From Terriglobia bacterium (lineage in GTDB: Bacteria; Acidobacteriota; Terriglobia; Acidiferrales; UBA7541), in contig OY968796.1 of the NCBI GenBank assembly GCA_963695545.1, positions 2,208,001-2,272,000 of the forward strand: a stretch of DNA of 64,000 nucleotides, given 5' to 3'. Shown here in pieces: positions 1 to 64,000 of this stretch. The position numbers were made by a program, and so were the translations under genes. The notes under the pieces were generated by a model. That model was not told the origin of the DNA, searched no databases, and was given only the letters and a program-made list of their open reading frames with translations. Each line of letters begins with the position of its first letter. The stretch's first letter is position 1.

Positions 1-2
1 TC

Positions 3-560
3 CGCGACGCCGATCGCGTTTTGCGGCCCGAAGCCATTCTCGCGAGCAACACTTCCTCGATTTCTATTGCCGCGCTGGCTGCGGCGACTTCGCGGCCCGA
101 TCGTTTCGTGGGTATGCACTTCATGAATCCGGTGCCGGTGATGGAATTGGTCGAAGTGGTGCGCGCGCCGCAAACGAGTGAAGCGACGCTCGCAACCACG
201 ATGGAGATTGCCCGCTCGCTCGGAAAAACGCCGGTGGCCGTGAATGATGCTCCGGGCTTCGTTGCCAATCGCGTGCTGATGCCGATGATCAACGAAGCGG
301 CGTTTGCCGTGATGGAGGGCGTGGCCACGCCGGAAGCGGTGGACGCCGTGATGCGCACGGGTATGAATCATCCGATGGGGCCGCTGGAGCTTGCCGACCT
401 GATTGGAATCGACGTGTGCGTGGATATTCTGGATGTGCTGGAAGCCGGATTTCCCCGCTCGAAAGAAGCCTCGAAGTACAGTGCCTGCCCGTTGCTGCGG
501 AAGATGGTCGCCGAGGGGCGGCTGGGCCGAAAATCGGGCCGCGGCTTTTACAAATACTGA
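3..560 (+). CDS. 3-hydroxyacyl(butyryl)-CoA dehydrogenase, 5'-truncated by window edge
   Basis: [41 protein letters not shown] and [12 protein letters not shown] motifs. Confidence 0.9.
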
Positions 561-615
561 GAAATCGCAAGCGGGTCGACGGACCGCTCGGCGTTTCGCA
601 TACCAGGCTTTTCCA

Positions 616-2227
616 TCACTGATTAGGGACTTCTGAATTCGGCGCGGGTGTAAGGATGATGATTTCGTTGAATTGTTGGTCCCGCGTGAGCGGCGGGAAG
701 GAGTACATGTTCTGGACGTAGGGGACGGAGGGGTCGCCCGCGACGGTGGCCAGGCGCATTTTATCGGGTGGAATCTGGGACCAGAAGATTCGCGTGGGAG
801 TGCTGCGGTCGGTGACGCCCCAGACTTTGCGCTCGCTGCCCATTTCATAAAGAGTCCAATTGACGTGGAACGTCGCGGGCCAAACCATCCAGTAATCGCC
901 GAGGATGTGAGTTGCGCCGGACTGAAGAATTGCCGGAGTGTGCTGGCCTAGTGTTTGGTCAAGATCGGCGCGCACTTTTGCGAGCGACGGGCGGCCGTAA
1001 AGATATAGGGGCGTGCACAGAAACAGAATCATGGCCGTGGCCATCAGGGCGCGTCGCGCGCTGAGGCGGAGGAGGCTATAAAGAGGAAGCAGCGCCCAGG
1101 CGACGGCGCCGACTTGCAGCAGGACCATCGATTGCAGGGCGAATCGTGGATCAAATTCGGTGTTCTGAATATGCGAAAGACTTCCCATCAGCAGAAAGCT
1201 GACGAGCGCGGACGTTATCAGGATCGCCGCGGGAGGATTGGTTCCGCGGATTTTTCCACGCGCGAAAAGGCGAACAAGCACTCCCAATGCGAGCAGCGAC
1301 GCGACGGCGATTCCCCACGATCCAACCAGGTACTCGGACCAGACGCTCTTCGCAAACTGAAACCAGACTTCTGGCAACCTCCACGGCTGGACCGGAGGGT
1401 AAGGCCAATCGCCGTCCGCAGCCGCGATGGAAACGATTCCGGACCAGGCATAGCTGGCTGCGAAGCTGAGAAGTACGAGCAGTGCGGCAATACCCGAATC
1501 GTGATGGAGAAAACTTTTCGTTTTTGAAATGAACGACGGGGAAATGTTCCGCTGGCCGCTGCTTGAGATGCCGCCAACAGTGGCCCTGCTCCCGCGCACC
1601 GCGAGGTCGAGATACCAGCGGAAAAAAATGAGAGGGAGCAGGACAAAAATAACGGCGGCATCGACCCACGAGGCCAGAAGAAGGCACATTAGACCGAAAG
1701 TAATTCGGAGTGGGCGAGAATATTTCGAGTTTTCGAGCAGCAGCAGAGCGGCCAACCCGAAGAACATTCCAACGCCGTACGGTTGCGCGAGGCCGAGGTA
1801 GAGAAAGCGCGTCAGTGGCGTTAAAGAGCAGAAAAAGGGAAGCGGCGAGGGCGCCTGTAAAGAGCCAGGCTCTGGGCACGACGTAGCGCGCGCATAAAAA
1901 GAAAGCAGCCAAGCCGCAGAACACATTGATCGCAGACTGGACCAGCAGATTTGTGAGTGGATTCTTAAAGGGCATCGCCAGGAGCGGAACGAGCATACCC
2001 AGGCGGTCCTGATCCCAGTAGAAGGGCGTCCAGCGGTACAAGCTCACCATTACCGGCACGATCGAATCGCTGTTGTGCAGGCGATGAAACGATCCGAAGT
2101 CGACGCACAGCGCGGCGACGGCGGCGGCGGTCCAAAATAAAATTGTCTGAGCGCGGGGCTGCGTAACTTGCGGTGGATCTGCTTGCGCTGCGGCCAGCGG
2201 GGTGGTGCGATTCGAAGGAATTTCCAT
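616..2227 (-). CDS. Multi-pass membrane protein (GT-C-like), split by one apparent frameshift near 1823
   Basis: N-terminal half (NSDSIVPVMVSLYRWTPFYWDQDRLG) in ORF 1151..2242 continues as the hydrophobic ORF 616..1926 (TPLTRFLYLG...); removing one base at ~1823 joins them. Confidence 0.6.
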
Positions 2228-2319
2228 TTTGGCCCGGCCCAACGGGCGACGCGCATCTTACCGTGCCGGTCCAGAATGCTCCAGTCAGGGTTCTGGCGTG
2301 GCGGAAACGCCGCGTGGAG

Positions 2320-3321
2320 CTACGGCCAAATCTTGTTCAGGATCATGGAGAGGCGGACGCCGGCTTTGGCCAATTGCTCTTCGATGACGGGCGCGGCGGC
2401 GTCTTGATAATCCTGGCCGATCTGTTCGTTTAGCGCGAGCATTCGCTCGCCGATGTGATTGTTGTCAGCGCAGGAATTGATTGCGACCGGCGATTCGATC
2501 GGAATCTTCACGGGCAAATCGCCGTATGAAACTTTCTCCGCGAGCTCGTGGCTCTCCCATCCCCAATTGTCGAAGATCATGCCGCCGTGCTGCCAGGATG
2601 CGATCTGGGATTTGAATTGCTGGTCGAGTTGCGCGGCGAATTGATCCAGGGATTGGCCTTCCGATATTCGCCCCAGGATCCTGGAGTCCCACGCGTTGTG
2701 CAGATTCGGATAGTAGGCAATCACAGGGTGCGGAATATAGGGGGGGCCGGGCATGTACGATGTCACCTTCGTGGCCTTGGGAGGAGCGCCGAAAAAGGTG
2801 ACGGGAACGCAATTGCCGCCCTGATCGCTGTTGGTGGTGCAGTGCAGCGGCTGGTGAATGTCTCCGGCAAAGTGGATCACGAATCGCAGGGCGTTGGCTT
2901 TGGCTGCCGGATCGGCTCCCGGAGAATTGAGGATTGCGATCTGAGCTTTGAGCGCGGCCGTGATGCAGCTCGTGGAGGCGGAGCAATACTGATCGATATT
3001 GCGCCGCTTTGCGCCGCGGGGAATATCGAAGAAATGCCAGCCCTCGGTTTCCGGGTGACCGGTACGGTAATCGTCGGCCCAAGTGGAGGCGTCGACGATC
3101 GGGTCTGCGCTCACCGGCTGGCAATATCGCTTGAGATCGGGATCAATGGGATTGTCTTTCAGGATTTTGTCGGCCATCGCCAGCGCGCGCGGGTTGAGAT
3201 GCATTTCGGCGATGAGCGCGACGGTCTGATGGCCTTCGCAGCCCCACGCGCGCGCCTGGGGAGTGGCCGCAACGAAGCAGAAAATCGTGATTAGGATGGC
3301 AGGGGTAAGGATGCGTTTCAC
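2320..3321 (-). CDS. S1/P1 nuclease, secreted
   Basis: Signal peptide followed by WGCEGHQTVALIAE, WADD, HFAGDIHQPLH and NLHNAWD zinc motifs; AGGAGG before the GTG. Confidence 0.9.
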   Translation of the reverse strand: MKRILTPAILITIFCFVAATPQARAWGCEGHQTVALIAEMHLNPRALAMADKILKDNPIDPDLKRYCQPVSADPIVDASTWADDYRTGHPETEGWHFFDIPRGAKRRNIDQYCSASTSCITAALKAQIAILNSPGADPAAKANALRFVIHFAGDIHQPLHCTTNSDQGGNCVPVTFFGAPPKATKVTSYMPGPPYIPHPVIAYYPNLHNAWDSRILGRISEGQSLDQFAAQLDQQFKSQIASWQHGGMIFDNWGWESHELAEKVSYGDLPVKIPIESPVAINSCADNNHIGERMLALNEQIGQDYQDAAAPVIEEQLAKAGVRLSMILNKIWP

Positions 3322-3507
3322 CGAAGACCTCCTGGGGCGTAGCATCGACATAATGATAGTGCAGCAACGCCTGGGAGCAAAGTTTGCGGAGTTTTCCGCG
3401 TCCGATCGCGCCCGCGGAGCGGAACCTGGTCTTCGGGCCGGTCACTGACCGCGCACGTTTGGAGATGTTTGGGGCGCGCGTACAGAACCGAGGGCTAGAA
3501 TAGAGGC

Positions 3508-3654
3508 ATGGAGAAGAAGATATTCTGGATTACGTTCACGGTTCTCGGACTGATCGCGGATTTCGCGCTGCCGCTGTGGTGGGCGGTGATCGCCACGATT
3601 CCGATCGGCTATGCGAGCTGGTGGCTCGCGTACCGCAGCGGCTGGCTGGGCTGA
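3508..3654 (+). CDS. Small 48-aa membrane protein (absent from ORF track)
   Basis: GAGG before ATG; MEKKIFWITFTVLGLIADFALPLWWAVIATIPIGYASWWLAYRSGWLG*; GC3-rich codons; two hydrophobic segments. Confidence 0.7.
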   Translation: MEKKIFWITFTVLGLIADFALPLWWAVIATIPIGYASWWLAYRSGWLG

Positions 3655-3764
3655 CGATCTATCCTCCTTCGAGTCTCCTCGAACACAGTTTGATCCGCCG
3701 TAAGTTTGAAATTCTTCAGTTTCGATTGATCCGGACGCGAAGCGACGAATATACTTCGGGCGTT

Positions 3765-4193
3765 ATGGAGCCCCGGATCAGCATCATTACTCTTGGCGTG
3801 AAGGACCTGGAGCGCTCTTTGCGCTTCTATCGAGACGGCCTCGGATTGCCGACGACGCGGCGGGCGGAGCAGGGAATCATTTTCTTTCAAACTTCCGGAG
3901 CGTGCCTTGCTCTCTACCCCTACCCTGAACTCGCAAAGGACGTATCGGAAGCCTTTCTGGTCGAGAAGTCGAAATTCACGGGCATCACGCTGGCTCATAA
4001 CGTGCGGCGCAAGGAAGACGTGGACAGCGTCCTGCGACAGGCCGAGTTGGCGGGCGCCAAGATCGAAAAGGCCGCTGCAAATACGGATTGGGGCGGGTAT
4101 AGCGGCTATTTTTCCGATCCGGACGGCTATCTTTGGGAAGTGGCGTGGGGAGCATTCGAGATTCGGGACGACGGAAGTTTGATCATTACCTGA
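3765..4193 (+). CDS. VOC/glyoxalase family protein
   Basis: MEPRISIITLGVKDLERSLRFY...WGGYSGYFSDPDGYLWEVA. Confidence 0.9.
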   Translation: MEPRISIITLGVKDLERSLRFYRDGLGLPTTRRAEQGIIFFQTSGACLALYPYPELAKDVSEAFLVEKSKFTGITLAHNVRRKEDVDSVLRQAELAGAKIEKAAANTDWGGYSGYFSDPDGYLWEVAWGAFEIRDDGSLIIT

Positions 4194-4276
4194 GCGATGC
4201 CGGGCGCGCGGCAGGCTCGGGAATTCCCCTGTTCAAACTGGGCGGGCAAGCGGATGATCCGGGAGGCGAATAATGT

Positions 4277-4306
4277 ATTTGCTTTTTCTTCGCCTCGTGG
4301 TAGGAT
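4277..4306 (+). promoter_or_regulatory. recA promoter with candidate LexA box
   Basis: TTTGCT-N17-TAGGAT (TG extended -10) overlapped by ATTT-N7-CTTCGCC, resembling the lexA-upstream ATTC-N7-ATTCGCC. Confidence 0.5.
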
Positions 4307-4417
4307 GTCGGGCGTGGTGACGCGAAAAACAACTTTGCCCTGCTCCATAGACTTTCTGGTAAACTTGGCGACCGCAGGCAGCCTCGCGTCCCCGAACTGC
4401 CCCCATCGAGGTGAGTT

Positions 4418-5545
<1,128 letters not shown>

Positions 5546-5747
5546 TTTTGGCTGGCCCCAATCGAGATATTAGCCGCCGAAATTGGATCGCAGAGCGGCT
5601 GACACTGGCCAATCGTACAGGTACGTTCAAGCACCGTGGTGCAACGTTGAGCCTTGCCCGCCGCATCTCAGTTTACATAGAATAGACGCAGGTAGGCTTT
5701 CCTCGCGGCCGGGCAATTCAGGACCCGCGGTAAGTCACCGGGCCCTT

Positions 5748-6932
5748 ATGCGGATACCCAACCCTATTCGGCGGGCTCTGGCGATTGTGGCGTGCGCGAT
5801 GTTCCTTTGCGTGCCGCCTGCTCCATTGTGGAGCGCGGGGGCCGCGCCTCGTCCGGGAACGACGACTTCGACTACGACAACGAGGACCGCGCGAAAGCGC
5901 AGCGTAACTCGTTATGGCGTGCCGACGTACGCCGATTCCACAATCGGCGATGACACGGAATACGACGATCCGATTGTGCGCCAGGCCGCGGTCGACGCGC
6001 TGGGGCGCTTCAATGGCGCGGTGGTGGCGATCGATCCGAATAACGGCCGTATCCTCACGGTCGTGAATCAGCAACTTGCGTTTTCCGCGGGATTCATTCC
6101 TTGTTCGACGATCAAGCCGGTGATCGCGCTGGCCGCGCTCGAGCAGGGCGTAATCAACCAGGACAGCATGCTCGAGGTGGCGCGCCGCCGGTACATGAAT
6201 TTGACCGAGGCGCTGGCGCACTCGAACAACGAATTCTTTGCGAGTTTGGGCCGCGAGATGGGCTTCGACACGGTGCTGCACTACGCTCAAATGATGGGCC
6301 TGGGCGAGCGCACCGGATATAACATTCCAGAAGAACAGGCTGGCGTGTTGCCGACGGCGCCGCCGCTGAATGGTGGCGTCGGGCGGATGTCCAGCTTCGG
6401 CGAAGGCATTCAGATCACGCCGTTTGAATTGGGCTCAGTGGTCGCGACGATCGCGAATGGCGGAACGATGTACTACTTGCAATATCCGCGTACGCAGGAA
6501 GCGCGCGACAACTTTGAGCCGCGCATCAAGCGGCAGCTGGCGATCGAATCGCTGCTGCCCGAGATTCGCGACGGCATGCTGGCCGCCGTGCTGTACGGCA
6601 CAGCGCAGCGAAGTTGGGACTACGACGATAACGAGCAGCCGCTGGGCAAGACTGGCTCGTGTTCAGATTCGGCTTCGCGCATCGGCTGGTTTGCTTCCTA
6701 CGCCGACGAACTGCATCCGCGCATCGTGCTCGTGGTGCTGATGCGCGGTCACAACCACGTGGTCGAAGGCCCGATGGCCGCGGGAATTGCCGGGCGCATT
6801 TATCACCGCTTGAACGAAGAAAACTATTTCGCTTCGGAACTGCCCGCCGGGGAAACGAGACCTTCGATTCCCGCCGCGACCGCCGCTTCCGCGACGTCCG
6901 ACGCCTCGGGCGCAGCCGGATCCGTCCGCTAG
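5748..6932 (+). CDS. Penicillin-binding transpeptidase-domain protein
   Basis: SxxK (CSTIK), SxN (HSNN), KTG (GKTGS); N-terminal signal/anchor. Confidence 0.85.
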   Translation: MRIPNPIRRALAIVACAMFLCVPPAPLWSAGAAPRPGTTTSTTTTRTARKRSVTRYGVPTYADSTIGDDTEYDDPIVRQAAVDALGRFNGAVVAIDPNNGRILTVVNQQLAFSAGFIPCSTIKPVIALAALEQGVINQDSMLEVARRRYMNLTEALAHSNNEFFASLGREMGFDTVLHYAQMMGLGERTGYNIPEEQAGVLPTAPPLNGGVGRMSSFGEGIQITPFELGSVVATIANGGTMYYLQYPRTQEARDNFEPRIKRQLAIESLLPEIRDGMLAAVLYGTAQRSWDYDDNEQPLGKTGSCSDSASRIGWFASYADELHPRIVLVVLMRGHNHVVEGPMAAGIAGRIYHRLNEENYFASELPAGETRPSIPAATAASATSDASGAAGSVR

Positions 6933-7035
6933 GCGCGACCACTCTCCGTCTTTCGCTGTTCTCGCATTTTTCCCTCACACGTTCGCGGTTTGAGGTAGGA
7001 TGTGCGCTCACCGTTCGTCTCGCCGGAGGAATGTG

Positions 7036-8085
7036 ATGCGCTTTGTGAAAATCCTGGGCTACACAGTACTCGTGCTGCTCGCGGTGCTCGCCGTGGGAAT
7101 CACGTTCACGATTGGCTGGCGGCCGTTCATTGGTCCGAAGGCGCGGCCGCTGACTGATCGCAAATTCGATGTAACGCCAGCGCGGCTGGAGCGCGGCCGG
7201 TACCTTGTGGAGAACGTTGCCGGCTGCATGGATTGCCATTCGCAGCACGATTGGACGCAGCACGACAGGCCGATCCTCCCCGGCATGGAAGGCGCCGGCG
7301 GCAACATGCCCTTGGCCGGCTTGCCGGGCGTCGTGAATCCGCCGAATATAACGCCGGATCCCGAAACCGGCGCGGGCACCTGGACCGACGACCAACTCGC
7401 GCGCGCCATCCGCGAAGGAATTGGCCACGACGGCCGCGCGCTGTTTCCGATGATGCCGTACCACGATTTCCGCAGCATGTCGGATGAGGACTTGGCTTCG
7501 GTCGTGGTATACCTGCGCTCGCTGCCGCCGGTGCACAACGTGGTTCCTCCCACGCAGATAATTTTCCCGGTGAAGTATTTGATGCGCAGCGTTCCGCAGC
7601 CGCTGACCGCGCCGGTTCCGGAACCTGATCTTTCCACTCCCGTAAAGCGCGGCGCGTATCTTGTGACAATCGCGGGTTGCCGAGACTGCCATACGCCGGA
7701 AGACAAGCATGGCAATTCCATCACGAAACTCGATCTTGCCGGCGGTTTTGTTTTGGACGGGCCTTGGGGAAAAGTGGCTTCCGCGAATATCACTCCTGAC
7801 CCGAGCGGCATTCCCTATTACAGCGACGTGCTTTTTCTGCAGGCTCTCCGGAGTGGCTACGTCGGATCGCGCAAGCTTTCGCAGATCATGCCCTGGGCCA
7901 CATTTCGCGGCATGACCGATCAGGATTTGCTCTCGATCTTCGCTTATCTGAAGACTGTTCCGCCGATTCATCACCGCGTGGACAACTCTTTGCCTCCCAC
8001 ACTGTGCCCGCTGGACGGAAACATGCATGGCGGCGGTGATGGCAACGCGGCGCCGAGTGCAAGCTCGAGCGGCACATCGAACTGA
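7036..8085 (+). CDS. Membrane-anchored diheme c-type cytochrome
   Basis: Two CxxCH motifs (CMDCH, CRDCH), repeated NITPDP..G and MP motifs; GGAGGA RBS. Confidence 0.9.
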   Translation: MRFVKILGYTVLVLLAVLAVGITFTIGWRPFIGPKARPLTDRKFDVTPARLERGRYLVENVAGCMDCHSQHDWTQHDRPILPGMEGAGGNMPLAGLPGVVNPPNITPDPETGAGTWTDDQLARAIREGIGHDGRALFPMMPYHDFRSMSDEDLASVVVYLRSLPPVHNVVPPTQIIFPVKYLMRSVPQPLTAPVPEPDLSTPVKRGAYLVTIAGCRDCHTPEDKHGNSITKLDLAGGFVLDGPWGKVASANITPDPSGIPYYSDVLFLQALRSGYVGSRKLSQIMPWATFRGMTDQDLLSIFAYLKTVPPIHHRVDNSLPPTLCPLDGNMHGGGDGNAAPSASSSGTSN

Positions 8086-8100
8086 GAATCGAATCACGGG

Positions 8101-10026
8101 CTAGTCCTGATTCGCGCCGCTGAATGCGGCGCCCTGTGCGGCAAGGACGGCCGGAAGTTTCTCCGGGTGGTCGACGAGATCAAGTACGCCCACGCGAATA
8201 TCGACCGGAGCTCCGAAAAATTCGCGCTGATCGGAAGGGAGAGGGGGGCCTCCCGGGCTGCCGGCTGCGGGGATCGGCGCCGGAAGCTGTACGGCGTACA
8301 TGCTGCCGCCCGCGAGCGCCTCATGCGGGTACTCCATGATCCAGGCGCAATTGTGCGTATCAAGAATCATGTTGGCCGAGAGCACCACCCACTGGCCCTG
8401 GTCCGCGGGCGTGGGCTGCTGGCAATTCCACAGCCGCGCTTGCGGGGCGACCACGCTGGGATCGAAGAGACCGTAAGAGTCCACCTCGATTCTTTGTAGG
8501 CCGCGCTGTTCGGCAAAGCGCGCCACTTCGGGCATGGCCTGGCCCCAATCAACATTCGCGTCGTTCACCAGCGTGTATGCGGGATGCTCGAAGCTGAGAG
8601 CGTTGACATAGGGGAAGTAATACGGATACGTGCGCACTGCCGTGAACAAGCAGCAGAGAGCCATCACAGCGGCGAGTGCGGCCGTAAGGCGCTCCGGCGC
8701 GGGAGCGGACGCGCGAAGCCGCTTCAACATTTGGGGCAGGGGAGCCAGCATTAAAATCAGCAGAACTACCGGAATGGTGAAATGGCGGAAGCTGATATCG
8801 AGGCGGCTCGCCATGCAAACAGCCGTGAACACGATGAGCGAGGTCCACAACGCCCGCCAGTGCAAGCCCCATTCCGCGGGAATGACGGACGGACCGCCCG
8901 GCTCGCGACGCCGACGATGCAGCGCAACGGCGATTGCCAGGACGAGCAGTCCGAGGAATCCCAGCGGAGATTTGAAAAGGAAAACGACCGGAAAATAGAA
9001 CCAGACCCCGTGCTTATAGGCGTGACTCAGGATGAAGGTTGGCCGGCTTGAGGTGATCGCGAGCATGAAAAGCCCGCGCAGATAGAGCCACGGCGGCATG
9101 AGCAGACGGCGCAGAATCGCCGCCGCCGGCCAGTGACCGAGGCGATCGAGAGAGTCCGTCGGCTGGCGCAAAGAAAGGATGAAATAAACCACGTAAACGA
9201 AAAGAGCGGCCCACAGGATGCCGCTCCACGTCGCTCGCCGGCGAAGCCGGCGCCAGGCGCGCGCTTCCGGTTTTGTGCCAGGCTGGCCAGGCACAGGGCG
9301 CCAGAGGGTGCTGAGGGTAAACGCCGCGAAAGCGAAGAACAGAATTCCCGCTGAGAATTTGGAGAGCAGCGCGCCCGCCAGATTCAGAGCGAACCTCATG
9401 ACATTCCCGCGGCTGGGCTCCCGCCACACGCCGGCAAACGTCCATAACGTTGTGAGGGAAAACAGAGTGATCGCCAGGTCAGTGAGGACGAGGGGGCCGA
9501 ATGTGAGAAAGACGGGCATGGCGACGTACAGGCTAAGGCAGAGCAAACCGCCCCAGCCGCCTCCGAGACGCCGCCCGTACACAAAAACAATCCAGCCCAG
9601 CGCGAGCGTTAGAAGCAGCATGGGCGCGCGGGCCCAGGCAAGAGTTGTCGCCGGATCGTTCCAGCGCGTTTGAACCGAAGCGCCAAAGAAAACCTGTCCG
9701 AAATACGCAGGGAAGAATTCCTTACTCATGATCCAAGAAGGGGTCGAATAATCGGCGCGCACTCCGCGAATGACCAGCGGCAATGCCGCGAGAACTTTTG
9801 CCAGCGGCGGATGCTCTTCGTTCAAACGCAAATCGAGCCGTTGGAGATAACTTACTCCGGCACCGATGTGCGTCGGTTCGTCGAACGTGGCGGATTCGCG
9901 GCGCGCGGCCCCGCCCGCCAGAACCGCCATGAGCAGGAGCAGGAGCGCGGCCACAATCGGAAAGAAAACGCTCTGCTTGCCTTGAGCGCGGCCGTTGTCG
10001 CGCGGAACGGGCGGATTCGCGGGCAC
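8101..10026 (-). CDS. GT39/PMT-like (lipid-carrier-dependent) glycosyltransferase
   Basis: SATFDEPTHI, NEEHPPLAK, many TM segments, DANVDWGQ; GAGGAG before the GTG. Confidence 0.8.
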   Translation of the reverse strand: MPANPPVPRDNGRAQGKQSVFFPIVAALLLLLMAVLAGGAARRESATFDEPTHIGAGVSYLQRLDLRLNEEHPPLAKVLAALPLVIRGVRADYSTPSWIMSKEFFPAYFGQVFFGASVQTRWNDPATTLAWARAPMLLLTLALGWIVFVYGRRLGGGWGGLLCLSLYVAMPVFLTFGPLVLTDLAITLFSLTTLWTFAGVWREPSRGNVMRFALNLAGALLSKFSAGILFFAFAAFTLSTLWRPVPGQPGTKPEARAWRRLRRRATWSGILWAALFVYVVYFILSLRQPTDSLDRLGHWPAAAILRRLLMPPWLYLRGLFMLAITSSRPTFILSHAYKHGVWFYFPVVFLFKSPLGFLGLLVLAIAVALHRRRREPGGPSVIPAEWGLHWRALWTSLIVFTAVCMASRLDISFRHFTIPVVLLILMLAPLPQMLKRLRASAPAPERLTAALAAVMALCCLFTAVRTYPYYFPYVNALSFEHPAYTLVNDANVDWGQAMPEVARFAEQRGLQRIEVDSYGLFDPSVVAPQARLWNCQQPTPADQGQWVVLSANMILDTHNCAWIMEYPHEALAGGSMYAVQLPAPIPAAGSPGGPPLPSDQREFFGAPVDIRVGVLDLVDHPEKLPAVLAAQGAAFSGANQD

Positions 10027-10290
10027 CGAGTTCTCCTCAGAGTCTGAAATCTGGTGCAAGACCATAGGGCTGCTGCTCTCCGATGTCAACGTCGGGTTGC
10101 GCCGGCGGCTGGACGTTGAATTCAAAGGGGAATTGAACGGTACGCGCGGTAACGGCTCGATGCTTTGAGTTTTCCGGGAGTTGGCGGAAAAGCTTCAAGT
10201 CGCGGCTGAGGTTTGTGGTCGAGGGGGGTATACACCCCCGGGTATGTTTTGCGTAAGAGCGGCAAATACGGGACTTACAGGAAAAGAGTG

Positions 10291-10364
10291 ACAAAGAGTG
10301 CGCAATTGATTGAGAACAATGGATTTGCGAGTGTTTGTTTTCAATGAGTTGCGCACTCTTTTGT
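10291..10364. repeat. Long imperfect inverted repeat in AT-rich intergenic element
   Basis: AAGAGTGCGCAATTGATTGAGAACAA ... TTGTTTTCAATGAGTTGCGCACTCTT (23/26 complementary). Confidence 0.75.
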
Positions 10365-10498
10365 ATCGCCCTGAAAATAAAGGGGTTGGTGGGGCCACGT
10401 TGTAGAGATGAGTGCGTTCCTGTCGCAATGAATCGATGATATTTGGTAGGACGGGAACGGCGCCGCGAGGACGACGGGGTGTCAAGGACAACGCGGAG

Positions 10499-10520
10499 GC
10501 CTGCCTGTCGGCAGGCAGGC
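10499..10520. repeat. REP-like palindrome
   Basis: GCCTGCCTG-TCGG-CAGGCAGGC. Confidence 0.65.
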
Positions 10521-10835
10521 GTCAGAGAACGCGGAGGCTCGCGGAGATCCCTCGCTCGTTCGCCGGGCGGCGAGTTTTGTGCCAGGTTCATGCGATAGAT
10601 TAGCATGGATGATTACTGTAGGTCAACAGGTATTTGTAGGTTAGTATTCGAATAGAAGTGTTCGAATGCCTGGCTGGTATTGTCGCGTTGTTGGCGCTGG
10701 GGTTGCGCTGCGCGCCGCGCGTGAGGCGAGGCAATACGAGTTGCGAGTGGGGCTCTCGGGGATATATTCTGCGGCGGCGGGGCACGCAAAATGGAAATTC
10801 CGGGTAGGTGCCCTGTGAGGGAGTGCGGAGCAATT

Positions 10836-12149
10836 ATGCGTCATCTGACTTGCTTGCTGGTCCTTGGCGTATTGGTTGTTGCCCACGCGGCTGACGCTCA
10901 AAATCAAGGGGTGTCGGTGGGCGAGGTCGCTGATCGCGCCGAGGCTCAATCGAAGCTCACCACGCCAGGAAGCACGCCCTTTCACTTAAAGGCGACGGTC
11001 TCCCGAAAAGACGATTCGGATTCGCATAACGATCTCACGGCCGAATTAGAAGTTTTCTGGGCGTCCCCTGAAAAGTGGCGTCGCACCATCACGTCCCCGG
11101 GTTTTACGCAAACGCTCATCGTCAATGGAGATGCGATTTCAGAGCAGGATACGGGTGACTACTACCCATTTTGGTTGCGCGAGTATGTGACGGCAATGCT
11201 CGATCCATTACCGATGGTGGAATCGTTGAAACAGATGAACCAACAGATCGCCAAGCCGAGTGGGAACGAGGAAGTGAGTTCGTGCGCACGATTTCGAGAA
11301 AGCGTCGGCGTGCTGCCCGTGCAGAATTCTGTTTTCACGGTGATTTGCTTCGCGGGCTATCGTGGTCTTGTCGATTACGTTGTCTCGCCCTCTTACACAG
11401 TCGATTTCAAGGACTATAAGGACTTCAAAAACAAGCGAGTAGCACGGCATCTCGAAAGTGACGCAGGATCGGGCATTAAGATTGCCGCTGACGTTACGGA
11501 GCTGAGCGAATTAACGAGCGTCGACGAGAGTCTATTCGAAATCTCTCGCCCGACGCCCTCGCAAGCACAATTGCAAAGCATCATCGTAAGTGAGGCCCAT
11601 CTGAGGAACATGACGGTTCAGGATCCCGACATCGTCTGGCCTTCGATCCGCGGCGGAAAGACTACGGGTGTCCTGAGTATTTACGTTTCGATCGACAAAT
11701 CAGGCCACGTTCGGGAGACGTTTCCCTTGAATTCAGACAATCCGGACATGAGCGACGCAGCGGCCGAGCAGTTGAACAAGTGGCAATTCAAGCCGGCTGT
11801 AACCATGGACGGTGCTGCTGTTCAGGTTGAGGGAATTCTGACGTTTGCATACACCACCAAGATCGAAAATCCGGTTGCGACTCTCTCGGATGCGGACGCG
11901 CGCAAGCTAGCGACGAATATAGTCGAACCCCAAATCCCAGCCGGAATTGCTGCCGCGGGAACAACATTCACCGTCTTCGTGCAAGTAGGGACCGATGGGA
12001 AGTTGCTGGGCGTCTCAAATTATAACAACGTGCCCACTCCTCTTTTCCAAGCGGCATATCAAGCCCTGCAGCAATGGCATTTTCAACCGTACGTTAAAGA
12101 CGGTAAGGCGGACGTTTACAACGCCAACATCACATTTCAACTTCACTGA
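10836..12149 (+). CDS. Secreted protein with two TonB C-terminal-like domains
   Basis: Signal peptide; VSIDKSGHV...WQFKPA..DG and VGTDGKL...WHFQPY.KDG motifs. Confidence 0.7.
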   Translation: MRHLTCLLVLGVLVVAHAADAQNQGVSVGEVADRAEAQSKLTTPGSTPFHLKATVSRKDDSDSHNDLTAELEVFWASPEKWRRTITSPGFTQTLIVNGDAISEQDTGDYYPFWLREYVTAMLDPLPMVESLKQMNQQIAKPSGNEEVSSCARFRESVGVLPVQNSVFTVICFAGYRGLVDYVVSPSYTVDFKDYKDFKNKRVARHLESDAGSGIKIAADVTELSELTSVDESLFEISRPTPSQAQLQSIIVSEAHLRNMTVQDPDIVWPSIRGGKTTGVLSIYVSIDKSGHVRETFPLNSDNPDMSDAAAEQLNKWQFKPAVTMDGAAVQVEGILTFAYTTKIENPVATLSDADARKLATNIVEPQIPAGIAAAGTTFTVFVQVGTDGKLLGVSNYNNVPTPLFQAAYQALQQWHFQPYVKDGKADVYNANITFQLH

Positions 12150-12247
12150 CTTTCTTTCTCCGCGTAAACATTCAGGATTTGCGTACATCGACATCGGGAG
12201 TGATTCCGATTTGAAAACTTCACCCGGAGCAAGCGCGTGACGACCTG

Positions 12248-12590
12248 GTGCCGCCCCTACGGGGCTCGGGAGAGATTATTGCCGCTGGACGACGGCGCGA
12301 AGCCTTCTTCTCTCACGCTCATGCGCCTCGAATTTCTTGGGGAACGACGGAGGGGGATGAGCAGCGCGAAAAAAAGCGACGGAGAGAAACCGGGCGGAGG
12401 CAAGGAGACGAACAGCAGATCCCTCACCACCGTTCGCCAAAATCGGGCGACCGGGTTCGGGATGACGGCGGGAAAAAGAGGCAACGAAAAAAAGCGACGG
12501 TCCCAAAGCCGCGTGCCAGCCTGAAGGCTGGCGCTACACGGGCTAGGACCGAAGGGCTTGCGCAGATGGAGGCCTGAAGGCCTCCGCTAC
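12248..12590. repeat. Cluster of REP-like palindromes between convergent genes
   Basis: GCCCCTACGGGGC; CAGATCCC...GGGATGAC element; GCCAGCCTGAAGGCTGGC-GCTAC; GGAGGCCTGAAGGCCTCC-GCTAC (GTAG-type on minus strand). Confidence 0.7.
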
Positions 12591-12609
12591 ATGGAACTGT
12601 CGAGCTCTT

Positions 12610-13632
12610 CTAGTGAACTTCCCAGACGTCGCCGGAGCGCAGGAGTTTGTCGATGTCGCCGGGGCCGCGTTTGGCGGTGACGTCGCGGACTTGGGCGGCC
12701 GTGACGTCTTCGTAGCGCGGCATATTCCATGAGCGGAAAACACCGAGAGGCGTGGGGAAGCCGGGGATGGCGTCCATCTGCGCGAGGACGAAGGCGTAGT
12801 TCGGATTCGGGTTGTGTTCGTCGTGAACCAGCAAATCCTTCTCGGTGATTCCATCGCCTAGCTTGACGACTTCGGGCTCGAGGCCGTTCAGGCGAATGCC
12901 CTTGTCGCGGTTGCGTCCGAAGATCAGCGGCTTGCCGTGCTCGAGTTCCACGACGTGTTCGCTGCGCGCTTCTTTTTCGGTGACTTCGTTCCACGCGCCG
13001 TCGTTGAAGATGTTGCAATTCTGCAGAATCTCGACGTAGGCTGCGCCGCGATGCGCCGCGGTTTTGCGCAGAGTTTCTTTGAGGTGAACCTGAAAGACGT
13101 CCACGGAGCGCGCGACGAACGTGGCTCCGGCGCCGATCGCGAGAGCCAGCGGATCAAAGGGCCGGTCGGCGGTGCCGAACGGAGTGGACTTGGTCTTCTT
13201 GCCGATTTCCGAGGTCGGCGAATATTGGCCTTTGGTGAGGCCGTAGATGCGATTGTTGAACATCAGAACTTTGATTCCCACGTTGCGGCGCAGCATGTGG
13301 ATGGTGTGATTGCCGCCGATGGCGAGCGAATCGCCGTCGCCGGTGGCGACCCAGACTTCAAGGTCCGGGCGCGCGATCTTGATTCCGGTGGCCACGGCGG
13401 GTGCGCGGCCGTGAATCGAATGAAAGCCGTAGGTGTTCATGTAATAGGGGAACCGGCTGGAGCAGCCGATTCCGGAGACCACCACGAATTGCTCGCGCGG
13501 AATCCCGAGTTCGGGGAAAACGGATTGCACGGCGTTCAGGATGGCGTAGTCGCCGCATCCCGGGCACCAGCGCACTTCCTGGTCGGTCTGAAAATCTTTC
13601 TTGGTATAGATCGGCAGTTCGGCGGTGACCAT
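12610..13632 (-). CDS. korB: 2-oxoacid:ferredoxin oxidoreductase beta subunit
   Basis: WCPGCGD, SGIGCSSR, GDGD TPP motif, YGLTKGQYSPT. Confidence 0.93.
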   Translation of the reverse strand: MVTAELPIYTKKDFQTDQEVRWCPGCGDYAILNAVQSVFPELGIPREQFVVVSGIGCSSRFPYYMNTYGFHSIHGRAPAVATGIKIARPDLEVWVATGDGDSLAIGGNHTIHMLRRNVGIKVLMFNNRIYGLTKGQYSPTSEIGKKTKSTPFGTADRPFDPLALAIGAGATFVARSVDVFQVHLKETLRKTAAHRGAAYVEILQNCNIFNDGAWNEVTEKEARSEHVVELEHGKPLIFGRNRDKGIRLNGLEPEVVKLGDGITEKDLLVHDEHNPNPNYAFVLAQMDAIPGFPTPLGVFRSWNMPRYEDVTAAQVRDVTAKRGPGDIDKLLRSGDVWEVH

Positions 13633-13736
13633 TTTTCCGTGTCCTCTATGTAGTTCGAATCAAAATCAAATTAAATTCAATTCTCAGATTTCTGCCTGAC
13701 TTTATTTTTCAAACCCAAAAGTCTTGCTTAACGTCA

Positions 13737-15593
13737 CTACCCGAGCAGTTCTTCGATCTTGGCTTCGATCTCGGCCTGCTTGAATGGCCGGCCCTGAATC
13801 TTGTTGTAGCTCTGCGCGTCCACCAAATATTTGGCGCGCAGCACCATGACCAGCTGGCCCATGTTCATTTCCGGAACGAGCACGGTGCGATAGCGGCCCA
13901 GCACTTCGCCGAGATTGCGCGGCAGCGGATTAAGGTGCCGCAGGTGAACATGCCCCACGCGACGGCCCTTGGCGCGCGCTGTGTTTAGGGCCGCGGTGAT
14001 CGCGCCGTAGGTCGAGCCCCAAGCCACGATCAACAGATCGCCATCGGGATCGCCCGAGGGAACCACATCGGGCACCTCGCGCACGATTGCTTCGACTTTG
14101 GCCGCACGCAGGCGCACCATTTTTTCGTGGTTCAGCGGTTCGTAATTGACGTTGCCGGTGACGTCTTGTTTCTCAAGGCCGCCGAGGCGATGTTCGAGGC
14201 CCGGAGTGCCGGGGATCGCCCACGGACGAGAGAGAGTGACGGGATCGCGGCTGTAGGGCTGAAAATTCTCGGGATCGCTGGTGAAATTAACGTGGAATTC
14301 AGGAATCTCGCTGATGCTTGGGATGCGCCACGGTTCGGCGCCGTTGGCGAGATAGCCGTCGGACAGAATGATTACCGGAACCATATATTTGAGCGCGATG
14401 CGGCTGGCTTCCACGGCCATCCAGAAGCAATCGCCAGCGGTAGCCGGCGCGAGCACGGGAACCGGCGCTTCCGAATTGCGACCGTAGAGCGCTTGCAGCA
14501 AATCGGCCTGTTCAGTTTTGGTCGGCAGACCGGTCGAAGGTCCGCCGCGCTGGACATTGCAAATCACGAGAGGCAGTTCGTTGGCTACGGCCAGGCCCAG
14601 CGCCTCGGTCTTCAGCGCCATGCCGGGGCCCGACGTGGTGGTGATCGCCAGATCGCCCGAAAATGATGCGCCGATGGCCGAAGTGATGGCCGCGATTTCA
14701 TCTTCGGCTTGAAACGTGAGCACGCCGAAATTCTTGTAGCCGGAGAGCTCGTGCAAAATGTCGGATGCCGGCGTGATCGGATAAGAGCCAAGGAAAAGTT
14801 TCAGGCCAGCGCGTTGCGCGGCGACTACAAAGCCCATGGCCAGCGCCTGGTTGCCGCTCAAATTGCGGTACACGCCCGGCGCGAGTTTCGCGGGCGGAAT
14901 TTCGTAACTGATCTGAAACGCTTCGGTGGCTTCGCAGTAGGAATATCCGGCCCGCAGCGCGCGCTTATTGGCTTCCACGAGCAGCGGCTTGGCTTTGAAC
15001 TTTTCTTCGAGCCAGCGATAGGTGGAATCCATGGTGCGGTTGTAGAGCCAGTAGCACATGCCCAGCGCAAAAAAGTTCTTGCACCGGTCCATGTTCTTGG
15101 CGTCCATGCCCAAATCCTGGAGCGCCGCGCGCGTGAGGCGCGAAAGCTCGACGGGAAATACGCGGAAACTGTCGAGCGAATGATCCTCGAGGGGATTCGA
15201 GGTCATGCGCGCTTTGCGTAGATCGGTTTCCTTGAAGGCGTCGCTATTGACGATCAGGATGCCGCGGGGTTTCAGGTCCGCCACGTTCATCTTCAGCGCC
15301 GCGGGGTTCATCGCGACCAGCACGTCCACAGCGTCGCCCGGGGTATACACCGTGCCCGAGGCGAAATGAATCTGGAATCCGCTAACGCCGGGTAGCGTCC
15401 CCGCGGGAGCCCGGATTTCGGCCGGGTAGTCGGGGAAGGTCGCCAGGTCGTTGCCGTAGAGCGCGGTGGTGTTCGTGAACTGATTGCCGGTGATTTGCAT
15501 GCCGTCGCCGGAATCGCCCGCGAAACGAATAACGGCCTGGTCGATTTTTTCACGCTTATGTGCGTGGACGTCAGATTCGGTCAGTGTTGCCAT
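13737..15593 (-). CDS. korA: 2-oxoacid:acceptor oxidoreductase alpha subunit
   Basis: GDSGDGMQ, YPAEIRAPAG, YPITPAS, QAEDEIAA, QRGGPSTGLPTKTEQ. Confidence 0.93.
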   Translation of the reverse strand: MATLTESDVHAHKREKIDQAVIRFAGDSGDGMQITGNQFTNTTALYGNDLATFPDYPAEIRAPAGTLPGVSGFQIHFASGTVYTPGDAVDVLVAMNPAALKMNVADLKPRGILIVNSDAFKETDLRKARMTSNPLEDHSLDSFRVFPVELSRLTRAALQDLGMDAKNMDRCKNFFALGMCYWLYNRTMDSTYRWLEEKFKAKPLLVEANKRALRAGYSYCEATEAFQISYEIPPAKLAPGVYRNLSGNQALAMGFVVAAQRAGLKLFLGSYPITPASDILHELSGYKNFGVLTFQAEDEIAAITSAIGASFSGDLAITTTSGPGMALKTEALGLAVANELPLVICNVQRGGPSTGLPTKTEQADLLQALYGRNSEAPVPVLAPATAGDCFWMAVEASRIALKYMVPVIILSDGYLANGAEPWRIPSISEIPEFHVNFTSDPENFQPYSRDPVTLSRPWAIPGTPGLEHRLGGLEKQDVTGNVNYEPLNHEKMVRLRAAKVEAIVREVPDVVPSGDPDGDLLIVAWGSTYGAITAALNTARAKGRRVGHVHLRHLNPLPRNLGEVLGRYRTVLVPEMNMGQLVMVLRAKYLVDAQSYNKIQGRPFKQAEIEAKIEELLG

Positions 15594-15981
15594 GATGTCG
15601 GGAGCCCCTATTCCTTTAGATGATGGTATCTACCTAGCGGTCGCTCGCAGAACGGACCCGGCGTCCTGGGGTCAGCGCCTGTCGGAAACATTTCGTTCCG
15701 CACAAGGCACTTAATTCCTTTTAAGGATAGCACAAGCGGCGGCCGCGGAAGCCGCAAAACCCGGCGAGTAATCTTTGCGGTTAACGCGAAAAAGCTAACA
15801 GTGACGTCACGACCGCGCAGAATGGCGCGTATCGCCGCTAGTTCATCCCAGGAACATTGTACGGTAGCGTACGATGAGTGCTGGCTTTGTCTGCGTAACT
15901 TGTATACAGTGGAAGAGGAATCTCCCGCCGGCGAAGAAGTTTCGAGCTGTCCGGGCTGCAAGCAACCAAGTTGGAGGCCGC

Positions 15982-16845
15982 GTGAATCAACCCGCCGTAG
16001 GTGTAATTCGTCCATGGGAACAGCCATTCTGGAAACCGGCGAAAGGCAAATTGGGAGTACTCACCTACCTGGTTCTCATCCACGCTTTGGCAATCGTCGG
16101 CTTGATTCTGTTTCCGCTTCCAAGTCTGAAAGTTTTTCTGATCGCTCTCGGCATTGCCGCAATCGGCGGATTCGGCACAACGGTTTGTTATCATCGGCTG
16201 CTCGCGCATCGCACGCTCAAGCTCAATAAATTCGTGGAACACTTTCTGGTTTTCGGCGCGATGTTCAATGGCGGCGGCGCGCCGGCGAGCTGGGTGGCCT
16301 ATCATCGCCATCATCATTCGCACGTGGAAACGCCGGACGATATTTCGAGTCCGAAACAGGGCGGCTTCTGGTGGTCGCATCTGCGCTGGCTGTATCAATC
16401 CGCGCCGGCCGATAAGCAGCGTTGGTGCCCGGAATTGACGCGCGGTTTTTACAAAGTCTGGATGTTCACCGAAGCGCCGATGCTGATCTTTTCGATTTGC
16501 TTCGGCATCATTTGGGGATGGCAGGGATTTTTCTGGATCGGCGCGATTCGTTTGGTCTACACGCTGCACATGCAGTGCTTCGTCAACAGCATCACGCACC
16601 TGGGTCACGAGGAAGAAGGCGACTCGAGCAAGAACTTGTGGTGGCTCGGTCCGCTGCAACTCACCGCGTGGGGCGAAAACTGGCACAAGAATCACCACTC
16701 GAATGCCGGGTCGGCGCGACTCGGACTGCGCTGGTGGCAGCCGGACATGGGGTGGTATTTGATTGTGGCGCTCGAGGCCGTTGGCCTGGCGAGCGGCGTG
16801 AAGCGGCCGAACATGGCGCGCATCAACAGCCGATCCGGCTCGTAA
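15982..16845 (+). CDS. Fatty acid (delta-9 type) desaturase
   Basis: His boxes HRLLAH, HRHHH, HKNHH; GGAGG before GTG 15982. Confidence 0.9.
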   Translation: MNQPAVGVIRPWEQPFWKPAKGKLGVLTYLVLIHALAIVGLILFPLPSLKVFLIALGIAAIGGFGTTVCYHRLLAHRTLKLNKFVEHFLVFGAMFNGGGAPASWVAYHRHHHSHVETPDDISSPKQGGFWWSHLRWLYQSAPADKQRWCPELTRGFYKVWMFTEAPMLIFSICFGIIWGWQGFFWIGAIRLVYTLHMQCFVNSITHLGHEEEGDSSKNLWWLGPLQLTAWGENWHKNHHSNAGSARLGLRWWQPDMGWYLIVALEAVGLASGVKRPNMARINSRSGS

Positions 16846-17097
16846 GCGTTTAACGTCGATTCAATCAACTGCGCGTATTTTGATTCCTCGATCAGCAGAT
16901 ATTTGAACGTCTTGGTTTTGCCGCCACTCGGCAGTCGCTCGGTTTCCAACTGACCTCGCAGCCGAGATCCGCTCGAAACGCTTCAACCTTACATCGCATC
17001 TATGTGAATACCACCTAGCGCCGTCCAACTTGGCGCGGTGCGTAAGCCGGAATGCTCAATCGAGATTAGCGGGCCTTCGCCTGCGGGAGTGCGACCA

Positions 17098-18159
17098 ATG
17101 TCCATACGCGCGCGGCTCGGCTGTGCTCTGCTCGCGTCTTGTTTTTGCGCGGGGATGGCTTCAGGCCAGCAGCCCGGTCCGCGAGCCGAGGCCGGCGCTG
17201 GTACGATCAATCTCGATGTCGTGGTAACGCCGAAGTCCGGGCCGCCGGTCGGCGATCTGCAGCAATCAGACTTCACGCTCTTAGACAACAAGGCTCCGCA
17301 GACCATTACTTCTTTCAAGGTCGTCGATGCACGCGAGGCTCCCATCGAAGTTGTTATCGTGCTCGATGCAGTCAACGACAGTGCTCAAAACCTCGGCTAC
17401 GAACGCACGGAGATCGATAAATTTCTCGAAGCGGATGGAGGCAACCTGGCGCACCCCGTCGCGATTGATGTGGTCACGGATACGGGCATCCAGAGTGTGG
17501 CGAGCTCCTCGAGCGACGGCAACGCGCTGAGCGCCGCTCTGCAGAAGAGCGACATCGGTCTTCGCGACATTGGCCGCGCCGCGGGGTATTGGGGAGCGAC
17601 TGAGCGATTGCAAATTTCGCTCAAGGCGCTGGGTCAGCTTCTTGCGAGCGAGGCCGCGCGTCCGGGGCGAAAATTGGTTTTGTGGGTTTCTCCCGGCTGG
17701 CCTCTTCTAAGCGGCCCTGGCTTGCAGCTCGACGCGAAAGATCAACAACAGCTCTTCTCGAACATCGTCGGCATTTCGACCGACCTTTTGCGGGCCAGCA
17801 TCACGCTCTATAGCATCGATCCTCTGGGAGCTGGGGAATCTACGCTGCGCACCTCGGACTATGAGATGTTCCTTAAAGGCGTCAGCAAGCCGGATCGGGC
17901 GCTTCCGGGGGATCTGGGTCTCGAGGTGATCGCCACGCAGAGTGGCGGCCTGGTGCTCAACTCCGGAAACGATCTCGTGAAGTTCCTGAACGAATGCGTG
18001 TCCGATTCGGCGCCTTACTACGAGATTTCCTTCGCGGCCGCCACGCCTGAGAAGCCGAACGAATATCATCAGCTCGGAATCAAGATCGCGAGGCCCGGCC
18101 TGACCGCGCGCACGCGCGAAGGCTATTACGCGCAACCTCCGTCCGCGCCCGGAAATTAA
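17098..18159 (+). CDS. Acidobacterial VWA-related domain protein, secreted
   Basis: INLDVVVT...DFTLLDN, PGRKLVLWVSPGWP, TQSGG, YYEISF, ARTREGYYA. Confidence 0.8.
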   Translation: MSIRARLGCALLASCFCAGMASGQQPGPRAEAGAGTINLDVVVTPKSGPPVGDLQQSDFTLLDNKAPQTITSFKVVDAREAPIEVVIVLDAVNDSAQNLGYERTEIDKFLEADGGNLAHPVAIDVVTDTGIQSVASSSSDGNALSAALQKSDIGLRDIGRAAGYWGATERLQISLKALGQLLASEAARPGRKLVLWVSPGWPLLSGPGLQLDAKDQQQLFSNIVGISTDLLRASITLYSIDPLGAGESTLRTSDYEMFLKGVSKPDRALPGDLGLEVIATQSGGLVLNSGNDLVKFLNECVSDSAPYYEISFAAATPEKPNEYHQLGIKIARPGLTARTREGYYAQPPSAPGN

Positions 18160-18186
18160 CGCGACGCGGTTCGATTTTTGGCGGAG

Positions 18187-19284
18187 CTAGCGGCTGGCTG
18201 CCTGGGGCGTGGGCCTGGTCATCAGGTCGACGAATTCCGCGTAGAATTTTTCTTTATCGAGATCTTCCTGCACCTCGACGAGCGCTCCGCCGAGAGTTGG
18301 CTTCTGCGAGAGCGGCCATGCGAGCGTGTCGCCATACGTGGCGCCGTGATCGACGGAGACATCGAGGTAGAATTTTCTGGTGCGCGTAATGATGGTCGGA
18401 TCGAGCCACGCAACCGACGCTATCTCATCCCACATGTAGTATTCCAGCGCGTACTTCGCCACGTACTGCGCGGCCGGAGTTGTTCGCTTCGCGATCTGCG
18501 CGATCAGGGATTTGTCCATCCATGTCTTGATTGAGATGTCGACGGTAGTCGCTTCAATGTGCGCCCACGGCGATCTCAGCACGATTCGCGCCGCTTCCGG
18601 ATCCATCCAGAAGTTGAACTCATGGCGTGGCGTCTTCGCGAATTCCGGATCCTTCGTGATCGGATCGATGCTTCCGCCCATAATCACGAGTTCCTTCGCG
18701 AGCGACGCAAATTCCGGATCGATGGCCTGCGCCAGCGCCAAGTCCGTCAGCGGCCCGGCGGCGAAGATCGTGACTTCGTGCGGATACTGGCGAACCGTGC
18801 GAATCATAAAGTGCGCCGCGTCCTCCTCGGACGGCTTGGTTGTGGGAGCCCCTTCAGCCATCGGAGGAATCACCTGTGGATCGTGATACGGCTGGTTATT
18901 TTTCCACGCACCCTGCCAGATCAGTGGTCCGTAGCGCTTCTCCCACTGCGCCGCTTCTTCGCGGCTATTGAGCAACGGAAACTCCGCGCCGGGATACACG
19001 CGAATGTCCGTGCGACCGATGATTTCGAGCAGCCGGAGTATGTGGGCCACTTCTTCGTCGCGCCACTCGTCGCCCGTCACCACGGCGATTCCCAGCACGT
19101 CCGTGTCCGGCGAATTCACCAGAGCCAGGACGGATTGCATGTTCGATCCGCCCGGCCCTGAACGGTCCTGATCGATGATCACTTTGCGTTTTTCTTGTGC
19201 GAAGACAGGCGAAACGGCCAGGTGAACCGCGGCGGTAGCAGCCAGTGCCGCCAAAGCAAAAAGATTTTGGAGGCTCATTTTCAT
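18187..19284 (-). CDS. Nucleoside hydrolase (IU-NH family), exported
   Basis: Signal peptide; IIDQD, AGPLTDLALA, IMGGS, EFNFWMDPEAA, MWDE. Confidence 0.88.
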   Translation of the reverse strand: MKMSLQNLFALAALAATAAVHLAVSPVFAQEKRKVIIDQDRSGPGGSNMQSVLALVNSPDTDVLGIAVVTGDEWRDEEVAHILRLLEIIGRTDIRVYPGAEFPLLNSREEAAQWEKRYGPLIWQGAWKNNQPYHDPQVIPPMAEGAPTTKPSEEDAAHFMIRTVRQYPHEVTIFAAGPLTDLALAQAIDPEFASLAKELVIMGGSIDPITKDPEFAKTPRHEFNFWMDPEAARIVLRSPWAHIEATTVDISIKTWMDKSLIAQIAKRTTPAAQYVAKYALEYYMWDEIASVAWLDPTIITRTRKFYLDVSVDHGATYGDTLAWPLSQKPTLGGALVEVQEDLDKEKFYAEFVDLMTRPTPQAASR

Positions 19285-19539
19285 TGCGGGATCATACCGG
19301 CGGCCTTACCCGAGGACCATATCATTGATCAGATCGATCGAATTGATTTAGGTGAACCTCTATCCAGCGATGACCCGGCCAGCGCGAGATCTTCTGTGCG
19401 AATCGAGATTCGGATGACCGAATCCCCGCGAACAACGCTGCCTCGTTCCCCCGTGACTAGGCGGGGTTGCGCGCTTGAGGCCCACCTGTCCTTCAGTACG
19501 GCTGGCGTCTAGGGCAACAAGCCAACCACTTGCTTTGCG

Positions 19540-20409
19540 ATGCCCCTGTATCGCTGCAAGAATCAAGTAATGGGAGCACTCGTTCATGTTACGGCTTGGG
19601 AGCGAGTTTCGCTGACAAGACGAATTCCCTGCGCGTTCCTGCGCGTGGCGATTTTGATCTTCATGCTGGCGATTCTGTTCAATCTCCTTGGACCCCCAAC
19701 TGCCATTTTCTTTGCGGCGCGCTGGGAGGCTAGGAGAGACCCAGCAGTGAAGGTCGTCCCTCGACCACTGGCGGATTATTCCGTGTCCAATTCACCAGGG
19801 ACAGAACTGTCGTATTTCGGTTACGAGTTTGAGGTCCCGTGGAGTGGGCCCTTCAAGCAAACGGTATTTGGAAAGGGCGGCATCGTTCAGCTTAGGTTTG
19901 AGTCCGGGCAGTATCTGTCATTCACTGCTCTCACGAATCACGCCGGCCTGCTAACCGAAATTGTTCAGGACAACTCCATGAATTTTCAGTGGCTGCAGCC
20001 CGTCTTTGGCGATTTGCTGAATCGTTCAGCGTACGACCAATACGCCGCAATGCTGAACACGACACCGCAAAGCATTCGAGCCTTCGGGCCGCGAGCGGAT
20101 GCGGCACGCGGCATGATTCTTCTAACATTCAAGGCAATCGCTACCAGTCCGCAGCTGACGACCGGCGTATTCTCGTTTGAATTGCCAGACAAGCGGGGAT
20201 TTGAGACGGGAGATCCACGAAAATCAAGACGCATTGACCTTGAAATTTTCGGTACCGGAGGAGACGACGTCGAGATTGCCTGCACGACGTGGAAAGACAG
20301 CGTTCGGTTCTCGCAACCGGAGCTCAATCGGATTCTCACAAGCTTGCACCGGCTGCCAGCAGACTCCTCCGTAACGTCCTCCGCAAGCATCGCCGCACCG
20401 CTGAATTGA
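19540..20409 (+). CDS. Hypothetical protein with N-terminal TM helix (start uncertain)
   Basis: 289-aa ORF filling the intergenic space; no recognised motif. Confidence 0.6.
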   Translation: MPLYRCKNQVMGALVHVTAWERVSLTRRIPCAFLRVAILIFMLAILFNLLGPPTAIFFAARWEARRDPAVKVVPRPLADYSVSNSPGTELSYFGYEFEVPWSGPFKQTVFGKGGIVQLRFESGQYLSFTALTNHAGLLTEIVQDNSMNFQWLQPVFGDLLNRSAYDQYAAMLNTTPQSIRAFGPRADAARGMILLTFKAIATSPQLTTGVFSFELPDKRGFETGDPRKSRRIDLEIFGTGGDDVEIACTTWKDSVRFSQPELNRILTSLHRLPADSSVTSSASIAAPLN

Positions 20410-20467
20410 ATGAGCAGCGCCGATTGCCGCCTCGCTGAAACGGCCCGCTCGGTGTCGGCAAACGTCC

Positions 20468-20496
20468 TTTACATTCGCCTTCTATTCGCCTAAACT
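20468..20496 (+). promoter_or_regulatory. lexA promoter with direct-repeat SOS box
   Basis: TTTACA-N17-TAAACT; ATTCGCC-TTCT-ATTCGCC (ATTC-N7-ATTC) fills the spacer. Confidence 0.7.
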
Positions 20497-20517
20497 GGTG
20501 GTGGCTGGAGGCGCGCA

Positions 20518-21141
20518 ATGACACTCACCAAACGGCAGAAGCAAGTGCTCGATTTCCTGGTCGGTTTTCACGATAAGCACGGCTATTCGCCGAGTTTCGA
20601 GGAGATGGCGCGATCGCTCAAGCTCACTTCGCTTGCCACGGTGCATAAGCACATCTCGACGCTCGAGCGAAAAGGTTTCATTCGCCGCGGCTACAACCAG
20701 AGCCGCTCGATCGAAGTGATGCAATTGCCGAAGCCAGTGCGCGAGCAGGTGATCGAGCGCCACGCAACCGAGTTACCGCTCCTGGGCCGCATCGCCGCGG
20801 GCCGGCCGCTCGAAGCGGTCGAAGAGAAGGAAACATTTTCGTTGGGCGAATTCGCGCGCGGCGGGAATCGTTTTGTTCTGCAGGTCAAGGGCAATTCGAT
20901 GGTGGAAGATCACATCACGGACGGCGACTTCATCGTCGTGGAGCAAACGCAAGTGGCGAATCCGGGCGAGATCGTCGTTGCGCTTGTCGGCGGCGACGAC
21001 GCCACGCTCAAGCGCTTCTATCGCGAATCGAGCGGGAAAATCCGCTTGCAGCCCGCCAATTCCGAAATGCAGCCCACCATCGTCGCTGCGCAGGACGTCA
21101 AGATTCAAGGCCGCGTCGTCGGAGTCCTGCGCAAATACTGA
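20518..21141 (+). CDS. lexA: SOS repressor LexA
   Basis: LTKRQ..VLDF wHTH, IAAG cleavage site, GNSM and TLKR catalytic dyad. Confidence 0.97.
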   Translation: MTLTKRQKQVLDFLVGFHDKHGYSPSFEEMARSLKLTSLATVHKHISTLERKGFIRRGYNQSRSIEVMQLPKPVREQVIERHATELPLLGRIAAGRPLEAVEEKETFSLGEFARGGNRFVLQVKGNSMVEDHITDGDFIVVEQTQVANPGEIVVALVGGDDATLKRFYRESSGKIRLQPANSEMQPTIVAAQDVKIQGRVVGVLRKY

Positions 21142-21337
21142 ACGCGCCGCAGCATTGCGCAGCGTTCATCGAGTGCCCGAGAAGACAGTATGCGAAAGCT
21201 CTCGGGGCCGTGTACCAATCGCGAACACGCCGCCGAAGATTTTCTTGTAGCACTTCACCCCAGAGCATAAATTGAGCGCCACCCCGGTCCAACCGTCACA
21301 TCAAGTGTCGGCGTCTAACGACCGTGGAGGGCCAATC

Positions 21338-21916
21338 ATGTGGGGAAACAACAAGAAGACAGAAGCGCCGTCGCCGGGAGCGAGCCCTGCGCCGCCGTCC
21401 AAGCAATACAGCACTTCAACATCATCGATACCGGCTTCGGCCGTTGGGGAGGGAACTAGCATGAGCAGTGACGCGATACGTCCCATCAGCACCACACCCG
21501 CCGGCGGAGTTGCACGCCTCGGCGCGAGCCTGCACGTGAAGGGCGAAATTACCGGCAACGAAGACCTGCACATCGACGGCAGCGTCGAGGGCTTGGTCCA
21601 ACTCGAAGAGCGCAAGCTGACCATCGGCGCGAGCGCCAAGGTTACCGCGGATGTCGTAGCACGCGAAGTTGTGGTCTACGGCAGCGTCAAGGGCAATCTC
21701 CGCGCGAAAGACCGCATCGAAATCAAAAAGGACGGCTCGGTCGTGGGCGACCTGACCACCGCCCGCATCATGATCGAGGACGGAGCCTACTTCAAAGGCG
21801 CGATCGAAATCGATCGCACCGCCTCCGAAAACGATCGCGATTTCGCCAAGCCGGCCTTCGTGCGCCCAGCGGCACCTGTGAACACGACCACGCACGTCGC
21901 GAAGTCGGCGAGCTGA
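21338..21916 (+). CDS. Bactofilin (polymer-forming cytoskeletal protein)
   Basis: VKGEITGNEDLHIDGSVEG...IEDGAYFKGAI beta-helix. Confidence 0.9.
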   Translation: MWGNNKKTEAPSPGASPAPPSKQYSTSTSSIPASAVGEGTSMSSDAIRPISTTPAGGVARLGASLHVKGEITGNEDLHIDGSVEGLVQLEERKLTIGASAKVTADVVAREVVVYGSVKGNLRAKDRIEIKKDGSVVGDLTTARIMIEDGAYFKGAIEIDRTASENDRDFAKPAFVRPAAPVNTTTHVAKSAS

Positions 21917-22012
21917 TCAAATTGTGAATTGCGTGCGGCCCTCGGCGTTTCGCCAGGGCCGCCGCTCTCAGCGACGCCTGGCTCGCGCAGCGCCGGAACC
22001 TCGCCGACACGC

Positions 22013-23776
22013 ATGCACCATTTCTTCTCCTTTCTCGAAGACGCGCTGCAAAATCACCTCGATTGGGTTTGCTTCTATGTATTTCTCGCGCTGGCGTGTA
22101 TCGCTCCGCGACTCGGAGACAGATTGTTCCGCCCGATCGAGCGGATCGGATCGCGCTTTGCGCTCCGGAAAGGCCTCGCCGTCGTTTCGATTTCACTCGC
22201 GGCGATCCTTTTGCGCGTATCTTTTCTGGGCATCGATTATCTGCCCGTGCCTCTGATTCACGATGAATTCAGTTACGTGCTCGCGGGCGATACCTTTGCG
22301 CACGGCCGCCTGACCAACCCGCCGCATCCGATGTGGATTTTTTTCGAGACGTTTCATGTCCTGCAGCATCCCACCTACGCCTCGAAATATCCTCCGGCGC
22401 AAGGCGCATTTCTCGCGCTCGGGCAACTTTTGGGCAATCAATGGATCGGCGTGCTGCTGAGCGTCGCCCTGATGTGCGGAGCCATTCTGTGGATGCTGCA
22501 GGGCTGGATGCCCGCGCGATGGGCGCTGCTCGGCGGCGTCCTGGTGTTGCTGCGCTTCGCCGTGTTCAACGACTGGGTCGAGGATTATTGGGGCGGCGCG
22601 GTCGCCGCGATTGGAGGCGCGCTGGTGGTCGGCGCGCTGCCGCGAATCATGCGCTCGGCGCGCCCGCGCTACGCGCTATGGATGGGACTTGGCGCCGCGA
22701 TTTTGGCGAACAGCCGCCCGCTCGAGGGCTTCATTCTTTTTGCAAGCGTGGTTGCGGCGCTGGCGCTTTGGTTGTGGAAGCAGCCCGCGCCCGAACGCGG
22801 CAAAATCGCCGCGCGTGTGGTGTTGCCGATGGCGGCAATCCTCCTGGCGTGCGTAGTCTGGATGGGCTACTACAATTGGCGCGTCACCGGTCATCCGTTG
22901 CTGCCCCCGTACATTGCTTACGAGCGCGCTTACAATCCCGAGCCATTTTTCCTGTGGCAATCGGCGCGCCCCAACCCGGCCTATAACAATCCTCAGTTCG
23001 ACAACTATTACAACGTTTGGGCGCCGACGCAGGTCGCGCACGATTGGAATGACGTCCTGAACGGAACCGGCGACAGGATCGCGGAATTTTTCAATTTTTT
23101 TCTGGGCAAGGAACTCGCGGTGTGTCTGCTGGGGCTGCCTTGGTTGCTGCTGCGCGATCGGCGCATGCGTTTCCTCGCGGCGCAATTTGCGGTCTGCGCG
23201 GTAGGACTCCTGGTGGTCGTCTGGTTTTGGCCGCACTACGCCGCGCCGGTTATGGCCACTACCTTCGCACTGGTGGTGCAGGGATTGCGTCACGTTCGCA
23301 AATTCCGAGTTCGCGGCTGGGCCGTGGGAATTGGCCTTTCTCGCGCGATCGTTTTCATGTCCATCGGCTGGATCGTGTCGCAGGCCATGGGCCTGGGATC
23401 CGTGCCCTTTGAAGTGATCGCGGAAACCGCCTCGATGTACCAACGCGATTATTTTGAGTCCAAGCTTGAATCGGTGCCGGGAAAGCAATTGGTGATCGTG
23501 CGTTACGCGCCGAATCACAATCCCAATCAGGAGTGGGTCTACAATCGCGCGGACATCGATGACGCGAACGTCGTCTGGGCGCGCGAGATTCCCGGCGTGA
23601 ACGTTCAACCTTTGCTCGACTACTTCCACGGACGCCGCGTGTGGCTTGCGCTGCCGGATACCGTGCCGCCGCAAATGACTCGCTACGTGCCGCTCGCCGC
23701 GCCCGCACCCACCGCGCCGCCGCCGGCGCAAACGAGCGCGCCCGGCGCGGCCGTTCCGAACACGCCCGCGCGTTGA
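22013..23776 (+). CDS. Multi-pass membrane protein, GT-C-like
   Basis: HDEFSYVLAGDTF, YASKYPP, many TM helices, C-terminal EWVYNRADID. Confidence 0.7.
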   Translation: MHHFFSFLEDALQNHLDWVCFYVFLALACIAPRLGDRLFRPIERIGSRFALRKGLAVVSISLAAILLRVSFLGIDYLPVPLIHDEFSYVLAGDTFAHGRLTNPPHPMWIFFETFHVLQHPTYASKYPPAQGAFLALGQLLGNQWIGVLLSVALMCGAILWMLQGWMPARWALLGGVLVLLRFAVFNDWVEDYWGGAVAAIGGALVVGALPRIMRSARPRYALWMGLGAAILANSRPLEGFILFASVVAALALWLWKQPAPERGKIAARVVLPMAAILLACVVWMGYYNWRVTGHPLLPPYIAYERAYNPEPFFLWQSARPNPAYNNPQFDNYYNVWAPTQVAHDWNDVLNGTGDRIAEFFNFFLGKELAVCLLGLPWLLLRDRRMRFLAAQFAVCAVGLLVVVWFWPHYAAPVMATTFALVVQGLRHVRKFRVRGWAVGIGLSRAIVFMSIGWIVSQAMGLGSVPFEVIAETASMYQRDYFESKLESVPGKQLVIVRYAPNHNPNQEWVYNRADIDDANVVWAREIPGVNVQPLLDYFHGRRVWLALPDTVPPQMTRYVPLAAPAPTAPPPAQTSAPGAAVPNTPAR

Positions 23777-23801
23777 CAAACTCCGCATCCTCCTTTATCG
23801 T
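23773..23801 (+). promoter_or_regulatory. sigma70 promoter of rplM operon
   Basis: TTGACA-N17-TATCGT. Confidence 0.6.
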
Positions 23802-23840
23802 TAGTTGTTTGTCCTTACAGGGAAGGGTGTCACCGAGAGT

Positions 23841-24290
23841 ATGTCGACCTATGTTCCGAAGGGCCGCGAGGCCGAACAAATCACCGCGGGTAACTCCTGG
23901 TTCGTTGTGGATGCGTCCGGCCGCCCGCTTGGGCGCCTTGCCGCGCAAGTCGCGCGCATGCTGATTGGCAAAGATAAACCGACTTTTACGCCCTATATGG
24001 ATTGCGGCGATCACGTCGTGGTAATCAACGCCAACAAAATCGTGCTGACCGGGAACAAGCTCGAGCAGAAAGTTTATCGCCATCACAGCGGCTATCCCGG
24101 CGGACTAAAAGAAGTTCCGGCCAAGCGTTTGCGGCAAGACCGCGCCGATTGGATGGTGCGCGAGGCCGTCCTTGGCATGCTGCCGAAAAATAAGCTCCGC
24201 GCGCGCCGCGCCCGAAAGCTCCGCGTCTACTTGGACGAAAAAGGGCTTGCCCGCCACACAGGGCAGAGCCCGCAGCCGTTGGCGTTCTAA
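23841..24290 (+). CDS. rplM: 50S ribosomal protein L13
   Basis: WFVVDA..LGRLA, GKDKPTFTP, HHSGYPGGLK, GMLPKN. Confidence 0.97.
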   Translation: MSTYVPKGREAEQITAGNSWFVVDASGRPLGRLAAQVARMLIGKDKPTFTPYMDCGDHVVVINANKIVLTGNKLEQKVYRHHSGYPGGLKEVPAKRLRQDRADWMVREAVLGMLPKNKLRARRARKLRVYLDEKGLARHTGQSPQPLAF

Positions 24291-24419
24291 TCGCACCTAC
24301 TGCGTGAGCAAGTATCTGCGAACGCATTCGCGTCGGCGCGAATACCCGGCGAGCCTTCTCCAAGCGGCCGCGCACGAGATTCACGAGCACCAAAGACTTA
24401 GCGACACTGAGGGGGAACG

Positions 24420-24860
24420 TTGAGCGAGACTGCACAACCAATCGAAGCGAGCCGCCCCGATCGGCCGAACGCCAAGACTCAGTTCTACGGCACGGGTCGC
24501 CGCAAGGAATCCGTGGCCCGCGTATACATTCGGCTCGGCTCCGGCAAATTCACGGTGAATGGCCGCACGCCCGAAGAATATTTCCGCAACGTGGCCTGGC
24601 GCACCCGTGCGACCGACCCGTTGAAATTCACCGAAACGCTGAACCAGTTTGACGTGAAAGCTTCCGTGCTCGGCGGCGGCGTTGGCGGACAAGCCGATGC
24701 GCTGCGCATGGGGTTGTCGCGCGCGCTCGCCGTGTTCAATCCGGAATTGCGGCCGGGCTTGCGCAAGAATGGTTTCCTCACGCGCGATTCGCGCATGCGG
24801 GAACGCAAGAAGTACGGCCAAAAGGGCGCGCGCAAGCGCTTCCAGTTCAGCAAGCGTTAG
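24420..24860 (+). CDS. rpsI: 30S ribosomal protein S9
   Basis: [12 protein letters not shown]...[20 protein letters not shown]. Confidence 0.97.
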
Positions 24861-24994
24861 TTTTTCGATGTGGCAGTCTCCGGTCCGCCTGGTGGGGCCG
24901 AATTCACGGCCGGCAAGGAGCCGGCAAGAGGGTGTTCGGCGGACGGCGACGTCTTCCGTCAGCTGTAAAACACTCAATCTACTAAGGAGGAAAT

Positions 24995-25964
24995 TTGGCA
25001 GTCGAAATTACCATGAAGGAGTTGCTGGAGGCCGGTGTGCATTTCGGCCACCAGACCCGCCGCTGGAATCCCGAAGATGAAGGAATACATCTTCGGTGAG
25101 CGCAACGGGATTCACATCATCGATCTGCAAAAAACTCTCAAAATGTTTCGCGACGCCAGCCGCTTCGTCAGCGAGTTGGCCGGACAGGGGAAGGTCGTGC
25201 TGTTCGTGGGCACCAAGCGCCAGGCGCAAGGCGCCGTCGCCGAGGAAGCGCGCCGCTGCGGGATGTTTTTTGTGAACCACCGCTGGCTCGGCGGCACGCT
25301 CACCAACTGGGCCACGCTGCAGAAATCCATCAAGCGCCTGAAAACGCTCAAGGCCATGATCGAAGATGGCCGGATGGCGCAGCTCTCGAAAAAAGAAGCC
25401 GCGCGCCTCGAGCGCGAATTGAAGCACTTGAATCAGAATCTCGAAGGCGTCGAGAACATGACCGCGCTGCCCGATTGCATGTTCGTCGTCGATTCGCATG
25501 CCGAGGCTATCGCCGTGCGCGAAGCGCGCCGCATGGGTGTCCCGGTCGTCGGCATTGTGGATACCAATTGCGATCCCGAGCAAGTGAACTGGGTGATTCC
25601 CGGCAACGACGACGCCCTGCGCGCCATCCGCTTGTTCACCTCGAAGATTTCCGACGCGGTGATCGAAGGGCGCCAGGCATACGAGCAAACGCAGATCGCC
25701 GAGGAAAAAGTTGGCGAACGCGGTCCGGGTGAAGATGCCGTCGATTACGTCGACACCAGCGCCTACGAATCCTACGAGAAGCAGGAAGGCGATTTCGTCG
25801 AGCCCGGGCAGGAGGGCGCTGAGGGCGCGACCGACGCCGTCGCCCCCGACGAGCCGCCGGTCGAGCCGCCCGCGCCCAATGGCGCGGCTGCCGCACCGCC
25901 CGCCGCAGCGGAGGCCGCAACCGCCGTCGCGGCGCCTGAAAAAACTCCGGAACTGACGAGTTAG
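24995..25964 (+). CDS. rpsB: 30S ribosomal protein S2 (apparent +1 frameshift at 25070-25072)
   Basis: AAGGAGG then [29 protein letters not shown], an extra C, then [18 protein letters not shown]. Confidence 0.95.
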
Positions 25965-25972
25965 GCCCCGAC

Positions 25973-26617
25973 ATGACAACAAAACCCGACGCAGCTCCCA
26001 GTCAAGTGAACGTACCGGCGCAACTCGTGAAGGATCTCCGCGAGCGCACCGGCGCCGGTTTCGCCGATTGCCGCTCCGCGCTCGCCGAAACTTCAGGCGA
26101 CATCGAAGCCGCCATCAACGTCCTGCGCAAGAAGGGCCAGGCGGCCGCCGCCAAGAAATCGCAGCGCGACGCAACCGAAGGCTTGATCGGCCATTACATT
26201 CACGCCGGCGGCAAAATCGGCGTGATCGTCGAAGTGAATTGCGAATCCGATTTCGTCGCGCGCACCGAGGAATTTCAGAAGCTCTGCCACGACGTGGCCA
26301 TGCACATTGCCGCGCTCGATCCGCGCTTTGTGCGCCGCGAGGAAGTCACGCCCGAAATTCTCGAGCGTGAAAACGAAATTTGCCGCGAGCAGGCCAAGGC
26401 CACCGGCAAGCCCGAAAAAATTATCGACAGCATCGTCAAAGGCAAGATGGAGAAGTTTTACGAAGAGAACTGCCTTTACGAGCAGCACTTCATCAAGGAT
26501 GAATCCGTCACCATCGGAGAGATGGTGAATCAGATGATCGCCAAGCTTGGCGAGAAAATTTCCATCCGCCGCTTCGTTCGCCTCAAAGTCGGCGAAAGCG
26601 CCGCGCCGCAAAAATGA
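25973..26617 (+). CDS. tsf: Elongation factor Ts (short form)
   Basis: VKDLRERTGAG, EVNCESDFVA. Confidence 0.96.
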   Translation: MTTKPDAAPSQVNVPAQLVKDLRERTGAGFADCRSALAETSGDIEAAINVLRKKGQAAAAKKSQRDATEGLIGHYIHAGGKIGVIVEVNCESDFVARTEEFQKLCHDVAMHIAALDPRFVRREEVTPEILERENEICREQAKATGKPEKIIDSIVKGKMEKFYEENCLYEQHFIKDESVTIGEMVNQMIAKLGEKISIRRFVRLKVGESAAPQK

Positions 26618-26734
26618 CACGCGCGCTGCTGGGCGCTCTTCGGGCGCCGCGAGCGCGAACGCTGCGGTACGCGCCGCGTGAAGATGTTCACGCGGCGCGA
26701 TTCTCTGCTAAGATGCCCGCCGGGCAGCGCCCGC

Positions 26735-27490
26735 ATGGCCAAGACTGATCCCGCATCCTCGCGCGTCGAATATCCCGAACCCAAATATCACCGGGTCGTC
26801 CTGAAGCTTTCCGGCGAATCCCTGCAAGGTCCACAGGGTTTTGGCATTCATCCTGAAACCGTGGCGGGCATCGCGCGCGAGCTGAAAGAGGTCAACGACC
26901 TCGGCGTGCACATCGCCATCGTGGTGGGCGGCGGAAATATTTTTCGCGGCACGCGGCAGAAAACTCTTTCGATTGAGCGCGCTACCGCGGACACCATGGG
27001 CATGCTCGCCACGGTGATCAACGGTCTCGCGCTCCAGGACGCTCTCGAAAAATGCGGCGTGGTCACGCGCCTGCAAAGCGCAATCGAGATGCATCACGTG
27101 GCCGAGCCATTCATTCGCCGCCGCGCCATGCGCCACCTTGAAAAAGGACGCGTGGTGATCTTCGCCGCCGGCACCGGCAATCCTTATTTTTCCACGGACA
27201 CTGCCGCGGCCCTGCGTGCCATGGAAATCAAAGCGCAAGTGATCTTGAAAGCCACGCGCGTAGACGGCATCTACGACGCCGATCCAGAAAAAACGCCCGG
27301 CGCGAAATTTTTCGAGCGCATCACGTATCTCGACGTGATTCAGCGCGGCTTGGCCGTGATGGACACCACCGCCATCTCGCTCTGCATGGACAACAAAATG
27401 CCCATCATCGTTTTCAATATGAACGTGCCCGGCAACATCAAGCGCGTGCTGATGGGCGAACAAGTCGGCTCGCTTGTCGTTGCCACCTAG
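26735..27490 (+). CDS. pyrH: UMP kinase
   Basis: [29 protein letters not shown]. Confidence 0.97.
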
Positions 27491-27513
27491 CGAGTGGTGT
27501 GAGTTTTGGTTTT

Positions 27514-27548
27514 GTAGGGGCGGAGGTCGTCGCGGCGACTCTCCGCCC
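27514..27548 (+). repeat. GTAG-type REP-like hairpin
   Basis: GTAG-GGGCGGAG-GTCGTCGCGGCGACT-CTCCGCCC. Confidence 0.55.
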
Positions 27549-27608
27549 GCTTCTCTTGCAGCCACGAATTTAGAGACTTCATAATCTCTCTGAACGGAGG
27601 CGGTTCAG

Positions 27609-28181
27609 ATGACCATCGCCAACACCAAAGACGCCGCGGCACAAGCCAAAGCGCGCATGGAAAAAGCCGTCGAAGATTTCCGCAAGGAGCTCGGCACCGT
27701 GCGCACCGGCCGCGCCCACGTTTCGCTGCTCGAACACGTTCGCGTCGATTATCACGGCACGCCCATGCCCATCAATCAGCTCGGCACCATGGCCGTCCCC
27801 GAGCCCTCCATGATCCTGATTTCTCCGTGGGATCCGTCCGCCGTCGCCCTGATCGACAAGGCCATTCGCACTTCCGATCTTGGCCTTAATCCCTCGAGCG
27901 ACGGCAAAAGCGTGCGCGTCCCGATTCCTCCGCTCACCGAAGAGCGCCGCAAAGATCTCGTCAAGCATCTCCACAAAGTTCTCGAAAATCACCGCACCGC
28001 CGTCCGCAATATCCGCCGCGACATCAAAGAAGCCATCGAAAAGCTCGAAAAAGAAAAAACCATCAGCGAAGACGAACGCAAGCGCACCGTCGACGAGCTG
28101 GAAAAACTAACTCAGCAAGAAATCAAAAAAATCGAAGACCTCTCCGCCGCCAAGGAAAAAGAAGTCCTCGAAGTCAAATAA
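27609..28181 (+). CDS. frr: Ribosome recycling factor
   Basis: VRTGRA, PPLTEERRKDLVK, VRNIRRD. Confidence 0.97.
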   Translation: MTIANTKDAAAQAKARMEKAVEDFRKELGTVRTGRAHVSLLEHVRVDYHGTPMPINQLGTMAVPEPSMILISPWDPSAVALIDKAIRTSDLGLNPSSDGKSVRVPIPPLTEERRKDLVKHLHKVLENHRTAVRNIRRDIKEAIEKLEKEKTISEDERKRTVDELEKLTQQEIKKIEDLSAAKEKEVLEVK

Positions 28182-28290
28182 CAGCGCCGTTGACTCGTGC
28201 CCGGGCGCTTTCGCCTTCGGCCCGGACAGCCCATCACTTTGCCGTGCGGAGCTTTCGGGGTAAATTTTCATGTGAGGAGCTCACCTGACC

Positions 28291-29262
28291 ATGAACTATC
28301 GACGCTTTGGCCGCACCGGATGGAACGTCAGCGAAATTGGTTACGGCATGTGGGGCATGGCCGGGTGGAGCGGCTCGCAGGACGAAGAATCGCTCGCCTC
28401 GCTCAATCGAGCCGTCGAGCTCGGCGTCAATTTCTTCGATACCGCGTGGGCTTACGGCAGCGGACATAGCGAAAAACTCCTGGGGCAAATTCTGCGCGCG
28501 CATCGCGACAAAAGACTTTATGCCGCGACGAAAATCCCGCCGAAGAATCGCAAATGGCCGAGCCTCCGATCTTTCACTCTCGACGATTGCTTTCCGCCCG
28601 AGTACATCGCCGAGTTCGTGGATACCAGTCTCGGAAATATCGGCGTCGAGACGCTCGATCTGATCCAGTTTCATACTTGGGAGGACGGCTGGCTCGCCGA
28701 TGAACGCCTGCCGCGCGCGATCGAAAATCTCCGCGCGAGCGGCAAGGTTCGCGCGGTCGGCATCAGCATCAATCGTTGGGAGCCGGCAAACGGCGTGCGC
28801 GCCGTGCGCTACGGCCTGATCGATTCGGTGCAGGTGATCTACAACATTTTCGACCAAAATCCCGAGGACGAGTTGTTTCCCGCCTGCCGCGAAAAAGACG
28901 TCGCCGTGATCGCGCGCGTGCCGTTCGATGAAGGCACGCTCACTGGCTCGGTCACTCTCGAGAGCAAATGGCCGAAAGAAGATTGGCGCAGCACGTATTT
29001 CGTTCCCGAGAATCTGAAGGCCAGCGTGGAGCACGCCGATGCGCTGAAACCCTTGCTGAAGGACGGCATGACGCTTCCCGAGATGGCGCTCCGCTTCATC
29101 CTGAACAATCCGGACGTCGCCACAATCATCCCCGGAATGCGCAAACTGCGAAACGTGGAATCGAACGTCGCCGCCGACGCGAAGGGTCCACTGCCCGCCG
29201 CGCTCCTCGCAGAACTACGGAAACATCGCTGGGTGCGCACCACGACCTCATGGTCGCAATAG
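28291..29262 (+). CDS. Aldo/keto reductase
   Basis: VSEIGYGMW, FFDTAWAYG, QVIYNIFDQ, IIPGMR. Confidence 0.92.
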   Translation: MNYRRFGRTGWNVSEIGYGMWGMAGWSGSQDEESLASLNRAVELGVNFFDTAWAYGSGHSEKLLGQILRAHRDKRLYAATKIPPKNRKWPSLRSFTLDDCFPPEYIAEFVDTSLGNIGVETLDLIQFHTWEDGWLADERLPRAIENLRASGKVRAVGISINRWEPANGVRAVRYGLIDSVQVIYNIFDQNPEDELFPACREKDVAVIARVPFDEGTLTGSVTLESKWPKEDWRSTYFVPENLKASVEHADALKPLLKDGMTLPEMALRFILNNPDVATIIPGMRKLRNVESNVAADAKGPLPAALLAELRKHRWVRTTTSWSQ

Positions 29263-29285
29263 CGGTAGGAAGAACTCGTTCAGAT

Positions 29286-32276
29286 TTATTTGTCGTTCGG
29301 TGACGGAGCTGGTGACGACGAGGGAGACGGCGGCAAGGTCGATTGTGGCGTCACCGCGGGCGGCACAACGTCTTCCACTTGTGCCAGCGCCCGCGCGGTC
29401 GATTGCTGATATTTTTGGATTCGATCGAAAGCGGCGTCTGACTTCGCATCCGCGCCCACAACTTCCAGCACGCGCTTCTGCCCCGCTTCGTCCATCGGCT
29501 GGGCCAGTTCGTTGACGGCGGCGATGGCTTGCGGCAGCACTTCGCGCAAGTGCGTAAGCTCCGCGCCCGCGGTTTGCGGCCGATAGCTTAGCCGATCGCC
29601 GGTTTGCATCACGTCCACCACTTCGTCGGGCGACCAACCGAGCGGCCAAAGCTGATTCAGGCTGTCGTACGTTTCGTGGAATCGCGTGATGAGCCCGGCG
29701 AAGCCATCGAGCTCCGCCGAGCGCGCCACAAGCGCGTCGGAGCGATGCACGCGGACGACGACGCGCGTCGTCACCGGCACACTGGCCACGCTGATCACCG
29801 TCGTCAGCGTGTTGCCCTCGAAGCGCCAGCCCGGCGCGCCGCTCTTGGGAGCGTAGCGCACGGCCACGCCGGTCACCTGCACGGAGTCCGGCGGCCAATC
29901 GCCGGGCAAGCGCACTTCGTATCCGCGCGTGCGGGGCATACCAGGGTAGGTGCCGCGCACTGGCGCGATTTCGATCGTCACGTCGTCGCCTTTGCGCGAT
30001 GCGCGCAGATCGGTCCACGCAGCTTCGCCGCGCTCGTAAGCGCGCGTGTTGCTTGCGTCTTCGTAAAGCGCGTAGGAGCTGGCTTGTCCATCAGCCAGCG
30101 GAAACACGTTCACAATCAGCGGATCGACGGGCTTTTCACCCGTGTAGCGCATCTCGGGTTCCATGGGCACGATGGCCCCGGCGCGCACGTAAACCGGAAT
30201 CTGGCGGATCGAGAATTTGCGATGAATTGTCGCCGGCCCCGTGAAATGTTTTCCGGTCGGCCACTCGATCCAGTCGCCGGGCGGCAGCCAGATTTTTTCG
30301 GAGGCGAGTTGCGTCAGTTCGTCCACCGGCTTCGCGACGGGCGCGGCGATCATGTTCTCGCCGAAAACGTATTCGTTCTTCGACGTGTAGGCTTCGTCGG
30401 ATTCCGGCCAGTCGTAGTAAAGCGGCCGCAGAAAAGCCACGCCGGTGTCGTAAGTGCGGCGCGCTTCGGTGTAGATGTACGGCTGCAATGCATAACGCAG
30501 ATGATAGGTGTCGCGCAGAATGTCGGAGTAGGGCTCGGGATACGCCCAGATGCGCCGCTCGGAATCCGGATTTTTCGTGGTGTGCGTGCGCAGGATCGGA
30601 CTGAACGCGCCGAATTGCACCCAGCGCGTGAAAAGTTCCGCATCGACCGCGCCCGGCATGTGCCCGCCGATATCGTGGCTCCAGTAGGCGTAACCCACGT
30701 TCGCGGCGGTGGCCGTGAACCACGGCTGAAAGGCGAGCGAATCCCAGACGGAAATTGTATCGCCAGAAAATCCGATTTCGTATCGGTGGTTGCCGAGGCC
30801 GCCCCAGCGATGAAATAGCAGCGGCCTTTTTCCTTCGCGCGCCTGATCCGTGAAATGGACGTAGTTGAGCCACCAGGTCGGATTGACGCCGGCTTCTTTG
30901 GTGTTCGCTTCCTGTTGCCAATCGAGCCACCAGAAATCGATACCTTGCCGCTCGAGCGGGTGGTGGATCAAGTCCATATAGTTCGTGGCGAATTTTTTGT
31001 CCGTGATGTCGAAGGGAACATATTGCTTCGTCGCGGGATCGATTCCCATGGCGCGCGCCATTTCCGGATAGTGATCCTCCCACGGTTGAATGCCGGAGGC
31101 CGGGTGCACGTTGAGCGTCACTTTCAATCCCCCGGAATGAAGGTTGGCGAGGAAATCGCTGGGATCGGGGAAGAGGAAATGGTTCCAACTGTAGCCGCTC
31201 CATCCGAGCGTGTGACCGGAAGCGTCCAGATTGTTTTCCCACCACTTCGCGCCGAACGTGGGGTGCCAGTCCATGTCGATCACCAGCACGTCGAGCGGCA
31301 CGTCGTTTTCGCGGAAATCTTTTACGAGATCGTCGAGCTCCTGATCGCTGTAGGCCCAGTAGCGCGACCACCACACGCCGAAGGCGAATCGCGGCGGCAG
31401 GGGAATGCGCCCGGCGACGCGAACGAAATCACCCAGCGCCGATTTGTAATCGTGGCCGTAGCCGAAGAAATACAAGTCCTGCCGATCGCCGGCGGGCCGC
31501 TCGATCACCCACGGCCAGGGGCTGGCTTCGCCCTTGGTGAACGAGAAATCGTCCGAATCGAAAAGCGGGCGCGTGGAGTCGTCCACCACGGTCCATCCGT
31601 CGCGCGATACAAGTCCCGGTCCGATCGGCTCTTTGGTTTGATCGCCCTTCGCGCCGTCGAGAGTGCGGGTGGTGCCCAGCAAATTTCCGGTGTCGGGCAT
31701 GCCCGGATGCCAGACGACATCCTGTCCGTTGAGCGTGAACTCGATTGCGAGATTGTCCGCAGTGAATTTGCCGTCGTCCGGCGAGACTGGCGTGTAGGTC
31801 AGCTTCAGGGATTCAGTGTCGATCGTCAATTTCTGTTCCGCGCCGGCGCTTTCGATTTGCTGCGTGAATTTCGGCGCAGGCAACTTGCGATTCAGGAATA
31901 CGAACGAAGCGTGATCCTCAAATTTTCCGTCGGCAGACCACTCCATGCGGATCAACCGCGGCGTCAGCACCGTGAAGCGCGCGTTGCCGAGGGTTACGAC
32001 CGCGCGAGGATTGGCAACCGGATCGTAAAGTCCCGGCGGCGCGAGATGCTGGCTCGCTGCGGTCGACCCCGCGGCTGGTTTTGTGGCCGCGGCGCCAGCC
32101 ACGCTGGCGGGAGCGGTAGCGCCTTGCGCGGTCGCGCGAGTAGCGCACGTTAAGAGGAAGGCTGCGGCCAGGCCGAGCAATGGTGCGAGGCGTGAGGCCG
32201 CTGAATGGCGCGCGGCGCGGATATCGCTAGACATTCTGGATCGTGGAACTTCGGCGATGTTTTGCGCCTCTTGCAT
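29286..32276 (-). CDS. Glycoside hydrolase family 31, secreted (start uncertain)
   Basis: WWSRYWAY, VIDMDWH, FWWLDWQQ, FSGDT, WSHDIGGH, FSPILRTH. Confidence 0.9.
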   Translation of the reverse strand: MQEAQNIAEVPRSRMSSDIRAARHSAASRLAPLLGLAAAFLLTCATRATAQGATAPASVAGAAATKPAAGSTAASQHLAPPGLYDPVANPRAVVTLGNARFTVLTPRLIRMEWSADGKFEDHASFVFLNRKLPAPKFTQQIESAGAEQKLTIDTESLKLTYTPVSPDDGKFTADNLAIEFTLNGQDVVWHPGMPDTGNLLGTTRTLDGAKGDQTKEPIGPGLVSRDGWTVVDDSTRPLFDSDDFSFTKGEASPWPWVIERPAGDRQDLYFFGYGHDYKSALGDFVRVAGRIPLPPRFAFGVWWSRYWAYSDQELDDLVKDFRENDVPLDVLVIDMDWHPTFGAKWWENNLDASGHTLGWSGYSWNHFLFPDPSDFLANLHSGGLKVTLNVHPASGIQPWEDHYPEMARAMGIDPATKQYVPFDITDKKFATNYMDLIHHPLERQGIDFWWLDWQQEANTKEAGVNPTWWLNYVHFTDQAREGKRPLLFHRWGGLGNHRYEIGFSGDTISVWDSLAFQPWFTATAANVGYAYWSHDIGGHMPGAVDAELFTRWVQFGAFSPILRTHTTKNPDSERRIWAYPEPYSDILRDTYHLRYALQPYIYTEARRTYDTGVAFLRPLYYDWPESDEAYTSKNEYVFGENMIAAPVAKPVDELTQLASEKIWLPPGDWIEWPTGKHFTGPATIHRKFSIRQIPVYVRAGAIVPMEPEMRYTGEKPVDPLIVNVFPLADGQASSYALYEDASNTRAYERGEAAWTDLRASRKGDDVTIEIAPVRGTYPGMPRTRGYEVRLPGDWPPDSVQVTGVAVRYAPKSGAPGWRFEGNTLTTVISVASVPVTTRVVVRVHRSDALVARSAELDGFAGLITRFHETYDSLNQLWPLGWSPDEVVDVMQTGDRLSYRPQTAGAELTHLREVLPQAIAAVNELAQPMDEAGQKRVLEVVGADAKSDAAFDRIQKYQQSTARALAQVEDVVPPAVTPQSTLPPSPSSSPAPSPNDK

Positions 32277-32582
32277 AATCGCGTTCACCAGCCTCGGGCG
32301 ATTCGGATCGGATGAGCCAACCAACAGCGCGTGCCTCGCCCCGCAACTTCGCACGCACGCCACGCCCCGGCGCATGATAACGCTAACGCGCGGCCGCCGA
32401 TAGGAGCGCGCCGCCGGTCCTGGTGATCTCTAAGGGTTTTTCCCGTGGCGAATAGGGGTGCTCGTGTATTGATCTGCGGCGCCTTTTGCGTATGATCGCG
32501 ACTGCCAGTGTCAGATAATGGTTTCGAGTTGCAGCGACGAAGCGCAGGATACTCAAGGCTGAACCGCTTGATTAAAAAGACG

Positions 32583-32611
32583 TTGACAAGGTTCGGGTGG
32601 TCGCTTAAGTT
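32583..32611 (+). promoter_or_regulatory. sigma70 promoter, paralog 1
   Basis: TTGACA-N17-TAAGTT. Confidence 0.6.
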
Positions 32612-32638
32612 GAAGTTACGTGTAGGTGGAGGCCCATC

Positions 32639-33307
32639 GTGCGCATTTCGACGAAGACCAGAGTTTTCGCGGTGCTGGCGGTCTCAGTACTGGCCGTGTC
32701 CGCTGCGGCTGCGCCTGGCTCCGTGGGAACTATGGGAGTCGTGTTGCAGGCCAGTAACGCCAATCTGAGCGGTTCGCCGGTAGTGACTGGCGCGACGATC
32801 TTCGGCGGCGATACTCTGGCCACGGACAACGCGGGCGAATTGCGCGCACGGTTTGGATCGTCGCAAATTTATCTGTTCCCCAATTCGACTGTGTCCGTCA
32901 GTCCGACTTCGAATGGTTTCAGTGCCGATTTGACGGGCGGATCGGTGCTTTTGTCCTCCGGTGCGGGAGAGACCTATCAGGTTCTAGCGGATGGCGCTGT
33001 CGTGCAGCCGAAGGCGAACGAGAAGAGTGTGGCCCAGATTTCCTGGGTCAGCCCGACCGAGCTAATGCTGTCCAGCCGACAGGGCGATTTGGAAGTGACG
33101 ATGGGCGACGAGACGAAGACGGTCGACGAAGGGTCGTCGTACCGGATGATGATCGCGCCTGCCTCGCAACCTGGCGCTCCCTCTCCGGCCCCGCCGGCGG
33201 CGGTCTCCGGTCAGAACCGTTTCTATTTCGTGGCAATCGTTGCGATAGCGGTGACGACCACAGTCCTGCTGGTTCGTGCGCACATCAGCACGCACGCGAC
33301 CGACTAG
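32639..33307 (+). CDS. Exported beta-rich (FecR-like) protein with C-terminal TM helix, paralog 1
   Basis: Signal peptide, GATIFGGDTLAT, Pro-rich linker, C-terminal hydrophobic helix; GGAGG RBS. Confidence 0.75.
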   Translation: MRISTKTRVFAVLAVSVLAVSAAAAPGSVGTMGVVLQASNANLSGSPVVTGATIFGGDTLATDNAGELRARFGSSQIYLFPNSTVSVSPTSNGFSADLTGGSVLLSSGAGETYQVLADGAVVQPKANEKSVAQISWVSPTELMLSSRQGDLEVTMGDETKTVDEGSSYRMMIAPASQPGAPSPAPPAAVSGQNRFYFVAIVAIAVTTTVLLVRAHISTHATD

Positions 33308-33332
33308 CCGATTGCCGAGCATAGATTTTGCG

Positions 33333-33365
33333 GGGCGGTCCGTATCCGGACCGCCCTTTTTTTTT
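33333..33365 (+). terminator. Intrinsic terminator
   Basis: GGGCGGTCCG-TATC-CGGACCGCCC followed by T9. Confidence 0.85.
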
Positions 33366-33495
33366 CGTTTACATCGTCTCGCCTGCGCGCGGCGTATTGG
33401 ATTGGTCGTGTCACTTTTCAGTTTCGCGTCGTTTTGCGAGACTGTGACGAGCGGGCGGGCGCTGTTCCGATCTGAACCAATCAAAAATAAGTGCG

Positions 33496-33524
33496 TTGAC
33501 AGGATTTGAGCGCGCACATAACGT
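33496..33524 (+). promoter_or_regulatory. sigma70 promoter, paralog 2
   Basis: TTGACA-N17-TAACGT. Confidence 0.6.
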
Positions 33525-33551
33525 GAATGCAAGCCTTGGTGGAGGCGCATC

Positions 33552-34226
33552 GTGCGCATGTTAACGAAGTCCGGAATATTCGCAGTGATTGCAGTGGCAG
33601 TCCTCGCGGCTTCTGCGGCGTCTGCACCAGTTCCCACAGCTTCGATGGGATCTATAGTGCAGGCCAACAATGCAAGTCTGAACGGATTGCCGGCGGTGAA
33701 TCGCGCCACGATCTCGAGCGGCGATACTCTGGCCACGGAGAACGCGGGAGCGCTGCGCGCGCAGCTCGGATCGTCGCAGATTTATCTGTTCGCGAATTCC
33801 AGCGTGTCTGTGAACCACACGGCAAGCGGATTCAGCGCCGACTTGGCTAGTGGATCCGTGCTTCTTTCCTCGGGCGCGGGCCAGACCTACCAGGTTTTGG
33901 CCGACGGGGCCGTCGTCCAGCCGAAGTCGAATCAGAAGAGCGTGGCTCAGATTTCCTGGGTGAGCCCAACCGAGCTGATGCTGACCAGCCGTCAAGGCGA
34001 TTTGGAAGTGACCATGGGTGCCGAGACGCAGACCGTGAACGAAGGCTCTTCTTACCGGATGATGATCGCGCCAGCCTCACAGCCTGGGGCTTCGCCTGCG
34101 GGGCAGCCGGCGTCGCCCTCGGGCGGAGGTTCGAGCGCGTTCTACCTGGTGGCCATCAGCGTGGTGGCGGCCGGGACGGGTGTCGCGCTGTGGCGCGCGT
34201 TTGAAAGCACGAGCTCAACCAACTAA
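33552..34226 (+). CDS. Exported beta-rich (FecR-like) protein with C-terminal TM helix, paralog 2
   Basis: Core nearly identical to 32639..33307 (SVAQISWVSPTELML, EGSSYRMMIAPASQPGA). Confidence 0.75.
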   Translation: MRMLTKSGIFAVIAVAVLAASAASAPVPTASMGSIVQANNASLNGLPAVNRATISSGDTLATENAGALRAQLGSSQIYLFANSSVSVNHTASGFSADLASGSVLLSSGAGQTYQVLADGAVVQPKSNQKSVAQISWVSPTELMLTSRQGDLEVTMGAETQTVNEGSSYRMMIAPASQPGASPAGQPASPSGGGSSAFYLVAISVVAAGTGVALWRAFESTSSTN

Positions 34227-34251
34227 CCGAGCATCCATCACAGATTGATAC

Positions 34252-34286
34252 GGGGCAGTCCGAAATCGGGCTGCCCCATTTTCTTT
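34252..34286 (+). terminator. Intrinsic terminator
   Basis: GGGGCAGTCCGA-AA-TCGGGCTGCCCC followed by a T-rich tract. Confidence 0.7.
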
Positions 34287-34437
34287 CTCGCGCGGCGATT
34301 TTGCGGCCTCGCGACGATAGGCCTCCGCTCGCGACGCGCGCGCAGTGCGGAGCACCTGTACTGTCGGGCAATGTGGCAATTTGGGCATTGCGCGGCAACG
34401 CGATCGGGGCGAGGCGCCGTCCAATTGCTAAAATTGC

Positions 34438-35925
34438 ATGATGCGATACTGGCCCCTACGTTTCCTGGCGGCGCTGACGGCCATTGTTGCGGCCGCCACG
34501 CTGGCGCCCGGCTTACTGGGCGACACGATTGTGCTGAAGAATGGCCGGCACATCGAAGCGGATAACGTGGAAGTGCGCGACGGCTGGGTGAGCTACGACA
34601 CGCCGGCTGGTCGAATGAGCCTGCCTGATTCCATCGTGGCGCACATCGTGCGCGAACCCCAAGGGCAGGGCGCGAGCACGGGTTCAGGTTCTGGGACTGC
34701 GACGGTGAACGAACACGCGGCGAACCTGGCGATCGCCCCGCCGGATAGCTTGGCGTCCACCGCTTCGACCAACGAAGCTGGGCGCGCGGCAGTGCACGAC
34801 GGCGCGGTGGATCGCGATGCGCTGTTGCGCATGGAATCAGAAGCGCAAGGCGGCGATGCGACAGCGGTGGCTCGCGTAACGGTGGCGCTTTCGGCCGCGG
34901 CGCAATTCGAGGTGGGCCACGGACAGCTCGACGAGGCGCTGGACGATTATCGCGAGGCGCTGGGATTCGCGCCGAACGACCTTACGCTGCTTCTCGACGC
35001 AGGCTACCTGCACCTAAAGCGCAGCGAGTACTCGGCCGCGCTCGACGTACTGGATCATGCGTTCAGCGTTTCGCCCGATTCGCCGGAAGTTGCCAAGCTG
35101 CGCGGCTGGGCTTACTACGGGCTGAGCCGGATCGAGGCGGCTGTGGCGGAGTGGCAGCGCTCGCTCGATTTGAAGCCTGATCCGGAAGTGCAAAAAGCGC
35201 TGGATAAGGCTACGCGTGACGTGCAAGAGGAAGCGGACTACCGCGAGAACGAAACCGCACACTTCATTTTGCGCTACAACGGCGACGCGACGCCGCAACT
35301 GGCCACCGAGATTTTGCACGCGCTCGAAGACGACTTCAGCGAAATCAGCAACACGCTCGACTACACGCCACCGGAACCTATCAGCGTGGTGCTCTACACC
35401 AATCAGGAATTCACGGACATCACACGCGCGCCGAATTGGGTGGGCGCGCTGAATGACGGACGCATCCGGATCCCCGTGGATGGGCTGGGCACGGTGACGG
35501 ACGCGCTGGCGCATGTGTTGAAGCACGAACTAACGCACAGTTTCCTAACGCAAAAGACGCACGGACTTTGCCCGGTTTGGCTGCAGGAGGGAATTGCGCA
35601 ATACATGGAAGGCAAGCGAAGCGGTGCGGCGGCTGCGTCGCTCGTGGCAACTTTCAATGACCACATGGATGTTTCGCTGGCTTCATACGAAGGGTCGTGG
35701 CTGAATCTCGAGCCCGACGCGGCGACGGCGGCGTATGCGTGGTCGCTCGCGAATGTCGAGGCGATTATCGCGATCGACGGGATGGGTCAATTAACGCTGG
35801 TGCTCGATAAGATTGCCGCGGGTACGGCGACCGAAGACGCCCTGCGCGCGGTGCTGCAGATGAGCTATAGCGATTTGGCAATGAGCACGGCTGGATATCT
35901 TCGCCGGACATATCTCGATAATTGA
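34438..35925 (+). CDS. TPR plus peptidase MA-like (gluzincin) protein, secreted
   Basis: TPR helices, HELTH and WLQEGIAQY zinc motifs. Confidence 0.82.
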   Translation: MMRYWPLRFLAALTAIVAAATLAPGLLGDTIVLKNGRHIEADNVEVRDGWVSYDTPAGRMSLPDSIVAHIVREPQGQGASTGSGSGTATVNEHAANLAIAPPDSLASTASTNEAGRAAVHDGAVDRDALLRMESEAQGGDATAVARVTVALSAAAQFEVGHGQLDEALDDYREALGFAPNDLTLLLDAGYLHLKRSEYSAALDVLDHAFSVSPDSPEVAKLRGWAYYGLSRIEAAVAEWQRSLDLKPDPEVQKALDKATRDVQEEADYRENETAHFILRYNGDATPQLATEILHALEDDFSEISNTLDYTPPEPISVVLYTNQEFTDITRAPNWVGALNDGRIRIPVDGLGTVTDALAHVLKHELTHSFLTQKTHGLCPVWLQEGIAQYMEGKRSGAAAASLVATFNDHMDVSLASYEGSWLNLEPDAATAAYAWSLANVEAIIAIDGMGQLTLVLDKIAAGTATEDALRAVLQMSYSDLAMSTAGYLRRTYLDN

Positions 35926-35968
35926 CGCGCGCTCGATCGTGAGCCGCAGCGCGCTTCGCCGATTTCCT

Positions 35969-37144
35969 CTACAACTCAAGTAGCAACGCCGCCAGGAGCG
36001 CTGCGCGCTCCGGCAGCGAGCGCAGAAGTATGAATTCGCCGGGGCTGTGCGCGCCGCCGCCTACGCCGCCCATGCCATCGAGCGTGGGAACGCCGATGGC
36101 CGCCGTGAAGTTTCCGTCGGAGCCGCCTCCGGCGGAGCAGTGGCCGACGTTCACTCCCATTTTCCGCGCGACGCGCTCGGCGCGCGCGTAAAGCGCTTTG
36201 CTCATGCGCGGTTCGAGAGGCGCGCGATTGAAGCCACCGCGCACGGTGAGTTTCGCGCCGGGCAGAATCGGGCGCAACGCGCGCAGGCTACGCTCGAGCG
36301 AGCGCATGGCGCGGAGACTTGGCGCGCGCAGATCCACGAGCGCGAAGGCGCGATCCGGAATAACGTTTGAGCGCGTGCCGCCGTGGATCACACCGGCGCT
36401 CACGGTGACTCCGCGGCCGGGCTGATTGAGGCGCTGCAAACGCGCGATCTGCAGCGACAATTCGAGGGCGGCATTGATTCCGTTTTGCGGATCGAGGCCA
36501 GCGTGCGCGGCGCGGCCCTCGACTTCGAGGGTTACCTCGCCGACGCCTTTGCGCGCGATTTTTAGATCGCCGCGCGCACCTCCGGCGGGTTCGAGCACGA
36601 GCGCCGCGCAACTTGCGCGCGCTTGGCGCTCGATCGCGGCGCGCGAGCTGCGGCTGCCGATTTCTTCGTCGGGCGTCCACAGGCAAACGATCGGGCGGCG
36701 CGGACGTAGCTTCAAGGCGCGCAACGCTTCGACGGCAAAAAGCGCGATCACCAGGCCGCTCTTCATATCGAACGCGCCGGGACCATAAGCGCGGCCGCCA
36801 CGTATTCGGAAAGGCGTCTTCTGAAGCGTTCCAATTTCATACACGGTGTCGAGGTGACCGAGCAGGAGAATCGGAGCGTTACCGCGCGAGCCGGCGGGGC
36901 GCCATTCGGCGCGCACTTGATCGCCCGCAGGGGATTGGCGCAGAAGGCGCACGCCGGCGCCTCGGCGGCGCCACTCCGCAGCCACGATGCGGGCCAAGCG
37001 ATCGAGCGCAGGCTTGTCGGTGCTTGGCGATTCGGCGCACACGAAACGCGCGAGCGTGCGCGTCATTCGCGGCGCGTGGCGGCGAAGCTCGGCAAGCAAG
37101 GCGCGCGGGACGGCGGCGGTTGCAGTTTTGCGCTTGGTTTTCAT
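35969..37144 (-). CDS. M20 family metallopeptidase (glutamate carboxypeptidase-like)
   Basis: GHLDTV, DMKSG, DEEIGS, AHAG, GGSDGN, GAHS. Confidence 0.9.
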   Translation of the reverse strand: MKTKRKTATAAVPRALLAELRRHAPRMTRTLARFVCAESPSTDKPALDRLARIVAAEWRRRGAGVRLLRQSPAGDQVRAEWRPAGSRGNAPILLLGHLDTVYEIGTLQKTPFRIRGGRAYGPGAFDMKSGLVIALFAVEALRALKLRPRRPIVCLWTPDEEIGSRSSRAAIERQARASCAALVLEPAGGARGDLKIARKGVGEVTLEVEGRAAHAGLDPQNGINAALELSLQIARLQRLNQPGRGVTVSAGVIHGGTRSNVIPDRAFALVDLRAPSLRAMRSLERSLRALRPILPGAKLTVRGGFNRAPLEPRMSKALYARAERVARKMGVNVGHCSAGGGSDGNFTAAIGVPTLDGMGGVGGGAHSPGEFILLRSLPERAALLAALLLEL

Positions 37145-37284
37145 GTACGATGGCCGCCCGAGATGCTGAGGCGACGCAGGCATTATGCCACTTATTGTTG
37201 GCAGCGAAGCGCGGGGCGACCAGGGATGGCGCCGTTTCGCGGGCGCAGGGTCGCGGACTGTGCTTTAGAAATAAATGGCCTGCG

Positions 37285-37599
37285 ATGAATCTGGAAAAAA
37301 GTCGCGCGGGTAATTTCAATTTGAGCGGGCACACGGCGATCGTTACCGGAGCGGCCACCGGAATTGGCGAAGCTATTGCGCGCCGCCTCGCGAGTGCGGG
37401 CGCAACGCGCGGGCCTACGAACGCCGCACGCTTCAGTGGTAACGACACAGTGGGGAGCGTACAGAGTCTCCCGGTCTCTGCGGTAAGACAACTCGAATTG
37501 GTAAATCGTGATCGAGATATTGCGGACGCTGTAAAACACCTCGCGTCCGCACTCGGTCGCTGGTACTACCCAATTCGATTTCGCAGGCCGTGGCTGTGA
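37285..37599 (+). pseudogene. Truncated short-chain dehydrogenase remnant at island boundary
   Basis: TAIVTGAATGIGEAIARRLASAGA Rossmann start, catalytic core absent, DIADAVKHLAS resembles an SDR C-terminus. Confidence 0.6.
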
Positions 37600-37699
37600 T
37601 GTAGACTCTTTCGCTGGAACTGGTGCAAAAACTCGGGGTGGTGGCCACAGCTGTTTCTTGTCGACGACCAGCTTTGACTACTGCAAGTCTGCAAAGACG

Positions 37700-38368
37700 A
37701 TGAAACCGCAACGGAATATTACTGCCCTCCGCGACCTGGTCCGGGATCGGATTCAACGCAATATCGACGTCAAGCGCGCGTTGCTGGCCGATGTCGGTTT
37801 TCAAGATCAAGTAGCACAGGTCGCGGCGCGAATTGTGAAGTCGCTTCGCGCGGGTGGCAAGGTGATCTTCTTCGGCAACGGTGGAAGCGCCGCCGATGCG
37901 CAACATCTGGCCGCGGAATTCACGGGACGCTATGTGAAGGAACGTCGGGCGCTCGCGGCGATTGCGCTCAATACGAACTCTTCCTCAATGACGTCGATCG
38001 GCAACGATTATGGATTCGATTTTGTGTTCGCGCGTCAAATCGAAGCGCTGGGCAAAGAGGGAGATGTCGCGATTGGCATTTCAACCAGCGGAAATTCGGG
38101 CAATGTGCTTCGAGCCCTCGAATCTGCAAAATCGAAATCGATGTATACGGCCGCTCTGACCGGTGCATCCGGTGGAGCGGTGAAAAATATTGCGGATTGC
38201 ACGATTTGCATTCCTTCGGAAGAGACTCCTCGAATTCAAGAGTGTCATGTGCTCGCCGGTCACCTGATCTGTGAAATTGTGGAATTACTGCTCTTCGGGT
38301 CGCCCGACGTGGAATTCGCTGAAGCTGGTGGCGCGGCGGCGCGGCGTCGGGTCTCGAATCCGAAATAA
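37700..38368 (+). CDS. gmhA: D-sedoheptulose 7-phosphate isomerase
   Basis: GNGGSAADAQHLAAE, NDYGF, ISTSGNS, RIQECH. Confidence 0.92.
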   Translation: MKPQRNITALRDLVRDRIQRNIDVKRALLADVGFQDQVAQVAARIVKSLRAGGKVIFFGNGGSAADAQHLAAEFTGRYVKERRALAAIALNTNSSSMTSIGNDYGFDFVFARQIEALGKEGDVAIGISTSGNSGNVLRALESAKSKSMYTAALTGASGGAVKNIADCTICIPSEETPRIQECHVLAGHLICEIVELLLFGSPDVEFAEAGGAAARRRVSNPK

Positions 38369-38527
38369 GGAGCCGCGGGAACCAGCGGAAACGAAAGGGT
38401 GGGTGCTGGAAACTCTCTCGCGAGGCGCCACGAAATAGCTTAGGTTGCTAGGTCAGTCAGCGAAAGCTGCACACCTAATAATTGAGCGAGTCAGTCCGTC
38501 CGTAATGCTTTCGTTCGCACATGATTT

Positions 38528-39157
38528 CTAGAGTGGATAGCGGCCACGTGCCCAGATGATCGAGCGATTCACCATTGAGAGCGGAAAGATAGTTGGGCGC
38601 ACGACGTCGACGAAGAGCACTACGCGATAACCCTCCGTGTCGTTCCAGACTTCGTGCTCGTTGCTATCGTCGAAGATCATGCTTTTTCCCTCCTGCCAAC
38701 AGGCCACGTCGTGTCCGACGCGAATTCTGCAATTGGCTTCGGGCTGTGGGATCAGCAGTCCAAGGTGGTAGCGCAGCACGCCTTTGTAAGGGCCGCGGTG
38801 CGGAGGTATATGCTTGTGGGGCGACAGGATCGAGAACATCGCGCTCTTCATACCCGGAATGGTATGCAGCAATCGCACGGTCTCTGGGCACCGCTCGCAG
38901 TTCTCCTTGAACTTATTGCCAAACGAATAGAAAAGGAACGTCTTCCACTGGTCTCCTTCGGTGAGAGCAGCCTGCGCCTTCGAAACATCCTGGAAGTTCG
39001 GTATGTCCTCGCGGCGCACCATCAGCGCGTCTAATTCCCTGCGGATGGTTTTCCATTCAGACTCTATCCCGGCGACCCAGGGGAAGGTGTCTGTCTCGAA
39101 GAATGTCTTGTCCCCGTCACGATAGAAAAGCACTTTTTCTACGATATCTCGGACCAT
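38528..39157 (-). CDS. Aspartyl/asparaginyl beta-hydroxylase domain protein (LpxO-like, Fe/2OG)
   Basis: AMFSIL, HIPPHRGPYKGVLRYHLGL, FDDSNEHEVWN, RVVLFVD. Confidence 0.88.
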   Translation of the reverse strand: MVRDIVEKVLFYRDGDKTFFETDTFPWVAGIESEWKTIRRELDALMVRREDIPNFQDVSKAQAALTEGDQWKTFLFYSFGNKFKENCERCPETVRLLHTIPGMKSAMFSILSPHKHIPPHRGPYKGVLRYHLGLLIPQPEANCRIRVGHDVACWQEGKSMIFDDSNEHEVWNDTEGYRVVLFVDVVRPTIFPLSMVNRSIIWARGRYPL

Positions 39158-39582
39158 ATTCTCCTCCTCACATCGGTGGCGGAACAGATTTCTCCCGGGT
39201 GGCCATGTCGGGCTCTTCTACGCGGGGGCGTGAGACAGTGTATATCACATTCTGAAGCTCTGAAACCGCGGTGGTCCAGAACTCTGACCGTTCGGCGCTC
39301 GGGGGCGGGGAGAGGCCAGAAAGGCCACCTTTCCGCAAGGGCACTGGGTGGTCGACCCGTGAACACGGTGTTAAAGGGATGTCGCTGGACCGGGACGGTA
39401 TAGTGCGGCGGGCGAACGCTTTGGCAAATCGTGGCAAGAGTTTTCACTTATTTTCGGTTAACGCCTCATCTGGGCTGTCGGCGAGCGGGTGTGGGCGACA
39501 CGCGTAGCTACTAAGCTTCTTGTTTTCAGGCACTTGGAATATTATCGCCCCAGGCCATCCTGGCGCGCTCTGGGTCGGAGTC

Positions 39583-39598
39583 TGGCAGGCGGGTTGCG
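39583..39598 (+). promoter_or_regulatory. Candidate sigma54 -24/-12 promoter
   Basis: TGGCAG-GCGGG-TTGCG (GG-N10-GC). Confidence 0.5.
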
Positions 39599-39629
39599 AG
39601 AGAGTACTGCAAGAAGGTGGCGTCTTAAT

Positions 39630-39641
39630 GGCGGTAGCCTA
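39630..39641 (+). promoter_or_regulatory. ops-like antitermination loading site
   Basis: GGCGGTAGCCTA versus RfaH ops GGCGGTAGnnTG, in the leader of the NusG-paralog gene. Confidence 0.5.
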
Positions 39642-39700
39642 CTTGGACCCCGATTCGACCGGTTCCGAGAGAAGTATTTAGAGGGAGCCACTGGGTCACG

Positions 39701-40273
39701 ATGGAACTCGAAATGGGAAGCCAGAGCTGGTTCGCGGTTCAGGTGAGGACTCGCTGGGAGGCCTCCACGGCCTTGCTGCTTTCCGGCAAGGGCTACGAAA
39801 CCCTGCTACCTACCTATAAGACTAAGAAGCGCTGGAATGGAAGGCTGAGAGAGGTCAACGCGGCGCTATTCCCGGGTTACGTGTTCTGCCAATTCGATGC
39901 TCAGAAGCGGCTACCCGTCCTAGTCACGCCGGGCGTGATTTCAGTGGTGGGCTCCGGCCGAATCCCTATTGCGGTGGCGGACACCGAAATCGCCGCGATC
40001 CAAACAGTTGTTTCGTCGGGTCTGCGCGCGGAGCCATGGCCTTACCTTGAACTGGGGCAAAGAGTTCGAATCGAGCGCGATGCGCTAGAGGGCCTGGAAG
40101 GAATCCTGATTAATTTTAAGGGCAATCATCGACTGGTGGTGTCCGTAACGCTGCTTCGGCGTTCGGTGGCTTTGGAAGTTGACCGTTCTTGTGTGAGATC
40201 TGTCGGCCCGAGTCGATCGACGGTACTTGAGCCGATTGCTTCTCGTTCCATGCTGCAAGGAGTGGTGGCCTAA
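39701..40273 (+). CDS. NusG paralog antiterminator (UpxY/RfaH-like)
   Basis: WFAVQVR, LFPGYVFC, C-terminal KOW (GQRVRI...LEGIL). Confidence 0.9.
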   Translation: MELEMGSQSWFAVQVRTRWEASTALLLSGKGYETLLPTYKTKKRWNGRLREVNAALFPGYVFCQFDAQKRLPVLVTPGVISVVGSGRIPIAVADTEIAAIQTVVSSGLRAEPWPYLELGQRVRIERDALEGLEGILINFKGNHRLVVSVTLLRRSVALEVDRSCVRSVGPSRSTVLEPIASRSMLQGVVA

Positions 40274-40395
40274 GTCGACGTTCGATCTTGGGAATTGGTT
40301 AGAGTTGGCCGTCGCGGCGAAGATTCTTTTCTGGTCCGAAATCTTCGGCGACTTAGAAAGGTCTGAGCGTGGGCACTGCAATTGGAAATGGGAAT

Positions 40396-41568
40396 ATGGT
40401 AATTCCTCCGCACGGAAATCAAGGCTCGCAAAAGGGAAGAGGCCGCAAGGCATTGTCGCGCTTTGGCCACTTGCCGGCTGGGTCGAGAATCGTTCTTAAC
40501 GAAGACGCCTTCCACGCAATGCTGACGATCGAACGCCGGCGAGCGGAACGTTCCGGCAAGCCATTCGTTCTGATGGTCATCGACTCCCAAGCGGTGCACA
40601 AGAACGGGAACGCGGCAAGCTTCGCTGCGCAACTCACTTCTGTCGTTTCCAACGCAACGCGCGAGACGGATTTCGTAGGCTGGTACGCCGAGGGCAGTAG
40701 TCTCGGCGTGATATTTACGGAAATTAATCTAGAGGGAACGAACTCCGTAGCCGACGTCCTGCAGTCCAAGATCACCGCGGCACTGCACGATCATCTCGAT
40801 CAGAAGATCGCAGCTAGCCTCGTGGTCACCGTTCACCTATTTCCGGAAAGCTGGGATAAGGGTTTCCCAGATCGAGTGGCAGACGTCAAACTTTATCCGG
40901 ATCTTTCCCAGAAGGCGTCAAAAAAGCGGCTTGGGATGATTGTGAAGCGCGCGATTGATATTATGGGCGGCGCGCTGTTGCTGATCGCGCTCGCGCCGGT
41001 TCTGGGGATCGTCGCACTGGCAATCAAGCTTTCCTCCAAGGGGCCCGTTCTATTTAGTCAGGACCGGCTAGGTCAATTCGGAGAAGGCTTCAAGTGCCTG
41101 AAGTTTCGTACGATGTATACAAACAACGATCCAAAGCTCCATCGTGAATTCGTACAGCAATTCATCGCCGGAAAGATGGAGAACGAGAACAAGGATGAGA
41201 CCGGGCCCACGGTTTATAAGATTACAAATGATCCACGCGTGACCTCGGTTGGAAGATTTCTCCGCAAGACGAGTCTGGATGAGTTTCCCCAATTCTGGAA
41301 TGTCTTGCGAGGCGAAATGTCTCTGGTGGGCCCCCGCCCACCGGTTCCATACGAATTCGAAGTGTACGATTTCTGGCATCGGCGTAGAGTCCTCGAAGTG
41401 AAGCCAGGCGTCACAGGGTTGTGGCAAGTGAGTGGCCGGAGCAGCACATCTTTCGATGATATGGTCCGGCTTGACTTGCAGTATTCCCGAAGCTGGTCGC
41501 TGTGGCTCGATGTAAAGATCCTACTGGCTACTCCGCGCGCGGTTTTCACTGGTGACGGTGCTTTCTAA
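40396..41568 (+). CDS. Priming sugar transferase (bacterial sugar transferase domain)
   Basis: [59 protein letters not shown]. Confidence 0.92.
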
Positions 41569-41771
41569 TGTTCGGGGAAGATGTTTCTTCGTCAATACCG
41601 ACTCTCCGAAACCGTTTAGCTGATTTACCCTGTTGAACCTTTCCCACATGCCGTTCGGGCGCGGTGTTCTGAGGTCGCCTAGGACGGTCCAATCGCTCCC
41701 AAGTCGAGTCGCCTCGATCCAGGCGCCAAGATTTAATCATTCAGTCTTTCTCCGCAGAGTAAAGAGGGAAC

Positions 41772-42773
41772 ATGATTCGAGTAGGTGTCATCGGTTATGG
41801 ATACTGGGGCCCGAATATCGTTCGGAACCTTCACGGATTGGACTCAACGCGGGCCGAGATGGTTTGCGACAAGAGCCCTGCCGCGCTGGCGCGCGCGCGG
41901 AGGGCCTATCCAGGTATTCGAACAGTTTCCGATCCAGGGGAGATACTGCGTTCTCCGGACATCGACGCGGTCGCGGTGGTCACGCCTGTTTGGACTCACT
42001 ACGAGCTGGCAAAACAAGCGCTTGAGAACGGGAAGCACGTTTTTATTGAGAAGCCGTTCACATCCACCTCCGCTCAAGGCGAAGAGCTGATCGAACTCGC
42101 GGCGCGGAAGAAGCTTACGATCATGGTGGACCATACATTCTTATTCACCGGAGCAGTGCGCAAGATCCGCGAGTTAACCGAGAGCGGGTCTCTCGGCGAT
42201 CTGTACTACTACGATTCGCTGCGCATAAACCTTGGCCTGTTTCAGCATGACGTTAGCGTGATATGGGACTTGGCACCGCACGATCTGTCCATCATGGACC
42301 ACATCATTAAGGGTCAGCCTGAGGCCGTGGTGGCCACGGGCGAGAGGCACTTGAACGGCGTGGAAGACGTCGCGTTCATGACGATCTATTTCCCGCGAAA
42401 TGTGATTGCGCACATCAACGTCAACTGGCTCTCGCCGGTGAAGATCCGGACCACGCTCATCGGCGGCCAAAAGAAAATGCTCGTTTGGAACGACCTGGTA
42501 GCCGATGAAAAAATACGCGTCTACGATAGGGGCGTTACCATTGATTCGGGAGAAGGCATTCGGGATCTTCTTGTGAGCTATCGCACGGGCGACATGTGGG
42601 CGCCGCAGGTGGAACAATTGGAGGCGTTGCACGTGGAGATGGACTATTTTGCGGACTGCATTATGAACAACAAGACCCCCTTCAACGACGGTCACGCCGG
42701 GCTGCGCGTCGTGCGAATGCTGGAAGCGGCGGAAGCTTCGATTCAAAAAAGAGGCGAATTGGTCCGCCTGTGA
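41772..42773 (+). CDS. Gfo/Idh/MocA oxidoreductase (NDP-sugar dehydrogenase-like)
   Basis: VIGYGYWG, HVFIEKP, WDLAPHD. Confidence 0.9.
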   Translation: MIRVGVIGYGYWGPNIVRNLHGLDSTRAEMVCDKSPAALARARRAYPGIRTVSDPGEILRSPDIDAVAVVTPVWTHYELAKQALENGKHVFIEKPFTSTSAQGEELIELAARKKLTIMVDHTFLFTGAVRKIRELTESGSLGDLYYYDSLRINLGLFQHDVSVIWDLAPHDLSIMDHIIKGQPEAVVATGERHLNGVEDVAFMTIYFPRNVIAHINVNWLSPVKIRTTLIGGQKKMLVWNDLVADEKIRVYDRGVTIDSGEGIRDLLVSYRTGDMWAPQVEQLEALHVEMDYFADCIMNNKTPFNDGHAGLRVVRMLEAAEASIQKRGELVRL

Positions 42774-42838
42774 GCGATTAGTTCCGCGTCGCGACGAATG
42801 CAACTCTTGCCAGAGATGCTAAGCTGTTCGATGTCTAG
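42770..42838 (+). pseudogene. Decayed 5' remnant of a hexapeptide acetyltransferase
   Basis: GTGA-coupled start reads VSD*FRVATNATLARDAKLF, like the N-termini of WbpD/WlbB-type genes that usually occupy this position. Confidence 0.4.
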
Positions 42839-42939
42839 CGCCGAATTTAAGATCTAACCTTGGGGTGTGGCGAGTTCGTCGGTGCGGAGTATGAAGACCG
42901 CACCGAGGGCGTGCCCCTCTCAGAGGTGGTTGTTGAGTC

Positions 42940-43935
42940 TTGAATGGGAAGGGTGGGAAGCCTTTGCAGCAAAAGATCGATGATTGCCGGGCGGGGACCG
43001 CTGTGGCCGACGATCTTTCATGGGCGCTGTTCCGCAAGATGCTCCAGGTGCGTCGCGTGGAAGAGTCTCTACTTCAGCTGTTTTCTCGGGGCCTGCTATT
43101 CGGCACCGTGCATACGTGTATTGGCCAGGAGGTCTGCGGCGTCGGAGTGACCCAAGCCCTTAACCCCGCCAAGGACGTTTTGTGGTCGAATCATCGAGGG
43201 CACGGTCATTACCTGTCGTTCACGGGAGACCTGCAAGGACTCTTGTCCGAAATCCTGGGAAAGGCCGGTGGGGCCTGCGGCGGAGTCGGAGGCAGTCAGC
43301 ACCTGCATTATCGCAACGTATATACGAACGGTATTCTGGGAGGAACGGTCCCTTGCGCGGTTGGCTGCGCATTCGCCGAAAAATTCAAGGGCAACGATGC
43401 CGTCGTGGTGGTTTTTCTCGGCGATGGCGCTCTCGGGGAGGGCATTGTTTACGAGGGCATGAATATTGCATCACTTTGGGGCTTGCCGGTTCTCTTCGTT
43501 CTGGAGGACAACGGATACGCGCAAAGCACTCCTCGGTCATACGAGCACTCGGGCGACATCGAAACGCGGGCAAGAACTTTTGCGATTCCTACGACCATCC
43601 TGAAGGCCGACAACGCAATCGATGTGTGGCGCGCGACGGGCAAAATCGTCAGTGAAATGAGACTCGATCTGCGCCCCCAGATGCTGGTGCTGCAGACGTA
43701 CCGATTGGCGCCGCACAGTAAGGGCGATGATAACCGCGATGAAAAGGAGATCGCCGCCCACTGGGCCGCGGATCCGCTCGCGCGCCATCGTGAAATACTA
43801 AGGGCCGAAAACCCGGAGCGCCTCGAGCAGATTGAAAAGGAAATCGGCGACGAAGTTCAGCGTTGCATAAATGTCGCGATCGACGATCAACCCACTGACC
43901 TCGCCCGATTCCTTGGACACATAGACAAACCATGA
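42940..43935 (+). CDS. TPP-dependent dehydrogenase E1 alpha-like subunit
   Basis: HTCIGQE, NHRGHGH, GDG...EDN TPP motif, TYRLAPHS. Confidence 0.92.
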   Translation: MNGKGGKPLQQKIDDCRAGTAVADDLSWALFRKMLQVRRVEESLLQLFSRGLLFGTVHTCIGQEVCGVGVTQALNPAKDVLWSNHRGHGHYLSFTGDLQGLLSEILGKAGGACGGVGGSQHLHYRNVYTNGILGGTVPCAVGCAFAEKFKGNDAVVVVFLGDGALGEGIVYEGMNIASLWGLPVLFVLEDNGYAQSTPRSYEHSGDIETRARTFAIPTTILKADNAIDVWRATGKIVSEMRLDLRPQMLVLQTYRLAPHSKGDDNRDEKEIAAHWAADPLARHREILRAENPERLEQIEKEIGDEVQRCINVAIDDQPTDLARFLGHIDKP

Positions 43936-44930
43936 CCTATCTGGAAGAGTTGAATACCGGCCTTCGACAGGTTCTCTCAACCACAGAGGACGTCGTCCTA
44001 TTCGGTGAAGATTTGCTGGATCCGTACGGCGGCGCGTTTAAGGTGACTCGTGGTTTGCAGCACGATTTTCCGCGGCGAGTGCTGACGACACCGATAAGTG
44101 AGGCGGCGCTCACCGGCATGGCCACGGGTATGGCGCTGCGAGGCCTTCGCCCGGTTTTGGAGATCATGTTTGGCGATTTTATGGGACTTTGCATGGATCA
44201 AATTTTGAACCATGCCTCGAAGTTCCGAATGATGTACAACGACCAGGTCAAGATTCCAATCACGATCCGGACGCCCATGGGCGGCGGGCGAGGCTATGGA
44301 CCCACGCACAGTCAATGCATCGAAAAACTTTTCCTGGGCATTCCGGACATACGGATTGTCGCACCGTCTATATTTTGTGAAGTCGCGCAACTTTTGAAGC
44401 AGGCGATATTCGATGATCGGCCTGTTTTGTTTATCGAGCATAAACTTTTGTATTCAGCTGAATTGCTGACTTCCTCGGTACCTGGACTTTTGATCGAGAA
44501 TAAGCTCGGTGGCTACGGCTATCCGGTTTCGGTCATCCGCAACTACACTTCCGGCAGTCCTGACGTTACGCTGATCACTTACGGAGGCGCGTCGCGCTTC
44601 GTGCCGACGATCTTCCAGCACCTCGCAGAAGAGGAAGTCCGGGCCGTCGCCTGCATACCTGCTCTGATCAAACCGCCGCCTTTCCAATTGATAGAAGAGC
44701 TCGTAGCTGAGTCGGGCCGTGCGGTCATCGTCGAAGAGGGAATCGTGCAATGGGGCTGGGGCGCGGAGTTGGCAGCGCGTCTGCATGATTCTTTGTTTGG
44801 CAAACTGACCAAACCGGTGCGCAGAATTGGTGCGTTGGACACGATTATTCCTGCGTCGAAGACTCTCGAGCAGGCGGTCCTTCCCTCAAGCCAAGACATT
44901 GAGAAGGCGCTTCTGGAGATGGTCGAGTGA
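43932..44930 (+). CDS. Dehydrogenase E1 beta-like subunit
   Basis: FGEDL, TPISEA, EIMFGDF, GPTHSQ, FIEHK; ATGA overlap. Confidence 0.92.
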   Translation: MTYLEELNTGLRQVLSTTEDVVLFGEDLLDPYGGAFKVTRGLQHDFPRRVLTTPISEAALTGMATGMALRGLRPVLEIMFGDFMGLCMDQILNHASKFRMMYNDQVKIPITIRTPMGGGRGYGPTHSQCIEKLFLGIPDIRIVAPSIFCEVAQLLKQAIFDDRPVLFIEHKLLYSAELLTSSVPGLLIENKLGGYGYPVSVIRNYTSGSPDVTLITYGGASRFVPTIFQHLAEEEVRAVACIPALIKPPPFQLIEELVAESGRAVIVEEGIVQWGWGAELAARLHDSLFGKLTKPVRRIGALDTIIPASKTLEQAVLPSSQDIEKALLEMVE

Positions 44931-46072
44931 CACATTTCATTGAAGCGCCCATGGTCAATGTGAATGACGACACCGTGATCCTGACCCGCTGGGTCAAACC
45001 GGAGGGGAGTTTGGTGCACAAAGGCGAGCCGATCGCCGTCATCGAAACGACCAAAGCCACCTTCGATCTGGAGTCCGAACATGCTGGTTACCTTCGTGCT
45101 TTTGCCGCGGACGGTGCAACAGTAGCGGTGGGTGAAATCCTCGGGGCCATTTGTGAGACCGCTGATGAACGGCCTGAGAAACCAGTTGCTCCCGCACCGG
45201 TGATCGCCGCGGGCGGTGCGGCGTCGCGAAAGGTCACGAAAAAGGCGGAGATTGCCGCTCGCAAAGCGGGTCTCGACCTTGAGAAATTGATCGCGGAAAT
45301 CCCCGGAACCGGAGCCGTGACGGAGGCGGAGATTCGAGATTATTTAGCCCATCGTGGATCTCGCACGGCCGCTGCGCCACGTTTGGACGCGCGGGATTTG
45401 GTCGATGATGCGTATCCCCAAAATCGGCAGCAGCGCCTCCTACTCATTGGAGGCGGATTGGGCGCGGTGCAGCTTTTAGATTCCCTAACGCGCGTGGAGA
45501 ATCAACGGGCGACCGCCATCGTAGACGACAACGCCGATCTACATGGCAAGACCGTGATGGGCGTTCCGGTTCTCGGCGGACAGAATGACATCGAAGGACT
45601 CTTCGCGCGAAAGCTGTTTGACGCTGCCGTGGTGTCGGTCAGCACCAGCGTTGCCTTTCGACAGCGCATGTTTGAGAACCTCGCGCAGTTGAAAATTCCG
45701 ATGGCGAACGTCATCGATCCTAGCGCACGGGTGCAAAGAAACGCAGCACTCGGCACAGGGAACGTGATCCTGGCATATTGCCACGTCGGTTCATGTGCGG
45801 TGATCGGAAACGGAAACTTTCTAAGCCCCTTCGTTGACGTTGAGCATCATTGCGCTGTTGGAGATTTTTGTACTTTCGGACCGGGAGTCATGATGAGCTC
45901 TCTGGTGAATATCGGTAACGGCGTGAAATTTGGGACTGGAGTTTTTATCGAACCCAAGATAACGATCGGATCGAACAGTATCATCGGCTCAGGCGCGATA
46001 CTCGTCGGCAACATTCCAGAGAATTCCATTGTGAAAACAACAATGGGCTACACAGTTCGTCCTCGCGGATGA
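44927..46072 (+). CDS. Lipoyl domain + subunit-binding domain + NeuD/PglD-type sugar acyltransferase fusion
   Basis: ETTKA lipoyl-Lys motif; KAEIAARKAGLDL...GTG.VTEAEI PSBD; LLIGGG...IVDD...GVPVLG Rossmann; hexapeptide repeats with VEHHC. Confidence 0.85.
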   Translation: MTHFIEAPMVNVNDDTVILTRWVKPEGSLVHKGEPIAVIETTKATFDLESEHAGYLRAFAADGATVAVGEILGAICETADERPEKPVAPAPVIAAGGAASRKVTKKAEIAARKAGLDLEKLIAEIPGTGAVTEAEIRDYLAHRGSRTAAAPRLDARDLVDDAYPQNRQQRLLLIGGGLGAVQLLDSLTRVENQRATAIVDDNADLHGKTVMGVPVLGGQNDIEGLFARKLFDAAVVSVSTSVAFRQRMFENLAQLKIPMANVIDPSARVQRNAALGTGNVILAYCHVGSCAVIGNGNFLSPFVDVEHHCAVGDFCTFGPGVMMSSLVNIGNGVKFGTGVFIEPKITIGSNSIIGSGAILVGNIPENSIVKTTMGYTVRPRG

Positions 46073-46239
46073 GACGACATCCCGAATTTCGCGAGACGTC
46101 AATCGTCGAGAACGCCCTATTTATCAGTAGCTCGACCATCTAGAAACTGAATCCGCACTCAGCAATTCACTTCTGAAATTCACATTACGAAGCACGATCC
46201 GAATCATCAACGGTTCTTACCCCCACCAAAGGTGAACCT

Positions 46240-47445
46240 ATGACACAGAGCGGGAAAATACCGTTTGTCGATCTTGTGACGCTCCACCGTGAGCTTGAGG
46301 CGGAGCTGCTCGATGTGTGCAAGCGAGTGATCGAGACGGCTGGCTTTATCGGAGGTCCCGAGGTAGAGGGCTTCGAGAAGGAATTTGCGCAGTATTGCGA
46401 TACGAAGTATTGCGTCGGCGTGAATAGCGGGACCGACGCGCTTCGCTTCGCGTTGGTGGCGGCGGGAATTCAGTCCGGCGAGATCGTGCTCACCGTGCCG
46501 CACACCTTCATCGCCACGACCGAGGCTATCTCGCAGGCGGGCGCGCGGCCGGATTTTGTCGACATCGACGAACGCACCTTCACGATGGATCCTGACAGGC
46601 TGCGAGCGTACTTAGAAACACGATGCGTGTTGGACCAACGCACGGGGCGCTACGTCCATAAGACTCTGGGGCGACCCGTTGCGGCGGTCGTTCCGGTTCA
46701 TCTTTACGGCCAGATGGCCGATATGGACCCGATTCTCGAGCTCGCGGCGCGCTACAAGTTGGTCGTGATCGAGGACGCCTGCCAGGCACACGGAGCGGAA
46801 TACTTTTCCAAGAAACAGAATCGCTGGTTGAAAGCCGGATCGATCGGGCGTGCGGCCGCGTTCAGTTTTTATCCCGGGAAAAATCTGGGCGCGTGTGGTG
46901 AAGGTGGCGCGGTGACCACGAACGATCAGGAGCTGGCGCGACATTGCGTCATGCTGCGCGATCACGGGTCGATCAAGAAGTATTACCACGACATCGAAGG
47001 TTACAACGGGCGACTTGATTCCATTCAAGCGGGAATGCTGCGCGTGAAATTGCGGCATCTATCGAAATGGAACGAGCAGCGCCGTGAGTGCGCGGGGCGA
47101 TACAACGAGCTTCTGGCGCAACTGCCAGGCAGCGTCAAACTGCCTTATGAACCTTCTTATTCGAGGTCGGTCTATCATCTGTACGTGGTGTCTGCGTCGA
47201 ATCGAGTCGGACTCCAGGATCATTTGAATGCAGCTGGAATCGGCACCGGCATCCATTATCCGATCCCGCTTCATCTTCAGAATGCGTATCGCGAGCTCAA
47301 GTACAAACTTGGAGATTTCCCTATCTCTGAGCAGGCCGCTGCACAGGTACTCTCGTTACCGATGTACGCCGGTCTGCGCGCTGACCAGCAAAGCCAAGTT
47401 GCGGAAACGATGATGGAATTCGCTTCAGTTCATTCGGCTCAATAA
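46240..47445 (+). CDS. DegT/DnrJ/EryC1/StrS sugar aminotransferase
   Basis: NSGTDAL, VHLYGQ, EDACQAHG, SFYPGKNLGA, NGRLD. Confidence 0.95.
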   Translation: MTQSGKIPFVDLVTLHRELEAELLDVCKRVIETAGFIGGPEVEGFEKEFAQYCDTKYCVGVNSGTDALRFALVAAGIQSGEIVLTVPHTFIATTEAISQAGARPDFVDIDERTFTMDPDRLRAYLETRCVLDQRTGRYVHKTLGRPVAAVVPVHLYGQMADMDPILELAARYKLVVIEDACQAHGAEYFSKKQNRWLKAGSIGRAAAFSFYPGKNLGACGEGGAVTTNDQELARHCVMLRDHGSIKKYYHDIEGYNGRLDSIQAGMLRVKLRHLSKWNEQRRECAGRYNELLAQLPGSVKLPYEPSYSRSVYHLYVVSASNRVGLQDHLNAAGIGTGIHYPIPLHLQNAYRELKYKLGDFPISEQAAAQVLSLPMYAGLRADQQSQVAETMMEFASVHSAQ

Positions 47446-47561
47446 TTCGTACCCGCCTGCGTCTTAGCTTGGTCCGATCTACCAACGCATTCAGCATCAT
47501 CTAGAGCAATCGTAGCCGAGTCATTGCACTCGGCGATGCAGTTCCACACTTGAAGGAGCAA

Positions 47562-48722
47562 ATGTCCGCGATCCCGTCCATGGCAGGCGCTTCGATCGGT
47601 GCCGGAACCTCGGCGCCGGCGACTCTTTCTGACCCGGTGCGGCTTGGCGAGCTGACTGCCTTGGCCATCGCTGGGCTTCGGCCGATGCTTGATCCCGCCA
47701 CTCGCCTGTTCTGCCACCGATTGGTGCGCACGCGAAGCGGCTTGGTTCGCGAAGGCGTGTCGTTGCGGTACAGTGCGATGACACTTTTGGGTTTGCACCG
47801 TTTGAAATCTTGCGGAAAACAGTTGCCTGTCGATATCCAGCCGATTCTGGATGCATTGCTCGAGAATGTCGGTTGGATGGATAACATCGGCGACGTTGGT
47901 CTTGTGCTCTGGTTGCTCGCTGAAGCGGCTCCGGACCGGCTGAACAAATTTCATGAGGCGATGAATCTTGAACACGCTCTAGAGAGACACCCGGGCGCGC
48001 AAGAAGGGCGAACGATGGAACTCGCGTGGTTTCTTACCGGGCTATCGTGCGCTGCGATCGCTCGGCGTGCGGAACTGTCGGGCGTGAGCGATTTGGCCGC
48101 GGAAACGTATCGACGTCTCGAGGAGAACCTCGGGGAGAGCGGGATTTTCGGCCACCAGTCCGGACACGCCACGTTCGGCGGATTGTTGCGTGGGAGGATC
48201 GGAAGTTTCGCTGACCAGACCTATGCGATCTATGCGATCTCGCGCTTCGTCGCAGCGTTCGAAGAGGATGAGCCGCTAAGCGCGGCGCGCAATTGTGCGG
48301 AGGCGATCTGCGGAGCGCAAGGTCCTCTGGGACAATGGTGGTGGCACTATGATTCCGCTTCGGGAGAGGCCGTTCGGGGCTATCCGGTCTTTTCCGTTCA
48401 CCAGGATGCCATGGCTCCTATGGCGCTTCTCTCGCTTGGAAAGTTGCTTGGGGAGGATTTTTCGGAATTCGTCGCGAAGGGCATTCGGTGGGTTGGCGGT
48501 CAGAACGAACTTGGAGTTGATCTGCGCGACGGGCGAGCAGGCGTCATCTGGCGCGGAATTCAACTAACGGCAAAGTTCCAGATGTACCTCGATGATTTTC
48601 TCGGGATGATCCGAAATCGAGCCGACGTCGGCGCGCACCGCGAGATCGCGGTTCTACGCGAGTGTCGACCGTACGAATTGGGGTGGTTGTTGTATGCATT
48701 TGCGGAAGAAGCGGCGCAATAG
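47562..48722 (+). CDS. Hypothetical protein, probably alpha/alpha-barrel
   Basis: GAAGGAG RBS; helical; GQWWWHYD, YPVFSVHQDAMAP, ECRPYELGW. Confidence 0.7.
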   Translation: MSAIPSMAGASIGAGTSAPATLSDPVRLGELTALAIAGLRPMLDPATRLFCHRLVRTRSGLVREGVSLRYSAMTLLGLHRLKSCGKQLPVDIQPILDALLENVGWMDNIGDVGLVLWLLAEAAPDRLNKFHEAMNLEHALERHPGAQEGRTMELAWFLTGLSCAAIARRAELSGVSDLAAETYRRLEENLGESGIFGHQSGHATFGGLLRGRIGSFADQTYAIYAISRFVAAFEEDEPLSAARNCAEAICGAQGPLGQWWWHYDSASGEAVRGYPVFSVHQDAMAPMALLSLGKLLGEDFSEFVAKGIRWVGGQNELGVDLRDGRAGVIWRGIQLTAKFQMYLDDFLGMIRNRADVGAHREIAVLRECRPYELGWLLYAFAEEAAQ

Positions 48723-48819
48723 GATGTATTTTGTGTGCTGTCAGTCGGGAGAACTTGCAAAGTTCGCTTTTTAACCGAAGTAAGACGGCTTGAAGGCTCT
48801 TCGTTCTGGACATTGTGCG

Positions 48820-49716
48820 ATGCCAAACATTCCTAGCTACGTTCTGGTGACCCCGGCTCGAAACGAGGCGGCTTTTATCGAGCTCACGCTCAGATCAGTC
48901 GTGGCGCAAACGGTCCCACCCGTAAAATGGGTAATCGTAAGCGACGGGTCGACGGATGGCACTGACGATATCGTCAAGAAGTACGCTGCAGATTGCCCGT
49001 GGATTGAACTGATCCAGATGCCGGAGCGACAGGAGCGCCACTTTGCCGGCAAGGCCGCTGCCGTCAATGCCGGGTGCAAGAAAATGGCCGAAGTGGAGTA
49101 TGAAGTGATCGGCAATTTGGACGCAGACGTTTCATTTGACGAGGACTACTTTGCGTTCCTCATGCGCAAATTTGCGGAGAATCCGAACCTCGGAGTCGGC
49201 GGCACAGCCTTCCAAGAAGGCGGCTCGACTTACAACTACGATTTCGTGGGCATCGAGCATGTTTCTGGCATGTGCCAAATGTTCCGGCGCGAATGCTTTG
49301 AGGATATTGGCGGCTATCAGGGCGTAAAGTCAGGTGGTATCGATCTAATCGCTGTGTTGAGCGCGCGTGCGAAGGGTTGGGAAACGAGAACGTTTGTCGA
49401 AAAGAGTTTCATTCACCATCGCATCCAGGGAACTGCGCTGCACGCCGGTCTTCGCGAAAAATTGCACATAGGTCGTAAGGACTATCTGCTGGGCAATCAT
49501 CCTGGCTGGGAGCTTTTGCGGGGCGTTTATCAGATGCAACGAAAACCGTACGTGCTTGGCGGACTGCTGATTCTCGGCTCTTACTTTTGGAGTTCGATTC
49601 GCGGGATTGAAAGAAGCATCCCCGCGGAACTTATGGCCCTTCGTCGAAGGGAACAGGTGGCGCGATTGAAGGCCGTTCTGCGCCGCCGTTTTGGTCTTAG
49701 TGCGTCACTGACTTAG
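48820..49716 (+). CDS. Glycosyltransferase family 2
   Basis: VTPARNE, SDGSTDGT, LDAD. Confidence 0.9.
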   Translation: MPNIPSYVLVTPARNEAAFIELTLRSVVAQTVPPVKWVIVSDGSTDGTDDIVKKYAADCPWIELIQMPERQERHFAGKAAAVNAGCKKMAEVEYEVIGNLDADVSFDEDYFAFLMRKFAENPNLGVGGTAFQEGGSTYNYDFVGIEHVSGMCQMFRRECFEDIGGYQGVKSGGIDLIAVLSARAKGWETRTFVEKSFIHHRIQGTALHAGLREKLHIGRKDYLLGNHPGWELLRGVYQMQRKPYVLGGLLILGSYFWSSIRGIERSIPAELMALRRREQVARLKAVLRRRFGLSASLT

Positions 49717-49764
49717 AGACTGCGCCGACGACTTGAAAGATTCAATGAGGTCGAAAGAAAAGTA

Positions 49765-50922
49765 ATGCTTCAATCTGATACTTCCGCCAAACAGCTTGGG
49801 TCTCACGGCGGTCCCGCCGGCGCGCGCGACCGCCAGCGTGAGAATGCGGACGGCAGCGACTTCATCGTCGCGAGAGACGAGCTGATCCTGGTGACGGGGG
49901 CAAGCGGGTTCATTGGATCGCGGCTCGTGCAGACGTTGCTGGATCTTGGATTTCGGAATGTGCGCTGCTTTGCAAGACCATCCAGCAACGCGGCGCGGGT
50001 TGAGGCACTTTCCAGTATTCGTGACGGCGGCGCGCGAATAGAGATCGTAAAAGGGAATCTTCTATCACGCGAAGACTGCGTCTCTGCGACGAAGGACGCA
50101 TCCGTCATCTTCCATTTGGCTGCCGGCCGAGGCGAGAAATCTTTTCCCGATGCGTTTATCAATTCTGTGGTGACAACGCGGAACTTGCTCGAAGCGAGCT
50201 TGAGCCACAAATGCCTGAAACGATTCGTGAATATCAGTTCGTTTTCGGTTTATTCCAATCAGCGAAAGTTGAAGCGCCAACTGCTGGATGAGTCTTGTCC
50301 GGTTGAAGAGAACCCCGCGCTTCGCGGCGAAGCCTATTGCTTCGCAAAGGCCGAGCAAGACGAAATCGTGGCCGAGTATGGCAGGAAGTTTGGAATTCCA
50401 TATGTCATTATCAGGCCCGGCCAGGTTTATGGACCTGGCAACGAAGGAATTACCGCGCGGGTGGGGATAGGCACATTTGGCGTGTTTCTACATCTCGGCG
50501 GTTCAAACACGATTCCATTCACGTTTGTGGATAACTGTGTGGAAGCCATCGCGCTCGCGGGGTTGAAGAAGGGCACTGATGGAGAAATCTTCAACGTCGT
50601 TGATGACGACCTGCCGTCGAGTCGTGAGTTCTTGCGACTCTACAAAAGGAACGTCAAAAAGTTTAGATCGTTATATGTTCCGCATGCCTTGAGTTACGGG
50701 CTCTGCTATCTGTGGGAGAAATATTCGAGTTGGTCAGAGGACCAGCTGCCTCCCGCTTTCAATCGCAGAAAATGGCACGCCTACTGGAAAAAAACACGCT
50801 ACAGTAACGAAAAACTCAAGATCCGAGTGGGTTGGACTCCAAAAATCGGGACGGAAGAGGGAATGCGGCGGTTTTTCGAAAGCTGCCGAAACGACGAGAG
50901 CGCGTGCTTAAGGTCGCCATAG
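49765..50922 (+). CDS. NAD-dependent epimerase/dehydratase
   Basis: TGASGFIG, HLAA, YCFAK (YxxxK), RPGQVYGP. Confidence 0.9.
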   Translation: MLQSDTSAKQLGSHGGPAGARDRQRENADGSDFIVARDELILVTGASGFIGSRLVQTLLDLGFRNVRCFARPSSNAARVEALSSIRDGGARIEIVKGNLLSREDCVSATKDASVIFHLAAGRGEKSFPDAFINSVVTTRNLLEASLSHKCLKRFVNISSFSVYSNQRKLKRQLLDESCPVEENPALRGEAYCFAKAEQDEIVAEYGRKFGIPYVIIRPGQVYGPGNEGITARVGIGTFGVFLHLGGSNTIPFTFVDNCVEAIALAGLKKGTDGEIFNVVDDDLPSSREFLRLYKRNVKKFRSLYVPHALSYGLCYLWEKYSSWSEDQLPPAFNRRKWHAYWKKTRYSNEKLKIRVGWTPKIGTEEGMRRFFESCRNDESACLRSP

Positions 50923-52031
50923 TTGGCTGCGGCAAAATCGCAGACTCTCACGCCTCGCAAATCCAAAGGATCAGGGGATGCGAGATCGTCGGAGTCTGCG
51001 ATCGAGAGCCGCTGATGGCGCGCCAACTTTTCAGGCGCTTTCCGATCAAGCAATATTTCAGCGACCTGACAGAACTTCTGGCCGAATCCAAGCCGGATGT
51101 CGTCCACATCACGACGCCGCCGCAAGGGCATTACGACATCGCCAAGATCTGCCTAGAATCGGGATGCCACGTTTATGTCGAAAAGCCATTCACCGTTTGG
51201 GAAGAAGAAGCCAAAGCGCTGATCTCACTGGCTGCCGAAAAAGGCCTGAAGATCACCGCAGGTCACGACGATCAGTTCAGCCACGTGGCGCGCCGCATGC
51301 GAACTTTGATTCAAAGGGGTTACCTTGGCGGCGATCCGGTGCATATGGAGAGCTATTATTGCTACGAATTGGCGCGATCGGGGTATGCGGGAGCGCTTCT
51401 CGGCGACAAGCAGCACTGGGTTCGGCGACTGCCGGGGAAGCTGCTGCAAAACATCATCAGCCACGGCATCGCCAGGATTGCTGAGTATATGACGAGCGAA
51501 TCGCCGGACGTAATCGCGCACGGGTTTACGAGCCAGCTTCTTAAGAGCATGGGCGAAACCGAGATCGTGGACGAATTGAGAGTGATCATCAACGACGAAG
51601 GTCGCGCCACCGGGTATTTCACTTTCTCTTCGCAGATGCGCCCAACGCTCCACCAGTTTCGGATTTACGGCCCCAAGAACGGCGTTATTCTCGATCAAGA
51701 TGAGGAGACGCTGATTAAGCTCCGAGGAGCCAGATACAAGAGCTACGCCGAGAAGTTCGTTCCGCCAGTGGATATGGCGGGCCAGAATCTCCGAAACCTC
51801 GGCACCAACCTCAAAATTTTCTTGGAAAGAGATTTCCAGATGAAGTCGGGAATGAAGTATCTGATCGAATCTTTTTATCGTTCGATTGTCGAAGGCACGC
51901 CGGACCCGATTCCGACCCGCGAAATTTTGCTTACCGCCAAAATTATGGAATCTATTTTTGTCCAACTCGGCCAAGGGGCGCCGGTTCAATCGCCCCCGGA
52001 GGCTTCGCTTCATACCGCGCGAACCAGCTGA
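50904..52031 (+). CDS. Gfo/Idh/MocA oxidoreductase
   Basis: IVGCGKIA, HVYVEKP. Confidence 0.88.
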   Translation: MLKVAIVGCGKIADSHASQIQRIRGCEIVGVCDREPLMARQLFRRFPIKQYFSDLTELLAESKPDVVHITTPPQGHYDIAKICLESGCHVYVEKPFTVWEEEAKALISLAAEKGLKITAGHDDQFSHVARRMRTLIQRGYLGGDPVHMESYYCYELARSGYAGALLGDKQHWVRRLPGKLLQNIISHGIARIAEYMTSESPDVIAHGFTSQLLKSMGETEIVDELRVIINDEGRATGYFTFSSQMRPTLHQFRIYGPKNGVILDQDEETLIKLRGARYKSYAEKFVPPVDMAGQNLRNLGTNLKIFLERDFQMKSGMKYLIESFYRSIVEGTPDPIPTREILLTAKIMESIFVQLGQGAPVQSPPEASLHTARTS

Positions 52032-52192
52032 CACAACAATCGCCTATATCCATCGCAGGAACGATGCAATCTTTATGAAACAAAGTGTTTAGCGGCCGGA
52101 AACGCACCGGTGATCACTTCGAGTTCGCAGTCGATTCAGTTGATCTGATTTCTGCAAAGATCAAGATCTAGGTTTCTAGGCTTGTCTACCGA

Positions 52193-52283
52193 GGAGAGGT
52201 CGCCGCTGGCTAAGGCAGCAGCCAGTTCGCTGGCTGCGGTGGGTAACACCGCCCGAGGGTTCGAGTCCCTTCCCTCTCCGCCA
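52193..52283 (+). tRNA. tRNA-Ser-like RNA without a canonical anticodon loop
   Basis: Acceptor GGAGAGG/CCTCTCC, G73, encoded CCA, D arm GCC/GGC with GG, long variable arm GCGGTG/CACCGC, T arm GAGGG-TTCGAGT-CCCTT; anticodon arm is (GC)AGCCAG-TTCG-CTGGCT(GC). Confidence 0.85.
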
Positions 52284-52386
52284 CTTTCATCCAGTCCTGT
52301 TGTTGGTGTTCGCCCGCGGCGATTAGCGCCCGCGAAGCGGCTCAGGAAGGCTTGGCCCACATCCAGGGCCAAGAGGTAAATGATTG

Positions 52387-53295
52387 ATGAAGGCACTGAC
52401 TGAGGTTTGTGGAAAGGCGATCGCGGTTCGCGGACGCATCATCCGCATCGGGCACATCGACGGGGACAAGTTCAAGTTCCTGGATGATCCCGAATCTTTG
52501 ATCGCGGGACTGCGAAAATCCGACACGCGGATCGATCTTTTCACTTTCATGCAGGGGCTGCCAGTGAGTTCTCCGAAATATAGCTATCCCATGGAATGGG
52601 ACAATCTGGCCGTTTTGTCGGTCTCGACTTTCGAACAGTGGTGGAATGAGCGCCTCGGCTTCAAGGCTAGGAATAAGGCCAAGCAGGCGGAAAAAAAGAA
52701 GGTTGTCATCCGAGAAGCACCGTTTGACGACAACCTCGTGCGAGGAATCTGGGAGATCTACAACGAGACTCCCGTTCGCCAAGGCAGACCGTTCCCACAC
52801 TACGGCAAGAGTATCGAATCTGTGCGAGCGATGAGCGCGACATTCCTGGACTCGAGCGTTTTTATCGGGGCGTATCTCGGCGAAGAATTGATAGGCTTCA
52901 TCAAACTGACGATGGACGACAGCGGAACGCAAGCCGGAATTCTGCACATCGTTTCGATGATCAAGCACCGCGACAAGGCGCCGACGAACGCCCTGGTCGC
53001 GCAAGCTGTTCGATCGTGCGCCTCCCGAAAAATTCCTTATCTCGTTTACTCTAACTTCGCGTACGGGAAAAAACAGACGAGTTCACTCAGCGACTTCAAA
53101 GAACGCAACGGATTCGAGCGAGTCAATTTGCCTCGCTATTACGTACCCTTGACACCTTTGGGATGGCTCACGCTTAAGTTGGGCCTTCATCGGCAGCTTG
53201 CTGACTATCTTCCCGAAGCGGTGCTATCGAAGGCCCTTGAGTTTCGCGACTCGTGGTACAACCGCAAGTTTCCAGTCCGCACGCAAGATTCCTAA
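52387..53295 (+). CDS. FemABX-like GNAT-fold protein (candidate aminoacyl-tRNA-dependent transferase)
   Basis: KARNKAKQAEKKKVVIRE, WEIYNET..RQ, APTNALV..AV and LSDFKERNG match the Fem C-terminal GNAT pattern. Confidence 0.6.
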   Translation: MKALTEVCGKAIAVRGRIIRIGHIDGDKFKFLDDPESLIAGLRKSDTRIDLFTFMQGLPVSSPKYSYPMEWDNLAVLSVSTFEQWWNERLGFKARNKAKQAEKKKVVIREAPFDDNLVRGIWEIYNETPVRQGRPFPHYGKSIESVRAMSATFLDSSVFIGAYLGEELIGFIKLTMDDSGTQAGILHIVSMIKHRDKAPTNALVAQAVRSCASRKIPYLVYSNFAYGKKQTSSLSDFKERNGFERVNLPRYYVPLTPLGWLTLKLGLHRQLADYLPEAVLSKALEFRDSWYNRKFPVRTQDS

Positions 53296-53306
53296 GGGGT
53301 TAAAAC

Positions 53307-55127
53307 ATGCCAGGAATCGTCGGATTGGTTACGAAAAGACCGCGCGAGTGGGCCGAGCGGCAACTTATGCGGATGGTCGAGGCGATCCGCCACGAGTCTT
53401 TCTATGTGACGGGTACATGGATCGACGAGGAGCAAGGGGTATACGTAGGCTGGGCCGCGCGCGAGAATTCGTTCTCCGACGGCATGCCTCTGCGGAATGA
53501 GCGCAAAGATATCGTCCTGGTTTTTTCCGGCGAGGATTATCCCGAACCCGGCACCTCACGGCGTCTGAAAGAGCGCGGACATGAATGCGAAACAGGCGGC
53601 CCATCGTATTTGGTTCATCGCTACGAGGAGGATCCCAATTTCCTTAGGAATCTCAACGGGCGGTTCCACGGATTAATTGCGGACCGCGCGCGCGGTACGA
53701 ACGTGCTCTTCAACGATCGATATGGGATGCATCGGCTTTATTACCAGGAGTCAACCGAAGCTTTCTATTTCGCTGGGGAGGCCAAAGCGATCCTGCAAGT
53801 CCGCCCTGATGCGCGCAGCGCAGATCCGCGCGGCCTCGGTGAGTTCATCGCGTGCGGATGCGTCCTAGAAAATCGCACGCTTTTCCGCGGTATTCATGTA
53901 TTGCCGCCGGGCTCGGCATGGAGATTTCGGGGCGGCACGCTCGAGCAGAAAGCCAGCTACTTCGAGCCTCGTGAATGGGAAACACAAGAGCCTCTCGATG
54001 CGGAAAGCTACTATCGCGAGCTGCGTGACGTTTTCACGGCCAATCTCCCGCGCTACTTTAACGGCAAGGAGGGCCTCGGAGTATCGCTCACCGGTGGTCT
54101 CGATACTCGCATCATCATGGCTTGGCGCAAGGCGCCTCCCGGCTCGCTGCCTTGCTACACCTTTGGAAGCATGTTCCACGAGAATCAAGACGTCCACTTG
54201 GCGCGCCGGGTCGCAGAAATCTGCGGCCAGCCCTACCAGGTCATCACCGTCGGCGATGAATTCCTGTCGAAGTTCGCACACTATGCCGAGCGATCGATTT
54301 ATCTTTCGGACGCATGCGTCGACCTCAGCCGCTCTCCCGACCTTTACGCGAACGAGAAAGCCCGCGAGATAGCGCCCGTGCGGATCGTGGGCACGTATGG
54401 CAGCGAGATGCTTTTGCACGCAGTCATGTTTAAACCGGGAGAGCCTGCGCCGGGATTATTTGATCCGGAGCTTCTGAAGCAGGTGCATGCCGCTCGGGAG
54501 ACCTACGATGCAATTCGCCGCACCAATCCGGTTACGTTTGTTGCTTTCCGCCAGTCGCCATGGCACCACTACGGTATCCTCATGTTGGAGCAAATGCAGG
54601 TCGCCGTTCGCTCGCCGTACCTCGACAACGATTTAGTCAAGACCGTGTACAAGGCACCCGGCTCAATCGCGGAGAACGAGGCAGCCAGACTGCGCCTCAT
54701 CCAGGAGGGCAATCCAGCGCTCGGGAGATTGCGCACTGATCGCGGGGTCGGGGGGCGCAACATTTTAGCCGCTGGCTTTGCGCGGGCATATTACGAGTTC
54801 ACGTTCAAAGCCGAATATGCTTACGACTACGGCATGCCGCAGAGGGTGGCCCAGATCGATCATTTGTTTGCCTCGCTGCATTTAGAACGACTTTGGCTTG
54901 GTCGCCACAAGATGTATCACTTTCGAGTGTGGTATCGCGACCAGTTGGCCAATTACGTTCGCGAAACGCTGCTTGACTCGCGCTCGCTCGCGCGCCCTTA
55001 CCTCAAACCGGATGCGGTGCGAGCGATCGTCGAAAGTCATCTTAAGGGCAATCGCAACTACACCACTGAGATTCACCGGCTACTTTCGCTGGAGTTGTTG
55101 CATCGACTTTTTGTGGATGCCAGATGA
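53307..55127 (+). CDS. Asparagine-synthase-like amide ligase lacking the Ntn Cys
   Basis: Starts MPGIVG rather than MCGI; LNGRF, NDRYGMHRLYY, SLTGGLDT PP-loop, RSPYLD. Confidence 0.85.
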   Translation: MPGIVGLVTKRPREWAERQLMRMVEAIRHESFYVTGTWIDEEQGVYVGWAARENSFSDGMPLRNERKDIVLVFSGEDYPEPGTSRRLKERGHECETGGPSYLVHRYEEDPNFLRNLNGRFHGLIADRARGTNVLFNDRYGMHRLYYQESTEAFYFAGEAKAILQVRPDARSADPRGLGEFIACGCVLENRTLFRGIHVLPPGSAWRFRGGTLEQKASYFEPREWETQEPLDAESYYRELRDVFTANLPRYFNGKEGLGVSLTGGLDTRIIMAWRKAPPGSLPCYTFGSMFHENQDVHLARRVAEICGQPYQVITVGDEFLSKFAHYAERSIYLSDACVDLSRSPDLYANEKAREIAPVRIVGTYGSEMLLHAVMFKPGEPAPGLFDPELLKQVHAARETYDAIRRTNPVTFVAFRQSPWHHYGILMLEQMQVAVRSPYLDNDLVKTVYKAPGSIAENEAARLRLIQEGNPALGRLRTDRGVGGRNILAAGFARAYYEFTFKAEYAYDYGMPQRVAQIDHLFASLHLERLWLGRHKMYHFRVWYRDQLANYVRETLLDSRSLARPYLKPDAVRAIVESHLKGNRNYTTEIHRLLSLELLHRLFVDAR

Positions 55128-55166
55128 ACGCGCGGCGCCAAGTTCAAGTGGCCGAAAGAATATAAG

Positions 55167-56600
55167 ATGAATCCGACTGTAGCCCTTCTGGTCTTTGGCG
55201 TCGGGATCGCCGGCCTTTTCTACCTCGATCGCGATAAATCTGCCCACACGTCTATCGCCCTCTGGCTCCCGGTCATTTGGGTTTGGATCATCGGTTCGAG
55301 ACCGCTCTCGGCGTGGCTGAACCTTGGCGCGCCAACCACCGACGCCGGCATGCAGGCTATTCAGCTTGATGGAAGCCAGCCCGACCGGATTTTCTTTCAG
55401 ATTCTGGTGATCTTGGCCGCGATTGTCGTCATCGGCCGAGCGATGCGCACGCGAGCCTTTCTCGCGGCGAACTGGCCGATCTTGATATTCTTTTTTTATT
55501 GTTTAGTCAGCGTCCTCTGGTCCGACTTCCCGGACGTCTCGGCCAAACGCTGGATCAAGGCCATCGGGGATCTATTGATGGTCCTGATTGTCGTAACCGA
55601 TGCCGAGCCGATGGCGGCGCTGAAACGATTCTTTTCTCGGACTGGCTTTATGTTGCTGCCTCCGTCAATTCTTTTAATTAAATATTACGGCGATCTTGGA
55701 CGTTCATACGATCCGTGGTTTGGGTTCACTTACATCACCGGCGTAACCACCAACAAGAATTCGCTTGGGGTCATAACATTTACTCTCTCATTGGCTGCAA
55801 TTTGGCGAATTCTCACACTCCTCCGATCGCCTGAATCACCCGACCGCGGCAGGCATCTGCTGGCTCAAGCGGTCTTGCTTGCATTCGGGATATGGATACT
55901 GTCGATCGCCAACTCAGCGACCTCCATCGCGTGCTTTATCGTCGGCGCGGGATTGATGTTGGTCACGGGCCTGCGGGTCTTTAGACGCCGGCCCGAAGCC
56001 GTGCATGCGCTCGTGCTCGCGCTGTTAGTGCTCGCTGGCGCAGCCTTGCTTTTCGGTGGCGAAGGGGAAGTCGTGCACGCGCTAGGGCGGCAAACGAACC
56101 TCACCGGGCGTACGCAGATCTGGGGCCTTGTTATTCCCATGGCGCCGAACGCATTGGTTGGCGCGGGATTCGAGAGCTTCTGGTTGGGCGCGCGTCTCCA
56201 GAAATTATGGCAAGCACTCCCCAATCTGCACCTTAACGAGTCCCACGATGGCTACGTTGAGATCTACGTTCAACTGGGCTGGATCGGACTCTGTTTGTTC
56301 GCGACCGTGCTGATCAACGGCTACCGGAGGTCCGTTGCGACTTTTCGCCATGATCCCGCGCTCGGTAGCCTATTGCTGGCCTATATATTGACTGCGGCGC
56401 TTTATAGCGTCACTGAGGCCGGCTTCAGGATGTTGAATCCCATGTGGATCATCTTTTTGCTCGCAGTCGTAGCCTCGGGCGGCGTCGCATCCGGCGCCAT
56501 CACCCAAACGTCGCAGCCTCACGCGGCGCCCGTGGACGATGTTCGCCCGTCGCCTGCCAAAAACCGCGTTGCCGCCAGATCTTTTGCGAGGAACATTTGA
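55167..56600 (+). CDS. O-antigen ligase / Wzy polymerase family protein
   Basis: About 12 TM helices; NKNSLG, SATS, LTGRTQIW, GAGFESFW, SHDGYVE. Confidence 0.82.
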   Translation: MNPTVALLVFGVGIAGLFYLDRDKSAHTSIALWLPVIWVWIIGSRPLSAWLNLGAPTTDAGMQAIQLDGSQPDRIFFQILVILAAIVVIGRAMRTRAFLAANWPILIFFFYCLVSVLWSDFPDVSAKRWIKAIGDLLMVLIVVTDAEPMAALKRFFSRTGFMLLPPSILLIKYYGDLGRSYDPWFGFTYITGVTTNKNSLGVITFTLSLAAIWRILTLLRSPESPDRGRHLLAQAVLLAFGIWILSIANSATSIACFIVGAGLMLVTGLRVFRRRPEAVHALVLALLVLAGAALLFGGEGEVVHALGRQTNLTGRTQIWGLVIPMAPNALVGAGFESFWLGARLQKLWQALPNLHLNESHDGYVEIYVQLGWIGLCLFATVLINGYRRSVATFRHDPALGSLLLAYILTAALYSVTEAGFRMLNPMWIIFLLAVVASGGVASGAITQTSQPHAAPVDDVRPSPAKNRVAARSFARNI

Positions 56601-58183
56601 AGCCCTTCGATCGCGACGGCAATTTCCGTTCCGTCGTAAGTTCGGATGGGCTGCGGCGGGCGGCTGTCCGAGGCGCCGGGGCGACCATTGGTGCTCAGGC
56701 GGGTAGCTTCGTTGTGCAGATCGGATCAATCGTCGATCCTGGCGCGGTTACTTAGCCCGGCTGATTTCGGGATCGTGACTATGGTCACGACGTTTAGCCT
56801 CCTGTTTCGCAGCTTCGGTTTGAATGGATTCACAGAATTGATCATGCAGCGCGAAGAGATTTCGCGTTCTCTGGCGAGCAATCTCTTCTGGGTCAATCTG
56901 GGCATCAGCACGATTCTCACTTTTGGGTTCGCCAGCGCGGGTCCGTTGCTGGCGCTTTTCTATCATAACTCGGCCGTAGCTCGAGTGACAGAGGGCATGT
57001 CGCTGACGATTGGGCTGAGCTGCCTGGGGTGGATACACTTGGGGCTTTTGCAGCGCGCGATGCAATTCAGGATTGCCGCAATCATTAGTTTCGTTGGGCA
57101 GATCGTTTTGGTGATCGTCTCGATCGTCCTGGCGATGGCGGGATGGCACTATTGGGCATTGGTTTGGGGAATTGTGGCGCAGTCGGCGGTGGGATCAGCG
57201 GGCGCGTGGTTGATGTGCCGATGGGTACCGAGTTGGCCGGCTCGCGCCTCGGGCACCCGTTCAGGGCTGAAGTTCGCGACCACGTTTATGCGCATTTCGC
57301 TTTCAGCTACTTGACGCGCAATACGGACAACCTCCTGGTTGGCTGGCGCTATGGCGCTCAGTCGCTTGGATTTTATAAAAAGGCCTATGACTTGTTCGTT
57401 CTTCCGGAAACCCAGTTGTTGTCACCGGTTTCCGCCGTGGTCGTGAGTACGCTTAGCCGCGTCGTCGGGGATCGCGAGCAATTTAAACGCTATTTTCTGC
57501 GGGCGATATCGGTTTTGGCGCTCGTGGGAATGGGAATCGGAGCGGATTTTGCTTTAGTGGGAAAAGACATCATTCGTTTTCTTCTGGGGCCTGGCTGGGA
57601 AGCGGCTGGCCGAATCTTCGCCTTATTCGGTCCGGGAATCGGAGTGATGTTGCTTTATAACACGCACGGGTGGATTCATCTTTCGATCGGCCGCCCCGAG
57701 CGGTGGTTTCGCTGGGGTTTGATGGAGTTTGTGTGCACCGCGAGTCTTTTTTTGCTGACTTTGCGCTGGGGCCCTTCCGGAATCGCCTTGGCTTGGACGA
57801 TTTCGTTTTTCATTCTGATGTTTCCTGGCTTCTGGTATGCCGGAAAGCCGATTGGAATGGGCATGGGGCCGGTATTTGGCGTCATCTGGAAATTTTTTGC
57901 GGCATCGGCTGCTGGCTGCCTGTGGCACTTTTCTATCGTGATGGCTACGCCGCGTTTTGCGGCGACGCCAGGGGCCGCGGCGCTCTTCTGAGGCTGATTT
58001 TGGTTTCCCTCGTATTTTTCGCATTGTATCTCATCGGAGTGATTGCGCTTCACCGGGGGCTTAAGCCCCTTAAGGAGACGGTCTCGCTTGCTTCACGACC
58101 TGCTGCCCCAACGTAGAGTCGGTGGCGTGAATTCCGCTGCAGCAGTCGATGCGAATGTTGTCGCGCCCATAGCGGAAATCTGA
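56597..58183 (+). CDS. Wzx flippase (WzxC-like), with ~4 apparent frameshifts
   Basis: MKPFD...LRRAAVRG, LARLLSPADFG, RNTDNLLVG..G...LGFYKKAY; frame changes near 56735, 57281, 57985 and 58088. Confidence 0.8.
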
Positions 58184-58289
58184 GAATCGAGGGGCCAACT
58201 TCCGCCCAAACTTGGACGGCGAGTCCGTGGCAGAGTTCTTTTTTGAGCGGCACAACTCCAGGGAATCGGTGCCGAAAGAGGAGATTCCA

Positions 58290-59123
58290 GTGAATACTAC
58301 CATCCGAAGAATTTTAACAGCCAACAGTGTGTCGCGACGGCTCTACTTCGCGGCACGGCAAGCGTACCGAAGCCGCCAGGTGGCGAGGGACGCAGGGCGA
58401 TACTTCCTGAACGCCGACGAATTCAAGAACGCTCTTGTCGCGCGCGGGGTGACTGCCACGGTCGATCTCCGCACGGCGGATGGCCTTACAATCACAATAA
58501 GGCAGAACCACGGCGATGCGGCCACGGTCGGAGAAATCTTTCTGGACGATTGTTACGGCCGCGACCTGACCCTTCCCGACAACCCAGTCGTCATAGACGT
58601 CGGCGGTTTTATCGGCGACTTTTCTTTGTACGCAGTGAAGCGCCTCAACGCGCGCAGAGTGATTGTTTGCGAGCCGTCGCCGCGGAACTGGGCACTCCTC
58701 CTCAAGAACATTGCTAACAACGGTTACGAAGATCGGATCGAGCCGGTGAACAAGGCAGTTACGGATGGCGGGAACGCAATGATGAATATTGACGCCCCTG
58801 ACGAAGACCAGTGTATGGTCTCCGCGTACGGGCCAAGCGGGCAGCCGTTGAGCGCCGTCTCCGGGATTTCCCTGGGGCAGCTCCTCCGGGACCATGCCGT
58901 CGAAATCGTCGATCTGTTGAAGATAGACTGTGAGGGTGGAGAATACGCAATTCTCGAGAGCACGCCGGCCGACGTGCTGAGCCGCATCCGGAATATCGTG
59001 TTCGAGTATCACGATGTCGACGGGGGTAGCTGGGCCAAGCTGGAGAGCGTGAAGCAACGGCTTCTGCGGGAAGGATATGCTCTGCACATGAGTCGGGGTC
59101 TAGTAACGGCTTCGCGTCGGTGA
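58290..59123 (+). CDS. FkbM family methyltransferase
   Basis: VIDVGGFIG, CEPSP.N, LLKIDCEGGE, FEYH. Confidence 0.9.
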   Translation: MNTTIRRILTANSVSRRLYFAARQAYRSRQVARDAGRYFLNADEFKNALVARGVTATVDLRTADGLTITIRQNHGDAATVGEIFLDDCYGRDLTLPDNPVVIDVGGFIGDFSLYAVKRLNARRVIVCEPSPRNWALLLKNIANNGYEDRIEPVNKAVTDGGNAMMNIDAPDEDQCMVSAYGPSGQPLSAVSGISLGQLLRDHAVEIVDLLKIDCEGGEYAILESTPADVLSRIRNIVFEYHDVDGGSWAKLESVKQRLLREGYALHMSRGLVTASRR

Positions 59124-59272
59124 GGCCATCAAGGGGCTTCGGCTTGGTCTCGAGGCCGCTTAGTACAACTCGTATCAGCCGAAAACGCCGACGTCGGCGA
59201 TTATCGCCGTTGCGTTCAGGAAAGAGATGAGACGGCTCGGCGGGGTTTCTTCGGTTTATAGGGAGATGATGG

Positions 59273-60661
59273 ATGAACCGTTCGCGGATCTTGGTGTTGG
59301 CGCCGGACTGTAATCCGGAGCTGGTCAGCATTCCTTACGTGACTTATTCTCATGCGGCAGCGCTCGCCCAACTCCACGACGTCTCCTTGGTCGTCGGGGC
59401 GCCCAGCGAGGCCCCTGTACGCCGCGCAAAGGCGCCGTTCCGCAGCATAGAAGTGGTCCGGACACCATGGCTCGACCGCATCTTTGCGTGGGGTTTTCGC
59501 AATGTCTTAAAAAGCCAATTTGACACGCAGTGGCTGACGGCTTACAACTACCCGTTTTCTCTCGCCTTTGAATGGCGCGCCTGGCGACAGTTGCGGCGCC
59601 GCATCTTTGCGGGAGAGTTCGATGTCGTTCTACGCGTCTCGCCAATGGCAGCAGTCCTGCCGAGTCCATTCGCTTACTTCTTGCGTAAGGGGCCCATACC
59701 GTTCGTGATCGGGCCGGTCACTGGCGGTTTGCCCTGGCCGTCCGGCTTTGACCAGCTCAAGAACCAGAAGGAATGGGTAGCAAACCTGCGGAATCTATAC
59801 CGATATGCGCCATTCGCTCGCTCCACCTATCGCCGTGCGGGAGCGATCATAGCCGCTTCGTCCCAAACGTATTCCGAGTTTGCCGAGTATCGCGACAAAA
59901 TGTTTTTTGTCCCGGAGCCGGGCATCGGTCGCTCCCTGTGTACCGGCGACTCGCGCAGTCCAGAGGCCGGCGCCAAACTTGAGCTGATTTTCGTCGGCGG
60001 CCTGGTTCCCCGTAAGGCTTGCGATCTTGCTTTGCGCGCGGCTGCTCCCCTTTTGCAAAGCGATCTGGCCTTTTTTACCGCGGTCGGCGACGGCCCGGAG
60101 CGGAGCCGCCTCGAGCAACTCACGAAGTCTCTTGGGATTGAAAAGTCTGTGCGCTTCTGCGGCTGGCAGACCCATGCGGAAACGCTAAGTCACTTGCGGT
60201 CCGCGGACGTGATGGTGTTTCCATCCGTTCGCGACAACGGTGCAGGCGCAGTTTTCGAGGCGCTTGCCTCTGGCGCCGTACCTGTGGTCACAGATTTCGG
60301 AGGGCCAGGAGACATCGTTCATTCAGACGTGGGATATAAGGTGCCTCTCACGAATGAGCGCGACATCGTGGCGCGGATGGAAAAGATTCTGAAGGAACTG
60401 GCCCACAATAGGGGTCACCTCGAGCAGTTACGGCGGCAAGGTATGGCTTATGCACGGGAACGCCTAACCTGGGATGCGAAAGCGCAGGATACTTCTCAAG
60501 TGCTGCAGTGGGTCTTGGGTCGGGGCCCGAAGCCAAATTTCCACCGCCTAAGGTGTTGGCTGCCGGCATTGGTTCCTCCCAGCAAGAAGCCGCGCCGCCC
60601 GCCAAAAGCCCGGTGTCGGGATAGACGGTATTTTCAGGAAGCGCGGGATTTAGCAGCGTAA
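59273..60661 (+). CDS. Glycosyltransferase family 4 (C-terminus possibly frameshifted at ~60540)
   Basis: FVGGLVPRK, GDGPER, FPSVRD...EALASG..PVV. Confidence 0.88.
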   Translation: MNRSRILVLAPDCNPELVSIPYVTYSHAAALAQLHDVSLVVGAPSEAPVRRAKAPFRSIEVVRTPWLDRIFAWGFRNVLKSQFDTQWLTAYNYPFSLAFEWRAWRQLRRRIFAGEFDVVLRVSPMAAVLPSPFAYFLRKGPIPFVIGPVTGGLPWPSGFDQLKNQKEWVANLRNLYRYAPFARSTYRRAGAIIAASSQTYSEFAEYRDKMFFVPEPGIGRSLCTGDSRSPEAGAKLELIFVGGLVPRKACDLALRAAAPLLQSDLAFFTAVGDGPERSRLEQLTKSLGIEKSVRFCGWQTHAETLSHLRSADVMVFPSVRDNGAGAVFEALASGAVPVVTDFGGPGDIVHSDVGYKVPLTNERDIVARMEKILKELAHNRGHLEQLRRQGMAYARERLTWDAKAQDTSQVLQWVLGRGPKPNFHRLRCWLPALVPPSKKPRRPPKARCRDRRYFQEARDLAA

Positions 60662-60710
60662 GGACTTCCCCTGGAGAGGTTTTAGCCGCGATCCGACGCG
60701 CCGATGCGGC

Positions 60711-62570
60711 CTAGTTATTTACTGTCGCGTTCACCGTCGCCGGGGGGTCCACGCTGGCTTGCGAATTGCCGGTTGCCAGCGGGTGCGGGTATGGGTACGG
60801 TGTGTAGGCTGCCGTCCACGTGTTTGGCGACAAGCATTCATACAGTGTGCCCTGTGAGCCTACGTCTGTAGCGAAATATCCGACAGCCACACCACAGCTC
60901 GTGGGCCGGTTCGCCAGCGTGCCCCAGCCGGTGCCGCTCGTGCCGTTGAACGGAGTTGAGGGATTTGTCTGTACACCAGACGCCTGATCGTAAAAATCCC
61001 GGTTGGCAATCAGGCGTGTGTTGGTATTGGCATAAATGCCGGGATTGCTGGGGGTTCCGCCGGAATAGGTATCGTCCCATCTGTAGATTGGATCAAGGGC
61101 TTCGCCCACCCAGCCTGTTGGCGTCGGGGTCGTGCCGGAAATGAAGCTCCCTTGGCCGCGCCCCGGCTGCTCTTGGCACACCGTCGCGCGGAGGACTTGG
61201 TAGCTGTCGCCATTGTTGAAACCTTTCCACGGTGAAGGGACTCCACCTATTTCCGCATAGATAGTGATTGTCGTGCTTGTGTTCGACACCACTTCGGCAT
61301 AGAAGCCTTGCGTGACATCGTAGACCGAATAAGGTTCACCGGTTGGAGTTAAGTTCGTGAAACTTTGCGAGTTGTCCGTCATGGTCAGTACGCCGTTTCC
61401 GCTAGTGCTCATGGATCCGTGATAATACTCGGTACCGTCGTTTTGGTCGTAAGCGCCTGCGCCCCCGCAATAGTAAAAAGGAGCGCTCCACGAGCCGAGA
61501 TTCCGATAAACGGCAAGTTCTAGGGCAGTTGAACTTCCAGCGGCGCTGCCAGAGAAAATGAATTGGTTGCCAAAGAACAACCCGGTTCCGCTACGCAATC
61601 CTCCATCAAGGCCAGAGCACCCGCTCGAAGCGGGCGCGCAGTAATAGATGTTGTTGTATACTTCGGCCTCTCTGCCGCCGCGCGCCCTGCCTCCGGAATC
61701 CGTCCCGTGATTCTGGAAAATCCCAAAGCCGTTGCCTGTTACGTGGAAGACGTTGTTACGCACGACGACTCGGCAACCGCCACGATTCGGAAACGTATCG
61801 GCTTGTTCGCAGTCGTTGATGGCATAGTATCCGCCTTTATAGAGCAGATTGTTCTCGGCGAAGATATTATTGGCCCCTCCAAGACTATCTGGTTGAGCCC
61901 AGGAATTGTCACCATACTGGCCCGTACCGAGATAGGTGCCCATTTCTGCGTTGAATAGTTCAAAATCAGCAGGACCAGTACACGGAGTCGTGGATGTGCA
62001 CAAGGTGTTGTGATCCAAGACCCCGAACGCCATTTCCACCAGGACGGCCGCTTCGGAATTTGAGCCGTAAAGCTGTTGCGACCAAGGCGAACCGTACCCG
62101 AACCAAATATTGTCGATCCGAATGTTTGGGCAGCCGCTAGAGGTACAGGTGCCGACCACGTAGACAGGATCGTAAAGTCCACTCGCTCCACCTTGCGGGT
62201 CGATATTCATATTTTGGAGCGTCGTGACATTGTTCGAGGATGAATAGGTCGGCGTGAAATCGAAAATCGGTCCGCTCGTGTTGTCGTCCACAATGGTCAG
62301 ACAGTTGGTGCCGGAACCGGTGGTCGCGGCGCCGCTATTTGGCGTCGCGCCGAGTCCAGTGATCGTGATGCTCTTGGTGATAATCAGAGGAAGTGTCCAC
62401 ACCGAAGTCGATGGGCCGCACGGGATCTGCACCGTGTCACCGTTCACGGTCAGAGCGACTTCCACGGCAACGGCGGCTTCGGCGCTAGATAACGCGGTAT
62501 AGGTGGTCGCTCGCGCCGCCGAAGAACCCAAGGCAATCATCAAGGCGATAAAAATGATTCTGATCTTCAC
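60711..62570 (-). CDS. Secreted G/S/T/N-rich protein, probable right-handed beta-helix
   Basis: Signal peptide; GDTVQIP, GVLDHN, VVRNNVF, EVYNN repeats; C-terminal YTPYPYPHPL. Confidence 0.7.
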   Translation of the reverse strand: MKIRIIFIALMIALGSSAARATTYTALSSAEAAVAVEVALTVNGDTVQIPCGPSTSVWTLPLIITKSITITGLGATPNSGAATTGSGTNCLTIVDDNTSGPIFDFTPTYSSSNNVTTLQNMNIDPQGGASGLYDPVYVVGTCTSSGCPNIRIDNIWFGYGSPWSQQLYGSNSEAAVLVEMAFGVLDHNTLCTSTTPCTGPADFELFNAEMGTYLGTGQYGDNSWAQPDSLGGANNIFAENNLLYKGGYYAINDCEQADTFPNRGGCRVVVRNNVFHVTGNGFGIFQNHGTDSGGRARGGREAEVYNNIYYCAPASSGCSGLDGGLRSGTGLFFGNQFIFSGSAAGSSTALELAVYRNLGSWSAPFYYCGGAGAYDQNDGTEYYHGSMSTSGNGVLTMTDNSQSFTNLTPTGEPYSVYDVTQGFYAEVVSNTSTTITIYAEIGGVPSPWKGFNNGDSYQVLRATVCQEQPGRGQGSFISGTTPTPTGWVGEALDPIYRWDDTYSGGTPSNPGIYANTNTRLIANRDFYDQASGVQTNPSTPFNGTSGTGWGTLANRPTSCGVAVGYFATDVGSQGTLYECLSPNTWTAAYTPYPYPHPLATGNSQASVDPPATVNATVNN

Positions 62571-62894
62571 AGTGGGCTCTCCTGAAATCCGTTAACGTTT
62601 GCGAGTACCGCTTTTGTTACTTCTAACACGGAGTTCGCTTGTTCCGAGAAGAGATCGCGTTTCATCTCCGTATGCTACATTGTTGCCTTGAAGGAAGGCT
62701 AGGCCAACTGTCCCAAGGGCCAGTTTTGGGACACCTAGTGTATCTCATCATCCGCCAGAAACGACCAGAGCCCATATGCCTGAAAATGGTTGGCTTGTTT
62801 GACAGGTAAGGGCTGACTTTCCCGATACGCGACGTGATCGGATCGTGGAGTCGGGCAACGGTGAGGTTGCCACTAGAACTCCCGTGAGGAACAT

Positions 62895-64000
62895 TTGAAA
62901 CCGTTTGACGCAAATGGTGATTTTCAACCCATTGCAGCGGGCGACGGACTGCGCCGGGTGGCTGTCCGCGGCGCTGGAATGACGATTGTTGCGTCGGGAG
63001 CGTCGTTTGTCGTGCAGTTGACCTCGACCGTGGTTCTCGCGCGATTGCTTACGCCCAATGATTTCGGCATCGTGACCATGGTCACCACGTTTTGTCTCCT
63101 TCTGTGCAGCTTCGGCCTGAACGGGTTTTCGGAAGTGATCCTGCAGCGCGACGATGTGACGCATGCCCTTGCCAGCAATCTGTTCTGGATTAACCTTGGC
63201 GGCAGCGTCGTCCTGACCATCGTCTTCGCATGTGTGGGATCACTCCTAGCGGCCTTCTATCATGACCCGCTGGTGAAGAACGTGACCATCGCGATGTCGT
63301 TGATGATCTTCATCAGCAGTTTTGTGGTGGTCCATCAAGCGCTGCTCAATCGCGCCACGCGTTTTACGGCCGTTGCGGCCAACGTGGTCGTGGCGCGTGC
63401 GGTCTCGACGGTTGTCTCAATCATCCTGGCGCTGGCGGGCTGGGGTTATTGGGCGCTGGTCGTGGGCTTTATTTCGCTACCGCTCAGCATGTCCGTAGGC
63501 GTTTGGATCCTTTGTCGGTGGACGCCAAGCCTGCCACGCCGGGCCCCGGGCACCGGAGCGGCCGTGAAATTCGCGATGAATGTGTACTCCCACTACGGCT
63601 TCAGTTACTGTATGAATAATACTGACAACATGCTCGTTGGATGGCGGTTTGGCGCCCCGGCGCTCGGGTTTTACAAGAAGGCCTTCGACCTTTTCTACCT
63701 TCCCGTCAACCAAGTCGTGTCACCGATATCGGCCGTTGCCGTCGCGACGCTCAGCCGGTTCAAAAACGATCGCGCCTACTATCAGCGTCACCTTTTGGCG
63801 GGCATATCGTTCTTGGCGTTCTCGGGTATGGCGCTTGGCGGCGACTTGACGCTTGTCGGCAGAGATCTAATCCGCTGTTTGCTGGGTCCAGGCTGGGCAG
63901 AATCCGGACGAATCTTCACATTTTTTGGTCCTGGTATCGGCGTGATGTTGCTCTACAACACGCACGGGTGGATTCATCTTTCGGCCGGCCGGCCGGATCG
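62895..64000 (+). CDS. Second Wzx flippase, runs off window end
   Basis: GAGGA then TTG; MKPFDANGDF...LRRVAVRG...LARLLTPNDFG, NNTDNMLVG; paralog of the 56597 gene. Confidence 0.88.
   Translation, partial: MKPFDANGDFQPIAAGDGLRRVAVRGAGMTIVASGASFVVQLTSTVVLARLLTPNDFGIVTMVTTFCLLLCSFGLNGFSEVILQRDDVTHALASNLFWINLGGSVVLTIVFACVGSLLAAFYHDPLVKNVTIAMSLMIFISSFVVVHQALLNRATRFTAVAANVVVARAVSTVVSIILALAGWGYWALVVGFISLPLSMSVGVWILCRWTPSLPRRAPGTGAAVKFAMNVYSHYGFSYCMNNTDNMLVGWRFGAPALGFYKKAFDLFYLPVNQVVSPISAVAVATLSRFKNDRAYYQRHLLAGISFLAFSGMALGGDLTLVGRDLIRCLLGPGWAESGRIFTFFGPGIGVMLLYNTHGWIHLSAGRPD

Follow-up and report, generated by a model that had tools for sequence, protein, structure and literature searches.

Lipoyl swinging-arm machines are known to acylate CoA, to cleave glycine and to oxidize sulfur. 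Outside central metabolism, a ThDP enzyme and a lipoyl carrier deliver a glycolyl unit in the QncN/QncL/QncM-type systems of quinocarcin and naphthyridinomycin, and the AcoC-type acetoin dehydrogenase E2 resembles other E2 proteins but has an unusual catalytic part. In both types of system the acyl acceptor is ACP or CoA, and to our knowledge neither of them involves a beta-helix sugar transferase. We found no description of a lipoyl-to-sugar N-acylation route in the literature searched.

Here, we analyzed a 64,000-nucleotide stretch of the genome of a Terriglobia bacterium (C1:2208001-2272000, hereafter the window), in which E1alpha and E1beta genes are followed by a gene fusing a lipoyl arm to a sugar acyltransferase. 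We consider it reasonably probable that this triad encodes a reduced 2-oxoacid dehydrogenase complex that hands its acyl group to a nucleotide amino sugar in place of CoA and is recycled by the housekeeping E3.

Gene order of the polysaccharide locus

The triad is part of a surface-polysaccharide locus of a soil bacterium. All five core ORFs of the cassette region in the ORF list lie on the + strand. The features are as follows (positions within the window; residues are those of the encoded protein):

39701..40273, +: NusG-like protein of the operon-specific antiterminator type, heading the polysaccharide locus (PF02357 NusG, 59.4 bits)
40369..41568, +: initiating sugar-phosphate transferase (Bac_transf), extended considerably at the N-terminus (PF02397, 222 bits, residues 193-393)
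41772..42773, +: Gfo/Idh/MocA NAD-dependent sugar dehydrogenase (PF01408, 95.7 bits)
42940..43935, +: E1alpha, ThDP-binding (PF00676, E1_dh, 175 bits)
43932..44930, +: E1beta (PF02779 and PF02780, Transket_pyr and Transketolase_C)
44927..46072, +: fusion of 381 aa, with lipoyl domain, PSBD, PglD_N-like Rossmann domain and left-handed beta-helix N-acyltransferase
44927..45166, +: lipoyl domain of the fusion, residues 1-80 (PF00364, pLDDT 83-96)
45053-45055, +: codon of the predicted lipoyl-lysine K43, in the motif E40-T41-T42-K43-A44
45233..45358, +: divergent PSBD of the fusion, residues 103-144 (family profile match to E2 PSBDs)
45422..46069, +: PerB/PglB/PglD-type nucleotide-sugar N-acyltransferase half of the fusion, residues 166-381 (Foldseek and profile matches)
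45845-45847, +: predicted catalytic H307
45848-45850, +: clade-specific H308
46240..47445, +: DegT/DnrJ/EryC1 PLP-dependent sugar aminotransferase (PF01041, 367 bits)

As read from the sequence, E1alpha and E1beta share a 4-base overlap, ATGA (43932-43935), and E1beta and the fusion share another, GTGA (44927-44930); the fusion start at 44927 matches the N-termini of aligned homologues. The preliminary description had proposed three translationally coupled genes between a Gfo/Idh/MocA dehydrogenase and a DegT aminotransferase with no E3 gene in the window. The overlaps, the ORF coordinates and the Pfam matches agree with this, and no lipoamide-dehydrogenase match was obtained within the window. 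Three other loci likewise have a NusG-like homologue close to the triad, and in the Acidobacteriaceae loci L002-L005 the Bac_transf gene again precedes the cassette.

The best NCBIfam match of the Gfo enzyme is NF040723, UDP-GlcNAc 3-dehydrogenase (152 bits, below the cut-off of 450), and its closest solved proteins are uncharacterised. Judged by this match, it is probably a nucleotide-sugar 3-dehydrogenase. The solved relatives of DegT are 7b0d (356 bits), QdtB (323), 2oga (300) and WbpE (227), which places it, by similarity, closest to C3-aminotransferases. Among the locus ORFs scanned in the window, no other acyltransferase family was detected, and the triad is accompanied by neither an E2 core nor a CoA-linked enzyme. 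The triad stands where a probable dehydrogenase/aminotransferase pathway to an amino sugar would have its acetyltransferase.

Conserved residues and domains of E1 and the fusion

With the pyruvate dehydrogenase (PDH) E1 equivalog/subfamily models TIGR03182 / NF006667, E1alpha scored 221.8 bits (TIGR03182, curated cut-off 393.85) and E1beta scored 193.9 bits (cut-off 321), and neither subunit reached the equivalog-level cut-off for pyruvate dehydrogenase E1. The closest solved structure to E1alpha is human PDH E1alpha (144 bits), and those closest to E1beta are 1ik6 and 1w85_B. The ThDP-Mg motif GDG...N, the ThDP-activating beta-Glu and the alpha- and beta-His of heterotetrameric E1 are all present. 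G161-D162-G163, N191 and H259 of E1alpha are invariant in 53/53 sequences, as are E57, E77 and H126 of E1beta in 56/56, and alpha-H259 aligns with the His preceding the phospho-Ser of human E1alpha. Given the invariance of GDG...N, alpha-H259, beta-E77 and beta-H126, the E1 is predicted to be competent for lipoyl acylation. In E1alpha, Gln120, Gln195, Lys261, His85 and His90 replace Met, Met, Met, Tyr and Phe of the human protein, respectively; these five polar or basic positions hint at a 2-oxoacid more polar than pyruvate.

At the N-terminus of the fusion, Biotin_lipoyl (PF00364) matches residues 5-75 with 39.5 bits, and the domain was modeled as a beta-barrel (pLDDT 83-96 in the fusion monomer model). 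E40, T41 and K43 are invariant in 41/41 aligned relatives, in line with the lipoyl domain and ETTKA motif recognized earlier. The fusion family profile matches E2 lipoyl domains with E down to 4e-23, and the best NCBIfam match of the lipoyl part is the acetoin-dehydrogenase E2 model. Behind it, three helices (105-113, 118-124 and 133-144, pLDDT about 84) are bordered by low-confidence flexible linkers at residues 90-99 and 145-151. This segment of the window's own copy gave no Pfam match, even at E 10. PF02817 was matched singly by 18/45 fusion family members, the window copy not among them; with the 45-member profile, 18/19 PDB matches at E <= 0.01 were E2 PSBDs, the best being 2eq9_C (E 3.7e-6). 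The PSBD-like segment proposed earlier therefore stands at the family level, but not from the window's own copy alone.

The preliminary description also held that a Rossmann domain plus left-handed beta-helix with the motif VEHHC replaces the E2 catalytic core, and our results support this. No match to PF00198 (2-oxoacid_dh, CAT-like E2 core) was found in the fusion, and residues 166-381 are predicted to fold as PerB/PglD. Foldseek with the modeled half returned PerB 4ea7/4eaa (TM 0.88 by target, rmsd 1.4 A), with TM by target of 0.84-0.90 across PerB/PglB/PglD for this predicted fold. The fusion profile matches PerB at 2e-31, and LpxA/LpxD are weaker fold and sequence matches. The fusion also matches Hexapep, and TIGR03570 (NeuD/PglB/VioB) over residues 171-370 with 142 bits, below the cut-off of 160.8. 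In the alignment, H307 corresponds to the PerB histidine substituted in 4eaa (H141N) and 4eab (H141A), and VEHHC, with H307-H308, is invariant in 41/41 aligned relatives. In the PglD_N-like domain, which aligns with the nucleotide-sugar-binding half of PerB, R170, G177 and D200 are invariant and D201 nearly so. The fused clade has the signature E-H-H where stand-alone relatives have H-[D/E], and carries N279, S324, E342-P343 and S355, which stand-alone relatives lack. In a search with the beta-helix half alone, nearly all proteins returned above about 39% identity were fused ones. By these sequence criteria, the fused beta-helix forms its own clade.

The sole PF00198 match of the genome is at C1:1019715, 1.2 Mb from the cassette, and this housekeeping E2 adjoins its own E1 and Lpd. 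The cassette E1 is therefore an extra paralogue; its E1alpha is the fourth and most divergent E1_dh paralogue of the genome. The genome also encodes an Lpd above the cut-off, LipA and one LplA/LipB-family gene. Lpd was found in 5/5 other hosts tested, a weak test since Lpd is almost ubiquitous and 11/14 controls were also over the cut-off. Anatomy, context and conservation all fit the sugar acylation that had been suggested for this cassette. The term "self-contained" overstated the case, since E3 for the reduced lipoyl arm and a lipoylating enzyme for the lipoyl domain are both required, and both are encoded elsewhere in the genome.

Distribution of the triad and proposed fate of the acyl group

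The fusion is widespread, with about 1,100 representative clusters (50% identity) at E <= 1e-30. In 52/53 loci with enough upstream DNA, which carry at least 12 phylum-level labels, the fusion is immediately preceded by E1alpha and E1beta on its own strand, and the genes mostly overlap or lie within 30 bp of each other; in locus L012, on a 9.9-kb contig, the fusion occurs without E1. Pairwise distances correlated between fusion and E1beta (r 0.94), E1alpha and E1beta (0.93), and fusion and DegT (0.84), all values inflated by shared ancestry. The triad was found with Gfo and DegT, with FdtA and DegT, or with an RmlC-like protein, a C-methyltransferase and DegT, so that the E1-fusion unit is the constant part of differing amino-sugar contexts. 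A DegT homologue lies within 7 kb in 30/60 loci and a Gfo homologue at >=35% identity occurs in 17/60. In eight Chloroflexota loci, DegT is missing and an aldo-keto reductase gene stands immediately upstream; six of these eight also have a Fumble-type kinase-like gene. In some loci, the acceptor may therefore be something other than an amino sugar produced by adjacent genes. Among the genes clustered in 10 or more of the 60 loci, there was no E2 core, no E3 and no lipoate ligase. The only annotations that the fusion family has at present are "sialic acid O-acetyltransferase NeuD family" and "biotin/lipoyl-containing protein"; the associated E1 is annotated as pyruvate dehydrogenase.

Taken together, we infer that E1 docks on the PSBD, that K43 is lipoylated, that the acyl group passes directly from the lipoyl arm to the sugar and that E3 recycles the arm. 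E1alpha2beta2, docked on the fusion PSBD, would decarboxylate a small 2-oxoacid on ThDP and reductively acylate the lipoyl group on K43. The flexible linkers would then let the S-acyl-dihydrolipoyl arm reach the acyl-donor groove in the presumed beta-helix trimer of the fusion, much as acyl-ACP serves LpxA/LpxD. There, H307 would deprotonate the sugar C3 amine, which would attack the thioester to give the N-acyl sugar. The acceptor would be the product of the neighboring Gfo 3-dehydrogenase and DegT, probably UDP-GlcNAc3N or a relative, and the housekeeping lipoamide dehydrogenase would re-oxidize the dihydrolipoyl arm. As read from sequence, the acyl group from the 2-oxoacid probably goes straight onto the sugar without CoA. 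By default, this group would be acetyl from pyruvate. More tentatively, we suggest that the triad may represent a new class of 2-oxoacid dehydrogenase complex with S-acyl-dihydrolipoamide as donor, in which the polar E1 selects a non-pyruvate 2-oxoacid and surface glycans of more than a dozen phyla are N-acylated with a non-acetyl group, for example a glycolyl, carboxy-acyl or hydroxy-acyl group, without any CoA thioester.

Several alternatives were weighed. The beta-helix half may be an ordinary acyl-CoA-dependent N-acetyltransferase, with the lipoyl-PSBD arm and E1 serving another purpose, for example passing acetyl-lipoyl via the housekeeping E2 into local acetyl-CoA, tethering or regulation. 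The predicted fold, almost superimposable on the CoA-using PerB/PglB/PglD (TM about 0.88), and the conserved catalytic His agree with this, and we found no feature excluding CoA binding in the beta-helix half. We nevertheless think it unlikely, for it leaves unexplained the fusion with an invariant lipoyl Lys and the E1 neighbors in 52/53 loci; no E2 core is among the genes clustered in 10 or more of the 60 loci, the one housekeeping E2 of the genome adjoins an E1 of its own, and the catalytic-site residues of the fused clade differ from those of stand-alone enzymes.

It seems quite improbable that the beta-helix is an E2 substitute, with a thiol carrier (CoA, ACP) or a non-sugar acceptor receiving the acyl group that the lipoyl arm brings. 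The conserved PglD_N-like domain, aligned with the nucleotide-sugar-binding half of PerB, and the position of the module, which in several amino-sugar pathways is that of the acetyltransferase, both speak against it. On the other side are the Chloroflexota loci without a nearby aminotransferase, the presence of DegT within 7 kb in only half of the loci, and the acetoin-dehydrogenase E2 model as best match of the lipoyl part; non-canonical E2 catalytic domains, such as that of the AcoC type, do exist.

PDH-like E1alpha/beta pairs in deoxysugar clusters have been proposed to attach two-carbon branches (PMC4802897). Since a keto-sugar intermediate is available at our locus, the E1 pair might act like Plm8/Plm9 or AviB1/AviB2, adding a pyruvate-derived two-carbon branch to the Gfo keto-sugar, while the fusion merely N-acetylates. 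This is very unlikely: those systems have no lipoyl protein ("lipoyl" appears 0 times in PMC4802897), whereas here the lipoyl-PSBD arm is fused and invariant, the lipoamide-acylating E1 His is invariant, and the DegT aminotransferase needs the keto group. Finally, an inactive or artefactual cassette (misassembly or pseudogene), an artefact having been named beforehand as what would overturn the proposal, is effectively refuted by the intact overlapping ORFs, the strong conservation of catalytic residues, the E1 linkage, the 1,100 clusters and an independent metagenome contig spanning 44497-46806 across the fusion with 0 mismatches.

If N-acylation from the lipoyl arm is true, it would be a fourth output of lipoyl swinging-arm machines, the CoA-independent N-acylation of nucleotide sugars, and the first case of a beta-helix sugar acyltransferase that draws its acyl group from a lipoyl carrier. 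It would account for the ability of bacteria to attach acyl groups that have no CoA thioester pool, and provide a portable three-gene module for glycan engineering. The present annotations are misleading when metabolism is reconstructed for soil Acidobacteriota, Chloroflexota, Bacteroidota and other groups.

Comparison with described systems

The triad shares with the PDH/BCKDH complexes (E1alpha2beta2, E2, E3) the E1 catalytic residues, the E-T-x-K-A lysine, the PSBD, the flexible linkers and a predicted dependence on E3 and lipoylation enzymes. Unlike in these complexes, the CAT-like core PF00198 is replaced by a PglD-type Rossmann plus beta-helix transferase, a sugar amine is predicted to take the place of CoA as final acceptor, and no E3 is encoded nearby; the cassette E1 is below the PDH equivalog cut-offs, with five polar or basic E1alpha positions. 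PerB, PglD, Neisseria PglB-ATD, VioB and WeeI have the same two-domain fold, catalytic His position and slot after the aminotransferase, but they are stand-alone proteins of about 200 aa using acetyl-CoA, whereas the cassette clade is fused to lipoyl and PSBD parts and follows E1. The clade also departs from the NeuD-PglB-VioB family by E-H-H in place of H-[D/E] and by N279, S324, E342-P343 and S355.

The predicted logic of dehydrogenase, C3-aminotransferase and beta-helix N-acyltransferase resembles that of WbpB/WbpE/WbpD (WlbA/WlbC/WlbB), which make UDP-2,3-diacetamido sugars. However, the relationship of the Gfo enzyme to 3-dehydrogenases of known function is only a distant one (152 bits, cut-off 450), DegT matches QdtB (323 bits) more strongly than WbpE (227), and the E1 and lipoyl-fusion module replaces the acetyl-CoA-dependent WbpD step. 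With Plm8/Plm9 and AviB1/AviB2, as described in PMC4802897, the triad has in common an E1alpha/beta pair recruited to nucleotide-sugar tailoring; those pairs, which have no lipoyl carrier, are proposed to act on a keto sugar by forming a C-C bond, while the cassette pair has a lipoyl carrier and an N-acyltransferase partner. LpxA/LpxD provide the precedent for a beta-helix acyltransferase that takes a carrier-protein thioester to acylate a UDP-sugar, although their carrier is ACP-phosphopantetheine, not fused and bearing long acyl chains, whereas the carrier in the cassette is lipoyl-lysine.

Gene organization of the triad and its locus

Using an ORF listing together with domain scans, we placed the E1alpha, E1beta and fusion genes (the triad, 42940-46072, +) in a co-directional run of genes on the plus strand.

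Genes of the run around the triad (window coordinates; assigned by domain scan unless otherwise stated)
39701-40273, +, NusG-like gene
40369-41568, +, Bac_transf initiating transferase
41772-42773, +, Gfo/Idh/MocA dehydrogenase
42940-43935, +, E1alpha
43932-44930, +, E1beta
44927-46072, +, fusion protein, 381 aa
46240-47445, +, DegT aminotransferase
47550-48722, +, 390-aa protein between DegT and GT2, without a Pfam family
Further downstream: GT2, epimerase/dehydratase-family protein, second Gfo-type enzyme, AsnB-like amidotransferase, Wzy_C protein, Wzx-type flippase, FkbM methyltransferase and GT4

The locus holding the triad is a surface-polysaccharide locus. As the preliminary description had stated, the triad lies between the Gfo/Idh/MocA dehydrogenase gene (41772-42773) and the DegT gene (46240-47445), and its three genes are translationally coupled: the 4-base overlaps ATGA (E1alpha/E1beta) and GTGA (E1beta/fusion) were read directly in the sequence. 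The G+C content of the polysaccharide locus (38001-64000) is 0.53-0.58, lower than the mostly 0.58-0.64 of positions 1-38000. Reduced G+C is usual in variable, horizontally exchanged glycan loci. A promoter/terminator scan of 39000-48000 returned one promoter-like and seven terminator-like sites, and shuffled sequences gave more.

Several neighboring genes were recorded in addition. Immediately 5' of the locus are a SIS-domain (GmhA-like) gene (37658-38368, +) and an Asp/Asn beta-hydroxylase-family gene (38528-39157, −, 190 bits). A homologue of the 390-aa protein (46% identity) is found downstream of the cassette in one other fusion-bearing locus (L002). The Wzx-type flippase (Polysacc_synt_3) is represented by two overlapping ORFs (56646-57314 and 57143-57991, both +), which match profile positions 1-189 and 190-290; this split looks like a frameshift, due either to true pseudogenization or to a sequencing error.

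Domain composition and active site of the fusion protein

The fusion protein has a Biotin_lipoyl domain at residues 5-75 (39.5 bits), and the NeuD/PglB/VioB sugar acetyltransferase model aligns to residues 171-370 with 142 bits, below its cut-off of 160.8. A confident AlphaFold2 model (41 relatives, mean pLDDT 89) shows a beta-barrel (1-80) and then a three-helix module (103-144, pLDDT about 84) with disordered linkers on either side (90-99 and 145-151); a Rossmann-like fold and the left-handed beta-helix complete the chain. Foldseek matched the C-terminal half to the perosamine N-acetyltransferase PerB (TM by target 0.88, rmsd 1.4 Å), as well as to Neisseria PglB-ATD and Campylobacter PglD. 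Domain scans, model and fold search agree with the earlier view that a lipoyl domain is joined to a Rossmann/left-handed beta-helix sugar acyltransferase instead of an E2 core. Further, profile-to-PDB alignment places the catalytic H307 opposite the PerB residue mutated in 4eaa/4eab (H141N/H141A), the general-base position.

The linker had been described as resembling a peripheral-subunit-binding domain (PSBD). For the window's own copy alone, Pfam E3_binding gave no match on the linker at E up to 10; at the level of the family the resemblance was significant. We excised the segment from 45 family members and searched the resulting profile against the PDB, where 18 of the 19 sequences at E <= 0.01 were E2 components of PDH, BCKDH or OGDH (best match 2eq9_C, 3.7e-6). 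PF02817 was matched singly by 18 of the 45 members (best 6.9e-5). On this family-profile evidence we assign the module as a PSBD. Because the profile retrieves the PSBDs of E2 proteins, the fusion can be read as an E2-like chain, lipoyl domain then PSBD, with its CAT-like core replaced by a PglD-type transferase. E40, T41, the predicted lipoyl-lysine K43, H307 and H308 are invariant in 41 aligned members (identity down to 35%), and so are T104, A107 and A111 of the PSBD and R170, G177 and D200 of the nucleotide-binding domain.

When the beta-helix half was used as query, almost every match above about 39% identity was a fused protein of 365-380 aa, shorter matches in that range lay on contigs of about 1-3 kb, and clear stand-alone enzymes appeared only from about 30% identity. 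Six matches (P0121, P0125, P0133, P0166, P0173 and P0178; 40-75% identity) were considered as free enzymes and rejected; we read them as truncated gene calls, since most are on 0.9-3.1 kb contigs and bear the signature of the fused clade. In alignment with the stand-alone P0181 and P0182, the fused clade has E-H-H beside the catalytic His, whereas these two have H-E or H-D; they also have other residues at the N279, S324, E342-P343 and S355 of the fused clade. S324 lies one position before the equivalent of PerB Gly159 in the PerB alignment, a residue which we take to be the oxyanion-hole glycine. These changes around the thioester site are consistent with a different acyl donor. A complex prediction of three beta-helix halves with the lipoyl domain scored 0.00 (mark 0.32) and weighs neither way.

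Distribution, E1 partnership and genomic context

The preliminary description had allowed that the fusion might be an assembly artefact, which is contradicted by independent sequence and by the size of the family. Contigs from four soil-metagenome runs of one study carry the operon, for which no RNA run is listed. One of these contigs, from a run not flagged as the likely source, spans 44497-46806 with zero mismatches and zero gaps, taking in the E1beta/fusion overlap, the entire fusion and the start of DegT. A word-indexed search gave 173 relatives, and among the 120 listed, 112 have PF00364 and PF00132 together. An exhaustive profile search gave 1,100 representative clusters (threshold E <= 1e-30); of the best 150, 126 are single-stretch matches beginning within the first 14 profile positions. 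In the ESM Atlas the fusion architecture is shared by at least eight clusters, each with 51-339 members and an automatic name only. Within the host's phylum the module is rare and patchy: among 401 sampled genomes, the full-length fusion occurs only in the window's own, and the single other match is to the beta-helix half only.

Three observations concern variants. At 45256, contigs of three of the four runs have C>G in the third base of the fusion Ala110 codon (GCN, synonymous), so more than one closely related strain lives in those soils. P0279, a longer protein of 865 aa, matches with its transferase at residues 6-200 and in three further stretches. An Actinomycetota Atlas cluster of 232 members of about 520 aa combines Biotin_lipoyl with Hexapep.

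We scanned one genome per GTDB species and confirmed 60 loci from 80 pattern matches. Their record titles bear at least 12 labels at the phylum level (Acidobacteriota, Chloroflexota, Armatimonadota, Planctomycetota, Bacteroidota, Chlorobiota/Ignavibacteria, Verrucomicrobiota, Actinomycetota, Pseudomonadota, Desulfuromonadaceae, Desulfotomaculaceae, Bdellovibrionota and Eisenbacteria), and some carriers are cultured strains, among them Chryseobacterium, Pelagicoccus mobilis, Acanthopleuribacter pedis and Actinoplanes cyaneus. The E1 pair seen directly upstream in the window proved to be a general partner: in 52 of the 53 testable loci (those with at least 2.1 kb of DNA upstream of the fusion), E1alpha and E1beta are immediately 5' on the same strand, with E1beta-fusion gaps mostly of −28 to +30 bp. 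The sole exception, L012, is an orphan fusion copy on a 9.9-kb contig, surrounded by esterase and molybdopterin-enzyme genes, and its E1 may be elsewhere in that MAG. Another locus, L059, was considered as a genuine split form and rejected, its copy being garbled by a frameshift.

The E1 catalytic residues are intact throughout, with G161-D162-G163, N191 and H259-S260-K261 of E1alpha in 53/53 loci and E57, E77 and H126 of E1beta in 56/56. H259 aligns with the His preceding the regulatory phospho-serine in human PDH E1alpha (YHGHSMSD), which we take to be the one required for reductive acetylation of lipoamide. Pairwise distances over 51 loci correlate at r 0.94 (fusion-E1beta), 0.91 (fusion-E1alpha) and 0.93 (E1alpha-E1beta), values inflated by shared ancestry; over the same 24 loci, fusion-DegT gave 0.84 versus 0.94 for fusion-E1beta, both again inflated by it.

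Around the triad the genes vary. DegT is within 7 kb in 30 of the 60 loci and a Gfo homologue (at least 35% identity) in 17; genes for E3, lipoate ligase or an E2 core formed no cluster present in 10 or more of the 60.

Genomic contexts of the triad
Acidobacteriaceae: Bac_transf-Gfo-E1-E1-fusion-DegT
Chryseobacterium: UDP-sugar dehydrogenase-DAO-DegT-E1-E1-fusion-Gfo-Wzx
Chitinophaga group: two FdtA-type 3,4-ketoisomerase genes-E1-E1-fusion-methyltransferase-DegT
Roseibium/Chromatiales: RmlC-like, C-methyltransferase, DegT, E1-E1-fusion, TylF-like methyltransferase
Chloroflexota, eight loci: aldo-keto reductase immediately 5' of E1alpha; no DegT within 7 kb

As the triad stays constant while its contexts differ, it appears to be a portable acylation module plugging into different amino-sugar routes. 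Six loci have a Fumble-type (type II pantothenate-kinase-like) gene upstream, and five of these belong to the eight aldo-keto-reductase Chloroflexota loci. This Chloroflexota arrangement (aldo-keto reductase and/or Fumble-type gene; L007, L008, L010, L011, L018-L021 and L026) may represent a module variant that serves another acceptor, or may supply the oxoacid.

The window belongs to a 4.16-Mb single-contig genome. The triad was considered as the housekeeping PDH and rejected, as a separate Lpd-E1-E2 cluster lies at C1:1.014-1.020 Mb: lipoamide dehydrogenase (E3, Lpd) at C1:1014607 (521 bits, above cut-off), E1alpha at C1:1016865 and the only canonical E2 at C1:1019043-1020389 (PSBD 62 bits, PF00198 277 bits). 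Of the genome's four full-length E1_dh paralogues, the window's E1alpha diverges most, which also argues against a housekeeping role. No Lpd match was found in the window, in agreement with the preliminary description, and the genome encodes LipA and one LplA/LipB-family gene; E3 and the lipoylation enzymes are thus predicted to be available in trans. All five other hosts tested had Lpd above cut-off, MAGs of Desulfuromonadaceae, Desulfotomaculaceae and Anaerolineae among them; since Lpd is nearly universal, this is a weak test. For two further E1 genes (C1:3549961-3550848, −, and C1:2589007-2589954, +), the PF00364 matches include no neighboring lipoyl-protein gene; one of the two lies within a 735-aa ORF that may fuse alpha and beta.

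Proposed acyl transfer and related systems

The most economical reading, which we consider fairly probable, is that the triad follows the cycle of a PDH-like complex except in its final step. E1 would decarboxylate a 2-oxoacid and acylate lipoyl-K43, and the lipoyl arm would carry the acyl group to the fusion's own beta-helix trimer, where the sugar amine would be activated by H307; the housekeeping E3 would re-oxidise the arm. The domain swap would set the transferase where the lipoyl arm normally unloads.

The triad's E1 is nearest to pyruvate-type E1. Q120, Q195, K261, H85 and H90 of E1alpha correspond to Met, Met, Met, Tyr and Phe of human E1alpha; only H90 varies, being present in 49 of 53, and the other four are invariant. 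These polar substitutions, together with a dedicated E1 that would be needless for plain acetylation because acetyl-CoA is abundant, give a tentative hint that the oxoacid is more polar than pyruvate. We regard it as unlikely that the beta-helix half is an ordinary CoA-dependent transferase to which the lipoyl domain is an accessory arm.

The window's DegT is nearest to 7b0d (356 bits), QdtB (323), 2oga (300), which we take to be DesV, and WbpE (227). QdtB, WbpE and DesV are C3-aminotransferases. For the Gfo enzyme, the best NCBIfam model is UDP-GlcNAc 3-dehydrogenase (152 bits, far under cut-off). Given these relatives, the acceptor is likely a nucleotide-linked 3-amino sugar such as UDP-GlcNAc3N. 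Transfer in the manner of E2, to a thiol or a non-sugar acceptor, seems distinctly unlikely to us. We give very little credence to a two-carbon branching reaction like that of Plm8/Plm9, as portrayed in PMC4802897. An artefactual or inactive cassette is hardly credible, with the exact independent contig and the 1,100 clusters standing against an artefact.

Neither a lipoyl-beta-helix fusion nor lipoyl-dependent sugar acylation turned up in a search of a full-text collection that takes in only a minority of subscription journals. In PMC4875605, which has both 'lipoyl' and 'NeuD', 'lipoyl' denotes fatty acylation.

The triad is related to two known kinds of system, the 2-oxoacid dehydrogenase complexes and the PglD-type transferases. 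LpxA and LpxD, which use acyl-ACP, set a precedent for a beta-helix transferase taking its acyl group from a carrier-protein thioester. These two were weaker matches to the fusion in family-model, profile and fold searches, and share with it the beta-helix transferase type.
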